DNA from: a virus
UHGV virus genome: UHGV-0091736
Reading direction: 5' to 3' (one strand)
Length of the DNA stretch: 64,000 nt
Part shown: positions 1 through 64,000 of the stretch, in pieces
How positions within the stretch are numbered: position 1 is the stretch's first letter
How the letters are laid out: each line of letters opens with the position of its first letter
Position numbers and translations under genes: made by a program
Notes under the pieces: generated by a model
The model's database searches: none
What the model was told of the DNA's origin: nothing
What the model saw: the letters and a program-made list of their open reading frames with translations, nothing else

Positions 1-3000
1 GGTGCTCTTGTAGGTGCTGCTGAAGCTCAGAACAAGCATGGCGATGACACAACCTTTGCTAATGTATTAGAGGGTGCTATTGAAGAAGGTGCTATGGGTG
101 CTGCATTCGGTGGTGCAGTTGGTGGGGTTCATGGTTTGATTAGCCGTCCAGACTCTGCTGTCTTCAAGAATACTCCAGAGTATGCGAAGACTGATATTGC
201 TGCTGATGATGAACTGATTCGTAGTGCTAAGAATATTGATGAATTGAAAGAAGCTTATTCTAAAGCTGAAACTGCTAACGCTGCTTCCGCTCTTAATCTT
301 CTGGATGAGAATGGATTCCGTATCACAGATGCTGTTGCTGTAGACTCTCCTGCTGCTCAGCGTATTCTTAATACAGACCAAGCTCATGCTGAGAAAGCCG
401 CTTCTGTTCAGAAAGAACATTCCAACATTCCGGGCCTTAATCCTTTAGCTTCTCCTGCTAAGGTTCGTGGTAAAGCTTTCGCTGATAACGAGCACAACCA
501 GAAGCAGGCTGTTGCTATGAAGGATGCAATGGCTGACTACACCAAGGATAATACTAAAACTCTTACAGATGTTCTAGATAACCTAGATCGCGAATTAACA
601 TCTCTCCGAGCTTCTGGTGATTTTACTGGCAGCCCGATTGATATTAAGAATCGTACACAAGCTGACCGTGATTTCATTGATGCTTACAAGACTTTCTACA
701 ATGAAGCAAATCGATTTAAATCCCGTGAAGGTGAAGACTTTAATAACTTTGTAGAGAAAGCTACTGAACTACAGAAGATGGCTGATAATGTTTCTCCAGA
801 GATGAAGAAAGCTATCGGTGGGTTGAAGAAACTGAAAGGTATGCCTGAAGGTTTTAATCCTATCCAAGATGCTTACACTCTGAATAATACAGCCAAATTT
901 ATGAGTAACCAAGATCGTGGTTGGACTTCCCTGACTGATGATGGCTTCCGTGAGGCTTCTTCTCCTAGTCTGGTAATGAATACTCTTGGTGCTGCTAAAT
1001 ATGCTCTGAATCGCTTCTCTTCTCAGCGTGCTCGTTCTCAACGTGTTAAGCAACAAGAATCTAACAGTGAAGCTATCCGCTCTCTGGCTCGTGGTGATTT
1101 GGAAGTTGCTCGTGCTAAATCTACTGCTGATGAAGCTCGCGCTAAGATGGAAGAAGAGCCAGTTGTTGATGACATTAAATTTAAGACGCAAAATGACGTG
1201 GAAACCGAACCGGTTCGGGAGCCTTCTTCTAGTACTGTGACGGAAGAAAATCTTCCTTCTTCTGCTCCTCAAGAAACTCCTCTTACAGCTCGTGATTTAG
1301 TTGCGCAAAGACGTGCTATCCGTCAGGCTGAACAGCGTCGCGCTGAAGAGGAGGCATTGGCTGCTCAAGAAGCTCCGGTAGAACAATCTCCACAGGCTGA
1401 ACCTCTCCCTGCTCGTAACCCTTTAGAGGAGCGTCGTGCAATGGAACAGCAACGTGCTCAAGAAGAGGCCGTACAGGCTCCAGAACCAACCGTAGAGGAA
1501 CCAACAGTCAAAGCTGAGCCATTACCTGCCCGTGCTCCTAAAGCTCCTAAGGAAGCTGTACAGGACGTTAAACCGGCAAGTGGTGTAGAACGTTTAGCTG
1601 CTATGTCTAGTGCTGCTCGTCAGGCTACTAAAGATCGTGCAGAACGCTTTGCTCGTTCTCTGTACTCTAAGGCTGCTAAGGCTAAAGCTACTGCTGAAAA
1701 CTTCTTGGCTTATAAAGGTGACCCTAAGGAATTGATGCGTCGTATTCGTCAGGAAGACAATGCTATCAATACTGAACGTCATGAAGAAATGGCTCGTAAC
1801 CAGCTGGCTTCTCAGCAAGGCATTGCTACTGCTAAGAACAACACTGTACGAACTAATTTTGCTGAATGGGTTAAGGAACGTGGTCTGCCAGAAGACATTG
1901 CTACTAAGGCATTACGTGCTGAAGAGAAAGGTTTAGGTGGGAACGTAACTAACTTGGATAGTCTGAAACGTCGTGCTGAAAGGTTGTATCAGAAGCAGCG
2001 TGAGGATGAGTTTGATAGACTGTATCAACAAGCTCTAGAAGAGAACAAAGCTTTTGATAAGAAAGATGCTCCTAAGCTGGTTGACCAGAAGAAAGAGCTT
2101 CAGTCTGAGATTGATGCTTTGATTGATTCAGAACCTTTACGTCCTGCTCAGAAAGATGCTATGCGTAAGCTGATGAATGACTTTGTAGATGGGAAGTTTA
2201 AATCTTCAGAGAAGGCTGGTAGGGAAGAGGCTTTGGAAGTTGGTCAGATGAAGGATATTTGGGATGGGTTTATTAACACCTACAACAGAGAAGTGAATGC
2301 CTTCAACAAAGCTAACAAGAACTCTCAGTACGAAGCTGCTGCTAAGCATTTACAGGCTCGTGAAGAACGCCTTGCTACTCTGAAAAACAAAGCTCAGGCT
2401 CGTTCAGATGCTAAGGCTGCTGTTGAGAATGAACGTAAAACTCTAGAGGCTATTGCAGCTCAGAAGAGTGAGATTGAGAAGATGATGGAAGGTTTACCTA
2501 AACCTGTTCGTGAGGCTCAGGAATCTCGTACATTGAAACAGTTGGCTGCTCACCACGATAAGAACTCTCCAGTTCCTCCAGAGAAGTTCCGTAGTTATAT
2601 TGAACGTATCCATAACGCCGAGTCAGATTACCTTGATCGTCAGCGTCGTTTAACTGATGCAGAGGAGGATGCTCGTCAGGCTAAGTGGAACAAGATGTAT
2701 GAGCAAGCGGAAGAACTCAATCGTAAGTTTGATGTGGACAAGAGAGTTAAGCGCAGTGAAGAGCTTAAAGCAGCCCAAGAGCGTGAGAATGATCTTATGG
2801 CAGTACAACGTCAACGTGATGACATTCATCGCCGTCTGATGCGTACTATGGAAGATAAGGGAATATCTAGAGAGGATGCTGAAGCATTTGCTGGTTCCTA
2901 TATGGATAACCGTTATGCACTTCTTGAGAAGCCTATGACTCCGACTGAACATCAGAATGCTCGCTCTCGTATCGAAGCTGATGTTGAGAAGTTCGCTAAG

Positions 3001-3774
3001 AAGTATGAATCAATGACTCCTATCGAGAAAGAGATTGTTAAGGTTACTGGAGATACTGAAGGTAAACTTGATAACTTGGATGCGGATACTAGGAAGGCTA
3101 TTGAGGAGGCTCAGAAGGTTGACTCTGATATTAAGAAACTGCAAGAGGAAGAGTTGGAGATGGAGAAGGTTCGTTCTGCTCTGCCTGACGATGAAAGATC
3201 TCAAGCAAGTTCTGATATCTTGGAAAGCATTAAACAGCAGGAAGAAGCCTTTGCTGATAAAGCAGAGAAAGCGTTCTTGAATGGGAAGAGCTTGGATGAG
3301 TTAGTTAGTGTGGCTGAAGTTTTAGACAGAGTTCATGGTGCAGATAAGGCTGGTAACAACCGTCGCTTTGTACGTGCATTGCAGACTGCTGCTGAAAACA
3401 AGAAGAAGTATGGAGATAATCCGGTAGCTTGGTTTAGTGCTGATGATTATTCTGCCATTGCTAAACTTGGTGCTTCTTCCGCAGGTGGTAACAAATCCAG
3501 AGCACTGGAGAAGATCTTTGGTTCTACAGCTGAACAGGCTAAGAGTAAGTTGCTTGGTAGGGATGATGTAGCGAAGATGAGACGTGTGATTGAAGAGAAC
3601 CCTGATATTAAGATTCCTTCTTACAAGACAACGAATCGTACTGAGTACTTGCAGTTCTTGGAGAAGTTTAATGACGAAGGGAAGCCGAAGATTAAACGTG
3701 GCTCATTGTCAGAGAAGCTTGAACGCAGTAAGCGTCAATCGAGACTCCGTGTAAGAGTTCGACCTAAGGAGTGA
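1..3774 (+). CDS. Large coiled-coil-rich virion-associated protein, 5-prime partial (frame is open from window position 1); possible internal/ejection or tape-measure-like protein
   Basis: Over 1226 aa, Ala/Glu/Lys/Arg-rich with long predicted helical stretches, Gly/Ala-rich N-terminal part, basic C-terminus; same strand as the structural operon and followed by a terminator. Confidence 0.35.
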   Translation, partial: GALVGAAEAQNKHGDDTTFANVLEGAIEEGAMGAAFGGAVGGVHGLISRPDSAVFKNTPEYAKTDIAADDELIRSAKNIDELKEAYSKAETANAASALNLLDENGFRITDAVAVDSPAAQRILNTDQAHAEKAASVQKEHSNIPGLNPLASPAKVRGKAFADNEHNQKQAVAMKDAMADYTKDNTKTLTDVLDNLDRELTSLRASGDFTGSPIDIKNRTQADRDFIDAYKTFYNEANRFKSREGEDFNNFVEKATELQKMADNVSPEMKKAIGGLKKLKGMPEGFNPIQDAYTLNNTAKFMSNQDRGWTSLTDDGFREASSPSLVMNTLGAAKYALNRFSSQRARSQRVKQQESNSEAIRSLARGDLEVARAKSTADEARAKMEEEPVVDDIKFKTQNDVETEPVREPSSSTVTEENLPSSAPQETPLTARDLVAQRRAIRQAEQRRAEEEALAAQEAPVEQSPQAEPLPARNPLEERRAMEQQRAQEEAVQAPEPTVEEPTVKAEPLPARAPKAPKEAVQDVKPASGVERLAAMSSAARQATKDRAERFARSLYSKAAKAKATAENFLAYKGDPKELMRRIRQEDNAINTERHEEMARNQLASQQGIATAKNNTVRTNFAEWVKERGLPEDIATKALRAEEKGLGGNVTNLDSLKRRAERLYQKQREDEFDRLYQQALEENKAFDKKDAPKLVDQKKELQSEIDALIDSEPLRPAQKDAMRKLMNDFVDGKFKSSEKAGREEALEVGQMKDIWDGFINTYNREVNAFNKANKNSQYEAAAKHLQAREERLATLKNKAQARSDAKAAVENERKTLEAIAAQKSEIEKMMEGLPKPVREAQESRTLKQLAAHHDKNSPVPPEKFRSYIERIHNAESDYLDRQRRLTDAEEDARQAKWNKMYEQAEELNRKFDVDKRVKRSEELKAAQERENDLMAVQRQRDDIHRRLMRTMEDKGISREDAEAFAGSYMDNRYALLEKPMTPTEHQNARSRIEADVEKFAKKYESMTPIEKEIVKVTGDTEGKLDNLDADTRKAIEEAQKVDSDIKKLQEEELEMEKVRSALPDDERSQASSDILESIKQQEEAFADKAEKAFLNGKSLDELVSVAEVLDRVHGADKAGNNRRFVRALQTAAENKKKYGDNPVAWFSADDYSAIAKLGASSAGGNKSRALEKIFGSTAEQAKSKLLGRDDVAKMRRVIEENPDIKIPSYKTTNRTEYLQFLEKFNDEGKPKIKRGSLSEKLERSKRQSRLRVRVRPKE

Positions 3775-3783
3775 TAAAAGAAA

Positions 3784-3818
3784 AGCCCCCAATCGAAAGA
3801 AAGGGGGCTTTATTGTTT
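3784..3818 (+). terminator. Rho-independent terminator after the large plus-strand gene
   Basis: Stem AGCCCCC / GGGGGCT with 12-nt loop followed by a T-rich run. Confidence 0.55.
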
Positions 3819-3978
3819 CTAAGTTTTAAAAACCATCAAATTCGTCATACATCCCAATTTTCCTCGGCTGCTAAGTAAGACTCTTCTCTGGCTTTTATTT
3901 CTTCAATAATCTCTGTAAGGTGATTTGCCATTTTAAGCAATTCATCTAGAATATCTTGACTATAGATCATATTTCCTC

Positions 3979-4206
3979 CTAGATCAAATCATAATATTGA
4001 ATAATGTCTGAGAGCTTGAACTCTCGAATCTCATCTTTCTCTACATCAATCGCTGTCATAATCCAACAAGGTTTGCCACTGTTATGAAAACGGGAGCTAG
4101 CAACGGAGGTTCGGAGTGGAATAACGGACCGGTCAGCAACCTCGCCTCTCCAATTACGATAGCGAAAGCGAAGCACTTGTTGCGTAGATTTTTGATCATC
4201 ACTCAT
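3979..4206 (-). CDS. Hypothetical protein (about 75 aa)
   Basis: ATG overlaps the stop of the upstream HNH gene (ATGAGTGA), suggesting translational coupling; the longer track ORF 3979..4347 overlaps that gene. Confidence 0.35.
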   Translation of the reverse strand: MSDDQKSTQQVLRFRYRNWRGEVADRSVIPLRTSVASSRFHNSGKPCWIMTAIDVEKDEIREFKLSDIIQYYDLI

Positions 4207-4600
4207 TTCCTTTTTTGAATTGTTTTCTTGCATCATTCTCTTCTCTTGTTTTAATCTTATGACAAGGATCTTTACACAGAACCTGAAAACCTTCTTTCTC
4301 ACACAGGGCACGAGAGATGATTTCATCCCAAGTCGCTTCATGATCAAGAGGAACGATAGGATTTATATGATCTATAGCCATATCCTTTACAGGGTGGTCA
4401 GAACCACACATGGCACACTTAAAGTGCATTGCCAGTCTACCTGTCTTTGGATTAATCTTCTGCTCTGTCTTGGCGTCTGCTAGTGCATCGAACATGGGCT
4501 TCCACTTTCTAGTCAGAGAACGAATCCCTGACTTGATGAAAGAATTATAACGAGCTTCAGTCCACGTTCCACTACAGCGTGTCTTCTCAGACTTCGCCAT
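4199..4600 (-). CDS. HNH endonuclease
   Basis: CAMCG ... AIDHINP ... CHKIKT spacing typical of HNH zinc-finger nucleases. Confidence 0.6.
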   Translation of the reverse strand: MAKSEKTRCSGTWTEARYNSFIKSGIRSLTRKWKPMFDALADAKTEQKINPKTGRLAMHFKCAMCGSDHPVKDMAIDHINPIVPLDHEATWDEIISRALCEKEGFQVLCKDPCHKIKTREENDARKQFKKGNE

Positions 4601-4776
4601 AATCAGCTTCTTCCCAAACTCGTTTGTTTACACGATGGCTTACTTTGCCCTCACGAGGAATACGACCAGTCCGCTGATCAAACAGTTGATGCTTGATCTT
4701 TTGGTCTTTACGGGATTCACGATTGGAGGAGTTTTCATCATATGAACGATAATCAAATTTACCCATTATAATATCC

Positions 4777-5289
4777 TTATTTTATCCAGTCTCTTTCTAT
4801 ATATGAGGTTGTGAGCTTATATCTCTCTGCTTCAGGTGAGAAGATGACTATCACACTTCCTTTAGTGTTACCACTAACACTTTGCTGTGTATCTGCTCTT
4901 GTGAAACTCACACGACCACCTGTTATGAAAACAACCTCATCAGCATGGTTTATACACTTAGTAAACCACTTAACAGAAGTATCAGCTGGTAGTAATAAAA
5001 CTGTACCAACTTTAAGTTTCTTGTTTTTAATTGCCAAGTCAATCCAAGGAGTTATATCTGAATATGGAGGATTACACCAAGTGTAAGTGTTTCTGAACTC
5101 AGAGAAGTCATAAGTTAGAGAATCCATTTCCTCTGTTATATATTTTTCTAGTAGGTGATTCTTATCACTAGACGCTATATCACAAGAGAATTCAAATCTT
5201 TCGTTAAAGAAATCAAACAGCCATTTAGGGGTTTGCCACAAATCTCTAATGTCTTCTGGGGTATTACTAGATCTATAATCTGTTACCAT
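4777..5289 (-). CDS. DNA N6-adenine methyltransferase (phage Dam-like)
   Basis: WQTPKWLFD and CNPPYS motifs. Confidence 0.7.
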   Translation of the reverse strand: MVTDYRSSNTPEDIRDLWQTPKWLFDFFNERFEFSCDIASSDKNHLLEKYITEEMDSLTYDFSEFRNTYTWCNPPYSDITPWIDLAIKNKKLKVGTVLLLPADTSVKWFTKCINHADEVVFITGGRVSFTRADTQQSVSGNTKGSVIVIFSPEAERYKLTTSYIERDWIK

Positions 5290-6119
5290 TCTCTATCCAA
5301 CCATGTCCAATCAAATAAATCTTCCGGAGTCTGACCAACAAAAAGTAGCCGAGCGTTCTCAAGCATCTTCTCTTCATCTTCAGTGTCGAACTTCTTATAG
5401 TATTCCATTCGTACTATATGATACATGGTCCACTTATCTGTAACATCAGCCAGTAATTTAGCTGCTGCCTTCTTCCCTATACCTTGACGTCGAAGCTGAA
5501 GCTTGCCGCCCCACATAACTTCTTTACGTTCTCCACATCCGGGGATATTATCCGTACCGTCTCCAATCAACATTTGATAGAAGAAGTTTTGCCATGAGAC
5601 TAAATCAGATACATAATGAGGGGGAACCTCTTTCTGTCTTTCTCCACAAGCCCAGCGATAGTGCCATCCGGGGGTTATTAATAAATCTTTGTCTCTAGTA
5701 CAGATGATAGTGTTCTTGTCTCTACGCTGCCTCTCAGCTAGAGCGTCATCAGCTTCTCTACCAAAGACGTCAACATGCTCATAGCGCTCTTTGATGTAAT
5801 CTCCGACCGCTTTCCAGTGGAAGGGTTTCTCAGATATCGCTCGATTACCTTTATAATCTTGTTGCTTAGCAATATCGAAACGGAAGTTACCACCTTCGCT
5901 GAAGTAGAATACAACCTTACTACAGCCTGAGCGAGCTATGATTGTATCAATCTTATACTGAAGTCGTTCAATCATGAAATTATAATCAACTGGAACACGT
6001 CCTGTGTCAAGGAAGGGATGCTCCTGGGTAAGAGCACCTACCTCGTATCGAAGAACGTCACTGTCTATTATGGCAATCTCTGGTGGTGCCGGTGTTTCCT
6101 TATTCATCATTACCTCCAT
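5283..6119 (-). CDS. 5-prime to 3-prime exonuclease / flap endonuclease
   Basis: LIGDGTDNIPG ... GIGKKAAAKLL helix-hairpin-helix signature of the FEN family. Confidence 0.75.
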   Translation of the reverse strand: MEVMMNKETPAPPEIAIIDSDVLRYEVGALTQEHPFLDTGRVPVDYNFMIERLQYKIDTIIARSGCSKVVFYFSEGGNFRFDIAKQQDYKGNRAISEKPFHWKAVGDYIKERYEHVDVFGREADDALAERQRRDKNTIICTRDKDLLITPGWHYRWACGERQKEVPPHYVSDLVSWQNFFYQMLIGDGTDNIPGCGERKEVMWGGKLQLRRQGIGKKAAAKLLADVTDKWTMYHIVRMEYYKKFDTEDEEKMLENARLLFVGQTPEDLFDWTWLDREW

Positions 6120-6570
6120 GATGTCTCACCATGTGGCAATTGGCACATAACATCACACACTTATCCAGTTCAGGTTTCATTGTCTCAAACCCTCTCTTAT
6201 TACTAGGGTTAAAATCTTTTTGTGTTGGGTCTAGATGGTGAAATTGGTAAACACATTGCGGGAACACTCCTTTGCAATCAAAACACTCTCCTCCCATGTA
6301 TTCTACAGCCAGTCTTTTTGTGTTTCTCCGTATTCGGTTTTCATTGTTTTGTCTATGCCGTCTGTTATCAGAATACCACTTATTAATCCGTTCCCTATTA
6401 CAAGACCTGCATGTTCCTGTTACCCCGAATTTACAGCTTTTATGTGGGTGAAAATCTTTTAACAGCTTAACCTCTTTACAAACATTACAGATCTTTGTAA
6501 TGACAGCATCCACTAGAGCAACTTCAGGGAGCTTAACTTCTTCCATAAATATCATCCTGAGCTTGAGCAA
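6100..6570 (-). CDS. HNH endonuclease
   Basis: FHHLDP ... CANCH motifs with several CxxC pairs. Confidence 0.65.
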   Translation of the reverse strand: MLKLRMIFMEEVKLPEVALVDAVITKICNVCKEVKLLKDFHPHKSCKFGVTGTCRSCNRERINKWYSDNRRHRQNNENRIRRNTKRLAVEYMGGECFDCKGVFPQCVYQFHHLDPTQKDFNPSNKRGFETMKPELDKCVMLCANCHMVRHHGGNDE

Positions 6571-7134
6571 TAATCCAATCTAGGTCTGATACTGCTGATT
6601 CAATAGTTGAGTCATTATACAGTAGATATGTTTTTCTCTGTTCTCCTTCAATATACGAGCGAGAATCTCCATCAAAAGAGCAACCATCTCTAAGAACTTG
6701 GACAACTTGGACATGGAAATTCTTTTCTAGTTCTCGTATCTCTGCATCAAAACCTCCGTCAGTAAACACGACAATATCATCCTGACCTAGTCCTTCTTGT
6801 TTGATGCTTTTTACAGCAAGGTTCCCCATATGATTGTTGCCAAACATAGGTTTTAAGAAATCTTCACTTGTGGAAATCATCAGATCTCTTACAGACTTCC
6901 CTCCCCATTCTGGTCTAGGTTTTTCTTTCCATTCACGATCTTCATAGCGTGCTAGAAAGTTCTCTAGAGGTATGCCTAGTGCAGCAGCAGCTACCTTATA
7001 CATCGGCTCCTTGAAGGATTTGGTTAAATAACCATGATGGTAAGAGTGTGCATTTACCCAAGCACTAGCTATCGTATCTTTACCACAACCCGGAGGTCCA
7101 TTGAGAATTACTACTAAGGGTTTAGACTCACTAA

Positions 7135-7144
<10 letters not shown>
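6533..7144 (-). CDS. P-loop nucleotide kinase (dNMP kinase-like)
   Basis: Walker A LNGPPGCGKDT near the N-terminus; GKDT is the variant I recall from T4 dNMP kinase. Confidence 0.55.
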
Positions 7145-8630
<1,486 letters not shown>

Positions 8631-8631
<1 letters not shown>

Positions 8632-8891
8632 TATTCTATTCCACGCTCTTTCAGAGCTTCTAACAATCCATTGTGATTAGCAGCACATTCTGTGTACTGG
8701 TCCTGATACCACTCCAACGTAGTGGCTAGTGCTTTTCCTTGAGCACTTTCTAAAAGAGGTAGGTCAACCCTACATTCAGCTTTTAGGTTTGTTGGTAAGG
8801 GCATTGATTGCCTGCTGTTGTCGCTCGTTGAACAAGCTGACATACTCATCACTAGCGCAGACATTATAAAAAACTGGTTTAGTTTTCTCAT
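8631..8891 (-). CDS. Small lipoprotein, o-spanin-like (overlapped with the next gene in another frame)
   Basis: Signal peptide ending in a lipobox-like MSAC when started at MRKLNQ; overlaps the 3-prime part of the TM/coiled-coil gene. Confidence 0.3.
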
Positions 8892-9126
8892 AATGCATCT
8901 CTTTATAAACGGTTTCCGTGTTCTTCTTCCAGTTAGATAAACCGGTAAGAACCCTCTGAGCAACTTCATCAGCTGCTCTATTTCTTTCAATCTCTAACTC
9001 TTGTTGATGTTTCTCTTTGTCCAGATTACTGCTGTCTGTTTGATATTCGTTAAACTTCATACCACCAAAGAATACAAGAGCTGAGAAAACGATAAACCCT
9101 AAGTTATCACTTAATGTGTTTTGCAT
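8776..9126 (-). CDS. N-terminal TM plus coiled-coil protein, i-spanin-like
   Basis: Hydrophobic helix LGFIVFSALVFFGG then helical periplasmic region; GGAG 7 nt upstream of ATG at 9126. Confidence 0.35.
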   Translation of the reverse strand: MQNTLSDNLGFIVFSALVFFGGMKFNEYQTDSSNLDKEKHQQELEIERNRAADEVAQRVLTGLSNWKKNTETVYKEMHYEKTKPVFYNVCASDEYVSLFNERQQQAINALTNKPKS

Positions 9127-9135
9127 GTTGTCTCC

Positions 9136-9165
9136 AACGAAAAAAGCCACCCGGAGGTGGCTAAG
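9136..9165 (-). terminator. Rho-independent terminator downstream of the SSB-like gene
   Basis: Hairpin AGCCACC-CGGAG-GTGGCT flanked by A-run/T-run. Confidence 0.5.
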
Positions 9166-9183
9166 CTATAACAAGGAGAGTTA

Positions 9184-9930
9184 TTAGAATGGGCTATCGT
9201 TGTCGTCTTCGTAAGTAGAAGCAGGCTCTTTATCAATCGTAGGGATTGAAGGAGTAGCTTCTTTCTGCTCTGTTTCAGAAGCACGAGTAATTTCACGACC
9301 AGCCAGAGGCATGTTCTTAGCGTCATTAGCTTGAGTAAGCAGGTTGCGCTGGAACGGGAACATCAGTTGATAGGATGCTACGTTCTCATCGGTTTCAGCA
9401 TACGGTTCGAAGAATACCAGAGGACTACGAGCTTCACCAACTGCTGCACGATATTTGGTTGGGATTGGAGAAATGGTCTTGATGGAGTTTTTAACTTCAC
9501 CAGCTTTGTTAGTATAAGAGTTAACCAGAATGTTAACAGGCTGACCTAACAGAACATCCTTGAACCAAGACAGATCACCTTTCAGTGCTTGAATACTTGG
9601 GTCAATCATCTTGCAAAGATCAAGAATACCAGAGTTCTTAGCTCGTGGGTTTACATCATAGCTCTTGAACTGGCAAGCCGGACGCGGTTCTAATGCCTTA
9701 CCATCGGAATCTTTACCAGTAGCATCAACGCCAATCAGCTCGAAAGCTAAATCCATACGGAAAGCCGGATTCTTAGGAGTTACTGCTTTGGTCTTCGGGT
9801 CAATCCAAGGGTCACGATTGTGAACACCTAAACCTACTACACGAACGATACGTGCTTCGTATTCGCCATCAGGGATTACATCGTAGTTGGATTTACGGGA
9901 AGAGGTTGCGATAGTTGGAATCATGCTCAT
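9184..9930 (-). CDS. Single-stranded DNA-binding protein (T7 gp2.5-like)
   Basis: Acidic C-terminal tail ending in Phe (YEDDNDSPF); flanked by a long promoter-like region and a terminator. Confidence 0.5.
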   Translation of the reverse strand: MSMIPTIATSSRKSNYDVIPDGEYEARIVRVVGLGVHNRDPWIDPKTKAVTPKNPAFRMDLAFELIGVDATGKDSDGKALEPRPACQFKSYDVNPRAKNSGILDLCKMIDPSIQALKGDLSWFKDVLLGQPVNILVNSYTNKAGEVKNSIKTISPIPTKYRAAVGEARSPLVFFEPYAETDENVASYQLMFPFQRNLLTQANDAKNMPLAGREITRASETEQKEATPSIPTIDKEPASTYEDDNDSPF

Positions 9931-9988
9931 TATTAATTTCCTTATTTAATTTGAAAGATTGTTGCTCTCTTTGAGCGGTTATGTATAA

Positions 9989-9997
9989 TATACATTA
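9989..9997 (-). promoter_or_regulatory. TAATGTATA promoter-like element upstream of the SSB-like gene
   Basis: Exact 9-mer on the minus strand about 60 nt upstream of the start at 9930. Confidence 0.4.
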
Positions 9998-10524
9998 CAT
10001 ATATAGTGTAGGAACTACCGGAAGGTAGTAGGTTTTGTCCAAACAAAAGTCTCTTTAGAGTTATTTATTGGGGATTGCCTCTTATAAACCCGAGACTGTC
10101 TAGCAGTTACATAAGCCCTAGCTCTCTGTAGCTGCATACTTATGATTAAATTTCATGGTAGTATATCTCTAAGTGCTATAATGTATATAAGTTATAGCTG
10201 ATAAAGTTATTGCACGGGACTGACGACGATAAGGCGCAGACGACAATCTCTCATAAGTTTGTAAGAAATTGAGAGGCTACCGGAAGGGCAGGAGCCACCT
10301 GCGAGATAAAAATAGAGAATTAAGGAATCCTTGATTTAGGTTGTAGGGACTCCTAGGGACTTTGATTCTCTATTTAAAAGAATAAATAATTATTATATCT
10401 AACACTAAACAAATTGATACAAAAACAAGAAACTTCTTGTAAATACTCATTAATTATTACCTAAATAGTTAACTAGTTTACTTAATATTAATCTCTGATA
10501 GAATCTTTAGATACTACAGGTTCT

Positions 10525-11028
10525 TTAAATAATGAGATCTTGCTCTTTTCTCCTTTCATCAAAAACCTTCCTAATCTCTTGCAGAGAAACAGCTTTATAA
10601 TCAATTTGCTCCATTGATGTACAGAAGTATCTCCAATCATCAATTACATGGTTATGAGTATGAGCATAAATATTAAACTTCCCTCTCATCTCATCAGTGT
10701 GAATAGGAATATGAGTTACCCAAAACTCTTTATATTTATAATCACCTGAGATTCTACGGAAGACTTTCATCATATCAGGAAGAAGTTCTAACCTGTCATG
10801 ATTCCCTAAGACTAAATGCTTCTCTCCTTTTACTTCAGCGATGATATCAAGGGCATATTTTTCAAATACCCAATCACCGGTAAAGAAGACTTTATCACGC
10901 TTAGTTACATGATCAAATGCAGCTAGAATTGCTTTGTCATGCTCTTCAATATTCTTAAACTGTTTACGAAAACTACAGATGTTACGATGGCCTAAGTGAC
11001 CATCTCCTGCAAAATAAACTTCAGCCAT
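10525..11028 (-). CDS. Metallophosphoesterase (calcineurin-like phosphoesterase / phosphatase)
   Basis: GDGHLGH ... GDW ... GNHD ... HTH motifs. Confidence 0.7.
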   Translation of the reverse strand: MAEVYFAGDGHLGHRNICSFRKQFKNIEEHDKAILAAFDHVTKRDKVFFTGDWVFEKYALDIIAEVKGEKHLVLGNHDRLELLPDMMKVFRRISGDYKYKEFWVTHIPIHTDEMRGKFNIYAHTHNHVIDDWRYFCTSMEQIDYKAVSLQEIRKVFDERRKEQDLII

Positions 11029-11037
11029 AAAGACCTC

Positions 11038-11226
11038 TTAAATTATACACCCATTACAAACATAGTCTCCACTAAGAGACTCTTGTAATAAACGATTTTG
11101 TTCCTCTGAATATAAAGAATCTACTAACTCCTTTAACTCTGAAAGAGTAATGAAATCAATAGTATTTCCATTATCTAAAATAGAAGAGTTAAGTAAGTAT
11201 TCATTATCTTTAATCTTATTAATCAT
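11038..11226 (-). CDS. Hypothetical protein
   Basis: ORF only. Confidence 0.3.
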   Translation of the reverse strand: MINKIKDNEYLLNSSILDNGNTIDFITLSELKELVDSLYSEEQNRLLQESLSGDYVCNGCII

Positions 11227-11523
11227 TCTTCATCTCCTCCTACTTCAGCGTATACTTTAACTTTTCCCTTAAGGATTACCTTTGAAGCATTAGCGCTTTC
11301 TTCGGAGTGATGTACAATGGTCATCTCTTTCTTTCCAATCTTATATGTGTGAACCCAAATCATTCTTCTTCCTCATATTCCCAATTTCTTTCATAATAAC
11401 CAGAGCTATAACATAGAGTGCATTTCTCAGCCTCTTCTATGTCATCGGTGTTTAAGATATTCACCCACCCTCCACCCTCATCAAAACCTTCTTCTGCTTC
11501 ATTAATCCATACGCTATATTTCT

Positions 11524-11934
11524 TCATCGAATCACCAACGGCTCTTCAGAGTACATAGGAGCGGATATTTCTACAGGAGGTGCTGCCCTAAGGTCGTTAA
11601 GTCTTACACCCTTCAGCATACCATCTAGGTGGTCCTTTTTGGGGATTCCAACAGGGAAGTCGTCAATCCAGATATCTACAAAGAAACCTAACTGTCGACA
11701 TACCTCATCCTTCTGCACACCATTACAAAAGATGACAGGAATTTGCAGGGTTTCTGCATCGTAGAGGATATCTACATTATCATAACCATTAGGCTCTGAG
11801 AAACGGAAAGTCACGAATCTTACATCATGTCCATACTCTTTCATTAAGCCTATCACATCTCTCCACAGACGTCTATCTGCTGTGTAAGTGTCATCATAAT
11901 CTAAACCAATATTCATATCAAATCCTTTAGACAA
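11524..11934 (-). CDS. HAD-superfamily phosphatase-like protein (possible nucleotidase)
   Basis: DxDxT motif (LDYDDT) near N-terminus and a later DD motif (WIDDFP). Confidence 0.45.
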   Translation of the reverse strand: MSKGFDMNIGLDYDDTYTADRRLWRDVIGLMKEYGHDVRFVTFRFSEPNGYDNVDILYDAETLQIPVIFCNGVQKDEVCRQLGFFVDIWIDDFPVGIPKKDHLDGMLKGVRLNDLRAAPPVEISAPMYSEEPLVIR

Positions 11935-12331
11935 GAAAAGCCGCCCGAAGGCAGCTTCTTATTTAACTGTTCACTTTAGCTTCAAGTGTTTCATTTTCAA
12001 TGCTCAAGTCAATCACTACACCAGTTAACTCAACGACTGCTTGGCGAAGGGCATCTTTACCCATAGAGTGTACTTGAGTTAAGAAGAAAGCTTTCCCTTC
12101 TTCAGTGGATAGGGTCTCTTTTAGTTCAGTTGCAGTCATTCTTTTCCTCTCTCTCTTTCCATAATTCAGCTAATTCTAAATAGTATTGTGCTTCATCAGC
12201 ACGTCCTTGTTCGTTACAGATAGCACTTTGACGATAGCACCAATCCGATGGCATCTCTTCCACTTCAATCTCCTTGTTATGAGCTAATCAATAAGACTAG
12301 TTCATTTGTATTCTAGTCTTTCAGTTCTGAA

Positions 12332-12484
12332 TCAATGGGTGTGCATCCAATTTAATCCAATCTGGCAATCAGAAGCCAGAGGACACTCCATGTTCAAATA
12401 CTCACCAGCTTTCTTGACACAAAGCTCGGTGTGCTCTTTGAGTTTCTTTACATCGTTACGATTAACTGAGAATTGGCCCTCATC
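12332..12484 (-). CDS. Family A DNA polymerase, exon 2 (C-terminal 50 aa including the DE of motif C)
   Basis: Translation DEGQF...NMECPLASDCQIGLNWMHTH resembles the T7 DNA polymerase C-terminus as I recall it. Confidence 0.7.
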   Translation of the reverse strand, partial: DEGQFSVNRNDVKKLKEHTELCVKKAGEYLNMECPLASDCQIGLNWMHTH

Positions 12485-13091
12485 CATTTACGTTATTCCC
12501 AAATTACTTCGGGTATCGGACTATATCATAACAGTATAGCTAATTTACTGTTGTTGGCGCTTCGAGGGTTTCCCTGTTAACCCCCTACTCCCGCAGGATA
12601 GTCTCTACACTTTCCACTTTCGAATCCATCTACAAGCGATTCCAAAGCTCACACCAAACCTTTCTGCAAGAGCAACACCAGTGCATTCATTGTTAAGCCA
12701 GAACTCTTTAGCAGCATCCTGTCTTTCTCTATTTCTGCCAGTGTTTGATTCAATAGCATGTGCACTACCTTCTAAGATTTCTAGATGGTCAGTATTACAA
12801 CAAGCTCTATTCTTGCATTTATGGTTAACTTCATAACCGTCAGGAATTTTTCCAAATTCCTCTTCCATGACGTATCTGTGATACATGACCCATTTGCCAT
12901 TTATCACTTTTCGAAAGTAACCGTCTTTATTTAATTTGTGTGAGATAGGGATGATACATCCTGTGCTAGTTGTTTCTAGCACTAGATCTTTCTTAGCCAT
13001 ATCACCTCCTAATAGCTTAGCTCGGTATTGCCCTCAACTTAATGGTCGGGTTTCACCGAGTTCACCAACTTTTACATGCACAATGAAGTTT
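12485..13091 (-). mobile_element. Self-splicing intron (probably group I) in the DNA polymerase gene, carrying an HNH ORF
   Basis: Exon 1 ends in T (CAT), intron ends in G (ATG); splicing restores HDE motif C in frame. Confidence 0.65.
12605..13000 (-). CDS. Intron-encoded HNH homing endonuclease
   Basis: GYEVNHKCKNRACCNTDHLEI motif; AGGAGG Shine-Dalgarno upstream of ATG. Confidence 0.7.
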   Translation of the reverse strand: MAKKDLVLETTSTGCIIPISHKLNKDGYFRKVINGKWVMYHRYVMEEEFGKIPDGYEVNHKCKNRACCNTDHLEILEGSAHAIESNTGRNRERQDAAKEFWLNNECTGVALAERFGVSFGIACRWIRKWKV

Positions 13092-14783
13092 ATGCATATC
13101 AATTACCTTAGCACAACGAACTCCATCCTTCTCAATCCACTTGTTAAGGAACATCATAGCGTATTTCATAACAACAGCACCAGCACATTGCAGGAGTGTG
13201 TTAAGTGCTTTATGAACCATAACTTTACCAGTGGCATCTCGTCTCATTGTAATCTTGCGACCATCAACACCAATCAAGTACCCTTGAGCAGCTTTCTCTG
13301 TCATGCGATCAATGAGGATTGCAATACATGGGTTCTCTGCCAAGAAACGTGCTCGCATCACTGAACCTTCATCAGCCCCGCCACCTACAATTGAACCAAG
13401 CTTAGCATCACCAGCACCATAGTTGAATGCATAGATAAATGTCTTAGCATTGTCACGAGTAGGGAGACCAGCAAGTTTCTGGTTGTGGGAGTGGATATCC
13501 CCTTCGAGGAGAATATCACGATACATAATAGCAGAAGCTAAACCGCGTTCTGCCAGAGCTTTCTTAGCTGGATTATTCTCTTCGATTGCTTCAGCAAGCA
13601 TATCTCTACATTCTTTGATGAGGTAGTGAGCGAGCATACGAAGTTCAAGTCCAGAACCATCATACCCTAAGAATACTTCTTTACCAGCGGGTATGTAATA
13701 TTTGTAAGCACCTACAGGTTTGTCTTTCTTCCCCGGCTTACCTTTCTCGTAAATTACGTTAGTACCTTTTCGTATATAACAACCATCAGGAACAACGTTA
13801 GTAATAACGAAAGGACGAGAGTGATCACTGTCTGAGTTATAGTCAGACTCAAACAAACTGCGACACTCGTGACCAAACAAACCACGGGAGGGAATATTAA
13901 CCACGATACGATGTTTGAATCGAAAAGTCGGCGTAGCGCAGCTGTTAGCTTCTGCCGAAAGTTTACCATCTTCGCGTTCCTTTGCTATAAGTCCACTGAT
14001 AAGACCTAGCCTGTGAGCCGCTACAACACGTCTCTTAAGCAAACTTCCAACACTCCCTAGCTCACCCCCTAACCCTTCTTCAAGAGTCTCCTCGAGGTTT
14101 GTAGGAGCTGTAGGCCACTTGTTTGATGTAGCTAGTGCTTTCTTAATCTCATCAAACGTTACAGGGTTACGGCGATTAGGGTTTAATCCCAAACCAAACA
14201 CGTAAGCCTTCATGTAATTCTTAGTCTTAAACCTAAAATGCTTTTCTAAGAATTTCTTGATATCAGCGTCAACCATCTCGGCTGTCTGCTTCTGCTTAGC
14301 ACTGCCTCTCATCCAAGCAGTGTACCAAGCCTGATATGTTCCATACTTTCGCATGTCTTTCTTAATTTCGAAAGTATTCCAAGGCTTCTTAGATACGTTA
14401 AACTCTGGAGGAAGAAAGCCCTCATCCATAAGAGCTTCTTTAACTCGTGCATCTTTCGATGGGTCAAAGTCTACATATTCTACACAGGTGAATGCTCCAC
14501 CAATGTCTTCTCTCTTCAGCCCAACCCTATCACAATAAGCTTGAGGCCACTTCTGCAAAGCACCAGACTTCTTAAACGGCTTCATGTAAGTAGAGCCATC
14601 TAATCTCATCTTAGGTAAGAGAGGAATCAACTCTCTATCAATATTAACAATAATCTCTTTAAGGAGGTGAACATACCACCGAGCATTTCTTCGGTTGAAA
14701 CTCACTCCGTGCTTTGCTTGCTTAGAGATTATATCAGCGACAGTCATCTCTGTCAAAAATGGAAGAGCGTCCGGGTTGCTCAC
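13092..14783 (-). CDS. Family A DNA polymerase (T7 gp5-like), exon 1, polymerase domain without the 3-prime to 5-prime exonuclease domain
   Basis: Motif B TRDNAKTFIYAFNYGAG and ALNTLLQCAGA; ORF stops 9 codons after the His of motif C. Confidence 0.8.
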
Positions 14784-14799
14784 TTTATACTCCTTTGAA

Positions 14800-15204
14800 T
14801 TATTGGTAAAGTAAATCTGTAAATGCTTGGTTGTCAGTTATTGCATCTAGGTCATTATGAGATACTCGGATAACATTACCTTCAACTCTCCACGGAGTTG
14901 GCGTAGGTGAAGACCTAACTTCAAGAGGCTGCTCTCTGACTAAATGGGCCATGACCCTCTGATTGGCAACTTCCTCTCTTTCTCGAATAGCTCTTTGGAT
15001 GTAGGCCAGCTTCATGCCCCAAGCTTCTTCAAACTCTTGAGGATGTTTGTCACTGATAACCACATACTGACGCTCAGGGATACCAGATCGAATCTCTGAT
15101 AATAATTCATGGAACAAATCAAGTTCATGTTCAGTGAGATTCATTTCGATATCATCCCACTTGAGAACTAAGAAACGGTTTTGATATCTAGTTGGTAATG
15201 GCAT
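14800..15204 (-). CDS. Hypothetical protein
   Basis: ORF only. Confidence 0.35.
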   Translation of the reverse strand: MPLPTRYQNRFLVLKWDDIEMNLTEHELDLFHELLSEIRSGIPERQYVVISDKHPQEFEEAWGMKLAYIQRAIREREEVANQRVMAHLVREQPLEVRSSPTPTPWRVEGNVIRVSHNDLDAITDNQAFTDLLYQ

Positions 15205-15207
15205 AGC

Positions 15208-15492
15208 TTAACCTTTTGGGAATGGCATTAAAGACTCCATAGCAGATTTAATTTTGCTATTGATTCGAGCATCTCTATAAGAGATAAACTTACCTTTGCT
15301 ATCTCGTAACATCACATGAGTTCTGGCTGTTGTGTTAGGAAGTAATGTAATCCCAGTTGGGATATTGTCAACCCCCACAGGGAGTTTGTGAATAGTCTTA
15401 CTTTCAGTTAATAGGTAAGACCAAGTAATTGGTTTACGATCTGTTCGATTAGGATATGTGTCTCGAATCTGAACCATAGCTAATTTATTCAT
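15208..15492 (-). CDS. Hypothetical protein, paralog of 15494..15745
   Basis: Shared motifs ARTNV(I/M)LR ... GKFISY ... PFPKG. Confidence 0.4.
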   Translation of the reverse strand: MNKLAMVQIRDTYPNRTDRKPITWSYLLTESKTIHKLPVGVDNIPTGITLLPNTTARTHVMLRDSKGKFISYRDARINSKIKSAMESLMPFPKG

Positions 15493-15493
15493 A

Positions 15494-15745
15494 TTAAACT
15501 CCTTTAGGGAATGGGATGAGGTTTTCTACTGCAACACGAAAAGATTTTTCTACATTCTTATTCTTATAAGAAATGAATTTACCATCAGCACCACGAAGGA
15601 TTACGTTAGTACGAGCTGTATTGGAAACTAAAGTGATCATAGAGATGGTGTTATTTTTTGAGTTGTTGTAGTTGTTATCGAAAGTCCACTTATCCAGACG
15701 ATCATCCATTACATCAATAATAGTTACAGTTTTTACGATAGACAT
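15494..15745 (-). CDS. Hypothetical protein, paralog of 15208..15492
   Basis: Shared motifs with the adjacent gene. Confidence 0.4.
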   Translation of the reverse strand: MSIVKTVTIIDVMDDRLDKWTFDNNYNNSKNNTISMITLVSNTARTNVILRGADGKFISYKNKNVEKSFRVAVENLIPFPKGV

Positions 15746-15776
15746 ATTTGTTACCTAAGAAGTTTAGTTTGGTTTA

Positions 15777-15809
15777 TATAAAAGAAAAGGCCACCCATTT
15801 GGGTAGCCT
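15777..15809 (-). terminator. Rho-independent terminator
   Basis: Hairpin GGCCACCC-ATTT-GGGTAGCC with T-run on the minus strand. Confidence 0.45.
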
Positions 15810-15813
15810 TATA

Positions 15814-16131
15814 TCATGATGAGCTTAAAGCTCCTTTGCGTGCTCCAGCTGCTTTTCCAGCTCGATCACCACTTTTGCCGCCGTTTGAACGGTTTGAGCT
15901 GACTGATTCAACACGTAAGTTGCTTGACGCATTAGAGCCTCCAGACTTGATAGCTCGTTTGTGTCCAACGTCTTTACCTCTGACAGCAGCTTTTCCATCG
16001 CGCTTTTCAACGATGCGACGTGCACGGTGGCGCTGAGCATCTCCGCTCTTGCTCCCAATGCCTGTTTCACCACGGGCAATTGCGGTACGTCTTTCTTGTG
16101 CATAATCTCTCTTTCCTACATGGTCTGCCAT
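15814..16131 (-). CDS. Basic Gly/Ser/Arg/Lys-rich protein; an alternative overlapping frame 15825..16103 also encodes a helical 92-aa ORF
   Basis: AAGGAG 7 nt upstream of ATG at 16131; the two frames cannot be separated by eye. Confidence 0.35.
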   Translation of the reverse strand: MADHVGKRDYAQERRTAIARGETGIGSKSGDAQRHRARRIVEKRDGKAAVRGKDVGHKRAIKSGGSNASSNLRVESVSSNRSNGGKSGDRAGKAAGARKGALSSS

Positions 16132-16167
16132 TTAAAACTCCTTAACATATCAGTGTACACTAAGGAG

Positions 16168-16176
16168 TATACATTA
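16168..16176 (-). promoter_or_regulatory. TAATGTATA promoter-like element
   Basis: Exact 9-mer on the minus strand about 37 nt upstream of the start at 16131. Confidence 0.4.
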
Positions 16177-16187
16177 TAAGTTACTGT

Positions 16188-17906
16188 TTAAGCTTTCTTT
16201 TCCATTGCTTTAACAATCGCCTTACAGAAACCAGAACGAACAATATCATCTGATTCACCATCTACAATCTCAGCAAACTCATACAGATCATGTTCATCAA
16301 TAAAGTTAGTAGCCCAAGTAAGACCACTCTCACGACCACGCATATCATGCTGGTTAGTATCACCCATGCAGAACAGCTGAGAGGTTTCTCCCAATCGAGT
16401 CATGATTGAGAAGGCTTCATCTTTAGTTGTGTTCTGGAACTCATCCACGATAACAATGGCATCATTGAAAGAGCGACCACGGAGATATTCCAGAGGTACA
16501 AATTCAATGTTACCATTTCCGATTTGGCATTCATAGAACCCCTTACCATATCGCTGAGTAATAACATCAATGATAGGCATCAGGTATGGTTCAAACTTCT
16601 CACGCATCCCCCCCGGAAGTAACCCAAGAGAGTTACCCATGCCGACCGAAGGGCGACTCAGAATGATCTTCTGAATCTTACCACTCTTCAGTGCATCAAT
16701 AACTGTGGAAGTGATTACAAAGGTCTTACCACAGTTACCTGTCACGAAAATGTTATCATCTCGACGGAGCAACAGAGCACCTGTTGAGGTTGTAAAGCAA
16801 TATTTAAAACCATCCTCCGTCTTCATCTTTGTGATCACAGCTTTCCCAGATTGTGGGTTGTTTGGGGTAATACTGATATGTGTCTGTTTAGAGAAATAAA
16901 CACGATACTCTAGAGATTTACGAGTATATCCACCATACTCCCGACCAACTCTGTCGTAAGTTATGATAGATGATTTGTAACCACACTGCATTCCTACAAA
17001 CTGGATATAGTCTGCATCATCTTTATCGGAAGTAAAGAAAGGTGGTAGTCTATTTCCTTGTAGGGCAAAACCCCCGTCCCAGAATTTAATCTCATCAAAG
17101 ATGATTTTAGCATCACTCTTGTTACACAAAGGCCAGTCTTTATACCTTTTAGTCGCACCTAGAAGAGAGAAAGATATTACATGAAACCCTGTATCATCTG
17201 ACTTTTCTGAGTAATCTAAATGGAGAGTATCCAATAACTCTTTGAGTCGAGAAATCTTCCTCTCTTTCTTTAATCTGAAGACGAATCGCGAGGTGGACTC
17301 TGTTTCCAAGTGGGCATCAGCCTTGATGGCAACATGAAGACGTAATTCAGGTTCAGATAGACCTAAACTTTTCCCTGAAACAAAGTTGGATGTAGTTTTA
17401 ATTAGACCCTCAAACCCTATCTTCTTCTTGTGGTGCCTTGAAAGAAGATCAGATACCTTGATTTTGTTCGCTTTGTCTTTATCTCCCTTACGATAATAAA
17501 CGACATTATGGTCATCACATAACGCCTGAGATATCCCACGGTATGTTTTAAACAAGTTCAACTCTTTACACTCTTGTTTAATATAAGCTACAGGTTTTTC
17601 TAAATGAGACTCTCCTGTGGTTAAGTTTACTGCTGTTATTAAATCACCTTCCACATAGTCAGAAATCTTTTTCCATCCAAACTCTGAGAGAAACTCGGTA
17701 TCCTTATCAACACAGCCCGCAGGAGCGTCTGTGAACACAACTTGTTTAGTCTTAATAGCATTGAGTAGCTCAGACTGAAACTGGTTCTGAGGGACTACAG
17801 GCTTTGCTAAAACCACCTCTTCATACTCTCGCTTACCCTTACGAGTAACAAGTGCTTCCCGACGAAGGTCTTTCCGTGATTCTTTCCTTGATTGACGACG
17901 ACTCAT
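16188..17906 (-). CDS. phoH: PhoH-like ATPase interrupted by an intein
   Basis: N-extein ends DAPAG, C-extein begins CGKTF; joined gives Walker A APAGCGKT, then Walker B IVIVDEFQNTT. Confidence 0.75.
   Translation of the reverse strand: MSRRQSRKESRKDLRREALVTRKGKREYEEVVLAKPVVPQNQFQSELLNAIKTKQVVFTDAPAGCVDKDTEFLSEFGWKKISDYVEGDLITAVNLTTGESHLEKPVAYIKQECKELNLFKTYRGISQALCDDHNVVYYRKGDKDKANKIKVSDLLSRHHKKKIGFEGLIKTTSNFVSGKSLGLSEPELRLHVAIKADAHLETESTSRFVFRLKKERKISRLKELLDTLHLDYSEKSDDTGFHVISFSLLGATKRYKDWPLCNKSDAKIIFDEIKFWDGGFALQGNRLPPFFTSDKDDADYIQFVGMQCGYKSSIITYDRVGREYGGYTRKSLEYRVYFSKQTHISITPNNPQSGKAVITKMKTEDGFKYCFTTSTGALLLRRDDNIFVTGNCGKTFVITSTVIDALKSGKIQKIILSRPSVGMGNSLGLLPGGMREKFEPYLMPIIDVITQRYGKGFYECQIGNGNIEFVPLEYLRGRSFNDAIVIVDEFQNTTKDEAFSIMTRLGETSQLFCMGDTNQHDMRGRESGLTWATNFIDEHDLYEFAEIVDGESDDIVRSGFCKAIVKAMEKKA
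16734..17714 (-). mobile_element. Intein (about 327 aa) inserted in the PhoH P-loop
   Basis: Starts with Cys (CVDKDTEF), ends with Asn (GN) before extein Cys; size leaves room for an endonuclease domain. Confidence 0.55.
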
Positions 17907-18088
17907 TTACGCTCTCCAATTTCTTCGTAATGACACTCAGTGGTTAAACAATCTTTACAGATTGCTGTGTAAACCCTGACGTTAGTAAATCGTTTGTTCT
18001 TCCCTTTGGTTGGAGAGCCTTTGGCAAGCTCTCTGATAACCTTGTTACTTAAATGAAGGTTTGTTCCTTCACATTTAGAGCACTTCAT
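17903..18088 (-). CDS. Small zinc-ribbon protein
   Basis: CSKC ... CKDC pairs. Confidence 0.4.
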   Translation of the reverse strand: MKCSKCEGTNLHLSNKVIRELAKGSPTKGKNKRFTNVRVYTAICKDCLTTECHYEEIGERK

Positions 18089-18404
18089 GGTTCATATCTT
18101 TATGAATCCTGTAAACAGCTGTCGCCATACAAGCAACAGCCTCATTGTGTGGGAGGTGCATCCCTGTAGAACCATCCCAATCTTTGAACTCATTGTCAAA
18201 GACTCCAGTAGGCTCTGGATACAGAGCTTGCAGCTCCACTAGATCATTAGCAACTTGTTGCCATTTATCATCAGACCAGATAGGGTCATCCAACCAGTAA
18301 TACAAATAGGAATGGATGATCAATTGCCTTCTGTGCCGATTAATTACTTCAGCGGGACTTATTTCACTTCCATTTGAAGTCCTAAATGTATTACTGTCAA
18401 TCAT
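18075..18404 (-). CDS. Hypothetical protein
   Basis: ORF only. Confidence 0.35.
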   Translation of the reverse strand: MIDSNTFRTSNGSEISPAEVINRHRRQLIIHSYLYYWLDDPIWSDDKWQQVANDLVELQALYPEPTGVFDNEFKDWDGSTGMHLPHNEAVACMATAVYRIHKDMNHEVL

Positions 18405-18619
18405 TTCACAACCTTAAATTTGAATGTTGTTGGGTGGTAATAGTGCAATCTATTGATAATGTGCTTATTCTCATGATAGGTAATACAAGCATGGCACATG
18501 GAATGAGTTAAACCAGTTACAGAATTAGGTTTAAAGTTGACAATAGGCTTCTCTTTCTTACAGAAGCTACACACTTTATGTGTCATCAGTTCTCCAAAGT
18601 TTTCTTCAGAGCTGCCCAT
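18401..18619 (-). CDS. Small Cys/His-rich (zinc-binding?) protein
   Basis: CSFC ... CHAC pairs. Confidence 0.35.
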   Translation of the reverse strand: MGSSEENFGELMTHKVCSFCKKEKPIVNFKPNSVTGLTHSMCHACITYHENKHIINRLHYYHPTTFKFKVVK

Positions 18620-19242
18620 GAGATTGGGTAGAGCTTAGCCATCTCTTCATCCAGAGATTGGGCAAACACTCGAACTTCATATTGAGCGTGAGAGGAGAGT
18701 CGCTGACGACACAACTCAAACCAGCCATACAAAGAACCGGTCCACACCCACTCAGTGATCATTCCCTGAGGAAGAACAAATCGAGCTTGCTCTGGTGCAA
18801 TAAATTCAATCAACTTGTCATATGCTGCTAGAGAAGCTTCATATGCATCATTAATCAGCATTAATGCTTCAGCTCGCTCTCCGTCAATGAGTTGAATCCC
18901 TGAACCTGCATGGAGGTCCGAAGGTCTCGCAAAAATCTCTTTAGGGATGAAGACTTCAACTGCTCCATCTTTATACCGCCGGGACATTTCGTTCCACGAG
19001 AATCCAACCTGATGCTTGCCCAACTGTCTCGCAATTGCGATAGGTGCTTTGCATCGGAAACTGACTTGCGGGTGTCGGAATGGGGTAACATGCTTCTCTC
19101 TTGCGAGGAAGTTGATGAGACGTTCATCACGTTCATTTAAATCACCTTCACGGGTTACGCCAAAGGAAACTCGAGCTGCGTTTACTACGCTACGATCACT
19201 TCCCATAGCTTCGATTAATGTTGCTTGTAGTTGTTCATTCAT
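18586..19242 (-). CDS. thyX: Flavin-dependent thymidylate synthase (ThyX-like)
   Basis: ThyX-like signature ARQLGKHQVGFSWNEMSRRY. Confidence 0.65.
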   Translation of the reverse strand: MNEQLQATLIEAMGSDRSVVNAARVSFGVTREGDLNERDERLINFLAREKHVTPFRHPQVSFRCKAPIAIARQLGKHQVGFSWNEMSRRYKDGAVEVFIPKEIFARPSDLHAGSGIQLIDGERAEALMLINDAYEASLAAYDKLIEFIAPEQARFVLPQGMITEWVWTGSLYGWFELCRQRLSSHAQYEVRVFAQSLDEEMAKLYPISWAALKKTLEN

Positions 19243-19257
19243 CCGTGAATTTCCTTA

Positions 19258-19467
19258 TTAATATTCTTTTACATAATAAATCACTAAGGTTCCCATCTCT
19301 GACAACGTTGATTTATGTAAGCTTATTTTACTATAAATCTTTGGAGCCATCTTAAGAGATTTCTTAAAACGGCGAGCATCTTTACGAGTAGCAAAGTGCT
19401 CTGTGACAGGTATAGACTGGTCTTGGTGGAGATAATATACCACCGTCCAATATTTTTTCATAATCAA
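19258..19467 (-). CDS. Hypothetical protein
   Basis: ORF only. Confidence 0.3.
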   Translation of the reverse strand: MIMKKYWTVVYYLHQDQSIPVTEHFATRKDARRFKKSLKMAPKIYSKISLHKSTLSEMGTLVIYYVKEY

Positions 19468-19736
19468 ACACCTAGGGCAGTAGTTAAGAATGCTTTCAGG
19501 TTTGCTTCGGTCTGCATACCAGAAATGCTGTAGTGTGCACCACTATTACGGTCAGGCACAATGAAAGCAGGGATACTTCGTACACCATACTTAACAGCTT
19601 GCTCACGACCATCACCTTCAAGGATGTTAATCTCTTCCACTTCTACATCAAACTCCTTAACAACCTTCTCAAAGGTAGGAGCCATTGCTTTACATGGAGC
19701 ACACTGATCACTATAAAACTTAATTACTTTAGACAT
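19464..19736 (-). CDS. Thioredoxin
   Basis: CAPCK active site; probable ATG at 19736 overlapping upstream stop (TAATG); track start at 19742 is TTG. Confidence 0.8.
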   Translation of the reverse strand: MSKVIKFYSDQCAPCKAMAPTFEKVVKEFDVEVEEINILEGDGREQAVKYGVRSIPAFIVPDRNSGAHYSISGMQTEANLKAFLTTALGV

Positions 19737-19906
19737 TAACAATCCTCGTTAACAAATTCTTTAAGGTGGCGTTTTGTGGTAGGGATTACGATGTAATCTT
19801 TATACCCTTGAGCTTTGGCTAAATCCTCAGCTATCTTTTTAGTAGCCCCCAATGCCATCACACACTGACAAACAATCACCGTGTGAGCTTTGTATTCGTC
19901 CTTCAT
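19736..19906 (-). CDS. Small hypothetical protein (56 aa), not in the ORF track
   Basis: ATG-initiated ORF MKDEYKAHTVIVCQC...; stop overlaps thioredoxin ATG. Confidence 0.3.
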   Translation of the reverse strand: MKDEYKAHTVIVCQCVMALGATKKIAEDLAKAQGYKDYIVIPTTKRHLKEFVNEDC

Positions 19907-19915
19907 TTAAGAACC

Positions 19916-20095
19916 TTATGCAGTCAGGAGGTGAAGCAGGAACGGGATAACAACAGCTACGATAACCATGATAGTTGATGCTGTTTGAATCTCACCTTTC
20001 TTATCAGGAGTTTCTTCAATAAGCTTACCAGAAGCCCAATAAATACCACCACCAATAAAGATAGCCCAAATACCCCATACGATTGCTGATAACAT
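19916..20095 (-). CDS. Small two-TM membrane protein (59 aa), holin-like; not in the ORF track
   Basis: Two hydrophobic helices separated by a charged loop (EETPDKKGE). Confidence 0.35.
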   Translation of the reverse strand: MLSAIVWGIWAIFIGGGIYWASGKLIEETPDKKGEIQTASTIMVIVAVVIPFLLHLLTA

Positions 20096-20151
20096 ACATC
20101 GATATCCTTATAAAGATAAAACCCCGTCTATTCCTAGACAGGGTTTGAGTT

Positions 20152-20730
20152 TTAGTAAGACACATCACCACTTGAATGGGACATGTTGCTCTTGACGAAG
20201 TAGCAATACTTGCCAAGACCTTCATTAATTTCTTGAAGCATACTCTGATCGACAGGATAGGATGCTAAATCACCATCAAACTCATCCATCTTCTCAATAA
20301 TACACATCAAGGTCATGCACATATCAGAGAGCATACCATCCATATCTAGGTCAGCATTACCCTCTGAGAACCAAGCATGAGAGAGATAGTTAGCTGCTGT
20401 AGCATCCACTTTAACACAGTGGTAACGCATACGTTCAGCAATACGATCTCCTACTTGTCGTGCGTAATCTTCCAGCTCATCAAACATACCATGAACACCC
20501 TGAAATCCTGCACCAGAGACGTTCCAGTGGTAGTTTTTAGCTTTGATATGCAAGAGTTCCATGTTAGCTTGTAAGCAGCTCAGGATGTGTTCTAGGCTGT
20601 TTCCACTAATCATACCCTGCATTGTTTCAAGGCGAGAGATTGAAAGCTCAGACCGGTCTAACATACTATAGCTGTCACGACCAATCTCAGGTAAATCAAA
20701 AACATTCTTATGCATTTGGATTTTCTCCAT
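20152..20730 (-). CDS. Dps-like ferritin-fold protein
   Basis: KNYHWNVSGAGFQGVHGMFDELEDYARQVGDRIAERM resembles the Dps ferroxidase-region signature. Confidence 0.55.
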   Translation of the reverse strand: MEKIQMHKNVFDLPEIGRDSYSMLDRSELSISRLETMQGMISGNSLEHILSCLQANMELLHIKAKNYHWNVSGAGFQGVHGMFDELEDYARQVGDRIAERMRYHCVKVDATAANYLSHAWFSEGNADLDMDGMLSDMCMTLMCIIEKMDEFDGDLASYPVDQSMLQEINEGLGKYCYFVKSNMSHSSGDVSY

Positions 20731-21037
20731 CAAGTTCAACTGAGTTAGCAACGTTACGTGCAATATTATCCATTACCTGCTGGGTAATTACGATGCAGTT
20801 CTGTGGGTCTACTGACTTAGAACGCCCCATTTCAGGGTCATACACCTTAACACGCTTAGCAGTTGAACCTGTAACCTGAAGAACCTTCAACAGATATCCC
20901 TGATTACCAATAGACCAAGCAACAACATCACGATTCTTGATAAAGCGACCAAGCATATCACGATGATAAAACTGTTGCATCACCTTGGATTTTGTAATCT
21001 CTTCAGTGGGCGGGGCCACTTTACTCAAATCTAACAT
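20708..21037 (-). CDS. Hypothetical protein
   Basis: ORF; AAATGTATA (one mismatch to TAATGTATA) about 40 nt upstream. Confidence 0.35.
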   Translation of the reverse strand: MLDLSKVAPPTEEITKSKVMQQFYHRDMLGRFIKNRDVVAWSIGNQGYLLKVLQVTGSTAKRVKVYDPEMGRSKSVDPQNCIVITQQVMDNIARNVANSVELDGENPNA

Positions 21038-21110
21038 AACTCTCTCCTGTAAAAATACAAATTCTTATTGTACTCTATATACATTTGAGAGTTACCATAT
21101 CTACTACCAA

Positions 21111-21305
21111 TTAGTAGTGAACTTTTCCACTGATATAAACACGACCAGAGGAATACTCTCTGGCCTTATGGATGTTAACGCTCTTAGTTAAGTCTCCATG
21201 GAACATAGACTTTTTAAAATCTCGAGCCTGTTGACGAGTAGATAATGCGGTCATAGTCGTACAACCAGATGACCACTTAATCTTCACTAACCAGAACTGT
21301 CTCAT
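21111..21305 (-). CDS. Hypothetical protein
   Basis: ORF only. Confidence 0.3.
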   Translation of the reverse strand: MRQFWLVKIKWSSGCTTMTALSTRQQARDFKKSMFHGDLTKSVNIHKAREYSSGRVYISGKVHY

Positions 21306-29680: not shown

Positions 29681-31711
29681 TTAACCTCTATTCAATGAAC
29701 ATTTAGGAGAATTACAATAAACTTGATTCATAGAACCAAGCGTACAACTTTCAGCATCGCGCCACGGAATCTGCTTAAAACACTCTGAGCAGTATCCGAG
29801 GGTTGACCACATGGCTTTGGTGAAGTCAGTGCTTCGGTTTCCGTCGAAGCTGACAACAGTTTTGCGGAGAGCTGTTCGTGATTCAGGAAACACACCTGCT
29901 TTCTCAGCAGGTTCCTCCTTTTTTGGCTTAGTTGAGATTGCAAAAATACTGTTGCTACGTTTCTCAACATAAGCATCAACAACATCCTCCAGAGTGATGC
30001 CTGTTTGTTTCGCTGAGGAAGGTAATACAGTCATACGACCAATCATTTCTTCAGTTACACGTAAAGCAAACTCAGGACGACGGGTGTTTGTTGTATCTGT
30101 TGCTTTAATCCAGACATAACCATCTTTGATCGTAGCATTAGATACTTTCTTCTTTACTTCTACAGCGCAGACTTTACAGATATCTTCACCACGAAGACGA
30201 CTAAGTTCATCATCGAACTCATTCTCTGTTTTAACCTCACCACAGATTTCACAAACACCAATAGGAGTCTCCTCCTCTTCTTCCTCTTTAGGTTTAGTCA
30301 AACTTTCCAGACACTCTGGATGCCAGTAGCATTGATATGCGAAGACTGCTTTAGGTGCATCCTTCCAATCAATGTGCTTGTCACAACCACCACAATCACC
30401 ATGAGAGTGTGCTTCCCAGAATTTACGAGTGATAGTAACGCCATTCTTGTTGACGAAACTATCATTCATATCAAAAGGGATATCATCATCAAAATCAGCA
30501 GTAGTTGACTCAGGCTCCTTTTTCTCCAGAGATGGGTCAACAAAACGACCTGCTGTGATCACTAAACGAACCATAGCATTGACTTCGGAGATGCAGGATA
30601 CTGTCCCACGGTAAACAATTTTAGGGTCTTTCAGGGCATCCTGATAGGCCTTAATGTCTACGTTATGAACATCACCTTCGATATACTCTTGAGATTTCTC
30701 ATCGTAGATATAACCAATCATCTTACCACGAGAAGGGACAGCACCAGAAGTTGCATAAGGAACAAACTCATGCGGAGTGATTTCCACAGTCATGTCGCGG
30801 CGAATATCAATGTTTCGATCGCTTGCGATTTTGTTTTGACTTACCACTGCGTTTCTTCGACGAACATCTGCCGCCGTCACCCCCGGCTTCGTGTCGTAAG
30901 GATTGCTTGTACTGCTTTTTGAGGAGCTTTGATAGTTGCTTTGGCTGTAGTTGTTCGAGTAGTAACTGGCCCAACGATTGACTACCGTAAAAACCGGAAG
31001 CTCATGGGCGACCTCTTCAACCAGTGTCATGCTGTTATTTGACATGTCAAAGATGTACTCTGTACCAACCTTACATTCAAAATGCTCATCAATGCGGTTC
31101 TTGTGAGACTTCGAACGCTTCAGAATCCACATCAGCATATCTTCTTCAGAAGCACCAAACCAATCTTTATTACAACGTGCGAGATGGAAAGGACGTTCTT
31201 CGTTACGAATAATATGAAGCCGGTTATCAGAAGCATCATGCCAGATTAAAGTGAAAGCACCATCCAACTTTTGAATAGTCTCTGCTGCACCAATGGTGTT
31301 AATAGAGTGGCAGATGTTCTCGCTGTCTACCTCGAAGTTTTTACTGTCAGGTAACAGGTCTTGGTCAATCAAGGTTCCGTTATGAACCAGAGTGATGTTA
31401 CCGTGTTGGAAAGGATGGGCGTTCTTGGCGTTAACTGCACCTTTCGTTGCATGACGGCTGTGACCAACAATCCATGAAGGTGCTACAGTGTAAGATGTTT
31501 CACCAGTGGTATGCTTCTTATACTCATCTTGTAGGATGAATGCGAAAGAAGGAAGGGCTTCTTTATAAGTGAAGACCTCCTTAGTGCTCTTACGCTGACC
31601 AAAGATACCAGAAGAATGTTGTCCTCGGAATACCCCAGCATAAAAGAGTTGGTTGAATACGTCTAAATCGGTGCTTGACAGATTACCGCCAGCTAATACG
31701 ATGCCACAAAT
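29681..31711 (-). CDS. Class-II (Ntn) glutamine amidotransferase fused to a Cys-rich zinc-binding C-terminal domain; probable non-AUG (ATT) start
   Basis: Frame open 113 codons upstream of the track start, to a TAG; begins I-C-G-I-V-L-A-G-G with AGGTGG 9 nt upstream; RGQHSSGI, LVHNGTL; C-terminal HGDCGGC, CEICGEV. Confidence 0.65.
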   Translation of the reverse strand: MCGIVLAGGNLSSTDLDVFNQLFYAGVFRGQHSSGIFGQRKSTKEVFTYKEALPSFAFILQDEYKKHTTGETSYTVAPSWIVGHSRHATKGAVNAKNAHPFQHGNITLVHNGTLIDQDLLPDSKNFEVDSENICHSINTIGAAETIQKLDGAFTLIWHDASDNRLHIIRNEERPFHLARCNKDWFGASEEDMLMWILKRSKSHKNRIDEHFECKVGTEYIFDMSNNSMTLVEEVAHELPVFTVVNRWASYYSNNYSQSNYQSSSKSSTSNPYDTKPGVTAADVRRRNAVVSQNKIASDRNIDIRRDMTVEITPHEFVPYATSGAVPSRGKMIGYIYDEKSQEYIEGDVHNVDIKAYQDALKDPKIVYRGTVSCISEVNAMVRLVITAGRFVDPSLEKKEPESTTADFDDDIPFDMNDSFVNKNGVTITRKFWEAHSHGDCGGCDKHIDWKDAPKAVFAYQCYWHPECLESLTKPKEEEEEETPIGVCEICGEVKTENEFDDELSRLRGEDICKVCAVEVKKKVSNATIKDGYVWIKATDTTNTRRPEFALRVTEEMIGRMTVLPSSAKQTGITLEDVVDAYVEKRSNSIFAISTKPKKEEPAEKAGVFPESRTALRKTVVSFDGNRSTDFTKAMWSTLGYCSECFKQIPWRDAESCTLGSMNQVYCNSPKCSLNRG

Positions 31712-31790
31712 TTTCTAATCCACCTGAAGGGTAAACCCTTTCATCTAATTAACCTTTAAATTGTGCCCCTTTACCAGAGGCACCCATTGA

Positions 31791-32894
31791 TTACAGCGCT
31801 TGTTCTAACTGGTTTTCCAAATGGTCTGGAATGTACCCTGTGATATTGCTATCACTGTGACCTGACTCACGCAGCAAGTCAAAAATAGCACGGACACGTT
31901 GTTCTGGAGCGTGTCTTACTTGAGACAGGTCAGTTGTACTAAGCATAACCAGAATCTCTTGGTACAAGCTGTTAGCATTCCCTCGAACATATCCAAGGAA
32001 TCCATAGAAGTCTGGAATAAGACGTAAGTCAACAAGAGCTTCTCCGTTTGGGTTGGTTCGTCGTAAACGAATACGACCAGACTGCTCTACTTCATGAGAA
32101 CGGCAATACAAAACATCACGGGCCATACAATATCCTGAATGCAAATCCAACTCATCCAGATTGTAATCCAGAGGGAGATAAGGGAGCATTGGAGTGAATC
32201 GTACAGTATTTAAATGCTCAACAAACTGATCATTGCTCATATCTGCGTTATCTAAAGCCAGCTTCTTCAACATCAAGAAACGGTTAACCAAATTGAGAAG
32301 TTGACCACGTTTCCACTTAGGCTCACTGATACGGAACTCAATCGAACCATATTGGGCAAGTGGCAGAAGGTTCAGAGATGTGTATTTATCCCATGAACGA
32401 ACCAGACGGTTGAAGAATTCTTCACCATCGTAGTTAAATGCGTCAGAGGCATTCATCACCTGTGCTTGTACCACTGCAAACGCAGGGCAGAAGTTGCTAC
32501 GGTAACGATGGTAGCCCGAACACTTGAACAACATCTTTTCATAGAAGGTCCAAGCGAGAATGGTTTTCTTGAGGATATTACTATCAGCATCCCTCATATC
32601 CATATGAACGTGAGTAGAGCAACGCCAAGTCCCCTCGGCGTGCGATTCAGCTACTGCTTCACTCAGGTTGTTGATAGCGTCTAACAACTCCTGTCCATTG
32701 TAAGGCCGTGAACATACCATTTCACAACCATTACGCAGGGAACCATCCTCTGTACAATCCCACATATCTGCTTCGATATGATCGGAACCTTCGAGTTCAA
32801 GTTCAATACCGACACCGCACTGAAGTGCAATTGAACTATGCTCCTCAGTTAAACGACCTTCTCGATATCCAAAAGTTTGCGCTACAGTTGTCAT
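31791..32894 (-). CDS. Amidoligase-like (glutamine synthetase-fold carboxylate-amine ligase) protein
   Basis: VGIELELEG ... EDGSL ... STHVHMD motifs. Confidence 0.45.
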   Translation of the reverse strand: MTTVAQTFGYREGRLTEEHSSIALQCGVGIELELEGSDHIEADMWDCTEDGSLRNGCEMVCSRPYNGQELLDAINNLSEAVAESHAEGTWRCSTHVHMDMRDADSNILKKTILAWTFYEKMLFKCSGYHRYRSNFCPAFAVVQAQVMNASDAFNYDGEEFFNRLVRSWDKYTSLNLLPLAQYGSIEFRISEPKWKRGQLLNLVNRFLMLKKLALDNADMSNDQFVEHLNTVRFTPMLPYLPLDYNLDELDLHSGYCMARDVLYCRSHEVEQSGRIRLRRTNPNGEALVDLRLIPDFYGFLGYVRGNANSLYQEILVMLSTTDLSQVRHAPEQRVRAIFDLLRESGHSDSNITGYIPDHLENQLEQAL

Positions 32895-33508
32895 AACGAA
32901 TCCACCAACGTAATATTATAATTGCTAAGGTTTTCAGAAATGTGATGAAAGTGTTCCAGAAGTCGCATCGGTTGCTGACCGTAAGAGTCACGAGGTGCTT
33001 CCAGATCTACTTGCCCTACCAGTGCACCTTTATAATGCACCTTACCATCAGTAGGGTTGATGTAAATATAACGAGTAACCAATCCCTCGAATTCAGGATT
33101 GAACAGACTGTAAACCATCTCCCCGGAGATAGCACGACCAACACCCGGAGCATTTCGAATCTTGTTACCCATCAAACCCTTTGCTCTCTGACGAACAGGG
33201 TTAATATGAGTCCAACTTACAGTGTTACCGTTATGGAACAGATAACCAACATCAGGTGATTCAAGAATCAAGGTTGGGTCGAACACTGGAATATTCATCG
33301 TAGTGTTTCGAAGGTGCCCTTGCTCATTCTTGTACCACTGCTCTACAACAAAATACAGAGCCTGCTCTGCTTCGTGAGAGAAGTCATCGCTGCGGAAGTT
33401 ACCGCTCTGCTCAACACCAATCACAAAACATGGAAGGTTGATATTACCTGCTCGTTTAGCAATCCATGTACCATTATAGTAATGAGAAAAATCAGCTACT
33501 AAGCTCAC
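32891..33508 (-). CDS. Hypothetical enzyme-sized protein
   Basis: ORF only. Confidence 0.35.
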   Translation of the reverse strand: MSLVADFSHYYNGTWIAKRAGNINLPCFVIGVEQSGNFRSDDFSHEAEQALYFVVEQWYKNEQGHLRNTTMNIPVFDPTLILESPDVGYLFHNGNTVSWTHINPVRQRAKGLMGNKIRNAPGVGRAISGEMVYSLFNPEFEGLVTRYIYINPTDGKVHYKGALVGQVDLEAPRDSYGQQPMRLLEHFHHISENLSNYNITLVDSL

Positions 33509-33517
33509 GATAACCTC

Positions 33518-34324
33518 TTATGCTACCTGAAGGAGTTTGATCTGCTGGTCCGCTTCTTTAACGTTGTTGCCGTTAATGATTTCATGAAGCTTCTCAATCG
33601 GAAGGCGAGAGTGCAATGCCATCAGAGTGGACATATCACACTGCTGAACAACCTTGTCAACCTGATCGTAAACAAACTTACGGTTTTCACGATCGCTAAT
33701 CCAGAAGTTAGACAGCGAACGATATTCGATACCATAGTCTTTATAACGGATTGCAGATGCTTTACCGTAGAGTTCTTTACGGCGAGTATCTTTGTCCATA
33801 ATTACTGCTGGGAGTGATAGGAAGTAGTCACACAGCACACCAAGCATCATCTGAGTTTGCAGAGTGATATCCAAAGCCCCAACGACACCAAGATGTACGT
33901 GACCACCGGCAGTACGAAGTCCCTTATTCTGAGAAGTTGGGGATGGGTTTTTCTGACCAGTGAAAGCGTTGAAGTCAGGAGTGCATCCAAAGATGAACGC
34001 TGATTCATTAAAGGTCTTCATCTCTTCTTCGGTGAAGATGTGAGAGCTGACACCCGGAGCTGTTTCCATATCCAGTTTGTTCAGGACTTTATTGGTGAGA
34101 TCAATACCACGTTGCATGTTATCATTAAACGCTTCAAAACCGCTCTGTGGGTCAATATCAAACTCAGCCAATACGTTGTCCTCTTGAAGACGAACATCCT
34201 TAGCCAGAGCGATCTTATCGTCCTTAGAGCAGCCTAGAAGACCGGCTACAGAGGTGATGATGCCGTTGCTAGTACGAACGAAGAGCTCAGGGTCGCTGCC
34301 TATTAAGAATTTGCGCTTAGTCAT
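33518..34324 (-). CDS. Second amidoligase-like protein (tentative)
   Basis: GSDPELF and GGHVHLG motifs. Confidence 0.35.
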   Translation of the reverse strand: MTKRKFLIGSDPELFVRTSNGIITSVAGLLGCSKDDKIALAKDVRLQEDNVLAEFDIDPQSGFEAFNDNMQRGIDLTNKVLNKLDMETAPGVSSHIFTEEEMKTFNESAFIFGCTPDFNAFTGQKNPSPTSQNKGLRTAGGHVHLGVVGALDITLQTQMMLGVLCDYFLSLPAVIMDKDTRRKELYGKASAIRYKDYGIEYRSLSNFWISDRENRKFVYDQVDKVVQQCDMSTLMALHSRLPIEKLHEIINGNNVKEADQQIKLLQVA

Positions 34325-35288
34325 TGTAATACTCCACTAGTTCAGAAAAGAGAGATGAGATTGTGTTACCAACTTCTTCAAGTGTAAGTCCAGAGCTTGG
34401 ACCAGTACGTTGAATCAGTCGGGCTGTAAAGTTTTGTACTGTAATGTTTTCCAACTTATTGTCTATTGTTTCACGTTTGTGACCATGACAGTTGGACCAG
34501 AGTTTTAACCACCCTGACATTGTTTCATACTCGTCTGGGTCTTGATCTTTATCAAGAGCAAACCCTCGTAAGGCCTCTGGGTTATGGTTACGAACATAAC
34601 CATTCTCATTGTAACCAACACCGAAGGGGTTTTGAACCCATACTTGCTTCGTGTACTCATCAGAGTCTACAACCAAAGGAAGGAATGCTGCTGCTGACAT
34701 ACCATTGTTGATAAGAATGGCTGTGTTCTCTCCACTCCCATTGGGGATTCCTCGTTGAGACCATCCACCGAAGAAGTCACGACCTAACCCAGCTAACACT
34801 AGAGCGATGCCTATGCGTTTACGCTTCAGCCACTCTTCCCTGTCTTCAATTCCTTCTGCTAGGAAATCCATTCCACGATACTGCCCTTCCAGAATACTAC
34901 GAAAGAGCATAAGTCCTGTGAAGATCTGATCTGCTGGATGCTCACGAAGGTTGACAGCAACACTGTTCGCTGAAGTGATAGTAAATACATCACGATAGCA
35001 AGACATGGAGTTCATAATGTCTGCTGTTTCAACCAAGATCTTTTCAATCTCAGATGCAGGGTGATTGTGAAAAGAGTGAGTCCAGTAATTCAACATCTCC
35101 AGTTGCAAGTTGATACCACGGTTGAAGCGTTTATGACGCCCATCTTCCATGATATATTCGCCATTAATGTCAATTAAGAGGTGGCTTTGCATGTAGTTGT
35201 GGACACCGAAGCACCCACAACCTAAGAACTTCTGTTCCCCTAAACCCTGTTGAAGATTTAGAGGCACGATCGTTGTAGAGATTGCCAT
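34317..35288 (-). CDS. Hypothetical protein in enzyme module
   Basis: ORF only. Confidence 0.35.
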   Translation of the reverse strand: MAISTTIVPLNLQQGLGEQKFLGCGCFGVHNYMQSHLLIDINGEYIMEDGRHKRFNRGINLQLEMLNYWTHSFHNHPASEIEKILVETADIMNSMSCYRDVFTITSANSVAVNLREHPADQIFTGLMLFRSILEGQYRGMDFLAEGIEDREEWLKRKRIGIALVLAGLGRDFFGGWSQRGIPNGSGENTAILINNGMSAAAFLPLVVDSDEYTKQVWVQNPFGVGYNENGYVRNHNPEALRGFALDKDQDPDEYETMSGWLKLWSNCHGHKRETIDNKLENITVQNFTARLIQRTGPSSGLTLEEVGNTISSLFSELVEYYND

Positions 35289-35298
35289 AACTAACCTT

Positions 35299-36495
35299 TT
35301 ATTTTCCTAAAAATAATCCGCTCATAATACCATCCCATTCAGAGGATGGAACCACTGAATACTCCGAACTTTGGTCCAGAGTTCCACTACTAAATCGCTG
35401 AATAATGTTATAGATGTTGAACATATCCTTAGTCTCGATACGATTACCGTAGATTAATTTGTCAGCTGTTCTTTCACCTTTAGATGCACGACGGACAAAG
35501 TTAACCAGAAGATTATCACATTTAAGTGTTTCTGACCCACTCTCTACTAAATCGGGGTGCATCACCGGCAAGAACATTGAGTTATTAACTCGTAATTCTG
35601 ATGTTTCGTTATTTTCATAACTTATCCATCTAAAATCTTCATCACGGAAGTGGCCACACCCATCTCTATACGACTGTTGACGCCAAGGCACTTTAAACGC
35701 TTCAGCATACTTGTTAGCCATACCAACTGTAAACAGTGATGACGGGAAGATACAAGCATCCCAATCATTACCAACCAGAGTTGATTTTGTTTCCCCCAAG
35801 AGGTTAGTGTAAGTGCTAACCATTCTGGAGTAAACATAAGCCTGAAGGATTGTCCAGCCTTCAACCAACCATTTATGAAGGAAGGTTTCGACCTGACTCT
35901 CTTCTTCTTCGCAATAGAAGGTTCGATCTAACATTAAATAGAACAGACAACGGTCAGCATGAACGTTCTCAGTTGCTACACCCATAAAACCTTTTTCGTG
36001 CCAGCGTAAACAGGAGGGACGGTCTTTGTCCACAAATGCTTCCATAGCTTCCAGTACAGCACGAGGTGTGGTTTGATATTCAGGGTTTTTGTCGTTCCAG
36101 CGTTCGATGTTATTTTTAAGCTCACCTTCGTAATCAATAGCACCCCAACCCAACCCTTTGGTTACGGGTTTTTCATCACGCCAGCTCAGAAAACCTAACA
36201 TGTCTAAGTGTGTTCCAGAGTTCCAGATATGTTTGATATTGCACATATCCATCTCTCGACTCAACAAGAAGTCTTGCCCATCAGCACTACTAATGTTAGA
36301 TGCTTCGCTCCACACTCGAACGTGCATATTCCACCCATGGGTTGCCTCATAGGTGTTAGGTTCAAAATATTCATCATATTCCTCATCATCTTCATCAACG
36401 CCACCATTATAGTTGCGAAGCTGAAGGAATCCATAGCAAGGAGGATAGACCGTTAAAACTTTACCTTCAGTATCTTCTAATGTTACTGGAAACAT
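35299..36495 (-). CDS. Hypothetical protein in enzyme module
   Basis: ORF only. Confidence 0.35.
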   Translation of the reverse strand: MFPVTLEDTEGKVLTVYPPCYGFLQLRNYNGGVDEDDEEYDEYFEPNTYEATHGWNMHVRVWSEASNISSADGQDFLLSREMDMCNIKHIWNSGTHLDMLGFLSWRDEKPVTKGLGWGAIDYEGELKNNIERWNDKNPEYQTTPRAVLEAMEAFVDKDRPSCLRWHEKGFMGVATENVHADRCLFYLMLDRTFYCEEEESQVETFLHKWLVEGWTILQAYVYSRMVSTYTNLLGETKSTLVGNDWDACIFPSSLFTVGMANKYAEAFKVPWRQQSYRDGCGHFRDEDFRWISYENNETSELRVNNSMFLPVMHPDLVESGSETLKCDNLLVNFVRRASKGERTADKLIYGNRIETKDMFNIYNIIQRFSSGTLDQSSEYSVVPSSEWDGIMSGLFLGK

Positions 36496-36506
36496 TATAC
36501 CAACCT

Positions 36507-36869
36507 CTATTGGTTTTTAATCAACTCAATTGACTTACGGATATAAAGAATATCTCGGAAGTTTCTGTAGTTGTTCATAAATTGGTGCTTCTGAAACTCA
36601 GCTTCAAGCAGAGATTCTTTAGCACTTTCGTAGTTCTGGCGGGCAAGATGTACAACCCGCTCTGGTAACGTGTTTGCGCGACGTATGACATACTTGTGAG
36701 CTTTCATATTACTTTGCTCACGAGCAATCTTACTTTTCGCTACCGTAATACCATTTGCAATCCAAGCAAGTTCTTGCTCAAGTTCTTCGTTGGACATACC
36801 ACCGAGGTTTGATGCAACCTTGTTCAGAGTTTCAATATTAACGTTGCCCTTAATGGGACGTGTATTCAT
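36507..36869 (-). CDS. Hypothetical protein
   Basis: ORF only. Confidence 0.35.
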   Translation of the reverse strand: MNTRPIKGNVNIETLNKVASNLGGMSNEELEQELAWIANGITVAKSKIAREQSNMKAHKYVIRRANTLPERVVHLARQNYESAKESLLEAEFQKHQFMNNYRNFRDILYIRKSIELIKNQ

Positions 36870-36871
36870 AC

Positions 36872-37024
36872 TTACTCCTGTTGTTTACACTCGTCAATAA
36901 CCCACTGATAAGTGGATTGCCCAGAAAAGAAACACTGAATAAATCCAGATGTTCTCTGCGTTACCAGTGCTAGTGCACAAATCACTATAGCTGCTGCTAG
37001 CAGTTTTAAATCTAATTTAGACAT
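36872..37024 (-). CDS. Small secreted/membrane peptide (50 aa), not in the ORF track
   Basis: N-terminal hydrophobic segment LLAAAIVICALALV; stop followed by the next ATG. Confidence 0.3.
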   Translation of the reverse strand: MSKLDLKLLAAAIVICALALVTQRTSGFIQCFFSGQSTYQWVIDECKQQE

Positions 37025-37220
37025 ATTTCCTCTCGTTGAATTTAAAAAAGGACTCTCCGAAAAGAGTCAAGCTTTAAACACAAAAAGATATTACCCAATA
37101 TCTGTGGATAACCTGCTCTTAAAATATCTATCCGACGGATGTTTGAGGAATATCCCTCGCCCTAGCATCGGCCCCATACGGGAAATATATTAAGGTTAGG
37201 TTAGTTGAGTCAGAATAACT

Positions 37221-37250
37221 CACATAGCCCTCCGAAGAAGGCTATAGGCG
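37221..37250 (-). repeat. Conserved hairpin element CACATAGCCCT ... GGCTAT (copy 1)
   Basis: Near-identical element recurs at 42040-42070. Confidence 0.4.
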
Positions 37251-37259
37251 TTACTACAA

Positions 37260-37475
37260 CTAAAAGTCACTTGATTCTACAAAAGCATCACTAAGGATTT
37301 CGTCAATTTCTTTGTTAGTCAAATCTTTCCTGAACCAACAACAAGGTACATCCACCCATTGACCAGAGTTGTTTTCTACAGAGCATCTATTGCCTGTCTT
37401 ACTCTTGCATTTATAGGTTTTACCTTTGTCTAGACGGTAGTGTATCCTGTAAACGACCGACACAAGTGTTATCAT
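37260..37475 (-). CDS. Hypothetical Cys-rich protein
   Basis: ORF only. Confidence 0.35.
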   Translation of the reverse strand: MITLVSVVYRIHYRLDKGKTYKCKSKTGNRCSVENNSGQWVDVPCCWFRKDLTNKEIDEILSDAFVESSDF

Positions 37476-37708
37476 TACTCGCCTTTCTTAGCACGATCTT
37501 TGGCAGTTTTGCCAGTGCGGATGCGATGAGAAACGTTAACCAGAGTGCCACCATCAACTACGGTAACGCTCTTGTTTTTAGCCAGATCAAACACAGTTTT
37601 CTCCGTGCCGCCCAAGCGAATTTGCTTAGGCTCACTGAAGGTTTGGGTTGATTTGGATTGGAACTGGAACGGTTGACGGATTGCATCGATTGCGCTTACT
37701 TTAGACAT
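37475..37708 (-). CDS. Hypothetical protein
   Basis: ORF only. Confidence 0.35.
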   Translation of the reverse strand: MSKVSAIDAIRQPFQFQSKSTQTFSEPKQIRLGGTEKTVFDLAKNKSVTVVDGGTLVNVSHRIRTGKTAKDRAKKGE

Positions 37709-37780
37709 AGGGGAAATTCCTTAAAAAGTCATGGCTGCGTAGAGGGAATTCCCTACGCAAATTGGGCCGCCCACAGGGAG

Positions 37781-37799
37781 GCGTCATAGTACTAAAAGA
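37781..37799 (-). repeat. Conserved intergenic element GCGTCATAGTACTAAAAGA (copy 1)
   Basis: Identical 19-mer recurs at 44103-44121; both downstream of minus-strand genes. Confidence 0.4.
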
Positions 37800-37941
37800 A
37801 GGAGAGAAGAGGGCTTATTTAGCTACCTTTTCTGTCCATTTACAAACCAGATAATCGAACCATCAGGCTGTCGTTGACCTAAGCTTTTCTGGTTAATCAT
37901 ATCGTCATAAGAATATGCTTTACGTCTCATTTGTTTTCCTA

Positions 37942-38154
37942 TTAACAGGCGTAGTTACTTAGGTATACATGCCGATCTCTCAGCACCTCACCAAGAAAAG
38001 ATTTGTAATCTTCTGTTATTCCAGAATAAAACTTCTCTTTAGCTTCTTCTTCAGACACTTTCCACAACTTAGAAAGTTGATTGAACAAGACTTCCTCAGA
38101 GGAGAATAGTAGGTATGCATTCTGGATGAGTATGTCTTTCTCTTCTTGAGTCAT
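37942..38154 (-). CDS. Hypothetical protein
   Basis: ORF only. Confidence 0.35.
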   Translation of the reverse strand: MTQEEKDILIQNAYLLFSSEEVLFNQLSKLWKVSEEEAKEKFYSGITEDYKSFLGEVLRDRHVYLSNYAC

Positions 38155-38161
38155 ATACCAC

Positions 38162-38410
38162 CTACGGAGTTAAGATAATTTCAGCCTTACTAAACTTCTC
38201 ACCAACAACCATATCACCAGAGATGACACGTAGTTCTCCCGTGCCCAAGTTAACAGCTCCAGCAGGTTGGAAACCTCTGCTCTTTGCTGTCAGCATGTAA
38301 GTCTTTTGAAGATGGCACTCTTGGAGAGTGAACACATCTGACATATTTAGGTCTTTAACACGGAGGACTGTTTCCTCTTTGCTCTTAACTTTAACATGAA
38401 TAGTGCTCAT
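38162..38410 (-). CDS. Small protein, member of the tandem paralog family
   Basis: SDVF ... AVNLGTG. Confidence 0.4.
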   Translation of the reverse strand: MSTIHVKVKSKEETVLRVKDLNMSDVFTLQECHLQKTYMLTAKSRGFQPAGAVNLGTGELRVISGDMVVGEKFSKAEIILTP

Positions 38411-38412
38411 AA

Positions 38413-38658
38413 TTACTCCTGAACCACTGACATACGAATTACTTCAACTGGGGTATCACTTTTCATAACACCCAGTACGCCAGTAAGAAGATTAACGGTC
38501 GTAATCCAACCCTCTTCTACAGAGATTTTGTTGGATACATTATTAACACGGATGTGGTACTGAGGAGTTGCTGTTCCTCTCTGAACTACGAAAGGGTTTC
38601 CGGGAATAATTGTAGCCAGTGAAACAGTGTTATCTTTAATCTTTGGGATGATTTTCAT
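38413..38658 (-). CDS. Small protein, member of the tandem paralog family
   Basis: GNPF ... TVNLLTG. Confidence 0.4.
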   Translation of the reverse strand: MKIIPKIKDNTVSLATIIPGNPFVVQRGTATPQYHIRVNNVSNKISVEEGWITTVNLLTGVLGVMKSDTPVEVIRMSVVQE

Positions 38659-38906
38659 TGCGTATTATCCACCAAAAGTTCTGCTGATACAGGAACAACC
38701 TGACAACGACCAAGAGGGGCTGAAACAACCCCATCACCTAGCCGGAGAGTAGGTATCCGGTTATCTGGGATTTTGATGTTAGGACTTAAGGTAACAATTC
38801 CTTTCACATAAAGATCTTCATTGTGTGGGAATTTAAACACAGAACCATTAGCTAGAGAGCTTAGCTCTACTGCTTCTACTTCCTCTTTCTTATATGTGAT
38901 TTTCAT
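38655..38906 (-). CDS. Small protein, member of the tandem paralog family
   Basis: LANGSVF motif. Confidence 0.4.
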   Translation of the reverse strand: MKITYKKEEVEAVELSSLANGSVFKFPHNEDLYVKGIVTLSPNIKIPDNRIPTLRLGDGVVSAPLGRCQVVPVSAELLVDNTQ

Positions 38907-38914
38907 ATTGATTC

Positions 38915-39226
38915 CTATTTAAGTTTGAGGCTAATGTTAAGGTGCATACATGCCCTGTTCTGTACAGCAGCATAACTTCTACCGAGCATGTCAGCCATTC
39001 TCTGAATAGACATGAACCCAGCATTACGGATAAGGAACTGGTCTTCTTCTTTAGACCACTTAACTCGGATTGAAGCTCTTGATATTCCGAATTTAGTACA
39101 AGCTGTGTTAACTGCATTCTCCGTTACATTCATAATCTGAGCAACTTCTTGAACCGAGTACTCTTTGATTAGTCTCCGAAGATTTTCAATCTGCATCGGA
39201 GTCCATATAGTTCTTCGAGCTTTCAT
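38915..39226 (-). CDS. Tandem helix-turn-helix DNA-binding protein
   Basis: Two W-initiated repeats each with HTH-like segments. Confidence 0.4.
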   Translation of the reverse strand: MKARRTIWTPMQIENLRRLIKEYSVQEVAQIMNVTENAVNTACTKFGISRASIRVKWSKEEDQFLIRNAGFMSIQRMADMLGRSYAAVQNRACMHLNISLKLK

Positions 39227-39240
39227 ACATCCTCCAATTA

Positions 39241-39540
39241 AACATTTATATAAGACTTGCTTAGATAAAGATTCAATAAAATAGGGGGAGGGGACGAATC
39301 CTCCCTTATCCTATTAGTCAATATTGCATGTAAGATCTAACAATCGGTTGCCTTTGTAGGAATAAGCGTTATGCTAATCCAGCACTAAACTCCCGCCCCC
39401 TTAGTGGGCTGGGTTATTAAAGGGTAACGCCCTTATGGGCTAGTTACATGAATGTTAGTTTGATAGGAGATCTGAAGTCCTATCTCAAAGGACTCTCGTA
39501 AGAATCCTTCACGATAGTCACGCTTTGAGCGTGGTAGCTC
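39241..39540. other. 300-nt noncoding region with several stable hairpins
   Basis: No ORF; inverted repeats GGGAGG/CCTCCC, AAGGG/CCCTT, AGTCCT/AGGACT. Confidence 0.3.
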
Positions 39541-39541
39541 C

Positions 39542-48617: not shown

Positions 48618-48881
48618 TCATTCTTCATCATTGCCTTTACCTTCAAAGAGTGATACTCTAAGCAATTTAATTTCTTCCAGTGACAGAAGAATCCCACGTT
48701 GCGCCAGATAATGACCAGCTTTAACATCATCCATAATTAGAGCGACGGCAGGAAATTCTACCGCATTAATATTATCGCCACCAACAAACAAGATCAGACA
48801 CTTGTCAGAATTGTCAGTATATGAGAAATCAATATCCCCATAGTTATGAGTAGGGATAGTGTAACTATGTTCTTTAGCCAT
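48618..48881 (-). CDS. Hypothetical protein
   Basis: ORF only. Confidence 0.35.
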   Translation of the reverse strand: MAKEHSYTIPTHNYGDIDFSYTDNSDKCLILFVGGDNINAVEFPAVALIMDDVKAGHYLAQRGILLSLEEIKLLRVSLFEGKGNDEE

Positions 48882-48891
48882 GTATTAATCC

Positions 48892-49764
48892 TTACTTATT
48901 AGCCTTAATGCAGTTGGCTAGATTAACGTGAACAGTATAAACAGCATTATCAGCGTTATTATAAACGGTAGTGGCGATCATCGACTCCTTAACCGGACCA
49001 TAACTCACTAGATTGGTTACAGCTTTAACGTCTTCATAACGTTGTACAGTACCAAATGTCACCATATCCGCATCATTATCAGTGCGCTTAAGCACCAAAT
49101 CATTGTTAGGCTGATTATCTAGTGTTTTAGACTGAAAGAGAACGCCTTCATTTGTTACGTTGCTAAACTTCATTTTTAAGACAATAGTATTGCCGTCACT
49201 ATCCGCACCGTTGCAAATCATCCAACCTTTATTGATGGAACTAGAGAAGACACTAGCCGCATCAGTTGCAGGAGCAGGACTAGCAACAGCCTTATCAGAA
49301 AGAGATGTGACCAGTGCACTAACACCGATCGCTGCAACCAGTGCATAACTTGCCAGATTAACAGACTTCATAATCTTACTTGCAACAGTAGGCTTGATTG
49401 GCTGTTTCTTGTTTTTCTTGTTCCATGCTTCAACCATGACAGACAAGCGGGATAATTCAGCTTTCACATCACGGCATGACTCAGGCCAATCTTTCTGATT
49501 CCAGCTATCTAAATTTGCTTGAATGTAGCAATTAATAGCGTCCTGCATATCGGTAAAACCGTTCTCTTTGAACGTGCTTTCATCTTCACACTGTAAAGCG
49601 TTCGCAGTAGAGTTAATGATCAAGCAAGCCAGCATTACAGAGTTTTTGAATCCTTTACGTGCACTTTCGTTTTCCATCCACGCATCAGGACTACCAACGG
49701 TTAAGCCTAAAGATGAAAGGTTTTCGTTTGCTTTGTTCAAGTGGTTAATTGCTACTTTAGACAT
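48892..49764 (-). CDS. Bitopic membrane protein (cytoplasmic domain, one TM, periplasmic domain)
   Basis: Central hydrophobic helix LASYALVAAIGVSALVTSL. Confidence 0.4.
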   Translation of the reverse strand: MSKVAINHLNKANENLSSLGLTVGSPDAWMENESARKGFKNSVMLACLIINSTANALQCEDESTFKENGFTDMQDAINCYIQANLDSWNQKDWPESCRDVKAELSRLSVMVEAWNKKNKKQPIKPTVASKIMKSVNLASYALVAAIGVSALVTSLSDKAVASPAPATDAASVFSSSINKGWMICNGADSDGNTIVLKMKFSNVTNEGVLFQSKTLDNQPNNDLVLKRTDNDADMVTFGTVQRYEDVKAVTNLVSYGPVKESMIATTVYNNADNAVYTVHVNLANCIKANK

Positions 49765-49979
49765 TTGATATTCCTTATGGTTGATGAAAACTACAAACTA
49801 CAATCGCAACTATATAATAAAGGAAAAGGCTGTCAACCATTTATTTTCTAACTTTCCTATAACTTACTGAAAACTAAAGGAATTTAATTTACTAAACTTT
49901 CCATACTCAGAGAATCAGCTTACTGGATATTGTTACTTTATAACACTAATCCTACGGGTAACAGACCAACAGACCAGGG

Positions 49980-50410
49980 CAAACGGGGAACACACAACCG
50001 CAGGATAGACCACGGGGAAACATAGCCAGATAGTGCGGTAGTAATATACCACTTAAATAATTAGTTAACTATTAATAGCATTACTCAAACATCAAAGACC
50101 ATTCGCTACGCTCATGCACGCTGAAAAAGAAAAGAATAAAAAGAATATAATAACCATCAAACATAATCTTTCCACTTAATTAATACATATATCATTATTG
50201 CACTCATAATAACAACTATTGAAACTATTTACACTCAAACTATGGGGGATGGGATGGTTACTATACGGTATTATTAGACCTGTTATTATCACGCCTTAAC
50301 AGAGTCTAGCCTTTCATCCACTCAGTAAAGGGGAACTAAATAAACGGGTAGGTAATGTAATAGATGACATATACGGGGAAAGAATAACGGGGAGTAGGCA
50401 CGGGGAAGGT
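49980..50410 (+). repeat. Noncoding region with five ACGGGGA repeats around an AT-rich core
   Basis: ACGGGGA at about 49983, 50013, 50373, 50388, 50400. Confidence 0.45.
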
Positions 50411-50719
50411 TAGAACGTGGGAGGAGGTGTAAAGGCATTGCCAATAACCCTTTTTTAAATGAGGACTCCCCCTTTTTAGGAATTCGTCGCAGAGCGCCTA
50501 GCCCCACTCGGTCAAATCAGAATTTTAAACTCTTATATATAAGGTTGAAAGAGAACTTATGTGGAAAATTAAGTTAATCATTAAGCAATTCAAATGTGAT
50601 CATGAGTACTATCGGATACGCAAAGCTTACGGGGATGAAAGAGTTCACTCCCTTTATAAGTCCACTTGGAGATGTAGTGAATGTGGTAAGCTTAAGCACA
50701 GCACATGGATGGATAGGCC

Positions 50720-50891
50720 TTAACGTGACATGGCCTTTATGGGGGTGCCTTAATGTGAAGTCCCTTTTATGTTTTAACTTTTATCAGAGGGATGTATGAC
50801 TGAAGATGAATATGGTAGCTTCTCTGAAGAAGACTACGAAAATGAATACAGGTATACTCACGGGTGTTAATGTGAGGTGGCCTTTACGGGT
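50720..50891 (+). repeat. Three copies of a roughly 24-nt element TTAA(C/T)GTGA ... GGCCTTTA(T/C)GGG
   Basis: Copies at about 50720, 50750, 50868. Confidence 0.4.
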
Positions 50892-50952
50892 TAGATAGCC
50901 ATCAAAGATGACGATATGACTAGCCCTTTATACTTTACTCAGAGGACAAAAG

Positions 50953-51060
50953 TATGGGATGGTTCCTGTTGGTTTTAATTCTTTTTACCACTGTTCCTAT
51001 TGTTGCTGTGTTTGGTTGCATAGCCGCTGACTTATTAGGAATAAAGAAAGGAGATGATTT
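50953..51060 (+). CDS. Small hydrophobic peptide (35 aa), not in the ORF track
   Basis: Single TM-like segment; stop overlaps the next ATG. Confidence 0.3.
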
Positions 51061-51417
51061 ATGAGGTTGGATTTAAGAGGTTGTACTAGGTCAGTTATAT
51101 TGTTCAGAGGTTATGCTATCAAGATTCCTACTTTTAAATCTTGGAAGCTTTTCTTAAAAGGGATTCTTGCTAATCTACAAGAGAGACATTTCTCTGAGAT
51201 GAAAGACCCCAACCTTTGTCCTGTAGTCTTCTCTGATAAGTTAGGTTTCTTAGTAATAATGAAGAGGTGTAAAGAGGTTGAGCACATAGGATTGTGGATG
51301 GCAGAGATTCACACCTTGAAAGGTTCCCTTCCTAAAGAATTTTACCTGTCAGATCTTAAGCCAGAAAATTATGGATACCTAGGCGGGCGGTTGGTTAAAT
51401 TAGATTATGGAGATTGA
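51061..51417 (+). CDS. Small protein with protein-kinase-like catalytic-loop motifs
   Basis: DLKPENYGYLGGRLVKLDYGD resembles the kinase catalytic loop and DFG region. Confidence 0.3.
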   Translation: MRLDLRGCTRSVILFRGYAIKIPTFKSWKLFLKGILANLQERHFSEMKDPNLCPVVFSDKLGFLVIMKRCKEVEHIGLWMAEIHTLKGSLPKEFYLSDLKPENYGYLGGRLVKLDYGD

Positions 51418-51641
51418 TCATGAATTTAATACTAGACTTTTTATCAGAGTTGGTGCCTCGGTTCAGAACAGAAACTTGTGCCTTTGTTAAGATATCCCCT
51501 GAAGAATTAGAATGCATCGGTCGTCTGGTTGACTTGGATGATGATGAAGAATTTGATGCAACGATGGAAGTTAGTAGCCTAGGATGGTTATTCTTCCGAG
51601 CGTTCACCACTATCAAACCACACACTTATAAGGAATATTAA
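51414..51641 (+). CDS. Hypothetical protein
   Basis: ORF with overlapping start. Confidence 0.35.
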   Translation: MIMNLILDFLSELVPRFRTETCAFVKISPEELECIGRLVDLDDDEEFDATMEVSSLGWLFFRAFTTIKPHTYKEY

Positions 51642-51644
51642 TTT

Positions 51645-52046
51645 ATGTTAGACTTAATCCACACTACTCGCCCTAATTCTAAAACTAAAACACAACCATC
51701 TACTCTGGAAGTAGTTGAATATGAATCTACTAAACATGACCACCTCCCTGACTATGCTCGTGCAATGATTGAGATGATTGAAGAAGCTGAATATGAAATG
51801 CTCCATGATTACATTACCTCCAAAGATGAATGGCATCGTGATGTTCGAATAGAAGAGGATGGTACAGAAACAATTACGTGGATTCACAAGAGTGAGCTAG
51901 TAGACGACGCACTGCGAGACTACGAAAAATTTTTGGTCGACGGCTCTATTCTTTTAGAGGAAGGGAAGGGTGCAGAACTTCCGTGGGAAGGCGAGACGAT
52001 TGCTCTTGGTAAGATGTTTAACCTGTCCGTTGGTGATTGTAAGTAA
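51645..52046 (+). CDS. Hypothetical acidic protein
   Basis: ORF followed by a terminator. Confidence 0.35.
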   Translation: MLDLIHTTRPNSKTKTQPSTLEVVEYESTKHDHLPDYARAMIEMIEEAEYEMLHDYITSKDEWHRDVRIEEDGTETITWIHKSELVDDALRDYEKFLVDGSILLEEGKGAELPWEGETIALGKMFNLSVGDCK

Positions 52047-52051
52047 TATTT

Positions 52052-52076
52052 GCCTCCGTTGGGAGGCTTTTTGTGT
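52052..52076 (+). terminator. Rho-independent terminator
   Basis: Stem GCCTCC/GGAGGC, loop GTTG, TTTTT. Confidence 0.6.
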
Positions 52077-52102
52077 TGTTGATAATGTAGAAGGAGTATA
52101 AA

Positions 52103-52576
52103 ATGTTTGGAGAAAACGGAGAACTCACGCCTGCACAGGTAGCTGAGATTACAGGAAGATTACCCGGAGTAACGGAAGAACTTGAAGGCCGTGGTATGAA
52201 CCCAAGCAATGGGAAGTTTCAAAAGGGGAATAAATTCGGACGACCCAAAGGTAGTAGAGGTAAACTGACACAATTAATGTTGGACCGTGTTGCTGCAAGT
52301 CATTTGTCTCCTGATGAAGTGTTAATTCAAATTTACGAAGATCCTAATATTCCACCTGATCTTAGATTCAAGGCTGCATCAAAAGTTGCAGATCTGGTAT
52401 ATCCTAAGGCGGCCTCCGTTGAAGTTAAGATTGAGGAAGAGAATGTAATCAACGAAGAATCATTGAATGCACAAATCAAGGACTTCTTGACTGGAGCACT
52501 TGGTATCGACGTTATGCCTCCAGAAGAAGACAACTCTGAGGACGCTGAAAAGGGGGAGGAAGCGGACGAGAGTTAA
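52103..52576 (+). CDS. Putative terminase small subunit
   Basis: Immediately upstream of the large terminase; basic HTH-like N-terminal region, acidic C-terminus. Confidence 0.45.
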   Translation: MFGENGELTPAQVAEITGRLPGVTEELEGRGMNPSNGKFQKGNKFGRPKGSRGKLTQLMLDRVAASHLSPDEVLIQIYEDPNIPPDLRFKAASKVADLVYPKAASVEVKIEEENVINEESLNAQIKDFLTGALGIDVMPPEEDNSEDAEKGEEADES

Positions 52577-52645
52577 GTAAAGGAAAGAAGGGGAGGTTCT
52601 TTGACGAAGGGACTTTCCCTTTTCTATTTTTAAACTGGAGGAAGT

Positions 52646-53251
52646 ATGTCACTAGATAAACAAATTTATGAAGCTCTAACTGGTAACAATCTTAGTGTAG
52701 ATGAAAAGAAAGCACTATTGAATATGTTGAAAGAGCGTGACCAATGGAGGAAGTATAATAGGATTTTGTCTTTCAAGGCGTATGACTTCCAAAAGAAATT
52801 TTATGCAGCAGGATTGAAGCATAGGTTCAGGTTTCTCTGTGCGGCTAACCGAGTTGGGAAAAGTTACAGTGAAGCGTACGAATTCGCATGCCACGTTACC
52901 GGAAGATATCCAACATGGTGGACCGGTCATAAGTTTAAGAGGCCAATACTTGCGTGGGCTGTAGGGATTACAGGGGACTCAACAAGGAAAGTATTGCAAA
53001 AAGAATTATTTGGTACACCAATTGGAAAGGACACTAATCTGCTAGGTACTGGAGTTATTCCACGAGATGCAATAGTAATAGATACTATAGAAAGGGATGG
53101 TAATAAGCTACAGATAGTACAGATTAAGCACCAGAATGAAAGGGGTGAGTTTGATGGATTAAGTACGTTAGAATTTCGATCAACACAACAGGGTGAACAT
53201 ACACTGATGGGTGCTACTGTTGATTATATATGGCTGGATGAAGAGGATTGT
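52646..53251 (+). CDS. Terminase large subunit, exon 1 (ATPase N-terminal part through Walker B)
   Basis: Walker A AANRVGKS and Walker B YIWLDE; track ORF stops two codons after the proposed splice point. Confidence 0.7.
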
Positions 53252-54037
53252 ATATAACATAGCTAGAAGTGTTGGTCCTCTATAAACTCGGTGAATTGCT
53301 GGAACCTCTGACCCTTAAGTGGAAGACAATCAGCAGCGAAGATAATGTATAACTTACTCATGATACATTATAACGTTCAACGACTATCGAAAGCATAGCC
53401 CGTATGGGTGAAGAAGCAAGTAGAGTAGATACCAAGTGGTATCGAAGTGCCGAGCAAAACTAAGGAGTGATACATTGGGTAGACCTAACAAATCATTAGA
53501 TTCAACCAAAACATGTTCAGTGTGCTCTGTAACAAAAGACATAGAATCTTTTGCAATAAGAACAAGAGCAATATCCACTGGAGAGGTTAGAATCTACCGT
53601 AAGTCTCAATGCAAAGAGTGCATGGCTGAGATGAGAAGGGATTGGGGTAAGAATAATCCAGATAAGATTCGTGAGAATAATAATTCTCCAAATAAGAGAG
53701 CTTGCGATAATGCAAGACGGGCTGGATTAGAAACTGCTTCTATTATCAGAGATGATGAGTATAATAAATTTGTTATGGAAGAAATGTATGAACTTCGAAA
53801 TCTTAGAACAAAGGAAACTGGATTTCAATGGCATGTAGATCACATAATCCCTTTAAAAGGTAATAACGTATGTGGTTTTCATGTCTGGTATAACTTGCAG
53901 GTAGTTCCTGCTGTTTTCAACCTATCTAAGAGTAATAGTTTTGATGATATAGTCTGCTCTGCATGGAAACATGCAGCTGGAGAAATCCGGGATGAGATTA
54001 ACGATCTTGTCTGAACAACACGCCATATGAGTCTATG
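53252..54037 (+). mobile_element. Self-splicing intron (probably group I) in the terminase large subunit gene, carrying an HNH ORF
   Basis: Exon 1 ends in T (TGT), intron ends in G (ATG); splicing joins Walker B to the ITATP motif in frame; shares AACTCGGTGAA block with the polymerase intron. Confidence 0.55.
53436..54014 (+). CDS. Intron-encoded HNH endonuclease (probable TTG start at 53475)
   Basis: [24 protein letters not shown] motif; AAGGAG then TTG; TAATGTATA at 53343-53351 upstream. Confidence 0.65.
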
Positions 54038-54961
54038 GCTATATTCGCACAGTGCGTCACACGTACACTCACAACTAAAGGTCTAGTTACAATTACAGCT
54101 ACACCAGAGAACGGTTTAACTGAACTGGTAGATAAATTTATGAAAGGTGAAGGGGATGAGAACACAGGTTCTCTATATTTCCAGAATGCTTCTTGGTGGG
54201 ATGCTCATGCAGACCTAGGTGGACATATCACTGACCAAGATATAAAAGATATGACTGAAGGTATTCCAGCGTGGCAGTTAGAGATGCGTTCGAAAGGTAT
54301 GCCATTGTTAGGAAGTGGTTTGATATATGATGTATCGGATGACACAATTAAATGTGAACCATTCGAAATTCCTGATACGTGGAAACGTGTCTGTGCAATT
54401 GATATTGGTATTGATCACCCAACTGCTGCTGTTTGGACAGCTTACGATGCAAACACGGATACTGTCTATGTTTACGACTCATATAAAGAAGGTGGCTTTA
54501 CTCCAGTGTATCATGCTCCAGCTATTAATGGTCGTGGTCAGTGGATTCCTGTCATCCTACCGCATGATGCGGACAATATTGAGAAAGGTAGTGGATCATC
54601 TGTTGCTCAATTCTATAAGAATGCAGGAGTTAATGTACAGAGTGAGACCTTCTACAACAAAATTGGAATGGATGGTAAAAAGAACTTCTTTGTAGAACCC
54701 GGAATCACAGATATCCGAGAAAGAATGATGAGTGGACGCTTTAAAATCTTTAACACAGCTGCTAACGCTAAGCTATTCGAAGAGAAAGCTAGATATCACC
54801 GCAAGGTTGGTAAGATTATTAAAGAACATGATGACTTAATGGATGCAATGCGCTATTCAGCGTGCTCTGTTACACATCGTGGTCGCTCTAAGCATGACGT
54901 TAGCTACGGAAGTGCTTCTCTGTATGAGGCAAACGTAAGCAGATGGAATCAGAGTTACTAA
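54038..54961 (+). CDS. Terminase large subunit, exon 2 (coupling motif and nuclease domain)
   Basis: LVTITATPENG motif then Asp-rich nuclease-like region. Confidence 0.7.
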   Translation, partial: AIFAQCVTRTLTTKGLVTITATPENGLTELVDKFMKGEGDENTGSLYFQNASWWDAHADLGGHITDQDIKDMTEGIPAWQLEMRSKGMPLLGSGLIYDVSDDTIKCEPFEIPDTWKRVCAIDIGIDHPTAAVWTAYDANTDTVYVYDSYKEGGFTPVYHAPAINGRGQWIPVILPHDADNIEKGSGSSVAQFYKNAGVNVQSETFYNKIGMDGKKNFFVEPGITDIRERMMSGRFKIFNTAANAKLFEEKARYHRKVGKIIKEHDDLMDAMRYSACSVTHRGRSKHDVSYGSASLYEANVSRWNQSY

Positions 54962-55022
54962 AGTAAGGGGGAGGTTTGTCCTCCCTTCTTTTATTTAAGC
55001 TATCAACCGAGGGAGAGAATCG

Positions 55023-57266
55023 ATGGCTAAGCAAAAATATAGTGAAGAGGTGTTGGACGAGTTACGTGTTGACCTTCAACGTCGTTTTAATTACGCTCAA
55101 GGCTACGTGGACATGGCTGTTAAGGGCTATGCTCGTGAAGCTTGGGAATATTTCTATGGTAACTTACCTGCACCAGTAACTGCTGGCAGCTCTAGTTGGG
55201 TAGATCGTACTGTTTGGGAATCTGTTAACGGTACATTGCAAGATATTATTAACGTATTCTGTTCTGGTGATGAAGCAGTTACTTTCGTAGCTGACAACCA
55301 ACAGGATTCTGATGCTGCTGATGTAGCAACTAAATTAGTCAACCAAATTCTTCTGCGTGACAATCCGGGATACAATATTATCTCTTCTGCTGCACAAGAA
55401 TGTCTGGTTACTCGTAACTCTTTTATCAAATATTATTGGGATGAGCACACTTCTACTCAAACTGAAGAAGCTGAAGGTGTACCACCGGAAGCATTGGCTG
55501 CATATGTTCAGGGATTAGAAGCTGGTGGACTCAAGAATCTGGAAATCTTCACTGAAGATAATGAAGACGGTACAGTAGATGTTAAAGTTACTTATGAACA
55601 AACTGTTAAACGTGTGAAAGTTGAATATGTTCCTTCAGAGCAAATCTTTGTTGATGAACATGCTACCTCTTTTGCAGATGCACAATACTTCTGTCATCGT
55701 GTACGTCGTTCTAAAGAAGATCTGGTTGCTATGGGCTTCCCTAAAGATGAGATTGAAGCATTCAACGACTGGACAGACACGATGGACACCACTCAATCTA
55801 CAGTTGCTTGGTCTCGTACTGACTGGCGTCAGGATATTGATGCTGATATTGGTACAGATACCGAAGATATCGCTTCTATGGTTTGGGTTTATGAGCACTA
55901 CATCCGTACTGGTGTTCTAGATAAGAATAAAGAGTCTAAACTCTATCAGGTTATTCAAGCTGGTGAGCATATCCTTCACACTGAAGAAGTAACTCACATT
56001 CCGTTTGTAACCTTCTGCCCGTATCCGATTCCGGGTTCCTTCTATGGTCAATCGGTCTATGACATTACGAAAGATATTCAAGATTTACGTACCGCGTTAG
56101 TTCGTGGTTATATTGATAACGTCAACAATGCTAACTATGGTCGATACAAAGCTCTTGTTGGTGCATACGATCGTCGCTCTCTGCTTGATAACCGTCCCGG
56201 TGGAGTGGTTGAAATGGAACGTCAGGACGCTATTGACCTGTTCCCATACCATAACCTACCTCAAGGTATTGACGGCCTCCTAGGCATGTCTGAGGAGCTT
56301 AAAGAGACACGTACAGGTGTAACCAAACTAGGCATGGGTATCAACCCTGATGTGTTTAAGAATGATAACGCTTATGCAACCGTAGGCTTGATGATGAATG
56401 CTGCACAGAACCGTCTCCGTATGGTATGTCGTAACATTGCTCACAATGGTATGGTTGAATTGATGCGTGGTATTTACAGTCTTATCAGAGAAAACGGTGA
56501 AGTTCCTATTGAGGTACAAACACCTCGTGGTATGGTTCAGGTTAACCCTAAACAATTACCAGCTCGTCATAATCTTCAAGTTGTTGTAGCTATCTCTCCT
56601 AATGAGAAAGCAGAACGTGCACAGAAACTGATTAGCTTGAAACAGCTGATTGCAGCAGATGCACAGTTAGCACCTCTCTTTGGTTTGGAGCAAGATCGTT
56701 ACATGACTGCACAGATCTTTGAGTTGATGGGTATTAAGGACACTCACAAATACCTTCTGCCTCTGGAACAGTATCAGCCTCCAGAACCTTCTCCGATGGA
56801 AATCCTCCAGCTCGAGATGACTAAAGCACAGGTTGAGAACGTACAGGCTTCTTCTCAGAAGATGATTGCTGATGCATTCGACCAACGTGAACGTACTACA
56901 TTTGAACAGCAGAAAGCTGCGGATGAATTGAGTCTGCGTCAGGAAGAGTTGCAGTTCAAGCAAGAAAATGCAGCAGATGTTATGACTCTGGAAAACCGTA
57001 AAGAAGATAACAGCGCTACTCTGGAACAAGCTAAGCACAAGTTAGCTCTTATGCAACAGCAGGTCCGTCAATATGAATCTGTACTGAAAGAGTTGCAGAT
57101 GGTTATGGAACATCAGGTTGACCAAGAGAAGCTTAATGAACAATCACGCATTCAAAACAAGACTTTGGAACTCCAAAAGAAAGAAGCTAATGTAACTAAG
57201 AAAGAGCAACAAGCTTCTCTCAAAGATTCACGGATTCCAGGCAAACGTCTTGGAAGTAAAAAGTAA
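55023..57266 (+). CDS. Portal protein (putative)
   Basis: 747-aa ORF directly after terminase; coiled-coil-rich C-terminal third. Confidence 0.55.
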   Translation: MAKQKYSEEVLDELRVDLQRRFNYAQGYVDMAVKGYAREAWEYFYGNLPAPVTAGSSSWVDRTVWESVNGTLQDIINVFCSGDEAVTFVADNQQDSDAADVATKLVNQILLRDNPGYNIISSAAQECLVTRNSFIKYYWDEHTSTQTEEAEGVPPEALAAYVQGLEAGGLKNLEIFTEDNEDGTVDVKVTYEQTVKRVKVEYVPSEQIFVDEHATSFADAQYFCHRVRRSKEDLVAMGFPKDEIEAFNDWTDTMDTTQSTVAWSRTDWRQDIDADIGTDTEDIASMVWVYEHYIRTGVLDKNKESKLYQVIQAGEHILHTEEVTHIPFVTFCPYPIPGSFYGQSVYDITKDIQDLRTALVRGYIDNVNNANYGRYKALVGAYDRRSLLDNRPGGVVEMERQDAIDLFPYHNLPQGIDGLLGMSEELKETRTGVTKLGMGINPDVFKNDNAYATVGLMMNAAQNRLRMVCRNIAHNGMVELMRGIYSLIRENGEVPIEVQTPRGMVQVNPKQLPARHNLQVVVAISPNEKAERAQKLISLKQLIAADAQLAPLFGLEQDRYMTAQIFELMGIKDTHKYLLPLEQYQPPEPSPMEILQLEMTKAQVENVQASSQKMIADAFDQRERTTFEQQKAADELSLRQEELQFKQENAADVMTLENRKEDNSATLEQAKHKLALMQQQVRQYESVLKELQMVMEHQVDQEKLNEQSRIQNKTLELQKKEANVTKKEQQASLKDSRIPGKRLGSKK

Positions 57267-57275
57267 GGACGTCGA

Positions 57276-57512
57276 ATGAACATTAGGCATCAATTCAATA
57301 AAGAGCACGCCGCCGCTTTGGCGGCTCTCAATCTTAACGGCAGTCTTGACGCAGCATTAGAGGCATTGAAAGAAAGACTCATGACAGAGATAGTTCAAAC
57401 AGAACCTCATGAGAATAAGAAACGCGAAGATTGTTATCAAAAGTATAAAATGGTGGGTAGCTTAAAAGAGGTCATAAAAGCTGCTATCAATAGTGCAGGA
57501 GATGTTTCATAA
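57276..57512 (+). CDS. Hypothetical small protein
   Basis: ORF between portal and scaffold-like genes. Confidence 0.35.
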   Translation: MNIRHQFNKEHAAALAALNLNGSLDAALEALKERLMTEIVQTEPHENKKREDCYQKYKMVGSLKEVIKAAINSAGDVS

Positions 57513-58597
57513 TGCCACAAGATAATTATATTGACCCGAACGATTTTAAATCTTTCCTCCAACTGGATGACCTGAAAGGTTCTTTCAAAGAAGAACTCGG
57601 TCGATTAGAATCTGAACAAGAACCAGAAGTGGACATTGACGATGAGTTCCCGGAAAAAGACGGTGACGATTTCGACTTTGATACCGACCTTCTCGGTGAA
57701 AGCGATGAGCTTAAGTTCGAAGATGAAGATGGTTGGGAAGATCGTGAAGAGGAAGGCGAAGTCGAAGAAGATGAGGAAGAATTTGATGAATCAGATGAAA
57801 ACTCTGAAGCAGATGAGGACGACTCAAGCGATGCAGGATATGAAGATGATTCTGCTGACGGTGAAGGTGAAGTCTTTGATGTAGACTACGAAACCGTTAT
57901 CACCCTTCCTGATGGACGTGAGATGACTATTGAAGAACTTTCTAATGGCTATCTTACTGGTGCTGATATGACAGAACGAGAATCAACTCTTCAGCGTCAT
58001 ATGGAAGCATTTGAGGAACGTGTAGTAGGTTTGAAGGATGTATTAGAACTAGCGTCTTTAGAAGCAGACCGAGTAATTGAAGATTATAACGGTTTTGATT
58101 GGGACAAGCTTGCAGTAGAAGATCCTCAAGCATATGTTGAAAACAAACGTTTCCTAGAGAAGTACACAGCTCGCCGTCAACAGCTTGAACAGGCTCAGGT
58201 CCGTGTTAAGCAGGAAGCAGCAGCTAAAGAACAGGAAGCTTTCCAAGCCAAGAGCATTGAATGTGTTAATATTCTGAAACGTGAGATTCCAAATTGGGAT
58301 GAAAACTTATATCAAAACTTAATGCAATACGCAATTGACTTAGGTGCTACTGAAGAAGAAGTATTGAAGGAAAACCGTCCGTCTATTTTCCTAGCTCTCC
58401 ATAAAGCATACCAATTTGATAAAGGTAAGCAACAGGTGATGGCTAAGATTAAACGTCCCGGTGCTCCACGCAAGGTTGTGAAGTCTGATGCTGCAAAGTC
58501 TCGCACTTCCAATAAGCCCGACAACGCTAAGGTTGCCAAGGCATTCGCAGAGGGTCGCGTTAGTCACGAAGACGCATTCAAATTCCTCGTAGATTAA
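57512..58597 (+). CDS. Scaffolding protein (putative)
   Basis: Highly acidic low-complexity N-terminal half, helical C-terminal half; precedes the capsid gene. Confidence 0.45.
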   Translation: MPQDNYIDPNDFKSFLQLDDLKGSFKEELGRLESEQEPEVDIDDEFPEKDGDDFDFDTDLLGESDELKFEDEDGWEDREEEGEVEEDEEEFDESDENSEADEDDSSDAGYEDDSADGEGEVFDVDYETVITLPDGREMTIEELSNGYLTGADMTERESTLQRHMEAFEERVVGLKDVLELASLEADRVIEDYNGFDWDKLAVEDPQAYVENKRFLEKYTARRQQLEQAQVRVKQEAAAKEQEAFQAKSIECVNILKREIPNWDENLYQNLMQYAIDLGATEEEVLKENRPSIFLALHKAYQFDKGKQQVMAKIKRPGAPRKVVKSDAAKSRTSNKPDNAKVAKAFAEGRVSHEDAFKFLVD

Positions 58598-58637
58598 TCG
58601 ACAAATTAATTATTAATAGTATAGGAGCTAACATAAC

Positions 58638-59696
58638 ATGGCTAATCCAACTTTATTTGTATCGTATGACCAGAATGGTAAAAAACTTTCTTTTGCTAAC
58701 TGGATTTCTGTTCTGTCCCCTCAGGATACCCCGTTCGTATCCATGACCGGTAAAGAGTCTATCAACCAGACTATCTTTAGCTGGCAGACCGATGCACTGG
58801 CAAGCGTTGACGGTAATAACGCACACGTCGAAGGCTCTCGTGCTGAAGACGGCGAAATGAAACCGACTGTTATCAAGTCTAACGTTACTCAGATTCTGCG
58901 TAAGGTTGTTCGTGTTTCTGATACTGCTAACACCACCGCTAACTACGGTCGTGGTCGTGAACTGATGTATCAGCTGGAGAAGAAAGGTAAAGAGATCAAG
59001 CGTGACCTCGAGAAAATCCTTCTGTCCGGTCAGGCTCGTACCGACGTTCTGGCTGACCAGTACCTGACTAACTCTGCAACTGATCCTGCTGTTGTTGGTC
59101 TGAATGACACCCATGCAGCTCGTAAGACTGGTGCATTCCAGTTCCTGTGTGCTCACGGTGGTCTGGCTGGTGGTGTTGTTGACAAGACCAAGAATGGTCC
59201 TGCTGACCCGGATACTGGTGCAGTAACTGTTAAAGTTGCACAGAATGCTTCTAACCTGACCACTAACATTGGTTTCGACGAAGCTGATATCTTTGATATG
59301 ACTCTGCAACTGTATACCGCTGGTTCTGAAGCAGATATCATCATGATTAACCCGGCTCATGCTAAGATCTTCGCTGGTCTGCAAGAAAATACTCAGGGTT
59401 CACGTAAGCGTATCTTTGAGAACACCAAGCAGTTCATCTACGAAGTTAACAGCATCACTGACCCGCTGGGTCAGAGCTACAAAATCATCGTTAACCGTTG
59501 GATGCCTACCGATGCAGTTTACTTCTTCCGTAGCGCTGACTGGACTCAGATGGTTCTCCGTGCTCCGAAACGTACTGAACTGGCTAAGGACGGTTCTTAC
59601 GAGAAGTGGATGATTGAAATGGAAGTTGGTCTGCGTCACCGCAACCCATATGCTTCCGGCGTTCTGTTCACTGCTGCGGGAAAGGTGGCGGCGTAA
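58638..59696 (+). CDS. Major capsid protein (putative)
   Basis: 352-aa ORF after scaffold, followed by a strong terminator. Confidence 0.55.
   Translation: MANPTLFVSYDQNGKKLSFANWISVLSPQDTPFVSMTGKESINQTIFSWQTDALASVDGNNAHVEGSRAEDGEMKPTVIKSNVTQILRKVVRVSDTANTTANYGRGRELMYQLEKKGKEIKRDLEKILLSGQARTDVLADQYLTNSATDPAVVGLNDTHAARKTGAFQFLCAHGGLAGGVVDKTKNGPADPDTGAVTVKVAQNASNLTTNIGFDEADIFDMTLQLYTAGSEADIIMINPAHAKIFAGLQENTQGSRKRIFENTKQFIYEVNSITDPLGQSYKIIVNRWMPTDAVYFFRSADWTQMVLRAPKRTELAKDGSYEKWMIEMEVGLRHRNPYASGVLFTAAGKVAA
59678..59684 (+). promoter_or_regulatory. Candidate -1 programmed ribosomal frameshift site (G GGA AAG)
   Basis: X XXY YYZ heptamer in the capsid zero frame 10 nt before its stop; the -1 frame is open from 59618 to 60220. 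Confidence 0.55.
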
Positions 59697-60220
59697 CAGT
59701 AGACAGTGTGACTGTTAGCCCTGCGTCTTTAGCAAGTCTAGAGACAGGGGCTACTCGGCAGTTCACTGCAAGCGCGGAGAAAAGTGATGGTTCTACCGAA
59801 ACAACTGGCTTTACTTGGTCAGTGACAGGAGGTGGTTCTATCACTCAGTCGGGTTTGTATACTGCTCCGAGTGCGTCTCAATCCACTGATGTATCCATTA
59901 CTGCAACTTTAGAAGGTGTTTCTGGTACAGCAACCATTTCTGAAATTGTTGCTCCTGCTCCTACTATTGTGAGTCGTGGGCCAATTACAGGTAAAGTAGG
60001 TGGTACTACCACTAACTTCAACACCATGTTTACTGTAACTAATTCTATTGCTGATGATTATACACTTGTTGTAACTCCCGCAGAAGCTGGTACAATAAGC
60101 GCTAATAATTCGTTAAAATTAGATGCTGCTGCAAGTGGCGAAGTTACTGTTCAAGCTAGTTTGACAGCCACTCCGTCTATCAATGCAACATGCACTTTTA
60201 CTGGTGTAACACCTGCTTAA
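59685..60220 (+). CDS. Ig-like C-terminal extension of the capsid protein, made by the -1 frameshift
   Basis: No ATG (track start is GTG at 59708); Thr/Ser/Gly-rich beta-type sequence. Confidence 0.5.
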
Positions 60221-60227
60221 AACTAGA

Positions 60228-60256
60228 CCCTGCCTTCGGGCGGGGTTTTTCGTTTT
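60228..60256 (+). terminator. Rho-independent terminator after the capsid region
   Basis: Stem CCCTGCC/GGCGGGG, loop TTCG, TTTTT. Confidence 0.6.
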
Positions 60257-60278
60257 AAGACCTATACAAGCTAGTGTG

Positions 60279-60287
60279 TAATGTATA
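60279..60287 (+). promoter_or_regulatory. TAATGTATA promoter-like element
   Basis: Exact 9-mer 34 nt upstream of the ATG at 60321. Confidence 0.45.
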
Positions 60288-60320
60288 TTCTTTGTCTACA
60301 TATAACAAGGAGGACAACCT

Positions 60321-61073
60321 ATGGCAATGCCAGACGTTCAAAACCCAATCAATACCTACGGATGGCTTAAGAAGGCTGTGTCCCTCTGGGCTGACCGTGA
60401 TGACTCTGAATTTATCAATCAAATTCCAAACTTTATTAATTTTGCAGAGAAAGAGATTTATCGTAACTTACGTATTCCTCCTCTGGAAAAAGAAGTCTAT
60501 CTAGGGATTAAAGATGGTATAGCTTATATTCCACCAGATTATCTAGAGGCTCAATGGATGATGAGAGCTGTGGATGGTTCAATATTTCAAGTGACTTCTC
60601 CAGAAGAGATAAGCTATCGAAGACAGCATGGGGCTATTAACTCTTCACATTGGAATAACCAACCTGTTAATTTTGCACGGTTTGGAGCACGCTTCTTATT
60701 CTACCCTAGAATCAATGCAGATGTTCCACATTACCCTGATGATGGTAGTCCGATTGTTCCAGCAGAGAACTCCGTAATTTTAAGCTATTATGCAGATCCT
60801 CCGGAGTTTCATGAAGATGGTGATACAAGTGCGATTCTCACTATTGCACCAGAACTTCTTTTGTATTTTACTCTGAGGCATGCATGTTTATTTGTTCAAG
60901 ATGATAATGGGGTTCAAAAGTGGTCTGCTTTAGGTAAGGCTATTCTTGATGAGCTAGTAGAACAAAGTAAGAAACAAGAATACTCTGGTTCTCCAATTGC
61001 TATACCTAATAACATGTCTAGGCTCCAGAGCAGCTTGCCAGATGTTTATGGAATACGTACCTCACGAATATAA
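60321..61073 (+). CDS. Virion structural protein (possible head-tail adaptor or tail tube component)
   Basis: 250-aa ORF between capsid and tailspike genes. Confidence 0.35.
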   Translation: MAMPDVQNPINTYGWLKKAVSLWADRDDSEFINQIPNFINFAEKEIYRNLRIPPLEKEVYLGIKDGIAYIPPDYLEAQWMMRAVDGSIFQVTSPEEISYRRQHGAINSSHWNNQPVNFARFGARFLFYPRINADVPHYPDDGSPIVPAENSVILSYYADPPEFHEDGDTSAILTIAPELLLYFTLRHACLFVQDDNGVQKWSALGKAILDELVEQSKKQEYSGSPIAIPNNMSRLQSSLPDVYGIRTSRI

Positions 61074-61082
61074 GGAGATTTT

Positions 61083-64000
61083 ATGATCAGTTATAACAAC
61101 TCAGCACCTACATCTGTTAACAACGTAGGTCAGTTTGGTGCTACGGAAGGTTCTATTGGTGCTTATAAGTCAGCAGCTGAGTATGCGGCTGATGCTAAAT
61201 ATTGGGCGCTTCTCTCACAGACTAAGTATTCATCTGTAGAAGATATTCTAGCCGAAGTGGAACGTCTTTATGCTCAAGGACAGTTACTTGAGAGTGATAT
61301 TAAACAGCTTAGAGATGACTTTGAAGCACAGGAACAAGTACTCTTAGGTTTGATTCAATCCACAGGGACTGCAATTGACAATACCAATGCAGCTACAGAA
61401 CTATCTAGAGAAGCTACACAAGAAGTACTTGCTCAGTTAGATATCATCTCTAACATGACAGTTCAGACTGCACTACTCCCTCCGGGAAGCTTAGCAACTG
61501 GTTCCTATGATAACTCAACAGGCGTCTTTACTTTTGGTATTCCAGAAGGGCAACCCGGCCGTGATGGTACTGATGGAACAGTTAGCGATATTGGAAATGT
61601 TCCCGTTGGTGTTCCAGTTGTTGATGACTATGGATTCTATGTAGACAAGGACGACGGTGGGTTATACAGAGCTAATATGTCAGATATTGCCAATCTTGTT
61701 CCTTCTATCAGATCTATCTCTATCAATGGCGGCGCTGAGCAAACAGGTTCAGTGGTTTTTGATTCTGTCTCCACATTCAATGGACGTAAGGGTGCTGTAG
61801 TTCCTGCTACTGGAGACTACACAGCTGCTCAAGTGGGAGCTTTTAGTGTAACTAATAACCTATCCGAAATAACCGACACAAGTGCAGCTATTACAAATAT
61901 TGGACTCGCTGAGTATGGGATTGGTAGCCCTACCTTAACCACAGTGGAGGCTCTGGACTGGCAAACATTTAATTTTGTCAATGGAGGTAACTATTCAACA
62001 TTAATGTCGAATATTACAAATGCCCCTGCTGAGATAGCATATCCTGCCAATTTTGGGTTATATATTGAAGTCATTGGCGTACTTACAGGAGGAGGTGAGG
62101 TACGAGTGGTGCCACGGACAAACAATAATAACTACTACTCAGTTTTCTCTGTAAGGTGGACTGGAATAGTTGGTTCCCGAGTATTTACAGTACGAGAAGA
62201 GCTGTCTTCCGCTCGCCCTGTGACTATCTCTCAGGGTGGCACTGGATCTACTTCAGCAGAGAATGCTCGACTAGCTCTAGTTGCTGCAAAGAGTGGAGAT
62301 AACTCTGATATCACCTCTATGACTAACAAGGTTACTTTCACACAACCTCCAGTGGTTCCCGATGCTGTAGATGATAATAATGCAGTTACTTTGAGACAAT
62401 TGCGTAATAGTAGCGATTCTGATGGAGTCATAGCTAACAAACAAGCCATTGCCCGTAAGTTTGGTGTTGAGCAATCAGAGGTTGTTTACTTCTCCGCAGG
62501 AGCTGCACTAAGCGGCTATAAAGTCATCTATGACAAAGAGTCACAGAAGGCTTATTCTTTACCTACTGACCTTGATTCAGATGTTACTGCTATTAGTCTT
62601 AGTACTGCTGGGGTGCTAGTTCATTCTGCTGGTAATGTGGACTTGGGTGGATTAGCAGTTACTCGTGAAGAGTATGTTACTTTACCAGGTTCATTTTCTA
62701 CCGGGGTAACTGTTAATACTAAGAACGAGTTGGTTGTGTTTACTGATGGTAAATATCGTTGGGAAGGTACTTTACCTAAAGTGGTTGCTGCTGGTTCAAC
62801 TCCTGCATCAACGGGGGGTGTTGGTTCTGGTGCTTGGGTCAGTGTTGGTGTTATTTCACTAAGAACAACGATTTCTTCCACTACAGGTTCCACACTAGTT
62901 GGATATAAATATAAGTTGGAAAATTCTGCAAGTATCCGTAATGTTGCTGATGTTCTAAATGAACGGGTCAGTCTTTGGGATTTCCACTGTGACTCATCGG
63001 GTAATATTATTCAGCCGGGACCTTCCATTGACAGTCGCCCGTATTTGCAGAATGCAATTGATTTTGTTAGTTCTGTTGGTGGGGGTACTTTACTCATTCC
63101 TCAGGGTTACACTTGGTATCTGAATAGCATTAGCACAGGCCCCGTCTCTGGGCATAGCGGACTCATCCAGCTTAAGAGCAATGTAAGCATCAAGCTGGAC
63201 GGCACAGTTAAAGTAGGTCCTGCCTTAGCTAACAGTTCCTTCCAAGTCTTCGTGGGATTCACTGATGGTAATCCAGCTAACTCTGGTAACCTAGATAACT
63301 GCCATATATTTGGTGAAGGTAGTATTGACTTCGGGGGTTATGACTTCGCTGACGCAGGTCACTTGCGTAATGGTATCGCGTTTGGTAAGGGGTACAACTG
63401 TTCAGTAGACGGTATTACGTTCGTTAACGGTGACGTTACATGGGGTATAACTCTTGGATGGAACGGTTACGGTTCAGACTCGCACGTCCGCAACTGCCGC
63501 TTCATTAACCTTATCCAGAGTGAAGTTAACCGTGACCATAGTACTGTTTACGTTAACTGCCCATTCAGTGGAGTTAGCAACTGCACATTCCGTGCAAGCT
63601 CTGCGCGTGCCAAGGTAATTGCGTGTACGGTGGAACTGCATCAGCAGAACACCTACTACCGCAACAGTATCATCTCAGGTTATACACGTGGATGTTATGT
63701 AGCCCTGCATGGTGCTGAGTCTGCTGGTGCAGGTGCCTATCTGTATAATGCCGAAGTATCTGGGGTCATCGGAGATATCTCTGGTCAGGCTGTCATATTA
63801 GCGGCAGGCCCAGATGATACAGCTACTACATACATTAATGGTCTTACGGTATCTAACTGTCGATTCACTGCTGGAAACCACCCGGGTATGTGCAGCTTCA
63901 TCGACTTCTTCCAAGACGATAACTCTGACTCAAGTCAGTACCGCATCAATCACGTTACGGTTAAAGGGTGCAGCTTCATTGTCGATAGGGGCCGTTCTCT
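61083..64000 (+). CDS. Tailspike / tail fiber protein with beta-helix (pectate-lyase-like) domain, 3-prime partial
   Basis: ORF runs to window end; AAGGAG before ATG; C-terminal repeats NCHIFGEG, NCRFINL, NCTFRASS, NCRFTAGN, VKGCSF. Confidence 0.55.
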   Translation, partial: MISYNNSAPTSVNNVGQFGATEGSIGAYKSAAEYAADAKYWALLSQTKYSSVEDILAEVERLYAQGQLLESDIKQLRDDFEAQEQVLLGLIQSTGTAIDNTNAATELSREATQEVLAQLDIISNMTVQTALLPPGSLATGSYDNSTGVFTFGIPEGQPGRDGTDGTVSDIGNVPVGVPVVDDYGFYVDKDDGGLYRANMSDIANLVPSIRSISINGGAEQTGSVVFDSVSTFNGRKGAVVPATGDYTAAQVGAFSVTNNLSEITDTSAAITNIGLAEYGIGSPTLTTVEALDWQTFNFVNGGNYSTLMSNITNAPAEIAYPANFGLYIEVIGVLTGGGEVRVVPRTNNNNYYSVFSVRWTGIVGSRVFTVREELSSARPVTISQGGTGSTSAENARLALVAAKSGDNSDITSMTNKVTFTQPPVVPDAVDDNNAVTLRQLRNSSDSDGVIANKQAIARKFGVEQSEVVYFSAGAALSGYKVIYDKESQKAYSLPTDLDSDVTAISLSTAGVLVHSAGNVDLGGLAVTREEYVTLPGSFSTGVTVNTKNELVVFTDGKYRWEGTLPKVVAAGSTPASTGGVGSGAWVSVGVISLRTTISSTTGSTLVGYKYKLENSASIRNVADVLNERVSLWDFHCDSSGNIIQPGPSIDSRPYLQNAIDFVSSVGGGTLLIPQGYTWYLNSISTGPVSGHSGLIQLKSNVSIKLDGTVKVGPALANSSFQVFVGFTDGNPANSGNLDNCHIFGEGSIDFGGYDFADAGHLRNGIAFGKGYNCSVDGITFVNGDVTWGITLGWNGYGSDSHVRNCRFINLIQSEVNRDHSTVYVNCPFSGVSNCTFRASSARAKVIACTVELHQQNTYYRNSIISGYTRGCYVALHGAESAGAGAYLYNAEVSGVIGDISGQAVILAAGPDDTATTYINGLTVSNCRFTAGNHPGMCSFIDFFQDDNSDSSQYRINHVTVKGCSFIVDRGRS

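What the first reader, a model, noticed from the sequence alone, without database searches (positions are those of the whole stretch)
8631..9126. Overlapped spanin-like gene pair in the early region, with other lysis-type genes scattered
A TM-plus-coiled-coil ORF overlaps, in another frame, a small lipoprotein ORF that extends beyond its end. This resembles overlapped i-spanin/o-spanin pairs. It is not next to the SleB-like hydrolase (43508-43897) or the small two-TM protein (19916-20095), and a second TM/coiled-coil protein lies at 43011-43307, so lysis functions may be dispersed or these may be exclusion proteins.
Basis: inference. Interest (0 to 1): 0.4.

Follow-up and report, generated by a model that had tools for sequence, protein, structure and literature searches.

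The report
Known overlapped spanin pair of a kuravirus

Summary
The window is a Kuravirus (phiEco32/SU10-like) E. coli podophage. On the minus strand, a 116-aa ORF (9126..8776) with an N-terminal membrane helix overlaps a +1-frame 86-aa lipoprotein ORF (8891..8631) by 116 nt. The lipoprotein ORF runs 145 nt past the first ORF's stop.

- **Identity:** the first protein matches PHROG "Rz-like spanin" at E 1.8e-37. Its sequence is identical to phiEco32 gp39.
- **Partner:** the second protein is 100% identical to the annotated o-spanin of phage Paul.
- **Prior record:** Kongari et al. 2018 list this pair for phiEco32, NJ01, KBNP1711 and ECBP2. They give the same 116-nt overlap and a 19-residue signal peptide.
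- **Relatives:** distant homologues sit directly after holin and endolysin genes in 9NA-like and P2-like phages.
- **Coding evidence:** codon-position variability switches frame at the i-spanin stop, so both frames are coding.

The pair is unlinked from the kuravirus holin–lysozyme pair. That pair lies in the late structural module, in the ~14 kb of genome missing from this window.

The pair lies in a middle-class unit, not an early one. Upstream is a gp36-type promoter element, then gene 40, then a conserved terminator-like hairpin. Downstream are a macro-domain gene and the phage sigma factor gene.

The exclusion-protein alternative is not supported. Verdict: already known, low interest.

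The parts
8776..9126 (-). i-spanin gene (116 aa; homologue of phiEco32 phi32_39): N-terminal membrane helix followed by a ~92-residue helical periplasmic domain with one Cys (C90)
   Evidence: ORF and sequence. PHROG 1152 'Rz-like spanin', E 1.8e-37. Translation identical to phiEco32, MN03 and SU10. Annotated 'Rz-like spanin' or 'i-spanin' in relatives.
8631..8891 (-). o-spanin gene (86 aa precursor, 67 aa mature lipoprotein; phiEco32 phi32_38 extended upstream to its true start), in the +1 frame relative to the i-spanin
   Evidence: ORF. 100% identical to phage Paul CPT_Paul_035 'o-spanin', whose record notes a LipoP SpII site between residues 19 and 20. PHROG 2425 at E 3.5e-27 and a weak PHROG 456 spanin match. 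Listed by Kongari et al. 2018.
8776..8891 (-). 116-nt dual-coding overlap: the i-spanin C-terminal 38 codons, and the o-spanin signal peptide plus the first mature residues
   Evidence: Variability is lowest here (20 of 116 sites) and mostly at the i-frame third position. Same 116-nt overlap is tabulated for phiEco32 and KBNP1711.
9058..9102 (-). Codons for i-spanin residues 9-23 (LGFIVFSALVFFGGM), the predicted transmembrane helix
   Evidence: Hydropathy scan. TMpred note 'TMD 8-23' in the Paul record, whose i-spanin is 99% identical.
8832..8891 (-). Codons for the o-spanin signal peptide (residues 1-19) and lipobox Cys20 (TGT 8834-8832)
   Evidence: Cys20 is invariant in distant homologues.
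9132..9135 (-). GGAG ribosome-binding site of the i-spanin
   Evidence: Sequence. Same element is marked by Kongari et al. and in the Paul record.
8899..8904 (-). AAAGAG Shine-Dalgarno-like element 7 nt upstream of the o-spanin ATG, inside the i-spanin coding sequence
   Evidence: Sequence. Conserved in 8 phages. Marked 'GAG' or 'AGAG' by Kongari et al..
9139..9162 (-). Terminator-like hairpin (7-bp stem, 5 G-C pairs, then a T6 run) between gene 40 and the i-spanin start
   Evidence: MFE -17.3 kcal/mol, z -2.4. Conserved with the SD and ATG in three genera. Annotated as a terminator in phage Paul.
9989..9997 (-). Exact TAATGTATA, the phiEco32 gp36-holoenzyme promoter element, upstream of the gene 40 homologue (9930..9184). 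Probable middle-class promoter of the unit 40-39-38-37-36.
   Evidence: Conserved at the same place in relatives. phiEco32 has an experimentally located gp36-dependent promoter in front of gene 40 (PMC8948821). Gene numbering.
8629..8633 (-). TAATG junction: the o-spanin stop codon shares one base with the ATG of the downstream macro-domain gene (8631..8191)
   Evidence: Macro domain: Pfam E 2.8e-9.

Best explanation
The two ORFs are the two-component spanin of a phiEco32-like (Kuravirus) phage.

**Expression.** They are probably transcribed as middle genes. The likely promoter is the gp36-type element in front of gene 40, with read-through from upstream, passing a conserved terminator-like hairpin. 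The same unit continues into the macro-domain gene and the phage sigma factor gene.

**Translation.** Two proteins are made from overlapping frames. The 116-aa i-spanin anchors in the inner membrane by its N-terminal helix and projects a mainly helical domain into the periplasm. The 86-aa o-spanin precursor is exported and lipidated on Cys20. Signal peptidase II then cleaves it. With Ser at +2, the Lol pathway sends it to the inner leaflet of the outer membrane.

**Complex.** The conserved C-terminal segments are proposed to bind each other: EKTKPVFYNVCASDEYVSLFNE in the i-spanin and the LEWYQDQYTECAANHNGL helix in the o-spanin. Homotypic disulfides through the conserved cysteines would stabilise the bridge across the periplasm.

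**Action.** The complex accumulates harmlessly, caged by the peptidoglycan. The late-expressed holin and lysozyme-type endolysin are encoded about 20 kb away in the structural module. Once they destroy the wall, the spanins fuse inner and outer membranes and complete lysis.

**Shown here:** gene structure, dual-frame constraint, targeting signals, homology, and the genomic context of relatives.

**Inferred from the lambda Rz/Rz1 paradigm:** complex formation, disulfides, membrane fusion. Timing is inferred from phiEco32 promoter data.
For: Identity of the genome:
- The window is 95-96% identical to Kuravirus genomes.

The i-spanin:
- PHROG 1152 'Rz-like spanin', E 1.8e-37, matched over the full length.
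- Sequence identical to phiEco32 gp39.
- 413 phage records hold homologues, many annotated as i-spanin.

The o-spanin:
- 100% identical to the curated o-spanin of phage Paul, with a LipoP SpII site at 19/20.
- 254 phage records hold homologues, many annotated as o-spanin next to an i-spanin.

Published record:
- Kongari et al. 2018 place the phiEco32, NJ01, KBNP1711 and ECBP2 i-spanins in the JH2/FelixO1 family and their o-spanins in a family of four.
- Architecture is 'ovl' with a 116-nt overlap, proteins of 116 and 86 aa, and a 19-aa signal peptide.

Context and conservation:
- Homologues at 28-42% identity sit in canonical cassettes. Salmonella phage Solent has holin-endolysin-holin-i-spanin-o-spanin. 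Yersinia phage 324 has holin-peptidase-I-spanin-O-spanin.
- Invariant across these homologues: o-spanin Cys20 and Cys69, and i-spanin Cys90.
- Codon-position variability follows the i frame up to the i-spanin stop and the o frame after it.
- In Bas86 an HNH insertion destroys the old o-spanin start, and a new signal peptide with lipobox LMAC precedes the same Cys. This argues that the lipoprotein signal is required.
Against: - I found no experiment on this sequence family in the papers I could read. The spanin census is bioinformatic.
- There is no Pfam match to the lambda Rz or Rz1 families, or to any Pfam family above its cut-off.
- There is no solved relative in the PDB.
- The i-spanin N-terminus (MQNTLSDN) has no positive charge, so the positive-inside rule does not itself predict N-in topology. 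Kongari et al. flagged the same point for NJ01. Distant homologues do carry K or R there.
- The mature o-spanin has only 3 prolines and no proline-rich stretch like Rz1.
- Coiled-coil prediction is marginal.
- The single-sequence AlphaFold models are of low confidence, with pLDDT 58 and 59.
- The pair is not adjacent to the holin and endolysin genes.
Confidence: 0.92

Rival explanations
1. The pair is a superinfection-exclusion or receptor-masking system. It would consist of an outer-membrane lipoprotein (in the manner of T5 Llp or the Cor proteins) and an inner-membrane partner, made before late genes to protect the infected cell. It would not be a lysis device.
For: The pair lies in the leftward early/middle cluster, next to the sigma factor gene, and far from the holin and lysin genes. 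Phage lipoproteins are few and some are exclusion factors (general knowledge). There is no experimental proof of spanin activity for this family.
Against: Homologues of both proteins occupy the spanin slot directly after holin and endolysin genes in unrelated phage types. The two genes are always paired in the spanin-typical +1 overlap. The periplasmic cysteines and C-terminal segments co-conserved in both partners fit a spanning complex. Unlinked spanins have a precedent in T4 pseT.3/pseT.2 (PMC6139136).
Confidence: 0.03
2. Only the membrane/helical protein is real. The overlapping N-terminal extension is a chance open frame, and the true downstream gene is the 57-aa product starting at the internal Met30, as annotated in RefSeq for phiEco32, SU10 and MN03.
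For: RefSeq and many GenBank records annotate a 174-nt CDS that starts after the lipobox. The codon-position signal in the non-overlapping part would equally fit the short form. The Shine-Dalgarno element before the long form is weak.
Against: The ATG, a basic n-region, the hydrophobic core and Cys20 are kept in homologues at 28-42% identity whose i-spanin sequence differs. Residues 20-29 of the long form are conserved within kuraviruses. Bas86 rebuilt a different signal peptide and lipobox in front of the same Cys after an insertion. Curators at the Center for Phage Technology and Kongari et al. explicitly moved the start upstream.
Confidence: 0.03
3. The protein at 43011-43307 (TM plus coiled coil) is a second, alternative i-spanin. 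Together with the SleB-like hydrolase it would form a second dispersed lysis set.
For: It has an N-terminal hydrophobic segment and a charged helical tail. The SleB-like hydrolase lies about 200 nt upstream on the same strand and passes the Pfam Hydrolase_2 cut-off.
Against: There is no lipoprotein ORF overlapping or adjacent to it. Its only family match is PHROG 12154, labelled 'DNA helicase', with no spanin family. There is no homology to the 8776-9126 protein.
Confidence: 0.02

Closest known systems
phiEco32 gp39/gp38 and phage Paul CPT_Paul_036/035 (Kuravirus two-component spanin; Kongari et al. 2018, i-spanin family 'JH2', o-spanin family 'NJ01')
   Same: Identical i-spanin to phiEco32. 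The o-spanin is 100% identical to Paul and differs from phiEco32 by 1 aa. Same 116-nt +1 overlap, same upstream hairpin and SD, and same neighbours: gene 40, macro-domain gene, sigma factor gene.
   Different: Nothing of substance. The window is simply another isolate.
FelixO1-type, 9NA-type (Solent), P2-like Yersinia phage 324 and Proteus phage RS10pmA spanin pairs
   Same: Homologous in both subunits at 28-42% identity, with an overlapped architecture. The lipobox Cys, a second o-spanin Cys and the i-spanin Cys are conserved.
   Different: In Solent and Yersinia phage 324 the pair is the last element of a holin-endolysin cassette. Here, as in FelixO1, it is unlinked from the holin and endolysin.
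Lambda Rz/Rz1
   Same: Same logic: a type II inner-membrane protein with a helical periplasmic domain, plus a small outer-membrane lipoprotein encoded in the +1 frame of the same DNA, with periplasmic cysteines.
   Different: No detectable sequence homology; there is no Pfam hit. The architecture is overlapped rather than fully embedded. The o-spanin has a C-terminal helix and only 3 prolines instead of a penta-proline stretch. The i-spanin is shorter, 116 aa. That lambda Rz is 153 aa is my own knowledge.
T4 PseT.3/PseT.2
   Same: The spanin genes are located away from the holin (t) and endolysin (e) genes, in a non-late region (PMC6139136). The sizes are similar, at 117 and 83 aa.
   Different: The T4 genes are 'separated' rather than overlapped, and belong to a different sequence family.
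P2 LysB/LysC
   Same: Overlapped architecture in which the o-spanin gene starts inside the i-spanin gene and extends beyond it (PMC6139136).
   Different: A different sequence family in the census. The P2 pair is part of the lysis cassette.

Membership tests
Two-component spanin (functional class, criteria of Kongari et al. 2018) | i-spanin: a small protein with a single N-terminal transmembrane domain | tested here: met
   The only strongly hydrophobic segment is residues ~9-23. TMpred gives 8-23 for the 99%-identical Paul protein.
Two-component spanin (functional class, criteria of Kongari et al. 2018) | i-spanin topology N-in/C-out (type II) | tested here: inconclusive
   The N-terminal segment MQNTLSDN has no positive charge. 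[quoted passage not shown] Distant homologues do have K or R before the TMD.
Two-component spanin (functional class, criteria of Kongari et al. 2018) | Periplasmic domain of the i-spanin largely alpha-helical or coiled-coil | tested here: inconclusive
   The AlphaFold single-sequence model has helices at 36-76, 79-91 and 93-111, but pLDDT is only 58. The census gives 54 of 88 residues as helical, with 0 coiled-coil segments for phiEco32 and 1 for NJ01.
Two-component spanin (functional class, criteria of Kongari et al. 2018) | o-spanin: signal peptidase II signal with a lipobox Cys, and no Asp at +2 (outer-membrane sorting) | tested here: met
   MRKLNQFFIMSALVMSMSA|CST: lipobox MSAC, with Ser at +2. 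The record of the identical Paul protein notes a LipoP SpII score of 18.0. Actual lipidation was not tested.
Two-component spanin (functional class, criteria of Kongari et al. 2018) | o-spanin gene embedded in, overlapping or adjacent to the i-spanin gene | tested here: met
   +1 frame, 116-nt overlap, and the o-spanin extends 145 nt beyond, which is the 'overlapped' class.
Two-component spanin (functional class, criteria of Kongari et al. 2018) | At least one periplasmic Cys available for intermolecular disulfides | tested here: met
   i-spanin C90; mature o-spanin C40 and C69. C90 and C69 are invariant in distant homologues.
Two-component spanin (functional class, criteria of Kongari et al. 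2018) | Outer-membrane disruption at lysis (complements lambda Rz/Rz1 defect) | not testable with these tools
   Needs an experiment. I found no such test for this sequence family in the papers read.
JH2/FelixO1/phiEco32 i-spanin family and NJ01/phiEco32 o-spanin family (sequence families) | Significant sequence similarity to the listed members | tested here: met
   i-spanin identical to phiEco32. The o-spanin differs by 1 aa from phiEco32 and 2 aa from the NJ01 sequence printed in the census. PHROG 1152, E 1.8e-37.
Lambda Rz / Rz1 sequence families (Pfam) | A match to the Pfam models at the gathering threshold | tested here: not met
   Neither protein has any Pfam family above its cut-off, even at max E = 1. 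The pair works like Rz/Rz1 but is not a member of those sequence families.

The most novel reading that the evidence does not exclude
The pair is wired into a middle-class unit: a gp36-type promoter element, gene 40, a conserved terminator-like hairpin, the spanins, a macro-domain gene and the sigma factor gene. The holin and endolysin are late genes on the other strand. The spanin complex could therefore have a second, pre-lysis role in the envelope. Examples would be exclusion of superinfecting phage, or a required pre-loading that sets lysis kinetics. The hairpin could act as an attenuator that sets spanin and sigma factor dosage.
Probability: 0.05. Interest if true: 0.4.

Novelty: already known. 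Interest (0 to 1): 0.08.

Why it matters
It matters little for discovery, because the pair is in the published spanin census and in curated records.

The practical value is for annotation. Most kuravirus records, including RefSeq phiEco32, SU10 and MN03, still carry the o-spanin as a 57-aa 'hypothetical protein' that starts after its lipobox. Automated pipelines will therefore keep missing it.

It is also a clean example of a phage whose spanins are unlinked from the holin and endolysin and are under a different temporal class, as in T4.

Tried and rejected
- **Pfam:** the scan of both proteins gave nothing above cut-off.
- **PDB:** the sequence search gave no relatives.
- **AlphaFold:** single-sequence models of both proteins had low confidence (pLDDT 58-59). 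I used them only for secondary structure and ran no fold search. Alignments built from fetched loci cannot be submitted to the structure tool. I judged a 13-CPU-hour homologue search unnecessary for a settled case.
- **Lipoprotein-signal scan:** a window-wide six-frame scan gave 3 hits against 1.3 expected, so the pattern alone is not significant.
- **Holin and lysin:** I looked for the kuravirus holin and lysin in the window by tblastn. They are absent. The window lacks the stretch equivalent to EK5 22.5-36.6 kb.
- **Primary phiEco32 papers:** Savalia 2008 (PMC2587145) and Pavlova 2012 (PMC3275717) are not held. The temporal class therefore rests on secondary descriptions and on the promoter element.
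- **Bas86 intron reading:** no group I intron was found by Rfam.
- **SleB-like protein:** its PDB sequence search gave no SleB/CwlJ structure hit.

Full report
**What the window is.** A 4-kb stretch around the finding is 95-96% identical to about 100 Escherichia and Shigella podophages of the genus Kuravirus and its sister genera: phiEco32, SU10, MN03, EK5, Paul and others. Alignment with phage EK5 shows what the window covers. It holds the whole leftward early/middle gene cluster and both ends of the rightward late cluster. It lacks about 14 kb, equivalent to EK5 22.5-36.6 kb.

**The observation.** Two ORFs lie on the minus strand.
- The first runs from ATG 9126 to the stop at 8778-8776 and encodes 116 aa. 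It has a GGAG at 9135-9132.
- The second runs from ATG 8891 to the stop at 8633-8631 and encodes 86 aa. It has AAAGAG at 8904-8899.

The second ORF starts 235 nt into the first, which is the +1 frame. It overlaps the first by 116 nt and extends 145 nt beyond it.

The first protein has one strongly hydrophobic segment, at residues ~9-23. The rest of it is 30% charged residues. The second begins MRKLNQFFIMSALVMSMSA|CSTSDN. That is a basic n-region, a hydrophobic core, the lipobox MSAC, Cys20, and Ser rather than Asp at +2.

**Is it more than chance?** A permissive lipoprotein-signal pattern alone is not significant. It gave 3 hits in six frames against 1.3 in shuffles, and the other two hits are poor. 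Conservation settles the question.

I aligned the pair from eight phages of three genera. Variable sites were counted by codon position:

| Region | Frame | Positions 1 / 2 / 3 | Variable sites |
|---|---|---|---|
| i-only (235 nt) | i frame | 19 / 11 / 43 | 73 of 235 |
| Overlap (116 nt) | i frame | 3 / 5 / 12 | 20 of 116 |
| o-only (145 nt) | o frame | 18 / 4 / 37 | 59 of 145 |

The third-position excess follows the i frame up to the i-spanin stop and the o frame after it. The overlap is the least variable part. Both frames are therefore under protein-level selection.

The o-spanin start codon, its SD-like element and the signal peptide are kept in all eight phages.

**What it is.** The 116-aa protein matches PHROG 1152 'Rz-like spanin' over its full length at E 1.8e-37. 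The 86-aa protein matches PHROG 2425 (function unknown) and, weakly, a spanin PHROG. Several lines of annotation and literature agree.
- RefSeq calls the first gene 'Rz-like spanin' in phiEco32 (phi32_39), SU10 and MN03.
- The curated record of phage Paul annotates both genes. Its i-spanin carries a TMpred TMD at 8-23. Its o-spanin carries a LipoP SpII site between residues 19 and 20, with score 18.0.
- The window's o-spanin is 100% identical to Paul's.
- The spanin census of Kongari et al. 2018 (PMC6139136) lists phiEco32, NJ01, KBNP1711 and ECBP2.
- The census puts their i-spanins in the JH2/FelixO1 family and their o-spanins in a family of four.
- Its supplementary tables give architecture 'ovl', a 116-nt overlap, proteins of 116 and 86 aa, and a 19-aa signal. 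They add the remark that the deposited o-spanin start was wrong and had to be moved upstream.

**Evidence from distant relatives.** tblastn finds the o-spanin in 254 phage records and the i-spanin in 413. Hosts include Escherichia, Salmonella, Erwinia, Shigella, Klebsiella, Citrobacter, Proteus, Pectobacterium and Yersinia. Many hits are annotated 'o-spanin | i-spanin'.

At 28-42% identity the pair sits in textbook lysis cassettes.
- Salmonella phage Solent has holin, endolysin, holin, i-spanin, o-spanin.
- Yersinia phage 324 has holin, peptidase, I-spanin, O-spanin.
- In FelixO1 the pair is unlinked from the lysis genes, near rIIB.

Alignments show the lipobox Cys20 and Cys69 invariant in the o-spanin, and Cys90 invariant in the i-spanin. 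The best-conserved blocks are the i-spanin C-terminal segment (EKTKPVF.NVC..DEYV.LFNE) and the o-spanin C-terminal helix.

Single-sequence AlphaFold models have low confidence. They give an o-spanin with a disordered linker and a helix at 44-82, and an i-spanin that is helical throughout. This agrees with the census secondary-structure tables.

**Where the rest of the lysis system is.** In EK5 a holin (72 aa) and a lysozyme-type lysin (163 aa) lie together between tail genes in the late cluster. That is about 20 kb from the spanins, on the other strand. Published descriptions say the same for kuraviruses in general (PMC7881722; PMC4281155). tblastn finds neither gene in the window.

- The 129-aa SleB-like protein (43897..43508) passes the Pfam Hydrolase_2 cut-off, at 32.2 bits against 27. 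Its distant homologues in GAP52-, 7-11- and Privateer-type prolate podophages are annotated as the endolysin. Those phages lack the kuravirus holin-lysozyme pair. It is a plausible second muralytic enzyme.
- The 59-aa two-TM protein (20095..19916) has no lysis-related match.
- The 98-aa TM/coiled-coil protein (43307..43011) has no lysis-related match either, and no lipoprotein partner.

**Regulation.** The pair is not in the promoter-proximal early part of the leftward cluster. An exact copy of TAATGTATA lies at 9997-9989 on the minus strand, in front of the gene 40 homologue. This is the single-element promoter recognised by the phiEco32 gp36 holoenzyme. phiEco32 has an experimentally located gp36-dependent promoter in front of gene 40, and gene 36 is described as a middle gene (PMC8948821). 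Gene numbering was checked.

Between gene 40 and the i-spanin start lies a terminator-like hairpin at 9162-9139. Its MFE is -17.3 kcal/mol. The promoter element is conserved in all relatives whose fetched locus reaches that far. The hairpin, SD and ATG are conserved in Kuravirus, Nieuwekanaalvirus and Suseptimavirus. The hairpin is annotated as a terminator in Paul.

The o-spanin stop overlaps the ATG of a macro-domain gene in a TAATG junction. The sigma factor gene follows. The most likely temporal class is therefore middle. This is inferred, not measured here.

**Mechanism.** By analogy with lambda Rz/Rz1 (established knowledge, summarised in PMC6139136), the steps would be as follows.
1. 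The i-spanin is anchored in the inner membrane.
2. The lipidated o-spanin is anchored in the outer membrane.
3. The two bind through their C-terminal regions and form disulfide-linked complexes spanning the periplasm.
4. After holin triggering and murein degradation, the complexes fuse the two membranes.

Only the targeting signals, the gene architecture, the conservation and the homology are shown here.

There are caveats. I found no experiment for this sequence family. There is no Pfam Rz or Rz1 membership. The i-spanin has an uncharged or negative N-terminus. The o-spanin has few prolines. Coiled-coil prediction is marginal.

**Rivals.**
- An exclusion function is contradicted by the position of homologues in lysis cassettes and by the obligate pairing.
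- A spurious N-terminal extension, with the 57-aa RefSeq form as the real gene, is contradicted by conservation of the signal and Cys20 in distant homologues. It is also contradicted by phage Bas86. There an HNH insertion destroyed the old start, and a new signal peptide with lipobox LMAC was recruited in front of the same Cys.

**Verdict.** The secondary details, 'early region' and the identity of the other lysis genes, need correction. The feature is already known, so interest is low.

Noticed in passing
window 8631-8804 (-); L001 3420-3593, L002 3420-3593, L008 2274-2447: RefSeq and GenBank records of phiEco32, SU10, MN03, EK5 and many others annotate the o-spanin as a 174-nt (57-aa) CDS. 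It is usually called 'hypothetical protein' and starts at internal Met30, after the lipobox. KBNP1711 and EP335 carry an even shorter 126-nt version. Only a few records, such as Paul, have the 86-aa form.
   Followed up: yes
L012 (Bas86, PQ850622) 421-1458; L014 (EK010, NC_070981) 1292-2329: In two relatives an HNH endonuclease gene lies between the i-spanin and the o-spanin. In Bas86 the stretch encoding GLFNERQQQAA is duplicated on both sides. The upstream copy keeps the i-spanin frame, and there the old o-spanin start is cut by a stop. The downstream copy keeps the o-spanin, which now starts inside the 3' end of the HNH gene with a new signal peptide, MLTKKKQKSCLVILLASSLMAC. The Bas86 record annotates a two-piece (intron-like) i-spanin, but Rfam finds no group I intron. 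This looks like an overlapped-to-separated conversion by mobile-element insertion.
   Followed up: partly
L002 (SU10) 3974-4387: SU10 carries another HNH endonuclease gene between the gene 40 homologue and the i-spanin. This small region therefore seems to be a repeated landing site for homing endonucleases.
   Followed up: no
window 43508-43897 (-): This 129-aa SleB/CwlJ-type cell-wall hydrolase (Pfam Hydrolase_2, 32.2 bits against a cut-off of 27) lies in the early cluster and has no signal peptide. It is labelled 'cell wall hydrolase' in phage Paul. Its distant homologues are the annotated endolysins of GAP52-, 7-11- and Privateer-type phages. Kuraviruses therefore carry two candidate muralytic enzymes, and the role of this one is unknown.
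   Followed up: partly
window 1-64000 vs EK5 (L003): The kuravirus holin (72 aa) and lysozyme-type lysin (163 aa) sit between tail genes in EK5 (33642-34381). They are absent from the window, which lacks about 14 kb of the late module.
   Followed up: yes
window 9931-10250, with 9989-9997 (-) and 10179-10187 (+): There is a roughly 300-nt stretch without convincing ORFs upstream of gene 40. It holds two exact copies of the gp36 promoter element TAATGTATA on opposite strands. The plus-strand copy points away from any obvious gene.
   Followed up: no
window 43011-43307 (-): This 98-aa protein has an N-terminal membrane segment and a coiled-coil-like tail. It belongs to PHROG 12154, which is labelled 'DNA helicase'. 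That label looks implausible for a protein of this size and composition.
   Followed up: no
window 9103-9126 (-): The kuravirus i-spanin N-terminus (MQNTLSDN) carries no basic residue ahead of the TMD, unlike its homologues in Solent, Yersinia phage 324 and Proteus phage RS10pmA. Kongari et al. also remarked on the net negative charge.
   Followed up: partly

What the first reader, a model, noticed from the sequence alone, without database searches (positions are those of the whole stretch)
12485..13091. Intron with HNH endonuclease splits the DNA polymerase exactly at motif C
The polymerase ORF ends 9 codons after the His of the expected HDE motif C, and a 50-aa ORF 0.6 kb downstream begins with DEG and continues to a T7-Pol-like C-terminus (recalled from memory). 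Joining after CAT (13092) and before GAT (12484) restores ...VIDMH-DEGQF... in frame. Exon 1 ends in U and the intron ends in G, as group I splicing requires. An HNH ORF with its own Shine-Dalgarno sits inside. Group I introns at this gene have been reported in T7-like phages.
Basis: partly seen in the sequence, partly recalled or inferred. Interest (0 to 1): 0.7.

Follow-up and report, generated by a model that had tools for sequence, protein, structure and literature searches.

The report
Self-splicing intron in phage DNA polymerase
A 607-base self-splicing group I intron carrying its own HNH homing-endonuclease gene interrupts this E. coli phage's DNA polymerase gene inside its catalytic motif; it belongs to an intron type already described in T7-like phages, so it is real but not a new kind of element.

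Summary
Removing window 12485..13091 (minus strand, 607 nt) joins the 564-codon and 50-codon polymerase pieces. The result is a 614-aa protein, collinear with and 610/614 identical to the uninterrupted DNA polymerase of the related Kuravirus phage ES17. At least 83 phage records carry the joined sequence without the insert.

The insert has the anatomy of a group I intron of the IA2 type. Exon 1 ends in U, paired to G in a 6-bp P1. The internal guide also pairs 7 bp with exon 2 (P10). P3 to P9 are present, with P7.1 and P7.2 joined by GUA, and the intron ends in G.

In 15 homologous introns, 94% of pair cells are standard pairs, against 34-45% when partners are slid, and 21 pairs show compensatory changes. 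These include P1 and P10 changes that track the exon sequence.

The intron and its 131-aa HNH gene are homologous to the polymerase introns of T7-like phages such as K1F, 13a and Bas102. They sit at the same site (His|Asp-Glu of motif C, E. coli Pol I position 881). The host polymerases are only about 27% identical.

Verdict: new member of a known kind. Splicing was not tested.

In passing, the window holds two more group I introns (primase/helicase, terminase) and an intein in PhoH.

The parts
13092..14783 (-). DNA polymerase exon 1 (564 codons, GTG start, ends ...VIDMH, last base U)
   Evidence: ORF list. Pfam DNA_pol_A E 9.5e-14. Collinear with ES17 polymerase codons 1-564.
12485..13091 (-). 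Group I intron, 607 nt, IA2-type architecture, begins AAAC..., ends ...AAAUG
   Evidence: Absent from ES17 and from at least 83 related records. Rfam RF00028 27.5 bits, E 8.7e-5, on 12497..12677. Covariation-supported structure.
12332..12484 (-). DNA polymerase exon 2 (50 codons DEGQF...NWMHTH plus stop)
   Evidence: Begins with the Asp-Glu of motif C.
13062..13064 (-). In-frame UGA that ends translation of unspliced RNA 9 codons into the intron
13076..13097 (-). P1: exon AUGCAU (13097..13092) paired with internal guide GUGCAU (13081..13076), with U13092.G13081 wobble at the splice site
   Evidence: Read from the sequence. 100% paired in 15 introns. The -6 pair covaries, A-U in 6 and G-C in 9.
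13082..13088 (-). Guide segment CUUCAUU that pairs with the first 7 bases of exon 2, GAUGAGG (12484..12478): P10
   Evidence: helix 3: 93% paired, with compensatory changes that track exon 2 codons 2-3.
13063..13069 (-). P3 5' strand GUUGGUG (partner CGCCAAC at 12553..12559)
   Evidence: helix 4: 7 bp, 100% paired, 5 of 7 pairs with changes on both sides. Also recovered in the MFE fold.
13021..13060 (-). P4-P5-P5a domain (CUCGGU...ACCGAG enclosing CCC/GGG and GAC/GUU), with A-rich J4/5 and J5/4
13005..13010 (-). Shine-Dalgarno AGGAGG of the endonuclease gene
   Evidence: Conserved as GGAGG in all homologues.
12605..13000 (-). HNH homing-endonuclease gene (131 aa), placed between the two strands of P6 (GCU 13016..13014 / AGU 12611..12609)
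   Evidence: Pfam HNH_3 E 2.9e-12. PHROG 6254 E 2e-41. 54-61% identical over the full length to the intron HNH proteins of T7-like phages and Vibrio phage Vp_R1.
12564..12603 (-). P7 5' strand GACUA (12603..12599), P7.1 hairpin UCC-UGCG-GGA, GUA linker, P7.2 hairpin GGGGGUU/AACCCUC
   Evidence: Motif GACTATCC-N4-8-GGAGTA is unique in the window, with 0 expected.
12553..12559 (-). P3 3' strand CGCCAAC
12530..12552 (-). P8 hairpin AACAGUA / UACUGUU
   Evidence: helix 12: 97% paired, 4 pairs with compensatory change, including U-A to C-G within Kuravirus.
12519..12528 (-). J8/7 and P7 3' strand (UGAUAUAGUC), invariant in all 15 introns
12498..12513 (-). P9 hairpin CCCGAA-GUAA-UUUGGG
   Evidence: helix 13: 100% paired, 4 of 6 pairs compensatory.
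12485..12485 (-). Terminal guanosine (omega-G) at the 3' splice site
   Evidence: G in 15/15 homologues.

Best explanation
Window 12485..13091 (minus strand) is a mobile group I intron of the IA2 type, in the family A DNA polymerase gene of a Kuravirus (phiEco32-like) coliphage.

The gene is transcribed as one RNA. The intron RNA folds into the P1-P10 ribozyme. An external guanosine attacks after U13092, which is held in a U.G pair by the internal guide GUGCAU. The freed exon 1 then attacks after the terminal G12485, while exon 2 is held by the adjacent guide segment CUUCAUU (P10).

The ligated mRNA encodes a 614-aa polymerase with an intact His-Asp-Glu motif C. Unspliced RNA yields only a truncated protein lacking the catalytic carboxylates.

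The intron carries, between the strands of P6, a 131-aa HNH endonuclease with its own ribosome-binding site. By analogy with other intron-encoded HNH enzymes, this cuts or nicks intron-less polymerase alleles near the insertion site during mixed infection, so that repair copies the intron in (homing).

Shown here: boundaries, restoration of the frame, structure with covariation, homology, and patchy distribution. Inferred: the catalysis itself, the endonuclease's activity and target, and homing.
For: **Exact excision.** Removing the 607 nt restores a protein collinear with and 610/614 identical to ES17's uninterrupted polymerase. 83 records carry the uninterrupted junction. Only 11 of 86 matching records, about 8 distinct phages, carry the insert.

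**Structure.** The model has 63 pairs in 13 helices. 94.1% of cells are standard pairs, against 34-45% with partners slid by 1-3 columns. 21 pairs have changes on both sides, against a shuffled mean of 11.4, and 0 of 500 shuffles reach this value or the covariation score. The MFE fold of the ORF-deleted core independently recovers P1, P3, P4, P5, P7.2, P8 and P9.

**Splice-site pairings track the host gene.**
- P1 position -6 is A-U where the exon codon is AUG (Kuravirus, Vp_R1) and G-C where it is GUG (T7-like phages).
- The P10 guide changes with exon 2 (GAUGAGG, GAUGAAAU, GAUGAGAU, GAC).

**Rfam.** Intron_gpI matches the P7/P3'/P8/J8-7/P9 core, E 8.7e-5.

**Homology.**
- The intron DNA aligns at 65-69% identity over up to 98% of its length with introns at the same codon boundary in T7-like phages.
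- The ribozyme core is about 72% identical and the HNH protein 54-61% identical.
- The host polymerases are only about 27% identical.
- K1F, 13a and Bas102 annotate the polymerase as a joined CDS.
- PMC3428280 reports that the PhiI/W31 introns are IA2, carry an HNH ORF in P6a, and sit at Pol I site 881. PMC4925675 mentions the K1F intron.
Against: - No experiment shows splicing in this phage.
- The Rfam hit (27.5 bits) is below the family's gathering score (50), and nothing in the window reaches gathering.
- P4, P7 and P7.1 never vary in the set, so they are neither supported nor contradicted by covariation.
- P6 is only 3 bp.
- The inner part of P7.2 aligns poorly between clades (55% paired).
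- The fold z-score of the ORF-less core is modest (-1.96).
- The alignment sequences are related to one another, and the structure was drawn on the window sequence, which inflates some measures.
- GenBank annotators of the Kuravirus relatives list two separate polymerase CDS rather than a join.
Confidence: 0.93

Rival explanations
1. Fractured gene without RNA splicing. A free-standing homing-endonuclease cassette split the polymerase gene. The two pieces (573 aa and 51 aa) are translated separately and assemble into an active enzyme.
For: Exon 2 happens to be preceded by an in-frame ATG made of the last three intron bases, giving a 51-codon ORF. Several GenBank records annotate two polymerase CDS, and SU7 even marks a ribosome-binding site before the second one.
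Against: - The ATG is not conserved. Homologous introns end in AAAG or AUAG with no in-frame start, yet they have the same architecture.
- About 210 nt of non-coding sequence is conserved, with compensatory base changes in a group I fold. A simple cassette would not need this.
- The split falls between His and Asp-Glu of the catalytic motif C.
- Homologues in T7-like phages are reported to splice (PMC3428280, citing Bonocora and Shub 2004).
Confidence: 0.03
2. Decayed intron. The element was once a group I intron but has lost ribozyme activity, and needs a host or phage factor, or leaves the polymerase gene defective.
For: Rfam score below gathering. No experimental data for this lineage.
Against: - All core elements are intact and invariant where the family is invariant (J8/7, P7, omega-G, U.G pair).
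- The intron is kept in about 8 independently isolated, plaque-forming phages.
- The HNH ORF is full length and 80-98% identical among them.
- The polymerase is presumably essential.
Confidence: 0.03
3. Assembly or annotation artefact, for example a chimeric contig.
For: None found.
Against: The same 607-nt insert sits at the same base in independently sequenced phages from Pakistan, China, Switzerland, Sweden and Korea.
Confidence: 0.01

Closest known systems
Group IA2 introns in the DNA polymerase gene (gene 5) of T7-like phages PhiI and W31 (Bonocora and Shub 2004, as summarised in PMC3428280), and their relatives in K1F, 13a and Bas102-104
   Same: - Same insertion point, after the His codon of motif C (E. 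coli Pol I position 881).
- Same architecture: no P2, P7.1-GUA-P7.2, and a 131-aa HNH ORF with its own SD between the P6 strands.
- Clear sequence homology: ribozyme core about 72%, HNH 54-61%, whole intron 65-69% identity.
   Different: - The host is a Kuravirus (Gordonclarkvirinae), whose polymerase is only about 27% identical to T7-type enzymes and lacks their N-terminal region.
- The guide sequence is adapted to the new exons (P1 -6 pair A-U instead of G-C; P10 CUUCAUU).
- P5 carries an extra P5a extension.
- P7.2 and P8 are rebuilt.
- PhiI and W31 sequences themselves were not in the collections searched, so the link to them runs through K1F and 13a-type introns and the literature.
[not shown]
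   Same: Homologous intron and HNH (60.6% aa) at the same site, with the same AUGCAU/GUGCAU P1. Its polymerase is the closer relative of the window's enzyme (47.6%).
   Different: The intron is no closer to the window's than the T7-like introns are (about 72% in the core). It has a longer 3' tail after P9, and it is not annotated as an intron.
SPO1/SP82/Bastille and Pf-WMP3 polymerase introns with nicking HNH enzymes (I-HmuI, I-HmuII, I-BasI, I-PfoP3I)
   Same: Group I introns with HNH homing endonucleases in family A polymerase genes of phages. Pf-WMP3's is also IA2 with the ORF in P6a (PMC3428280).
   Different: Different insertion sites (Pol I positions 674/676, finger subdomain). No sequence similarity was detected in the searches here.
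Second Kuravirus polymerase intron (phage ManiMatter_Bas94)
   Same: Same host gene and lineage. Group I intron (Rfam 43.3 bits), annotated as a joined CDS.
   Different: Different site (motif B...AKTFI/Y|AFNYG, codon 451), 706 nt, carries an endonuclease VII-type gene, and is absent from the window.

Membership tests
Group I intron (self-splicing ribozyme) | 5' splice site follows a U that forms a U.G wobble with the internal guide sequence in P1 | tested here: met
   AUGCAU|...GUGCAU. U.G in 15/15 homologues, helix 100% paired, with one covarying pair.
Group I intron (self-splicing ribozyme) | Intron ends in guanosine (omega-G) | tested here: met
   G12485. G in 15/15.
Group I intron (self-splicing ribozyme) | Conserved core P3-P4-P5-P6-P7-P8-P9, with the P3/P7 pseudoknot and the J8/7 consensus | tested here: met
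   63-pair model, 94.1% of cells paired against 34-45% slid, 21 compensatory pairs, and 0/500 shuffles reach either the observed number of compensatory pairs or the covariation score. J8/7-P7' GAUAUAGUC matches the Rfam consensus.
Group I intron (self-splicing ribozyme) | P10 pairing between the guide and the 3' exon | tested here: met
   7 bp, CUUCAUU/GAUGAGG. The guide covaries with exon 2 across clades.
Group I intron (self-splicing ribozyme) | Score at or above the Rfam RF00028 gathering threshold. This is a detection threshold, not a structural definition. | tested here: inconclusive
   27.5 bits against 50. E 8.7e-5 in a 1-kb search and no hit at gathering. The model has no room for the 396-nt ORF or for P7.1/P7.2. 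The related Bas94 and terminase introns also score below 50 (43-45 bits).
Group I intron (self-splicing ribozyme) | Precise excision restores the host reading frame | tested here: met
   614-aa product collinear with ES17.
Group I intron (self-splicing ribozyme) | Guanosine-dependent self-splicing | not testable with these tools
   Needs in vitro transcription and splicing, or RT-PCR.
Subgroup IA2, PhiI/W31-type polymerase intron | P7.1 and P7.2 inserted between P7 and P3', linked by G-U-A | tested here: met
   GACUA-UCCUGCGGGA-GUA-GGGGGUU...AACCCUC-GAAG-CGCCAAC. GGAGUAGG is invariant in 15/15. The criterion is as stated in PMC3428280.
Subgroup IA2, PhiI/W31-type polymerase intron | Insertion after His of motif C (Pol I site 881) | tested here: met
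   VIDMH|DEGQF here, and AWVH|DE(I/L)Q in T7-like phages. Site 881 is from PMC3428280.
Subgroup IA2, PhiI/W31-type polymerase intron | Endonuclease ORF located in P6a | tested here: inconclusive
   The ORF lies between the strands of a 3-bp P6 (93% paired, one covarying pair). A distinct P6a stem was not resolved.
Subgroup IA2, PhiI/W31-type polymerase intron | Sequence homology to family members | tested here: met
   65-69% identity over 83-98% of the intron with K1F, 13a and Bas102-type introns. PhiI and W31 themselves were not available for comparison.
HNH homing endonuclease (Pfam HNH_3; I-TslI-like) | HNH catalytic motif | tested here: met
   HNH_3 46.5 bits against a cut-off of 24.8. PHROG 6254 E 2e-41.
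HNH homing endonuclease (Pfam HNH_3; I-TslI-like) | Presence/absence polymorphism among close relatives, consistent with mobility | tested here: met
   11 of 86 records with the insert. 83 records with the empty site.
HNH homing endonuclease (Pfam HNH_3; I-TslI-like) | Site-specific cleavage or nicking of the intron-less allele | not testable with these tools
   Needs purified protein and an ES17-type target DNA.

The most novel reading that the evidence does not exclude

The window phage would also be an unusually active arena for such elements. It carries three group I introns (two clearly of the same IA2-like type) in three essential genes, plus an intein. Two of the introns and the intein are absent from every one of the 80+ sequenced relatives in the collection.
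Probability: 0.6. Interest if true: 0.45.

Novelty: new member of a known kind. Interest (0 to 1): 0.3.

Why it matters
**Annotation.** In at least eight deposited Kuravirus/Suseptimavirus genomes the polymerase is listed as two genes, or as hypothetical proteins, flanking a 'homing endonuclease'. It should be one joined CDS. No paper in the searched library links Kuravirus or Gordonclarkvirinae to introns.

**Biology.** The same intron-nuclease pair has moved between phage families whose polymerases are barely alignable. It uses the invariant motif C coding sequence as its landing site, and its P1 and P10 guides have co-evolved with the new exons.

**Practical use.** Kuravirus phages are candidates for phage therapy. 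Mobile introns and inteins are markers of, and drivers for, recombination between co-infecting phages.

None of this changes what is known about how group I introns work.

Tried and rejected
- **Rfam, whole window, gathering thresholds:** no hit. Only the permissive local scan found the intron core. In that hit, the part aligned inside the ORF is forced and meaningless.
- **Other weak Rfam hits in the region** (mir-1000, mir-75, SNORD94, fluoride riboswitch; E 0.9-6): rejected as chance.
- **PDB sequence search with the HNH protein:** only a spurious ferredoxin match, E 0.94.
- **Primary papers not held:** Bonocora and Shub 2004 and 2009 could not be read. The review PMC3984707 does not mention the T7-like introns in its text. 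What is said here about PhiI/W31 therefore rests on PMC3428280's summary and on my own recollection.
- **Intein reading of the polymerase insert:** rejected, because there is an in-frame stop 9 codons in.
- **Alternative boundaries:** shifting the boundaries by one base turns His-Asp into Gln-Asp, and the shifted intron would no longer end in the guanosine a group I 3' splice site requires.
- **Single-sequence AlphaFold of the PhoH insert:** uninformative (pLDDT 33.6). The run with an alignment of homologues worked.

Full report
**1. What is in the sequence**

All genes in this part of the window run on the minus strand. The features below are read.

- ORF 13062..14783 (573 aa) matches Pfam DNA_pol_A (E 9.5e-14). 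It ends ...AKVIDMH, followed by nine unrelated codons (KLHCACKSW) and UGA.
- ORF 12605..13000 (131 aa) lies 61 nt after that stop. It matches HNH_3 (E 2.9e-12) and PHROG 6254 'HNH endonuclease' (E 2e-41). An AGGAGG sits 5 nt before its ATG.
- ORF 12332..12487 (51 codons) lies a further 117 nt on and reads M-DEGQFSVNRND...IGLNWMHTH.

**2. Where the window comes from, and the natural control**

The region is 94-96% identical to E. coli phages of the genus Kuravirus (phiEco32-like, Gordonclarkvirinae).

Most relatives match in two pieces because they lack the middle part. In phage ES17 the polymerase is a single 614-codon gene. BLAST of the window against ES17 leaves exactly window 12485..13091 unmatched.

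Joining 13092 to 12484 gives a 614-aa protein with no gap and 610/614 identities to ES17. The 82-nt in-silico junction is present, uninterrupted, in 83 phage records including phiEco32 itself.

Only 11 of 86 matching records carry the insert. These are about eight distinct phages: FH3, 1-6af, 1-6bf, PE006, pEC-N1203-2Af.1, PAS59, SU7 and ECBP2. In those records it is annotated as a homing endonuclease or hypothetical protein between two polymerase CDS, never as an intron.

**3. Is it a group I intron?**

Rfam finds nothing at gathering thresholds in the whole window. A permissive scan gives Intron_gpI at 12497..12677 (27.5 bits, gathering 50, E 8.7e-5). The alignment is convincing over J6/7-P7 (AGAGACUA), P3', P8, J8/7-P7' (GAUAUAGUC) and P9.

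Reading the sequence by the group I rules gives a complete model:

| Element | Sequence or position |
|---|---|
| P1 | exon AUGCAU paired with guide GUGCAU, with the splice-site U in a U.G wobble |
| P10 | the seven bases just 5' of that guide, CUUCAUU, pair with the first seven bases of exon 2, GAUGAGG |
| J1/3 | GUAAAA (there is no P2) |
| P3 | GUUGGUG / CGCCAAC |
| P4 | CUCGGU / ACCGAG |
| P5, P5a | CCC/GGG and GAC/GUU |
| P6 | GCU/AGU, a short helix bracketing the endonuclease ORF |
| P7 | GACUA / UAGUC |
| P7.1 | UCC-UGCG-GGA |
| Linker | GUA |
| P7.2 | GGGGGUU / AACCCUC |
| P8 | AACAGUA / UACUGUU |
| P9 | CCCGAA-GUAA-UUUGGG |
| 3' end | terminal G |

P7.1 and P7.2 joined by G-U-A between P7 and P3' is the criterion for subgroup IA2 given in PMC3428280.

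**4. Comparative test of the structure**

A sensitive BLAST of the 607 nt finds the Kuravirus copies. It also finds, at 65-69% identity over 83-98% of the length, inserts in the polymerase genes of many T7-like phages (Bas102-104, K1F, 13a, VSG32, AV103, mtp4, Sal_R1S and others). Further matches are in Vibrio phage Vp_R1, Edwardsiella and Klebsiella autographiviruses, and Aeromonas phage PT2.

I extracted 17 introns. I removed the ORFs and aligned 15 non-redundant cores with short exon flanks. I then counted the pairs of my model on that alignment.

- 94.1% of 869 cells are standard pairs. With the 3' partners slid by 1-3 columns the figure is 34-45%.
- 21 of 63 pairs show changes on both sides, against a shuffled mean of 11.4. 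No shuffle out of 500 reaches this value.
- The covariation score is 0.243, against 0.096 shuffled and at most 0.076 slid.
- P3 is 100% paired, with five of seven pairs compensatory.
- P9 is 100% paired, with four of six pairs compensatory.
- P8 is 97% paired, with four compensatory pairs.
- P5 and P6 each have compensatory pairs.
- P4, P7 and P7.1 are invariant, so they say nothing either way.
- The inner P7.2 is not alignable between clades.

An unconstrained MFE fold of the ORF-less core recovers P1, P3, P4, P5/P5a, P7.2, P8 and P9. The z-score is modest, -1.96.

**5. Pairings that tie the intron to its exons**

These are the most telling covariations.

- In T7-like phages exon 1 ends GUGCAU (Val-His) and the guide is GUGCAC. 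In Kuravirus and Vp_R1 it ends AUGCAU (Met-His) and the guide is GUGCAU. This is a G-C to A-U switch at position -6 (helix 1).
- The P10 guide reads AUUUCAUU where exon 2 is GAUGAAAU.
- It reads AUCUCAUU where exon 2 is GAUGAGAU.
- It reads CUUCAUU or CUUUCAUU where exon 2 is GAUGAGG or GAUGAAGG.
- It reads GUU where exon 2 is GAC.

A cassette that merely split the gene would have no reason to track the exon sequence on both sides.

**6. Relation to known introns**

PMC3428280 summarises Bonocora and Shub 2004. The T7-like phages PhiI and W31 carry a self-splicing IA2 intron in the polymerase gene at E. coli Pol I site 881, with an HNH endonuclease (I-TslI) in P6a.

From general knowledge of Klenow fragment, His881-Asp882-Glu883 is motif C. 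So the site is the same as here (VIDMH|DEGQF) and as in the T7-like loci I retrieved (AWVH|DEIQ). K1F, 13a and Bas102 annotate the polymerase as a joined CDS around the HNH gene. PMC4925675 refers to the K1F group I intron.

| Comparison with the window | Identity |
|---|---|
| HNH protein, T7-like and Vp_R1 homologues, collinear over all 131 residues | 54-61% |
| Ribozyme core | about 72% |
| Host polymerase, T7-type enzymes | about 27% |
| Host polymerase, Vp_R1 | 47.6% |

The element is therefore much better conserved than its host genes. This points to horizontal transfer between phage families through the conserved motif C DNA (shared TGCAT|GAYGA), followed by adaptation of the guide sequence.

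No paper in the searchable library connects Kuravirus or Gordonclarkvirinae with introns.

**7. How it most likely works**

The mechanism is the standard group I pathway described under the best explanation.

- Shown: boundaries, frame restoration, fold with covariation, homology, and patchy distribution.
- Inferred: catalysis, and the HNH protein's cleavage of empty sites followed by homing.
- Unspliced RNA would terminate at UGA 13062..13064, giving a polymerase without the catalytic Asp-Glu. The intron-bearing relatives are plaque-forming isolates, so splicing is presumably efficient.
- The intron-less ES17 allele differs from the window at the two synonymous positions touching the junction (CAC|GAC against CAT|GAT). 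Bas94 has CAC|GAT. Whether these differences affect cleavage or merely reflect co-conversion is untested.

**8. Rivals**

- **Fractured gene translated as two polypeptides.** This is suggested only by the accidental ATG at the intron's end. That ATG is absent from most homologues (AAAG| or AUAG|).
- **Decayed intron.** This is contradicted by intact invariant core elements and by retention in about eight independent isolates.
- **Assembly artefact.** This is excluded by recurrence in independent genomes.

**9. Verdict on the finding**

The finding is real and correctly interpreted. It is a new host lineage for a known intron family, not a new kind of element. Its main value lies in correcting annotation and in the clear evidence of cross-family transfer with guide-sequence adaptation.

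**10. Other elements seen in passing**

Searching the window for the invariant J8/7-P7' decamer gave two further exact hits. These led to two more group I introns.

- **Primase/helicase gene.** Intron at 24493..25112 (-), 620 nt, with an HNH_3 ORF. Rfam gives 30.1 and 25.7 bits.
- **Large terminase gene.** Intron at 53249..54022 (+), 774 nt, just after Walker B. Rfam gives 45 bits.
- Both excise to products collinear with ES17.
- Neither region is covered to 80% or more by any of the 83 or 120 matching phage records respectively.

The PhoH gene (16188..17906, -) carries a 327-aa in-frame insert inside Walker A (APAG|C...GN|CGKT).

- The insert is absent from all 80 matching phage records.
- It has no Pfam or PDB sequence match.
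- It has homologues inserted in other PhoH, RtcB and P-loop proteins.
- With that alignment it folds confidently (pLDDT 91.2) into an intein with a LAGLIDADG endonuclease domain. Top Foldseek hits are the TliVMA and PhoVMA inteins, PI-SceI and PI-PfuI, E 9e-14 to 1e-6.

These three elements are rarer among relatives than the polymerase intron. They deserve their own evaluation.

Noticed in passing
window 24493..25112 (-); ORF 24671..25006 (-): A second group I intron (620 nt) splits the primase/helicase gene at ...GSRSLMR|WCQC.... Exon 1 ends AUGCGU and pairs with guide GCGCAU, and the intron ends in G. It carries a 111-aa HNH_3 ORF (E 8.7e-9). Its 5' part closely resembles the polymerase intron. 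Excision gives a 596-aa product collinear with ES17. No phage record covers at least 80% of the region; O18-011 and VTCCBPA_211 have a partly similar HNH insertion.
   Followed up: partly
window 53249..54022 (+); ORF 53436..54014 (+): A third group I intron (774 nt; Rfam Intron_gpI 45 bits, E 8.9e-10) splits the large terminase gene right after Walker B (WLDEED|PYES). It contains a 192-aa ORF with an HNH-like motif by eye but no Pfam hit. Excision gives a 513-aa product collinear with ES17 TerL. None of the 120 matching phage records covers at least 80% of the region. 27 records match only at 80-90% identity, and matches from Klebsiella, Salmonella, Vibrio and Pectobacterium phages were not examined.
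   Followed up: partly
window 16734..17714 (-), inside PhoH ORF 16188..17906 (-): A 327-aa in-frame insertion sits inside the Walker A motif of PhoH (APAG|CVDKD...FVTGN|CGKT). It is absent from all 80 matching phage records and has no Pfam or PDB sequence hit. It has homologues inserted in other PhoH, RtcB and P-loop proteins. AlphaFold with that alignment (pLDDT 91.2) matches intein plus LAGLIDADG homing-endonuclease structures (TliVMA, PI-SceI, PI-PfuI; E down to 9e-14). This is a divergent intein with Gly-Asn rather than His-Asn at its C-terminus.
   Followed up: yes
L003 (phage ManiMatter_Bas94) 2869..3574: A related Kuravirus has a different group I intron (706 nt, endonuclease VII-type ORF, Rfam 43.3 bits) in the same polymerase gene at motif B (...AKTFI/Y|AFNYG), and is empty at the motif C site. 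The window is empty at the motif B site.
   Followed up: partly
L013 (Aeromonas phage PT2) around 900..1100: This T7-like phage shows a second group I core signature (ACGACTATCCCGAAAGGGAGTA ... GATATAGTCTGC) about 1 kb upstream of the motif C intron. That suggests two introns in its polymerase gene.
   Followed up: no
window 12484/13092 versus L001 3208..3211: The intron-less ES17 allele differs from the window at both synonymous positions flanking the insertion site (CAC|GAC against CAT|GAT). Exon 2 is more diverged from ES17 (91.6%) than exon 1 (96.7%). This could reflect co-conversion or selection for cleavage resistance.
   Followed up: partly
L012 and L018 (Edwardsiella phage DT115P1, Klebsiella phage RCIP0053), intron positions about 17-37: These two homologous introns carry an extra hairpin (ACGUC-GAGUAAUU-GACGU) between P1 and P3, i.e. 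a P2 that the Kuravirus and T7-like copies lack.
   Followed up: no

What the first reader, a model, noticed from the sequence alone, without database searches (positions are those of the whole stretch)
15814..16131. Two long overlapping ORFs in different frames on the same strand
Frame A (15814-16131) encodes a basic Gly/Ser/Arg/Lys-rich protein with a good Shine-Dalgarno and a TAATGTATA element upstream. Frame B (15825-16103) encodes a 92-aa helical protein with ordinary composition. Both look protein-like, so this is either a dual-coding locus or one is an artefact.
Basis: seen in the sequence. Interest (0 to 1): 0.4.

Follow-up and report, generated by a model that had tools for sequence, protein, structure and literature searches.

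The report
Known phage gene, spurious overlapping ORF
One of the two overlapping reading frames is a real, already annotated small phage gene with its own promoter and terminator, while the other is most likely an accidental open frame produced by the first gene's unusual composition, so the locus is ordinary apart from a short unexplained stretch of frozen DNA inside it.

Summary
Both ORFs exist, on the minus strand of a Kuravirus (phiEco32/SU10-like) coliphage. Frame A (16131..15814) is the phi32_58/SU10_056 homolog: PHROG 4590 (E=9e-41), found in several phage families, detected by mass spectrometry in SU10, with an H-N-N (HNH-like) core. It has a published gp36-sigma promoter element (TAATGTATA), a strong Shine-Dalgarno and a terminator.

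Frame B (16103..15825, +1) shows no sign of coding:
- No family and no homologs outside this locus.
- Its second codon position is the most variable (46 of 92 sites); pN/pS is about 2.2.
- Its replacements are radical and no more conservative than chance (z=0.25-0.58).
- It is broken by stops in most distant homologs.

Only Leu/Ile/Val/Met codons can make +1 stops, and frame A has 12% LIVMF against 26% genome-wide. The gene is also TA-depleted in every phase. An open +1 frame then has a probability of about 0.13-0.2, or about 0.4 with the TA bias.

One thing stays unexplained. A 47-69-nt block (16050..15982) is identical in 93 of 99 relatives, and gene A has the second-lowest synonymous divergence of 36 genes. 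At least two recombination breakpoints fall in that block. A real frame B is not excluded (about 10%).

The parts
16168..16176 (-). TAATGTATA promoter element for the phage sigma factor (phiEco32 gp36 type), upstream of gene A
   Evidence: Exact match. Conserved in Kuravirus, Nieuwekanaalvirus and ECBP2 relatives. The literature places tAATGTAtA upstream of phiEco32 gene 58 among the six experimentally detected gp36 promoters (PMC4331800; PMC8948821; PMC4281155).
16138..16143 (-). Shine-Dalgarno AAGGAG of frame A, 6 nt before the ATG
   Evidence: Sequence. Best duplex with the anti-SD is -8.7 kcal/mol at spacing 5. Conserved in relatives.
15814..16131 (-). Frame A, the real gene: homolog of phi32_58 / SU10_056, a 105-aa basic protein with a small HNH-like (H-N-N) core and a disordered Gly/Ser/Lys-rich tail
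   Evidence: ORF. Annotated CDS in relatives. PHROG 4590, E=9.4e-41. tblastn hits in 254 phage records across several families. 89 protein clusters. dN/dS about 0.17 and codon-position variability 20/9/46. SU10 CDS56 detected by MS, 2 peptides (PMC4281155).
15892..15969 (-). HNH-like core of frame A (V55-G-H57 ... G64-G65 ... N71-L72 ... N80)
15825..16103 (-). Frame B: a 92-codon ORF in the +1 frame of gene A, most likely a non-functional by-product of A's composition
   Evidence: ORF. No Pfam or PHROG family. tblastn hits only the 99 Kuravirus-type records. Only 2 same-locus clusters in 5.8 billion proteins. Its second codon position is the most variable. pN/pS about 2.2. Replacements are no more conservative than chance. 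Closed by stops in L008, L022-L024, L026-L030, L038 and L041.
15982..16050 (-). Nucleotide-frozen block inside gene A (codons 28-50). The 47-nt core at 16004-16050 is invariant across three genera. Its cause is unresolved.
   Evidence: No synonymous variation in codons 28-41 in 20 genomes. 93 of 99 records are at least 99% identical, against 0 of 94 for the adjacent 69 nt. It is the longest 3-way exact run lying inside an ORF. It is not frozen in distant or intermediate homologs. Recombination breakpoints map within it. No Rfam hit and no special fold.
15777..15810 (-). Intrinsic terminator directly after gene A: a 10-bp stem (6 GC pairs), a 4-nt loop and a T-run
   Evidence: Terminator scan. 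A terminator is annotated at the same place in SU7.
16137..16168 (-). 8-bp inverted repeat ACTCCTTA / TAAGGAGT that could sequester the SD in transcripts reading through from upstream. It overlaps the end of the promoter element.
   Evidence: Inverted repeat I2. MFE fold pairs the SD region. Conserved in relatives. The function is an inference.

Best explanation
The locus holds one real gene. Frame A is the homolog of phiEco32 gene 58 / SU10 CDS56. It sits in a compact unit made of a gp36-sigma promoter element, a strong Shine-Dalgarno, a 105-codon ORF and an intrinsic terminator, within the middle (replication) gene cluster.

Its product is a small basic protein with a minimal HNH-type (H-N-N, beta-beta-alpha) core and a disordered Gly/Ser/Lys tail. 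It is most likely a DNA-binding or nicking accessory protein of the replication module. In the Kuravirus clade the usual 'DH' is 'GH', so it may have lost or weakened metal binding.

Frame B is a compositional by-product. A +1 stop (TAA/TAG/TGA) needs a frame A codon with T at position 2 that ends in A or G, meaning Leu, Ile, Val or Met. Frame A has very few such residues, and the gene is also TA-poor in every phase. The +1 frame is therefore nearly stop-free, and it translates into an L/A/E/K-rich sequence that looks helical.

Shown here: the anatomy of the unit, the family and cross-family conservation of A, the lack of protein-level constraint on B, and the compositional expectation. Taken from the literature: A's protein detection and the promoter. 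Inferred: the biochemical role of A.
For: Identity of A:
- PHROG 4590, 254 phage records, 89 clusters.
- the annotated CDS is phi32_58 / SU10_056.
- PMC4281155: CDS56 detected by MS and shared by all five C3 phages; a middle promoter lies between CDS56 and CDS57.
- PMC4331800: tAATGTAtA upstream of gene 58.

Coding signature of A:
- dN/dS 0.17.
- Variable sites at codon positions 1/2/3 are 20/9/46 of 92.

HNH core:
- Invariant H57 and N80, near-invariant G64, G65, N71, L72.
- Pfam HNH or HNH_3 hits in relatives.

B is not coding:
- No family and no homologs beyond the same locus.
- At matched phages A identity is 96% against B 71% (SU7), and 88% against 66% (Bas89).
- pN/pS about 2.2 in frame B.
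- 68% of B replacements have negative BLOSUM62 scores: E/V 18 times, Q/L 14, R/L 11.
- Conditioned on transition versus transversion, z=0.25 and 0.58, inside the range of the +1 frames of 23 control genes.
- The sequence upstream of B's ATG is not conserved and its SD is weak and badly spaced.
- The +1 frame is closed in 11 other homolog lineages.

Composition:
- LIVMF 12.4% against 26.2% genome-wide.
- P(open) 0.13-0.20.
- TA observed/expected 0.38-0.58 against a genome median of 0.79, in all phases; the +2 frame also has fewer stops.
- With a TA penalty calibrated on phase 3|1, P(open) is about 0.4.
- PaP3's homolog also has an open +1 frame, which an old annotation mistook for the gene. This shows the artefact recurs in the family.
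Against: - The +1 frame is open in all 20 sampled Gordonclarkvirinae and in six more diverged metagenomic relatives (L034, L036, L037, L039, L040, L042). Under a star-tree neutral turnover model without TA bias this is improbable, roughly 0.001-0.03.
- Gene A has the second-lowest synonymous divergence of 36 orthologous genes: pS 0.38 against a median of 0.61.
- A 47-69-nt block is invariant at synonymous sites in 93 of 99 genomes. It starts about 10 nt upstream of an internal frame B ATG, which resembles the frozen translation-initiation regions seen elsewhere in these genomes.
- B's first ATG (Tyr10 = TAT followed by G) is kept in every open lineage. TAT is 63% of Tyr codons.
- AF2 gives B a confident-looking helical hairpin.
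- The published proteomics searched only annotated proteins, so B was never tested.
Confidence: 0.8

Rival explanations
1. True dual coding. Frame B, or a shorter version starting at its internal ATG (B-Met22, about 16040), is an overprinted gene specific to Gordonclarkvirinae. It would encode a two-helix protein whose conserved core (RAEMLSATVHVASLKSAMEKLLSEVK) is what freezes the block.
For: - The +1 frame is open in the whole clade and in intermediate relatives.
- The frozen block coincides with B residues 19-41 and begins about 10 nt before an in-frame ATG preceded by GGGAG/GGAG.
- Gene A shows excess synonymous constraint.
- AF2 predicts a helical hairpin with pLDDT 74.
- Embedded +1 genes are known in phages, for example spanins (established knowledge).
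Against: - Outside the block B changes radically and at its second codon position.
- There is no conservative bias.
- The block is not conserved in the other lineages that also have an open +1 frame, and L040 loses the internal Met. Openness and freeze are therefore decoupled.
- Nieuwekanaalvirus changes the 'core' radically: L to H, E to K.
- No homologs anywhere else.
- The SDs are weak or badly spaced and B's upstream context is not conserved.
- TA depletion in phases irrelevant to B explains most of the stop avoidance.
Confidence: 0.1
2. The frozen block is a cis-acting nucleic-acid element embedded in gene A and independent of frame B. It could be a protein-binding site, an mRNA regulatory or processing site, or a similar element specific to the E. 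coli Gordonclarkvirinae.
For: - Absolute nucleotide invariance with a sharp left boundary at codon 27/28, while lineage-specific variation continues up to that boundary.
- It is the only long 3-way frozen run inside an ORF. All longer ones are intergenic or at gene starts, so regulatory-type.
- It contains the window's only CGTGCACG 8-bp palindrome and a GAAAAGC direct repeat.
- The freeze is clade-specific even though the amino acids are the same in other families.
Against: - No Rfam family.
- No fold better than shuffles, z=-0.5.
- No shared motif with other frozen patches or elsewhere in the window.
- No promoter-like match.
- No function can be named.
Confidence: 0.3
3. The frozen block and the low synonymous divergence are products of recombination. 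The block would be a crossover 'linker' between mosaic modules, kept homogeneous by repeated exchange or gene conversion among co-circulating coliphages. Homing endonuclease genes that insert next to gene A may help drive this.
For: - SU7's gene A is a recombinant. Its left part is nearest myPSH2311 (3 differences against 23) and its right part is identical to IME267 (0 against 23).
- Paul and myPSH2311 switch in the same interval.
- Long exact runs between the window and SU7 cluster at 16.0-18.4 kb.
- HNH or Endo VII genes lie immediately downstream or upstream of gene A in many relatives. The 3' end of gene A is recoded in the Gordonclarkvirinae genomes with a downstream endonuclease gene.
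Against: - A sweep or conversion should give different tract ends in different lineages, yet the left edge is the same in all lineages.
- Identity in 93 of 99 genomes across three genera with pS of about 0.6 elsewhere needs very frequent conversion of a tiny tract, or underlying constraint.
- Genomes with and without the endonuclease gene carry the same block, so it is not the endonuclease's immunity-determining target.
Confidence: 0.3
4. A programmed +1 ribosomal frameshift joins the N-terminus of A to the C-terminus of B, with the frozen block as the shift signal.
For: B is in the +1 frame and open to near the end of A. An internal SD-like GGAG lies in the block.
Against: - No recognizable +1 slippery site or hungry or stop codon follows the GGAG (sequence).
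- The MS-identified mass of SU10 CDS56 matches unshifted A at 10.8 kDa.
- The B-frame C-terminus is unconstrained.
Confidence: 0.02

Closest known systems
phiEco32 gene 58 (phi32_58) / SU10 CDS56 (SU10_056); PHROG 4590
   Same: Orthologous gene at 97-99% amino-acid identity, in the same position between PhoH and the small genes upstream of DNA polymerase. It has the same tAATGTAtA promoter element, SD and terminator. The protein was detected by MS in SU10 (PMC4281155).
   Different: Nothing substantive. In this window the upstream PhoH carries an intein-like insert. No relative's annotation calls the +1 ORF, apart from 2 metagenomic gene calls.
HNH (beta-beta-alpha-Me) nucleases, especially small phage HNH proteins (Pfam HNH PF01844 and HNH_3 PF13392; structures I-HmuI 1u3e, Gme HNH nickase 4h9d, GVE2 HNH 5h0o)
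   Different: - The domain is very small, with no zinc-binding Cys pairs.
- The window protein has Gly where the usual metal-ligand Asp precedes the His.
- It does not itself reach any Pfam HNH model at E of 0.1 or better.
- It has a long basic disordered tail.
- It sits in the replication module under its own middle promoter, not next to terminase, and is not a free-standing homing gene.
Overprinted same-strand embedded genes in phages (for example lambda Rz1 inside Rz, or the o-spanin within the i-spanin)
   Same: A long ORF fully nested in the +1 frame of a real gene on the same strand, open in all close relatives.
   Different: - No lipoprotein signal, and no Cys at all.
- No purifying selection on the embedded frame.
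- No conserved start context.
- No homologs.
- Openness is explained by the host frame's composition.
PaP3 ORF.38 (Bruynoghevirus)
   Same: The same gene family (58% identity in frame A) with the same artefact. The +1 frame is open for 92 of 97 codons.
   Different: In PaP3 the old annotation calls the +1 ORF (514-783 of L025) instead of the HNH-like frame. Other Bruynoghevirus records annotate a 'hypothetical protein' or an 'HNH endonuclease' under the match.

Membership tests
PHROG 4590 / phi32_58 family | Significant full-length match to the family profile | tested here: met
   E=9.4e-41, residues 4-101 against profile positions 2-99 of 100. 97-99% identity to phiEco32 and SU10 orthologs.
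HNH (beta-beta-alpha-Me) nuclease superfamily | Conserved His (general base) at the end of the first strand | tested here: met
   H57 is invariant in 43 homologs and lies in predicted strand 53-57.
HNH (beta-beta-alpha-Me) nuclease superfamily | Structural Asn and a distal Asn or His metal ligand in the helix (H-N-N/H pattern) | tested here: met
   N71 is at least 90% conserved and N80 is invariant. N80 lies in predicted helix 77-82.
HNH (beta-beta-alpha-Me) nuclease superfamily | Acidic metal ligand immediately before the His ('DH', as in I-HmuI-type enzymes) | tested here: not met
   The window and all Gordonclarkvirinae have G56-H57. Most other family members have D-H. Catalytic competence of this clade's protein is therefore doubtful.
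HNH (beta-beta-alpha-Me) nuclease superfamily | Match to a curated HNH profile above threshold | tested here: not met
   The window protein has no Pfam hit at E of 0.1 or better. 17 of 43 relatives hit PF01844 and 11 of 43 hit PF13392, best E 2e-5. A PDB profile search found nothing.
HNH (beta-beta-alpha-Me) nuclease superfamily | Beta-beta-alpha fold similar to solved HNH domains | tested here: inconclusive
HNH (beta-beta-alpha-Me) nuclease superfamily | Metal-dependent DNA nicking or cleavage activity | not testable with these tools
   Needs biochemistry. The tf-type nick motif TACTRTGMC is not enriched in the window: 3 matches against about 2 expected.
Overlapping (overprinted) protein-coding gene, for frame B | Second frame kept open in relatives beyond what composition predicts | tested here: inconclusive
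   Open in 20 of 20 clade members and in 6 intermediate relatives, but closed in 11 other lineages. P(open) is 0.13-0.2, or about 0.4 with the TA bias. The joint significance depends on how independent the lineages are.
Overlapping (overprinted) protein-coding gene, for frame B | Purifying selection on the second frame's amino-acid sequence | tested here: not met
   B's second codon position is the most variable, at 46 of 92 sites. pN/pS is about 2.2. The BLOSUM test gives z=0.25 and 0.58, within the control range.
Overlapping (overprinted) protein-coding gene, for frame B | Reduced synonymous rate of the host frame along the overlap | tested here: inconclusive
   Gene A's pS ranks 2nd lowest of 36. 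The deficit is concentrated in blocks and is confounded by recombination.
Overlapping (overprinted) protein-coding gene, for frame B | Conserved translation-initiation signals for the second frame | tested here: not met
   The ATG is kept, but the SD is weak and too close (-4.9 kcal/mol, spacing 2) and the upstream sequence differs between genera.
Overlapping (overprinted) protein-coding gene, for frame B | Direct evidence of translation (peptides or ribosome footprints) | not testable with these tools
   The SU10 proteomics searched predicted proteins only (PMC4281155). A search for Kuravirus transcriptomic studies returned 8 papers and none was seen to bear on this locus; no ribosome-profiling search was run.
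phiEco32 gp36-dependent promoter | Single consensus element tAATGTAtA upstream of a middle or late gene, at the position of the gene 58 promoter | tested here: met
   Exact TAATGTATA at 16176..16168, 36 nt upstream of the ATG. Conserved in relatives. Literature. The transcription start 6-8 nt downstream was not testable here.
Intrinsic (Rho-independent) terminator | GC-rich hairpin followed by a T-run right after the stop codon | tested here: met
   A 10-bp stem with 6 GC pairs, a 4-nt loop and TTCTTTT. SU7 annotates a terminator at the same place.

The most novel reading that the evidence does not exclude
Gene 58 of the E. coli Gordonclarkvirinae carries a second functional layer. This would be either a young overprinted +1 gene whose conserved core is the 47-69-nt frozen block, or a cis-acting element embedded in the coding sequence. 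In either case the open +1 frame, the very low synonymous rate and the TA depletion would not all be by-products. The narrow version, that frame B is a translated functional protein, has a probability of about 0.1. The broad version, that some extra sequence-specific function lies in the block, has about 0.35-0.4.
Probability: 0.12. Interest if true: 0.5.

Novelty: not a real feature. Interest (0 to 1): 0.15.

Why it matters
The main value is as a cautionary example. Genes for Gly/Ser/Arg/Lys/Ala-rich proteins that are poor in hydrophobic residues automatically produce long, stop-free +1 frames. Those frames translate into Leu/Ala/Glu/Lys-rich sequences that look helical and that AlphaFold models with apparent confidence. 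The artefact has already misled one annotation (PaP3 ORF.38) and two metagenomic gene calls.

The real content is a known, conserved, separately promoted small HNH-like gene of unknown role in the replication module of phiEco32-like phages. The family is shared with PaP3/LUZ24-like and other podophages.

If the residual signals turned out to be functional, this would be a compact case of multilayer coding in a phage under consideration for therapy. Those signals are the nucleotide-frozen block and the second-lowest synonymous rate among 36 genes. The present evidence does not require that.

Tried and rejected
- **RNA element in the block.** Rfam at permissive E-values on 15700-16260, and at the gathering threshold on the whole window, gave nothing. 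The block folds no better than shuffles (z=-0.5). The whole transcript gives z=-1.8, driven by the terminator and a 5' hairpin.
- **Host mimicry or host-derived sequence.** No match in 5,426 E. coli genomes.
- **Repeat or shared motif.** No meaningful k-mer is shared between the block and the rest of the window or the other frozen patches. Only short repeats lie inside the locus.
- **Sigma-70 promoter inside the gene.** None was found; the single hit in the scanned stretch lies outside the gene on the other strand.
- **Homing-endonuclease target as the cause of the freeze.** Rejected, because genomes with and without the endonuclease gene share the identical block. The recoded part is the 3' end of gene A.
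- **Frame A as the nickase of tf/LUZ24-type localized nicks.** The tf consensus TACTRTGMC is not enriched or strand-biased here. This remains only a lead.
- **Prophage sRNA paper (PMC12803456).** Irrelevant to this locus.
- **Pavlova 2012 (PMC3275717).** Could not be read.
- **IMG/VR scan.** Gave only 6 loci, so relatives were taken from the phage collection and from metagenomic contigs.
- **First BLOSUM test.** It gave z=3.3, but that came from ignoring transition bias. It disappeared when conditioned on transition versus transversion.
- **PaP3 frame error.** My first frame assignment for PaP3 (L025) was wrong and was corrected.

Full report
**1. What is there**

The window is a Kuravirus-type coliphage (Gordonclarkvirinae, phiEco32/SU10-like), about 92% identical to Bas91 and MN05 around the locus. 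Both ORFs lie on the minus strand.
- Frame A runs 16131..15814 (105 aa).
- Frame B runs 16103..15825 (92 aa), shifted +1 relative to A.

The locus is a compact expression unit:
- TAATGTATA at 16176..16168
- AAGGAG at 16143..16138
- the frame A ATG at 16131
- the stop codon TGA at 15816..15814
- a strong hairpin plus T-run at 15810..15777

TAATGTATA occurs 5 times in the window against 0.85 expected. According to the literature, the tAATGTAtA element upstream of phiEco32 gene 58 is one of six experimentally detected promoters of the phage sigma factor gp36 (PMC4331800; PMC8948821). The SU10 paper places a middle promoter between CDS56 and CDS57 (PMC4281155).

**2. Frame A is a real, known gene**

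All annotated relatives call frame A: SU10_056, Bas91_0051 and phi32_58.

Evidence for its reality:
- It matches PHROG 4590 at E=9.4e-41.
- tblastn finds it in 254 phage records. These include Pseudomonas PaP3/LUZ24-like phages, Aeromonas, Vibrio, Photobacterium and Proteus phages, and Grimontviridae.
- It has 89 clusters in the large protein collection.
- SU10 proteomics detected CDS56 (10.8 kDa, 2 peptides, 18.3% coverage), and the paper lists it among genes shared by all five C3-morphotype phages. Frame A's computed mass is 10.9 kDa.
- It evolves as a coding frame. Pooled pN/pS is 0.17, and variable sites at codon positions 1/2/3 are 20/9/46 of 92.

The family alignment has invariant R8, E13, H57 and N80, and near-invariant G64, G65, N71 and L72. 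This is an H-N-N pattern.

Support for the HNH reading:
- 17 of 43 relatives hit Pfam HNH and 11 hit HNH_3 (best E 2e-5), although the window protein itself hits nothing.
- An AF2 model has pLDDT of about 75-80 for residues 30-80, with strand 53-57, strand 72-76 and helix 77-82.

Frame A is therefore a minimal HNH-like protein with a basic helical N-terminal part and a disordered Gly/Ser/Lys tail. In Gordonclarkvirinae the usual 'DH' is 'GH', so nuclease activity is uncertain. Its function remains an inference: a DNA-binding or nicking accessory protein of the replication module.

**3. Frame B does not behave as a gene**

- It has no Pfam or PHROG family.
- tblastn finds it only in the 99 Kuravirus-type records.
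- A search of 5.8 billion proteins returns only two clusters at 88-99% identity, which are the same locus called in the other frame.
- At matched phages frame A stays 96% identical while B drops to 71% (SU7). For Bas89 the figures are 88% and 66%.
- In B's register the most variable codon position is the second (46 of 92 sites).
- pN/pS is about 2.2.
- 68% of the replacements caused by A-synonymous changes have negative BLOSUM62 scores: E/V, Q/L, R/L and E/G dominate.
- Conditioned on transition versus transversion, the replacements are no more conservative than chance (z=0.25 and 0.58). That lies inside the range of the +1 frames of 23 ordinary control genes.
- B's first ATG has a weak SD that sits too close (-4.9 kcal/mol, spacing 2), and the upstream sequence differs between genera.
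- The +1 frame is interrupted by 1-7 stops in L008, L022-L024, L026-L030, L038 and L041.

**4. Why the +1 frame is open**

A +1 stop requires a frame A codon of the form xTA followed by A or G, or xTG followed by A. Only Leu, Ile, Val and Met codons can provide that. Frame A has 12.4% LIVMF against 26.2% in the genome's long ORFs.

Resampling synonymous codons for the same protein gives these probabilities:
- An open +1 frame of at least 96 codons in 13-20% of trials.
- An ATG-started ORF of at least 92 codons in 3.6% of trials.

The family-wide picture agrees. +1 frames carry few stops everywhere, whereas +2 frames carry 6-24. PaP3's +1 frame is open for 92 of 97 codons, and an old annotation took it for the gene.

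Translated, a Gly/Ala/Arg/Lys/Ser-rich frame yields Leu/Glu/Lys/Ala/Gln-rich +1 codons. This explains both the 'ordinary, helical' look and the AF2 two-helix model with pLDDT 74.

**5. Signals that could have pointed to dual coding, and how they resolve**

(a) Recurrent openness.
- The +1 frame is open in all 20 sampled Gordonclarkvirinae and in six metagenomic relatives of 70-83% identity that sit in a different gene context.
- With a star-tree turnover model each lineage would stay open with P of about 0.2-0.5. The joint outcome would then be mildly to moderately improbable.
- The open lineages are not independent, however. Their pS is 0.5-0.6, against 0.73-0.84 to the closed L038 and L041.
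- Gene A in this clade is also TA-depleted in every phase. Observed/expected is 0.38-0.58 against a genome median of 0.79.
- That depletion includes phase 3|1, which cannot create +1 stops, and the +2 frame has fewer stops too.
- Calibrating a TA penalty on phase 3|1 alone raises P(open) to about 0.4 for the window clade and P(stay open) to about 0.45-0.5 for the intermediates.
- No compelling stop-avoidance signal remains.

(b) Low synonymous divergence.
- Gene A's mean pS among the window, SU7 and EP335 is 0.38. That is the 2nd lowest of 36 genes, whose median is 0.61.
- The deficit is concentrated in patches, above all codons 28-50.

(c) The frozen block.
- Codons 28-41 show no nucleotide variation in 20 genomes.
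- The 69-nt block is at least 99% identical in 93 of 99 records. The adjacent 69 nt never reach 99% and fall below 90% in 42 records.
- Genome-wide, exact 3-way runs of at least 44 nt occur 11 times in 29 kb. All the longer ones are intergenic or span gene starts, so this is the longest one inside an ORF.
- The freeze is clade-specific. Distant and intermediate homologs with the same amino acids vary freely there. This includes lineages whose +1 frame is open, so the freeze and the open frame are decoupled.
- Nieuwekanaalvirus changes the right part of the block with radical frame B replacements.
- The block has no Rfam match, no special fold, no host match and no repeat partner.
- At least two recombination breakpoints map inside it. 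SU7's left part is nearest myPSH2311 (3 differences against 23) and its right part is identical to IME267 (0 against 23). Paul and myPSH2311 switch in the same interval.

I cannot decide between a cis-acting element and a recombination linker kept homogeneous by exchange. A frame B core peptide is the least supported option.

**6. Verdict**

The interpretation 'one frame is an artefact' is the supported branch. What is really present is an already annotated gene with a published promoter, plus a spurious +1 ORF produced by composition. I put about 0.8 on this, about 0.1 on genuine dual coding, and the remainder on unknowns. The unexplained frozen block is the only item that might repay an experiment.

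**7. Context noticed**

- The PhoH gene immediately upstream carries a 327-aa in-frame insert that splits its Walker-A motif (APAG|C...GN|CGKT). The flanks are 99-100% identical to SU10 PhoH, which is intein architecture.
- Many relatives have homing-type endonuclease genes (HNH, HNH_3, Endo VII) directly downstream or upstream of gene A. The Gordonclarkvirinae genomes with a downstream one have a recoded 3' end of gene A.
- An 8-bp inverted repeat could hide gene A's SD in read-through transcripts but not in transcripts started at its own promoter.

Noticed in passing
window 16188-17906 (-); insert about 16734-17714: The PhoH-like gene is 572 aa instead of 245. A 327-aa in-frame insert (Cys65 ... 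Gly-Asn391, followed by Cys392) splits the Walker-A motif APAG|CGKT. The flanking parts are 99-100% identical to SU10 PhoH. This is intein architecture, though no Pfam intein or homing-endonuclease family hit the insert at E of 0.01 or better.
   Followed up: partly
L003 2277-2768, L013 709-, L019 693-, L014 6-386, L038 1030-1521, L034 1041-1448 (relatives of window 15780-16190): The flanks of gene A are a hot spot for free-standing endonuclease genes (HNH, HNH_3, Endonuclease VII) in different lineages. The Gordonclarkvirinae genomes with a downstream one (L003, L013, L019) have the last ~10 codons of gene A recoded, mostly synonymously, as expected for a homing target or immunity region.
   Followed up: partly
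window 15982-16050 (-), core 16004-16050: A 47-69-nt block inside gene A is frozen at synonymous sites in 93 of 99 related genomes, while neighbouring codons vary freely. It is the longest such run inside an ORF in 29 kb of 3-way alignment. It contains the window's only CGTGCACG palindrome. Recombination breakpoints (SU7; Paul and myPSH2311) fall within it.
   Followed up: yes
window 15814-16131 (-): Gene A in the Kuravirus clade is strongly depleted in TA dinucleotides in all three phases (observed/expected 0.38-0.58 against a genome median of 0.79, below the 5th percentile). It also has the 2nd-lowest synonymous divergence of 36 genes. No cause was established; mRNA stability or high expression is a guess.
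   Followed up: partly
window 16137-16168 (-): An 8-bp inverted repeat ACTCCTTA / TAAGGAGT pairs gene A's Shine-Dalgarno with sequence that overlaps the end of the TAATGTATA element. If transcription starts 6-8 nt after the element, as published, own-promoter transcripts would lack the anti-SD arm and read-through transcripts would have the SD sequestered. A 10-nt palindrome AGTGTACACT lies between the arms.
   Followed up: no
L025 (PaP3, AY078382.2) 514-783 against 486-779: PaP3's annotated ORF.38 is the +1 ORF overlapping the HNH-like frame, not the conserved frame, so it is probably a misannotation. One Kuravirus record labels gene A 'Cas8 protein' (Ptacy1532), and some records label the downstream 83-aa gene 'autotransporter adhesin'. 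Both look like automated over-annotation.
   Followed up: partly
window 46264-46356, 46416-46550, 46773-46958, 47205-47242; also 10296-10382, 39462-39516, 42023-42076, 31704-31757, 37093-37143: Long stretches are identical across three genera and lie outside ORFs of at least 40 aa. Several include an RBS and the first codons of genes. The cluster at 46.2-47.3 kb is about 1 kb of patchy near-perfect conservation. No Rfam family matches anywhere in the window at the gathering threshold.
   Followed up: no
window codon 56 of gene A (15964-15966): All Gordonclarkvirinae orthologs have Gly before the invariant His ('GH'). Most other family members have Asp ('DH'), the usual metal ligand of I-HmuI-type HNH enzymes. 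This suggests the clade's protein may be catalytically impaired.
   Followed up: partly
window 3979-4341 (-) and 4199-4600 (-): The only gene-sized ORF with lower synonymous divergence than gene A (pS 0.37, pN 0.18) partly overlaps the next ORF. It lies where SU7 annotates a hypothetical protein next to an HNH endonuclease. It may be a wrongly framed ORF or another recently exchanged segment.
   Followed up: no

What the first reader, a model, noticed from the sequence alone, without database searches (positions are those of the whole stretch)
16734..17714. Intein inserted in the Walker A P-loop of a PhoH-like ATPase
The 572-aa ORF has PhoH-like sequence only in its first 64 and last 181 residues; between them is a 327-aa insert starting with Cys and ending GN before an extein Cys. 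Removing it gives APAG-CGKT, a normal Walker A. The insert is large enough to hold a homing endonuclease domain.
Basis: partly seen in the sequence, partly recalled or inferred. Interest (0 to 1): 0.7.

Follow-up and report, generated by a model that had tools for sequence, protein, structure and literature searches.

The report
Homing intein splitting a phage PhoH P-loop
A 327-residue self-splicing protein element (an intein carrying its own DNA-cutting homing enzyme) sits exactly inside the ATP-binding loop of the PhoH-like ATPase of an E. coli Kuravirus phage; it is a real but ordinary kind of selfish element, notable mainly because no relative among the 80 phage records that hold this phoH gene has it and because its family has an unusual catalytic signature.

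Summary
ORF 16188..17906 (-) encodes 572 aa, and residues 65-391 (window 16734..17714) are an in-frame 981-bp insert. It starts with Cys, ends Gly-Asn and is followed by Cys.

Deleting it gives a 245-aa protein 100% identical to the PhoH-like protein of phage SU10. Eighty related phage records hold phoH at about 97% DNA identity without the insert.

Pfam, NCBIfam and single-sequence PDB searches find no intein in the insert. Other evidence does:
- The AlphaFold2 model (pLDDT 91.9) matches endonuclease-containing inteins (TliVMA, PI-SceI, PI-PfuI) and I-DmoI.
- The insert belongs to a family of about 2,200 protein clusters.
- In 162 full-length members, Cys1 is invariant, the C-terminus is GN in 155, and the +1 residue is always C, S or T.
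- 132 of the 162 sit at the same G|[CST]GK[ST] Walker A position, in PhoH, RecD-like, DnaB-like and other ATPases.

It is therefore a LAGLIDADG homing intein, very probably splicing-competent.

The family also carries an invariant Cys at block F:4 and Thr at G:5. Its closest solved relative by sequence is the class 3 AceL NrdHF intein. Whether splicing starts at Cys1 or at Cys306 is open.

Verdict: new member of a known kind, moderate interest.

The parts
16188..17906 (-). phoH precursor gene (572 aa): N-extein, intein, C-extein
   Evidence: Its start codon overlaps the stop of the upstream ORF, the same arrangement as in SU10.
17715..17906 (-). N-extein, aa 1-64, ending ...FTDAPAG (first half of Walker A)
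   Evidence: 100% aa identical to SU10 PhoH residues 1-64.
16734..17714 (-). Intein, 327 aa (precursor aa 65-391), CVDKDTEF...IFVTGN
   Evidence: Absent from 80 related phage records. AF2 pLDDT 91.9. Foldseek matches to TliVMA, PhoVMA, PI-SceI and PI-PfuI inteins. Family statistics.
17457..17714 (-). N-terminal Hint (splicing) part, about intein residues 1-86. Block A has Cys1 (17712-17714). Block B is C66-D-D-H69 (His69 codon 17508-17510).
   Evidence: All-beta in the AF2 model. Family profile positions 8-103 align to the AceL NrdHF intein at E 3e-9. C1 and H69 are invariant in the family. Boundaries are approximate.
16929..17456 (-). LAGLIDADG homing-endonuclease domain, about intein residues 87-262. 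Motif 1 is VAIKAD133A (codon 17316-17318). Motif 2 is IKFWD213GG (codon 17076-17078). Conserved Lys153 and Lys231.
   Evidence: Foldseek matches to I-DmoI and I-Tsp061I over about 176 columns. Pfam LAGLIDADG_3 hits 7 of 32 family members. This region is missing in mini-intein relatives P0011 and P0012. D133, K153, W212 and D213 are conserved. Boundaries are approximate.
16734..16928 (-). C-terminal Hint part, about intein residues 263-327. Block F is KYC306FTT (Cys306 codon 16797-16799). Block G is IFVT325-G326-N327 (Asn codon 16734-16736).
   Evidence: Beta strands in the AF2 model. In the 163-sequence alignment, C306 is found in 162, R317 in 163, T325 in 160, G326 in 156 and N327 in 163.
16188..16733 (-). 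C-extein, aa 392-572 plus stop, starting Cys+1-GKT (second half of Walker A; Cys+1 codon 16731-16733)
   Evidence: Pfam PhoH positions 22-205. Identical in protein sequence to SU10 PhoH residues 65-245.

Best explanation
The insert is a bifunctional homing intein: a Hint splicing domain with a nested LAGLIDADG endonuclease. It is encoded in frame inside the Walker A (P-loop) codons of the phoH-like gene of a Kuravirus (SU10/phiEco32-like) coliphage.

Shown here:
- It is a precise 981-bp in-frame insertion that intein-less relatives lack.
- Its removal recreates exactly their PhoH protein.
- It has the Hint plus LAGLIDADG fold.
- It carries every residue that is invariant in a large family of elements, most of which sit at the same P-loop position of many different ATPases.

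Inferred (splicing):
- The 572-aa precursor has a split P-loop and is therefore not an ATPase.
- The intein excises itself after translation.
- Most likely the Cys1 thiol attacks the Gly(-1) carbonyl to make a thioester, helped by His69 and Cys66 of block B.
- The N-extein then passes to Cys+1, with the invariant block-F Cys306 and Thr325 assisting or relaying.
- Asn327 cyclises without a penultimate His and releases the intein.
- An S-to-N shift gives the 245-aa PhoH with the sequence APAGCGKT.

Inferred (homing):
- The freed intein's endonuclease (acidic residues D133 and D213) cuts intein-less phoH alleles of co-infecting Kuraviruses at the P-loop codons.
- Repair from the intein-bearing copy spreads the element.
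For: Empty-site alleles:
- 80 phage records hold phoH at 90-99% DNA identity. In all of them the match skips the insert, so 43% of the query is covered in 2 pieces spanning 738 bp.
- The spliced product is 100% identical to SU10 PhoH.
- Pfam PhoH covers the full model only after removal of the insert.

Fold:
- AF2 model pLDDT 91.9, pTM 0.89.
- Top PDB matches are all endonuclease-containing inteins: 7qsu at E 6e-14, then 7qst, 1vde, 1dq3 and 2cw7.
- The central domain matches I-DmoI.

Family:
- 2,231 cluster representatives at E<=1e-3 and 381 at E<=1e-30. All of the 150 best listed are embedded inside larger proteins, and all but one (query residues 1-324) match the full 327 residues.
- In 162 full-length copies: Cys1 in 162; C-terminal GN in 155 and HN in 3; +1 residue C in 80, S in 76, T in 6.
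- 132 of 162 have flanks G|[CST][GAS]K[STD].
- Hosts include RecD2-like, PhoH, DnaB-like, Toprim primase, PIF1, MCM, AAA/FtsH, ABC and RtcB proteins.
- Mini-intein versions lacking the endonuclease domain exist at the same PhoH site.
- The nearest relatives (43-51% identity) are in PhoH proteins at the same site, yet their exteins are only 20-32% identical to this PhoH. That is a signature of horizontal transfer.

Integrity and sequence link:
- The window copy keeps 29 of the 31 positions that are at least 90% conserved.
- The family profile hits the solved AceL NrdHF intein at E 3e-9.
- A phage intein with a penultimate Gly splices efficiently, and changing that Gly to His slows it (Kelley 2016, PMC5050341).
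- No intron RNA family is found in the region.
Against: - No curated intein model (Pfam Intein_splicing, Hint_2 or LAGLIDADG_3; NCBIfam intein N- and C-terminal models) matches this copy.
- The penultimate His is Gly. Block B:7 is Cys rather than Thr or Ser. Block F:4 is Cys rather than Asp.
- The Gly after the first LAGLIDADG Asp is Ala here, as in only 6 of the 162 relatives, so endonuclease activity is less certain than splicing.
- Splicing and homing were not observed; both are inferences.
- The identical exteins could simply reflect a very recent insertion rather than continued selection for a working PhoH.
Confidence: 0.87

Rival explanations
1. It is the same element, but it splices by a class 3-type route. 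The internal block-F Cys306, not Cys1, makes the first attack on the N-terminal junction and forms a branched thioester. The N-extein is then passed to Cys+1. Cys1 would be dispensable for chemistry, or would serve another role such as a redox or disulphide switch with Cys306.
For: - Cys at F:4 is found in 162 of 163 aligned sequences and Thr at G:5 in 160 of 163. These are two of the three residues of the class 3 WCT signature (PMC2807308).
- The closest solved relative by sequence is AceL NrdHF (E 3e-9). It is an experimentally proven class 3 intein with Ser B:7, His B:10, Met B:12, Cys F:4, Thr G:5, no His at G:6 and a C-terminal Asn (PMC7891396). That is the same constellation as here, except for position 1.
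- Class 3 inteins are stated not to require a position-1 nucleophile even when one is present (PMC5222942).
Against: - Cys1 is invariant in 162 of 162 members drawn from clusters at 50% identity or less. That is hard to explain if it were dispensable; in class 3 inteins position 1 is Ala, Pro or similar.
- Block B:12 is Val, Ile or Leu, not Trp.
- The +1 residue is Cys in half of the family, which is rare in class 3.
- Published class 3 sets are defined by the absence of Cys1.
Confidence: 0.3
2. The insert is a decayed, splicing-dead intein remnant. In that case phoH in this phage is effectively a pseudogene, or makes only a 572-aa precursor with no ATPase activity.
For: - Non-canonical residues at B:7 (Cys), F:4 (Cys) and G:6 (Gly).
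- No curated profile hit.
- PhoH function in phages is unknown and might be dispensable.
Against: - The non-canonical residues are family traits, not private lesions: GN in 155 of 162, Cys F:4 in 162 of 163, and Cys B:7 in 24 of 163.
- The copy keeps 29 of 31 highly conserved positions, with no frameshift or stop in 327 codons.
- The exteins show 22 synonymous and 0 non-synonymous differences from SU10.
- A penultimate Gly supports fast splicing in another phage intein.
Confidence: 0.08
3. It is not a protein-splicing element at all. It could be a permanently retained domain insertion (for example a nuclease module fused into PhoH), an intron with an ORF, or an assembly chimera.
For: Nothing positive. 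It is considered only because curated intein models were silent.
Against: - Hint fold with the termini of the insert adjacent to a split P-loop.
- Cys1, Asn and a +1 nucleophile are invariant in the family.
- The same element sits at the same Walker A position in unrelated ATPases.
- No Rfam intron hit, and an uninterrupted reading frame.
- A genuine group I intron elsewhere in the window behaves quite differently: it breaks the frame and carries a separate HNH ORF.
Confidence: 0.02

Closest known systems
Canonical class 1 inteins with a nested LAGLIDADG endonuclease (PI-SceI/Sce VMA1, TliVMA, PhoVMA, PI-PfuI)
   Same: - Same two-domain architecture and fold (Foldseek E 6e-14 to 1e-7, TMq 0.55-0.64).
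- Cys1, block B His, C-terminal Asn and a +1 nucleophile.
- Inserted at a conserved active-site motif.
- Sporadic distribution, with intein-less alleles in close relatives.
   Different: - Sequence identity to these structures is only 8-14%.
- The penultimate residue is Gly, not His.
- Block F:4 is Cys, not Asp.
- Block G:5 is an almost invariant Thr.
- Not recognised by the Pfam or NCBIfam intein models.
AceL NrdHF split intein (PDB 6zgq; Hoffmann et al. 2020, PMC7891396), an atypical class 3 intein from an Antarctic lake phage-like contig
   Same: - It is the closest solved structure by sequence (family profile E 3e-9 over blocks A-B) and is also a fold hit.
- It has the same active-site constellation: Ser/Thr-type B:7, His B:10, aliphatic rather than Trp B:12, Cys F:4, Thr G:5, non-His G:6 and a terminal Asn.
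   Different: - AceL NrdHF starts with Ala1. It is naturally split, has no in-frame endonuclease and sits in an RNR subunit.
- The window intein has an invariant Cys1, is contiguous, carries a LAGLIDADG domain and sits in a P-loop.
P-loop inteins of other ATPases (Pho RadA, Msm DnaBi1, mycobacteriophage TerL1-a/b; Novikova 2016, Kelley 2016)
   Same: - Insertion inside Walker A, so the precursor cannot bind or hydrolyse ATP until splicing.
- The host residue that serves as the +1 nucleophile is part of the motif.
   Different: The 'classic' P-loop site is between Lys and Ser/Thr (GK|T). This family sits two residues earlier, between the fourth and fifth Walker A positions (GxxG|[CST]GKT).
Mycobacterial PhoH inteins (M. 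fortuitum, M. xenopi; Kelley 2018, PMC6195587)
   Same: Inteins in PhoH-family proteins have been described.
   Different: Those are class 3 mini-inteins with the WCT triplet, in bacterial chromosomes. I did not compare their insertion site. The window element belongs to a different sequence family and carries an endonuclease.
Unannotated PhoH inteins of other phages (PHROG 32482; Acinetobacter phages YMC13/03/R2096, AM24 and P577; Vibrio phages)
   Same: Same intein family. For the metagenomic PhoH relatives it is the same PhoH Walker A site. The match to phrog_32482 is E 6e-81, and the Acinetobacter phage copies are 45% identical.
   Different: - Only 45-51% identical.
- The host PhoH exteins are only 20-32% identical.
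- None is annotated as an intein in the records seen.

Membership tests
Intein (protein-splicing Hint element) | In-frame insertion in a conserved host protein whose precise removal restores the host motif; intein-less alleles exist | tested here: met
   Removal gives APAGCGKT and a protein 100% identical to SU10 PhoH. 80 intein-less records were found.
Intein (protein-splicing Hint element) | Nucleophile (Cys/Ser/Thr) at position 1 | tested here: met
   Cys1 in the window, and in 162 of 162 family members.
Intein (protein-splicing Hint element) | Block B TxxH motif (His B:10) | tested here: met
   His69 is invariant. B:7 is Cys in the window. Across the 163-sequence alignment (window included) it is Ser in 124, Cys in 24 and Thr in 15.
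Intein (protein-splicing Hint element) | C-terminal Asn followed by a Cys/Ser/Thr +1 residue | tested here: met
   Asn327|Cys+1 in the window. In the family, Asn is found in 163 of 163, and the +1 residue is C in 80, S in 76 and T in 6.
Intein (protein-splicing Hint element) | Penultimate His (G:6) | tested here: not met
   Gly326, with GN in 155 of 162 members. This residue is not obligatory: penultimate-Gly phage inteins splice (PMC5050341), and AceL NrdHF also lacks it.
Intein (protein-splicing Hint element) | Hint fold | tested here: met
   The AF2 model (pLDDT 91.9) matches solved inteins at Foldseek probability 1.00, E down to 6e-14.
Intein (protein-splicing Hint element) | Match to curated intein sequence models (Pfam PF14890 and related, NCBIfam intein termini) | tested here: not met
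   No hit on the window copy. No Hint-model hit on any of 32 family members. The family profile does hit solved inteins.
Intein (protein-splicing Hint element) | Demonstrated excision and extein ligation | not testable with these tools
   Needs expression with SDS-PAGE and mass spectrometry.
LAGLIDADG homing endonuclease (intein-nested) | Two LAGLIDADG helices, each with a catalytic acidic residue, in an alpha-beta-beta-alpha-beta-beta-alpha core | tested here: met
   - Fold matches to I-DmoI, I-Tsp061I and the PI-SceI endonuclease domain.
- D133 is found in 158 of 163 and D213 in 157 of 163 aligned sequences, and both are present in the window.
- LAGLIDADG_3 hits 7 of 32 members.
- In the window, motif 1 reads ADA instead of ADG.
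LAGLIDADG homing endonuclease (intein-nested) | Site-specific cleavage of the intein-less allele | not testable with these tools
   Needs an in vitro cleavage assay on SU10-type phoH DNA.
Class 3 inteins | No nucleophile at position 1 | tested here: not met
   Cys1 is invariant.
Class 3 inteins | WCT triplet: Trp B:12, Cys F:4, Thr G:5 | tested here: inconclusive
   Cys306 (F:4) and Thr325 (G:5) are present and nearly invariant. B:12 is Val, Ile or Leu. The proven class 3 AceL NrdHF intein also lacks the Trp.
Class 3 inteins | Block-F branched thioester intermediate; Cys F:4 absolutely required | not testable with these tools
   Needs C306A and C1A mutants and thiol-lability assays.
PhoH-like ATPase (host protein, Pfam PF02562) | Full-length match to the PhoH model, with Walker A and Walker B | tested here: met
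   The spliced product scores 191 bits over model positions 2-205 of 205. NCBIfam PRK10536 PhoH gives E 1.7e-45, which is below its equivalog cut-off.

The most novel reading that the evidence does not exclude
The 'CVDKDTEF...YCF...TGN' family may be neither a plain class 1 nor a class 3 intein. It could be a mechanistic hybrid or evolutionary intermediate in which both invariant cysteines are required. One version is a thioester relay: Cys1 to Cys F:4 to the +1 residue. Another is a Cys1-Cys306 disulphide that gates splicing, which would make P-loop ATPase activation redox-dependent. It would then be the Cys1-bearing sister of the AceL NrdHF class 3 intein, and a living example of the proposed class 1 to class 3 transition in phages.
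Probability: 0.22. Interest if true: 0.65.

Novelty: new member of a known kind. Interest (0 to 1): 0.4.

Why it matters
- It corrects the annotation: a 572-aa 'PhoH' is really a 245-aa PhoH plus a mobile intein.
- No match to the intein's DNA was found in 50,697 phage records or 5,426 E. coli genomes, and no paper in the searched library links inteins with Kuravirus. A 2024 paper even states that inteins are unreported in coliphages.
- The phage offers a clean natural pair for measuring intein homing in an easy E. coli system. One allele carries the intein and the other lacks it, the exteins are 97% identical in DNA, and the PhoH proteins are identical.
- The family is large (about 2,200 clusters) and is invisible to Pfam and NCBIfam intein models. 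It targets one Walker A position across many ATPase families.
- The family combines a class 1 N-terminal Cys with class 3-like block F and G residues. It is therefore a useful test case for how splicing mechanisms evolve, and a possible source of new splicing tools.

Tried and rejected
- Pfam, NCBIfam and single-sequence PDB phmmer on the insert gave no intein hit. The best results were noise: DUF3368, FlgF and ribosomal L24.
- I tested whether the experimentally studied penultimate-Gly RDF intein of mycobacteriophage Bethlehem belongs to this family. tblastn of the window intein against Bethlehem 30-52 kb found nothing, so that paper is a precedent only, not direct evidence for this family.
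- Megablast of the intein DNA found no match in E. coli genomes. In the phage collection the phoH-gene query matched only the exteins, so no close DNA copy of the intein turned up. The exact source could not be identified.
- The word-indexed protein search found only 14 relatives. The exhaustive HMMER search was needed to see the family.
- The intron hypothesis was rejected: no Rfam match in 15500-18500.
- A tblastn of the intein against the window found no second copy.
- Tori & Perler 2011 (PMC3133030), on class 3 inteins that retain Ser1 or Cys1, is not held in the library.
Full report
**1. The observation**

The minus-strand ORF 16188..17906 encodes 572 aa.
- Residues 1-64 end ...VVFTDAPAG.
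- Residues 65-391 are CVDKDTEFLS...DDNIFVTGN.
- Residues 392-572 begin CGKTFVITS.

The insert maps exactly to window 16734..17714 (981 bp, 327 codons). Pfam PhoH (PF02562) matches only residues 386-569 of the precursor. It matches model positions 2-205 of 205 in the conceptually spliced 245-aa protein, and the score rises from 170 to 191 bits. The insert frame is open, while the other two coding-strand frames hold 20 and 36 stops. From composition, the chance of 327 open codons is about 5e-11.

**2. Context and the empty site**

The window is a Kuravirus (SU10/phiEco32-like E. coli podophage). It is about 94% identical over about 85% of a 24-kb stretch to phages 1-6af, FH3, SR02, ES17 and SU10. 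Megablast of the phoH gene finds 80 phage records. In every one the match is two pieces covering 43% of the query and spanning 738 bp in the record, which is phoH without the insert.

Joining the window's exteins gives a DNA with 22 differences from SU10 phoH. All are synonymous, so the protein is 245/245 identical, and the junction in SU10 reads GCGGGC|TGTGGTAAG = APAG|CGKT. The DNA boundary is ambiguous by the 4-nt TGTG shared by the insert start and the C-extein start, as expected for Cys1...Asn|Cys+1.

The insert is slightly AT-richer than its exteins: GC 0.386 against 0.436. No match to its DNA was found in 50,697 phage records or 5,426 E. coli genomes. No relative above 51% protein identity exists among 1.84 billion cluster representatives.

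**3. What the insert is**

Curated libraries are silent. There is no Pfam or NCBIfam intein hit, and no PDB hit by single-sequence phmmer. Three independent lines nevertheless identify it.

*(a) Structure.* AlphaFold2, run with a 15-sequence alignment, gives pLDDT 91.9 and pTM 0.89. The ends are beta-rich and the core is alpha/beta. Foldseek against the PDB returns only endonuclease-bearing inteins at the top:
- TliVMA (7qsu), E 6e-14
- PhoVMA (7qst), E 3e-12
- PI-SceI, E 3.5e-10
- PI-PfuI, E 5.5e-9
- PI-TkoII, E 1.9e-7

After these come many I-DmoI LAGLIDADG structures matching the central ~176 alignment columns, and the AceL NrdHF intein.

*(b) Family.* Exhaustive HMMER finds 2,231 representatives at E<=1e-3, 946 at E<=1e-10 and 381 at E<=1e-30. 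All but one of the 150 best matches cover the whole 327 residues, and all are embedded in proteins of 428-1,542 aa. Several hosts contain two copies. Among 162 full-length copies:
- Position 1 is Cys in all 162.
- The last two residues are GN in 155 and HN in 3.
- The next host residue is C in 80, S in 76 and T in 6.
- 132 have flanks that reconstitute G|[CST][GAS]K[STD], that is, a Walker A loop.

Hosts are diverse. They include RecD2-like SF1 helicases, PhoH, DnaB-like helicases, Toprim primase-helicases, PIF1, MCM, AAA/FtsH and ABC ATPases, and also RtcB at its DIG|CGM motif. Versions lacking the central domain (mini-inteins) occupy the same PhoH site (P0011 and P0012). Only a mobile intein explains one conserved element at one motif position in unrelated hosts, always with Cys1, Asn and a +1 nucleophile.

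*(c) Sequence link to solved inteins.* A profile of 32 trimmed family members hits the AceL NrdHF intein (6zgq) at E 3.1e-9 and the Spl DnaX mini-intein at 0.003. Pfam LAGLIDADG_3 hits 7 of the 32. PHROG 32482, a 589-position 'PhoH' profile, matches the insert at 6e-81. This shows that phage PhoH proteins with this insert were already clustered, but not recognised as intein-bearing.

**4. Integrity of this copy**

The window copy keeps 29 of the 31 positions that are at least 90% conserved in 162 relatives. The two exceptions are I26 (Val in most) and A134 (Gly in most; Ala in 6). All family-invariant residues are present:
- C1, T6, E7, W14 and H69 (block B His)
- K153, W212 and D213 (second LAGLIDADG motif, 'WDG')
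- C306, R317, T325, G326 and N327

Block B reads C66-D-D-H69. Cys at B:7 recurs in 24 of the 163 aligned sequences, with Ser in 124 and Thr in 15. The endonuclease acidic residues D133 and D213 and the lysines K153 and K231 are intact. The ADG-to-ADA change in motif 1 makes endonuclease activity somewhat less certain than splicing.

**5. Mechanism**

*Shown:* the architecture, the insertion site and the conserved catalytic set.

*Inferred:*
- The precursor's P-loop is split by 327 residues, so it cannot act as an ATPase.
- The Hint domain excises itself and ligates APAG to CGKT.
- The released LAGLIDADG enzyme cuts intein-less phoH in co-infecting Kuraviruses and is copied in by repair.

Horizontal movement is supported. 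The nearest inteins (43-51% identity; P0015-P0019 and P0021) are in PhoH proteins, all but P0019 at the same site, yet their exteins are only 20-32% identical to this PhoH.

The missing penultimate His is not a defect. It is the family norm. A penultimate-Gly mycobacteriophage intein splices completely and is slowed by Gly-to-His (PMC5050341). That intein belongs to a different family, as I checked.

**6. An unresolved mechanistic point**

Standard class 1 inteins have Asp at block F:4. Cys at F:4 with Thr at G:5 is the hallmark of class 3 inteins, in which that Cys, not residue 1, makes the first attack (PMC2807308 and PMC4031507). This family has Cys306 at F:4 in 162 of 163 aligned sequences and Thr325 at G:5 in 160 of 163. 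It also has an invariant Cys1, and Val, Ile or Leu rather than Trp at B:12.

Its closest solved relative, AceL NrdHF, is a proven class 3 intein. That intein has Ala1, Ser B:7, His B:10, Met B:12, Cys F:4, Thr G:5, no His at G:6 and a terminal Asn (PMC7891396). This is the same active site except for residue 1.

I favour initiation at Cys1, because its absolute conservation argues that it is used, with Cys306 in an assisting or relay role. A class 3-type route (about 0.3) or a dual-cysteine or redox mechanism cannot be excluded without mutants.

**7. Comparison with what is known, and novelty**

Several things are already known:
- Inteins with LAGLIDADG domains, P-loop insertion and phage hosts are well established (PMC4760082, PMC5050341).
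- PhoH inteins have been described in mycobacteria, as class 3 mini-inteins (PMC6195587).
- This very family already sits unannotated in Acinetobacter, Vibrio, Bacillus, Pseudomonas and some Escherichia (Avunavirus) phage records.

Two things are new here. First, the host: none of the 80 phage records that hold this phoH gene has the insert, and no paper in the library links inteins with Kuravirus, phiEco32 or SU10. A 2024 paper states that inteins are unreported in coliphages. Second, the family-level description: its site is two residues upstream of the 'classic' GK|T P-loop site, it is invisible to curated models, and it carries a class 1/class 3 hybrid signature.

I file it as a new member of a known kind, of moderate interest.

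**8. Rivals rejected**

- *Dead remnant.* The odd residues are family traits, the conserved set is intact, and the exteins show 0 non-synonymous changes.
- *Permanent domain fusion.* The Hint fold and the invariant splice-junction residues argue against it.
- *Intron or assembly artefact.* The frame is continuous and there is no Rfam hit. By contrast, the real group I intron found elsewhere in this window breaks its host frame.

**9. Seen in passing**

The same phage carries:
- a group I intron with an HNH ORF in its primase/helicase gene;
- a window-specific cysteine-rich ORF ending in a C-x-x-C-H...HH motif;
- a window-specific Dam methyltransferase.

This genome is unusually rich in selfish elements compared with phage 1-6af.

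Noticed in passing
window 24493-25112 (Rfam match 24542-25275, minus strand; nested ORF 24671-25006, minus strand): A 620-bp insertion absent from phage 1-6af splits the primase/helicase gene. The relative has one 596-aa CDS. In the window, exon 1 ends ...GSRSLMR and exon 2 resumes WCQCIIGF. It matches Rfam group I intron RF00028 over the full model at 38.3 bits (below the gathering score of 50), E 5.6e-8. It carries a 111-aa HNH_3 endonuclease ORF (Pfam E 8.7e-9). This is probably a mobile group I intron.
   Followed up: partly
window 6077-6503 (ORF 6100-6570, minus strand): A 427-bp stretch with no counterpart at the colinear position in phage 1-6af. It contains most of a 156-aa ORF with CxxC pairs and a C-terminal CANCHMVRHH motif, which looks like a free-standing HNH-type endonuclease. 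There was no Pfam hit at E<=0.01.
   Followed up: partly
window 4782-5282 (ORF 4777-5289, minus strand): A 501-bp stretch with no counterpart at the colinear position in phage 1-6af. It encodes a 170-aa phage Dam-type N6-adenine DNA methyltransferase (Pfam PF05869, E 1.8e-48).
   Followed up: partly
P0019 (metagenomic PhoH, 579 aa), intein at residues 93-414: The same intein family sits at a second, different PhoH site (PLEAG|SDRIGFLP, near the conserved G-x-LPG motif) rather than in the Walker A loop. PhoH therefore has at least two insertion sites for this family.
   Followed up: no
P0020, P0023, P0026, P0028 and others (895-1,268 aa): Some host proteins carry two copies of this intein family at different sites, for example Walker A plus a DE|C Walker B/DEAD-like site, or LAHA|SIGH.
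   Followed up: no
L004 (Escherichia phage 19-1-2, Avunavirus) 2411-5987: The terminase large subunit holds a member of the same intein family (31.5% identity). It is annotated as three separate 'terminase large subunit' CDSs with an HNH homing endonuclease gene between two of them. Inteins are thus present but unannotated in other coliphages.
   Followed up: partly
window 17903-17906: The phoH start codon overlaps the stop of the upstream 61-aa ORF (ATGA), the same arrangement as in SU10. This suggests translational coupling within a long minus-strand early/middle gene block.
   Followed up: no

What the first reader, a model, noticed from the sequence alone, without database searches (positions are those of the whole stretch)
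29681..31711. Glutamine amidotransferase appears to start at a non-AUG (ATT) codon; catalytic N-terminus missed by the ORF track
The track ORF begins mid-domain. The same frame is open 113 codons further upstream to a TAG, and its first codons read I-C-G-I-V-L-A-G-G, the hallmark N-terminus of Ntn class-II amidotransferases where Cys is the nucleophile after initiator removal. There is no in-frame ATG, GTG or TTG between the TAG and the Cys, but a strong AGGTGG lies 9 nt upstream of the ATT.
Basis: seen in the sequence. Interest (0 to 1): 0.6.

Follow-up and report, generated by a model that had tools for sequence, protein, structure and literature searches.

The report
Phage amidotransferase gene starting at AUU
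This phage gene for a glutamine-splitting enzyme almost certainly begins at the rare start codon AUU, and about a quarter of related phage genes also start at AUU or AUC, usually just downstream of a small RNA hairpin, which suggests a deliberate translation-control device rather than an error.

Summary
On the minus strand, TAG (31717-15) is followed by AAA, ATT (31711-09), then TGT-GGC-ATC-GTA (C-G-I-V). AGGTGG lies 8 nt upstream of the ATT. The first in-frame ATG/GTG/TTG is codon 114.

The window is a phiEco32-like Kuravirus, and the gene is the phi32_83 homologue. The ATT start is well supported:
- Codons 2-113 are under purifying selection (dN/dS 0.09).
- They carry the Cys1, Arg, Asn-Gly and Asp catalytic residues of class-II (Ntn) amidotransferases, in register with GlmS and PurF.
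- Distant homologues have ATG exactly where this gene has ATT.
- The 56-nt leader is identical in 97 phage records, so this is not a sequencing error.
- The RefSeq phiEco32 record already annotates ATT; many other records truncate the gene.

Two results appear to be new:
- In a sample of 80 viral contigs chosen independently of the start codon, the codon before Cys1 is ATG 61, ATT 15, ATC 3, TTG 1, GTG 0. The ATT/ATC cases are scattered across the tree.
- ATT/ATC starts carry a 5-7 bp hairpin 13-15 nt upstream, abutting the Shine-Dalgarno (18/27 versus 2/62 for ATG starts). Stem sequences differ between lineages.

The mechanism (IF3-sensitive or reinitiation-dependent) is inferred, not shown.

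The parts
29681..31711 (-). Full coding sequence of the phage class-II (Ntn) glutamine amidotransferase (phi32_83 homologue): ATT start, 675 residues after Met removal, TAA stop at 29683-29681.
   Evidence: phiEco32 CDS with the same limits; Pfam GATase_6, E = 1.6e-14; dN/dS.
31709..31711 (-). ATT (AUU), the proposed initiation codon. It occupies the position that is ATG in distant homologues.
31706..31708 (-). TGT, the codon of the catalytic N-terminal Cys (Cys1 after removal of the initiator Met).
   Evidence: C1 and G2 invariant in 21 homologues; aligned to Cys1 of GlmS and PurF.
31720..31725 (-). Shine-Dalgarno sequence AGGTGG, 8-nt A-rich spacer to the ATT.
   Evidence: (duplex with the 16S 3' end, -7.2 kcal/mol).
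31727..31740 (-). Hairpin AAGGG-TTTA-CCCTT, whose 3' end lies 15 nt before the ATT and abuts the SD. It is one instance of the hairpin-SD-AUY module.
   Evidence: In Aeromonas phage BUCT695 the only change within it is in the loop.
31715..31744 (-). In-frame mini-ORF ATG AAA GGG TTT ACC CTT CAG GTG GAT TAG (MKGFTLQVD*), ending 3 nt before the ATT. Its role is uncertain.
   Evidence: The related leader in L146 has GAG in place of TAG.
31704..31759 (-). 56-nt leader block identical in 97 phage records from three genera and 91% identical in Aeromonas phage BUCT695.
   Evidence: Synonymous divergence of the adjacent coding sequence is pS 0.65-0.81.
31763..31783 (-). 8-bp G+C-rich hairpin (GTGCCTCT...AGGGGCAC) after the amidoligase stop codon (31793-31791). 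It looks like a terminator but lacks a full T-run.
   Evidence: Compensatory differences in SU7 and ECBP2. Not called by the terminator scan.
31034..31708 (-). Ntn glutaminase domain (residues 1-225) with the motifs CGIV(1), RGQHS(28), GHSRHAT(82), NAHPF(96), HNGT(109) and VDSE(127).
31370..31372 (-). TTG, the first in-frame canonical start (codon 114) and the start used by the ORF track. It falls just after the HNG oxyanion motif.
29780..30394 (-). C-terminal region with four CxxC motifs (residues 439, 486, 511, 640), zinc-ribbon-like. No Pfam match and no SIS domain.

Best explanation
The gene is translated from the AUU at 31711-31709. Initiator fMet-tRNA pairs with AUU, and the Met is then removed to leave Cys1, the nucleophile of a class-II (Ntn) glutaminase domain. 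The AUU belongs to a self-contained translation-initiation module: a small hairpin (31740-31727), then a Shine-Dalgarno (31725-31720), an A-rich 8-nt spacer, AUU, and UGU. The same architecture, with AUU or AUC, recurs in many unrelated lineages of this phage enzyme family and has been gained, lost or swapped repeatedly. Shown here: the N-terminal 113 codons are coding; the catalytic residues lie there; ATT sits where homologues have ATG; the sequence is invariant across genomes; ATT/ATC starts are greatly over-represented in the family; and they are associated with a hairpin 13-15 nt upstream. Inferred: AUU and AUC are the codon class most strongly rejected by initiation factor 3, so pairing them with a strong, structurally fixed ribosome-binding site makes start-codon acceptance the limiting step. 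That would keep the glutaminase low, or tie its synthesis to the state of the translation apparatus. The hairpin is inferred to fix the SD register or stabilise 30S binding.
For: Sequence of the start region. Same arrangement in phiEco32, with an annotated ATT start. Purifying selection on codons 2-113 (dN/dS 0.09 vs KBNP1711; 0.02 vs phiEco32). Pfam GATase_6/7. Family profile aligned from Cys1 to Cys1 of GlmS (E = 6.6e-19) and PurF. Invariant C1, G2, R28, G29, H83, R85, N110, G111, D128. Homologues with ATG-TGT at the same position (7-11, J3S, A24, 4_4572, RIO-1, PaP3, IMG/VR contigs). Leader identical in 97 records. Sample chosen independently of the start codon (mid-domain search pattern): ATG 61, ATT 15, ATC 3, TTG 1, GTG 0 of 80 (70 distinct: 51/15/3/1). 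Most of these have an in-frame stop 2-20 codons upstream and no canonical start in between. ATT/ATC scattered on the tree, with close ATG relatives (L211 vs L205, 96% identity; L194 vs L200, 87%). Klebsiella phage VR7901 has ATT while its congener Pecta has ATG. Hairpin 12-17 nt upstream in 18/27 unique ATT/ATC initiation regions vs 2/62 ATG ones (p = 2e-10); no difference for hairpins 23-45 nt upstream. The association survives restriction to intergenic gaps of at least 17 nt (16/22 vs 1/11, p = 8e-4). Stem sequences differ while SD-to-start sequence is shared (L146, L150, L163, L179). SD somewhat stronger in the ATT/ATC class (p = 0.017). The module is unique to this gene within the window.
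Against: There is no direct protein or ribosome-profiling evidence. The SU10 proteomics table only repeats the mass of the truncated model (63.8 kDa equals the TTG-start product; PMC4281155). AUU is a poor start codon in E. coli (established knowledge), so output may be low. The in-frame ATG mini-ORF ending 3 nt upstream leaves other routes open. The statistics are not corrected for phylogeny, and part of the ATT sample (metagenome scan) was selected for ATT. The SD here (AGGTGG; AGGCGG in BUCT695) is only moderate. Nine of the 27 unique ATT/ATC initiation regions lack the hairpin. The IF3 rationale and the hairpin's role are untested inference.
Confidence: 0.78

Rival explanations
1. AUU is the start codon, but ribosomes reach it mainly by termination-reinitiation. 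They load at the canonical AUG of the mini-ORF (31744, with its AAAGG 8 nt upstream), translate nine codons through the hairpin, terminate at UAG (31717-15), and restart 3 nt downstream at AUU with the help of the internal SD. De novo initiation at AUU would be negligible.
For: The mini-ORF is in frame, ends 3 nt before the ATT and contains the SD. The whole 56-nt block, including the ATG and its AAAGG, is invariant in 97 genomes and kept in BUCT695. The upstream amidoligase gene ends 79 nt before the ATT, too far for ordinary coupling. By contrast, ATG-class homologues are mostly overlapped with the upstream ORF (median gap 1 nt).
Against: Other ATT/ATC lineages with the same hairpin-SD-AUY module have no such mini-ORF. 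The distance from the nearest upstream stop to the hairpin ranges from -24 to +73 nt, so reinitiation is not the common denominator. The hairpin sits directly after the mini-ORF AUG and would hinder initiation there. All three codon positions of the mini-ORF are conserved, so the conservation is not explained by the peptide.
Confidence: 0.15
2. Translation starts at ATG 31744 and reads through the UAG, giving a 12-residue propeptide (MKGFTLQVD-X-KI). The propeptide is then removed autocatalytically to expose Cys1, as in Bacillus subtilis PurF.
For: The ATG is in frame, 12 codons before Cys1, similar in length to the 11-residue PurF propeptide (own knowledge). A related leader in contig L146 has GAG instead of TAG, giving an uninterrupted ORF from an ATG at the same distance.
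Against: The window encodes only tRNA-Arg(TCT) and no suppressor tRNA. UAG is an efficient stop in E. coli (established knowledge). The stop is conserved in all 97 genomes and in BUCT695. Most other ATT/ATC lineages have in-frame TAA, TAG or TGA with no upstream ATG, so they must start at the ATT/ATC itself.
Confidence: 0.04
3. The gene really starts at a downstream canonical codon (TTG 31372, as in the ORF track and in phage Paul's annotation), and the upstream 113 codons are an untranslated remnant.
For: Gene finders and several GenBank records choose downstream starts: Paul +342 nt, KBNP1711 +135, SU7 and ECBP2 +30, BUCT695 +33.
Against: dN/dS is 0.09 over codons 2-113 with saturated synonymous sites. 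Cys1, R28, R85 and N110-G111 would all be lost. The downstream starts chosen differ between genomes and are not conserved.
Confidence: 0.02
4. Sequencing or assembly error, or a laboratory amber/start mutation in this isolate.
For: None beyond the rarity of ATT starts.
Against: The sequence is identical in 97 independent phage records and several metagenome assemblies.
Confidence: 0.01

Closest known systems
E. coli infC (IF3) and pcnB: chromosomal genes initiated at AUU
   Same: AUU serves as the initiation codon, preceded by a Shine-Dalgarno, with no canonical alternative. AUU belongs to the codon class discriminated against by IF3 (own knowledge of Sussman et al. 1996 and the infC autoregulation literature).
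   Different: Those are single host genes. Here AUU/AUC recurs polyphyletically in about a quarter of one phage enzyme family and is coupled to a hairpin 13-15 nt upstream. No link to IF3 has been shown here.
IS911 orfB: AUU initiation in a mobile element
   Same: AUU initiation next to an SD in a compact, overlapping translational control region (own knowledge).
   Different: IS911 combines it with -1 frameshifting on A-AAA-AAG. No frameshift is needed or indicated here, because the mini-ORF is in the same frame and closed by UAG.
Class-II (Ntn, PurF-type) glutamine amidotransferases: GlmS, PurF, AsnB
   Same: The glutaminase domain is homologous from Cys1 across about 217 positions, with the catalytic Arg, Asn-Gly and Asp conserved. 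Met removal is needed to free Cys1.
   Different: There is no SIS, PRTase or asparagine-synthetase domain. The C-terminal 400 residues match no Pfam family and carry CxxC motifs. The gene sits in a phage cluster with Amidoligase_2, COOH-NH2 ligase and a gamma-glutamyl cyclotransferase. The substrate is unknown.
Bacillus subtilis PurF propeptide
   Same: A short N-terminal extension (11 residues) precedes the catalytic Cys and is removed autocatalytically. The mini-ORF plus K-I would give 12 residues.
   Different: Here the extension is interrupted by a conserved UAG. The propeptide route is therefore unlikely.
phi32_83 of phage phiEco32 (RefSeq NC_010324.1)
   Same: It is the orthologue: 96% DNA identity, an identical leader, and a CDS annotated from the same ATT.
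   Different: None of substance. The record's product name (GlmS-type aminotransferase) is not supported by the domain content.

Membership tests
Class-II (Ntn) glutamine amidotransferase domain | Catalytic Cys is the first residue of the mature protein | tested here: met
   TGT immediately follows the proposed start. C1 and G2 are invariant in 21 homologues. Profile position 1 aligns with Cys1 of GlmS 1xff and PurF 1ecb/1ao0. The mature N-terminus itself was not observed.
Class-II (Ntn) glutamine amidotransferase domain | Conserved glutamine-binding and oxyanion residues (GlmS Arg26, Arg73, Asn98-Gly99, Asp123) | tested here: met
   R28, R85, N110-G111 and D128 are invariant and in register with GlmS and PurF.
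Class-II (Ntn) glutamine amidotransferase domain | Four-layer alpha-beta-beta-alpha Ntn fold | not tested
   No structure was predicted. Homology over 217 profile positions to solved glutaminase domains and Pfam GATase_6/7 above cut-off make the fold very likely.
GlmS (L-glutamine:D-fructose-6-phosphate aminotransferase), the name used in many records | C-terminal tandem SIS isomerase domains | tested here: not met
   Pfam finds only GATase families within residues 75-192 and nothing in residues 260-675. PDB hits cover only the glutaminase domain.
AUU/AUC-initiated bacterial genes (infC type) | Non-AUG class-IIA codon at the start with an SD at proper spacing and no in-frame canonical alternative that preserves the protein | tested here: met
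   The same holds in 15 of the 18 ATT/ATC loci in the unbiased sample (L146, L193 and L210 have an upstream in-frame ATG or TTG) and, outside that sample, in Klebsiella phage VR7901.
AUU/AUC-initiated bacterial genes (infC type) | Expression responds to IF3 level; N-terminus verified experimentally | not testable with these tools
   Needs reporter assays in infC mutants or overexpressers, and N-terminal proteomics.
Structured cis-regulatory RNA (hairpin-SD-AUY module) | Structure conserved with differing sequence at a fixed position relative to the start | tested here: met
   18 of 27 unique ATT/ATC initiation regions vs 2 of 62 ATG ones have a hairpin of at least 5 bp ending 12-17 nt before the start. 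Stems all differ; distances are 13-15 nt. No Rfam family matches. A formal covariance model was not built, because MAFFT shifted the register.

The most novel reading that the evidence does not exclude
The hairpin-SD-A-rich spacer-AUU/AUC unit is a conserved translational control element specific to phage Ntn-amidotransferase genes. It is exchanged horizontally between phages: the same SD-to-start sequence occurs on distant branches, and a near-identical 56-nt leader occurs in E. coli Kuraviruses and an Aeromonas Grimontviridae phage. It would make synthesis of a potentially harmful glutaminase depend on the start-codon proofreading state of the host ribosome (IF3), or on reinitiation. That would make it the first family-wide, structure-linked use of AUU/AUC initiation.
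Probability: 0.45. Interest if true: 0.75.

Novelty: new variant of a known kind. Interest (0 to 1): 0.6.

Why it matters
For this window alone the result is a corrected gene model. The enzyme is 675 residues with an intact active site, not the 563-residue truncated product that the ORF track and many GenBank records give.

More broadly, well-documented AUU-initiated genes are very few (infC and pcnB in E. coli). Gene finders do not consider ATT or ATC as starts. As a result, about a quarter of this widespread phage enzyme family is probably mis-annotated without its catalytic cysteine.

A start codon of the IF3-rejected class recurs here and is tied to a positioned hairpin. That offers a natural, comparative system for asking how bacteria and phages use start-codon proofreading as a regulatory input. 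The question can be tested directly with reporters in E. coli, using cultured phages such as phiEco32, the BASEL Bas86-94 set and Klebsiella phage VR7901.

Tried and rejected
- Rfam scans of the leader and of ten other ATT/ATC loci found nothing meaningful.
- A general phage promoter or repeat was tested for: the leader halves occur only once in the window. The motif TTTAAAKGTWAA is only weakly enriched.
- The MFE fold suggested an SD-sequestering hairpin (GGUUUACC/GGUGGAUU). I rejected it because both BUCT695 substitutions break it, whereas AAGGG/CCCUU is preserved.
- Translational bypassing, or -1/+1 frameshifting on AAAAUUU, was considered by inspection and rejected. The frames do not connect, and no ORF enters from upstream.
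- No suppressor tRNA: the window holds only tRNA-Arg(TCT).
- A scan of IMG/VR for the exact ATT context found only the four known Kuravirus-like genomes plus chance matches.
- An attempt to make a fixed-register alignment for a covariance model failed, because MAFFT aligned on GGAT and shifted the stems. I relied on a position-specific hairpin count with the ATG class as control instead.
- The phiEco32 papers (Savalia 2008, Pavlova 2012) are not held. The SU10 supplements hold no peptide data.
- Literature searches found no description of ATT starts in phage amidotransferases.
- Coupling to the upstream gene's stop codon as the common feature was rejected, because stop-to-hairpin distances vary from -24 to +73 nt.
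Full report
**1. What is in the sequence**

On the minus strand the region reads ATG(31744) AAA GGG TTT ACC CTT CAG GTG GAT TAG(31717-15) AAA ATT(31711-09) TGT GGC ATC GTA TTA GCT GGC GGT.
K-I-C-G-I-V-L-A-G-G follows a TAG, and no ATG, GTG or TTG lies between that TAG and the Cys codon.
- AGGTGG (31725-20) sits 8 nt before the ATT.
- The first canonical in-frame start is TTG 31372, which is codon 114.
It opens at a canonical ATG (31744) that has its own AAAGG 8 nt upstream.

**2. Identity of the locus**

The window is a phiEco32-like Kuravirus: 96-97% DNA identity to about 70 E. coli/Shigella phages, and 98 records in all.
- The gene is the orthologue of phi32_83.
- It lies in the known phiEco32 cluster: COOH-NH2 ligase, Amidoligase_2, this amidotransferase, an ATP-grasp protein and a gamma-glutamyl cyclotransferase.
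- The RefSeq phiEco32 record annotates the CDS from the very same ATT, as do the BASEL phages Bas89 and Bas93.
- Other records choose different downstream starts: Paul +342 nt, KBNP1711 +135, SU7 and ECBP2 +30, BUCT695 +33.
- So the ATT start is already present in public annotation, but inconsistently. I found no paper that discusses it.

**3. Is the N-terminal extension translated and needed?**

Codons 2-113 show dN/dS of 0.09 against KBNP1711, with synonymous differences near saturation (pS 0.65). This is indistinguishable from the rest of the domain.

Pfam finds GATase_6 and GATase_7. A profile of 21 homologues that begins at the Cys aligns over 217 positions with the E. coli GlmS glutaminase domain, Cys1 on Cys1 (E = 6.6e-19), and also with PurF.

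Invariant residues are C1, G2, R28, G29, H83, R85, N110, G111 and D128. The motifs HNGT(109) and VDSE(127) bracket the TTG. A product started at the TTG would therefore lack the nucleophile, both arginines and the oxyanion Asn-Gly.

The SU10 proteomics paper detected the protein, but its '63.8 kDa' is simply the mass of the truncated model (PMC4281155). It says nothing about the N-terminus.

**4. Not an error**

The 56 nt at 31704-31759 are 100% identical in all 97 E. coli/Shigella phage records that carry them. These span Kuravirus, Suseptimavirus and Nieuwekanaalvirus. The block is 91% identical in Aeromonas phage BUCT695 (Grimontviridae), whose protein is only about 52% identical.

Flanking sequence diverges immediately on both sides. 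Upstream, the hairpin after the amidoligase stop shows compensatory changes. Downstream, variation begins at third codon positions from codon 3. With neutral sites near saturation, this is strong purifying selection on every nucleotide of the leader.

**5. Homologues**

More distant homologues all read ATG-TGT-GG, with the ATG exactly where the window has ATT. They are Salmonella 7-11, Proteus J3S, Cronobacter A24, Aeromonas 4_4572, Pseudoalteromonas RIO-1, Pseudomonas PaP3 and several IMG/VR contigs.

Relative to its nearest ATG relatives (L136-138; ...TAAATTAGAGGATGTATTAA-ATG), the Kuravirus leader looks like a replacement or insertion of about 30 nt. This segment is bounded by a direct repeat, ATTAGA (31749-44 and 31719-14).

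**6. A family-wide pattern**

A metagenome scan that required ATT before TGY-GGN-ATH-GT returned Kuravirus-like contigs. It also returned about a dozen divergent homologues (28-42% identity). These had AGGAGGAT-N6-ATT-TGT and no canonical start between the upstream in-frame stop and the Cys.

That scan presupposed ATT, so I drew a sample that did not. The family alignment A2 was searched against IMG/VR, and the tool chose a mid-domain peptide pattern, which is independent of the start codon.
- Among the 80 loci returned, the codon before Cys1 is ATG 61, ATT 15, ATC 3, TTG 1, GTG 0, ATA 0.
- Among the 70 distinct proteins the counts are 51, 15, 3 and 1.
- Fifteen of the 18 ATT/ATC loci have no in-frame canonical start before the next upstream stop, which is TAA, TAG or TGA.
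- On a neighbour-joining tree the ATT/ATC state is scattered, with 13 changes by Fitch parsimony. That number is rough, because the tree is deep.
- Several ATT genes have close ATG relatives: L211/L205 at 96% identity, L194/L200 at 87%, L159/L200 at 77%.
- Among 16 cultured phages outside the Kuravirus group, 12 use ATG, one GTG, one TTG and two ATT. The two are BUCT695 and Klebsiella phage KpnP_VR7901, whose congener Erwinia phage Pecta has ATG.

For comparison, E. coli K-12 has two classical AUU-initiated genes among about 4,300 (own knowledge). GTG plus TTG, normally 5-15% of starts, are nearly absent here.

**7. A hairpin goes with the AUU/AUC**

Inspection showed a small stem-loop immediately 5' of the SD in most ATT/ATC initiation regions.
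- Quantified on unique initiation regions, a hairpin of at least 5 bp (dG <= -3 kcal/mol) ending 12-17 nt before the start occurs in 18 of 27 ATT/ATC cases. It occurs in 2 of 62 ATG cases (Fisher p = 2e-10).
- Hairpins 23-45 nt upstream do not differ between the classes.
- The distances cluster at 13-15 nt.
- The MFE of positions -45 to -7 is -6.2 versus -3.0 kcal/mol (p = 6e-6).
- Stem sequences all differ (AAGGG/CCCTT, AGACTAA/TTAGTCT, ACGACA/TGTCGT, CAAGCT/AGCTTG, AAAGCC/GGCTTT, CCGGC/GCCGG and others).
- By contrast, the SD-to-start segment falls into a few shared types: GGAGGATTAGAAA-ATT, as in the window; TAGGAGATGAGAAA-ATY; AAAGGTAGGAACCYAAA-ATT; and GGAGGATA-N5-ATT. These types occur on different branches of the protein tree. 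This suggests conservation with compensatory stem changes and/or exchange of the initiation region by recombination.

One confounder was identified. ATG-class genes mostly overlap the upstream ORF (median gap 1 nt), whereas ATT/ATC genes have a spacer (median 28 nt). Restricting to gaps of at least 17 nt, the association persists: 16/22 versus 1/11, p = 8e-4.

Further observations:
- The distance from the upstream gene's stop to the hairpin is not constant (-24 to +73 nt). The fixed geometry is hairpin-to-start, not stop-to-hairpin.
- SDs are slightly stronger in the ATT/ATC class.
- Within the window, the module is unique to this gene.
- A stringent scan of 0.9 Mb of fetched loci found it almost only at amidotransferase genes.
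- None of these statistics is corrected for phylogeny.

**8. Mechanism**

Shown:
- AUU (or AUC in some relatives) is the only codon from which an intact enzyme can be made.
- It recurs in the family.
- It is linked to a positioned hairpin and a good SD.

Inferred:
- fMet-tRNA initiates at AUU, and deformylase plus Met-aminopeptidase then expose Cys1. Met-Cys is a good MetAP substrate (established knowledge).
- AUU and AUC belong to the codon class most strongly rejected by IF3 (established knowledge). Combining them with efficient, structurally fixed ribosome recruitment would make start-codon acceptance the rate-limiting, tunable step.
- That would keep a potentially wasteful glutaminase low, or tie it to the state of the translation apparatus during infection.
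- The hairpin may lock the SD/anti-SD register or stack on that helix. This is speculation.

For the Kuravirus leader specifically, the in-frame mini-ORF ending 3 nt before the AUU could feed ribosomes by termination-reinitiation (rival 1). It could also, much less probably, allow UAG readthrough to give a propeptide (rival 2). No suppressor tRNA is present. Most other ATT/ATC lineages lack any such ORF, so I treat the mini-ORF as lineage-specific or incidental.

The invariance of the 19 nt upstream of the hairpin (31759-41) is not explained.
- In relatives this position carries TTTAAATGTAA. That resembles the gp36-sigma promoter motif tAATGTATAtA, which lies 6-8 nt upstream of transcription starts (PMC4281155, citing Pavlova 2012).
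- The window has TTTAAAGGTTAA.
- If a transcript started there, the hairpin would sit at its 5' end.

**9. Comparison with the known, and verdict**

The protein is a member of the class-II Ntn amidotransferase superfamily. It is not a GlmS, because it has no SIS domain. The start codon belongs to the known kind of AUU-initiated genes (infC, pcnB, IS911 orfB).

The ATT start of this particular gene is already in RefSeq. Two things appear to be new. One is the high, polyphyletic frequency of ATT/ATC starts in one phage enzyme family. The other is their coupling to a hairpin 13-15 nt upstream.

I rate the original finding as correct and moderately interesting, and the family-level pattern as worth experimental follow-up.

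Noticed in passing
window 31704-31759 (-): A 56-nt leader is 100% identical in 97 phage records across three genera and 91% identical in an Aeromonas phage of another family, while adjacent synonymous sites are saturated. The 19 nt upstream of the hairpin (TTAAAGGTTAATTAGATGA) have no explanation.
   Followed up: partly
window 31744-31749 and 31714-31719 (-): A direct repeat ATTAGA flanks the about 30-nt segment (hairpin + SD) that is absent from the nearest ATG-start relatives (L136-138). It looks like a microhomology-mediated swap of the initiation region.
   Followed up: partly
window 31749-31760 (-); L013-L015, L073, L074, L007: Relatives carry TTTAAATGTAA about 20-30 nt upstream of the amidotransferase start. 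This resembles the phiEco32 gp36-sigma promoter motif tAATGTATAtA. The window has the diverged TTTAAAGGTTAA. Five similar sites lie on the minus strand at 41073-48647.
   Followed up: partly
L146 (IMGVR_UViG_3300022540_000049), about 36 nt upstream of the Cys codon: The leader is homologous to the window's (same TTTA loop, compensated stem, GAT-GAG-AAA-ATC) but has GAG where the window has TAG. An ATG 12 codons upstream therefore opens an uninterrupted ORF into the enzyme, giving a possible natural propeptide variant.
   Followed up: partly
L132-L211: ATG-start homologues are mostly overlapped with the upstream ORF (median gap 1 nt; ATGA/TAATG type), whereas ATT/ATC-start homologues have a median 28-nt spacer. 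These are two alternative architectures for expressing the same enzyme.
   Followed up: partly
public records: Paul MN045231, KBNP1711 NC_023593, SU7 MZ342906, ECBP2 NC_018859, BUCT695 NC_070977, KpnP_VR7901 OM103162: The amidotransferase CDS is annotated 10 to 114 codons too short, without the catalytic Cys, because gene finders do not allow ATT. The product name 'L-glutamine-D-fructose-6-phosphate aminotransferase' is unsupported, as there is no SIS domain.
   Followed up: yes
window 29780-30394 (-): The C-terminal 400 residues have four CxxC motifs (zinc-ribbon-like) and no Pfam match. This part is poorly conserved (22% identity to BUCT695). Its function and substrate are unknown.
   Followed up: no
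window 27115-34324 (-): The gene cluster is GGACT cyclotransferase, 398-aa protein (ATP-grasp in phiEco32 annotation; no Pfam hit here), DUF7195, amidotransferase, Amidoligase_2, a 205-aa unknown protein and COOH-NH2 ligase. This is the phiEco32-type peptide/amide-ligase system, whose product is unknown.
   Followed up: partly
window 40340-40416 (-): A single tRNA-Arg (anticodon TCT) is present. No suppressor tRNA occurs in the window.
   Followed up: yes
window 31763-31783 (-): There is an 8-bp G+C-rich hairpin after the amidoligase stop, without a full T-run. It shows compensatory changes in Suseptimavirus relatives. It may be a weak terminator or an RNA stability element.
   Followed up: no
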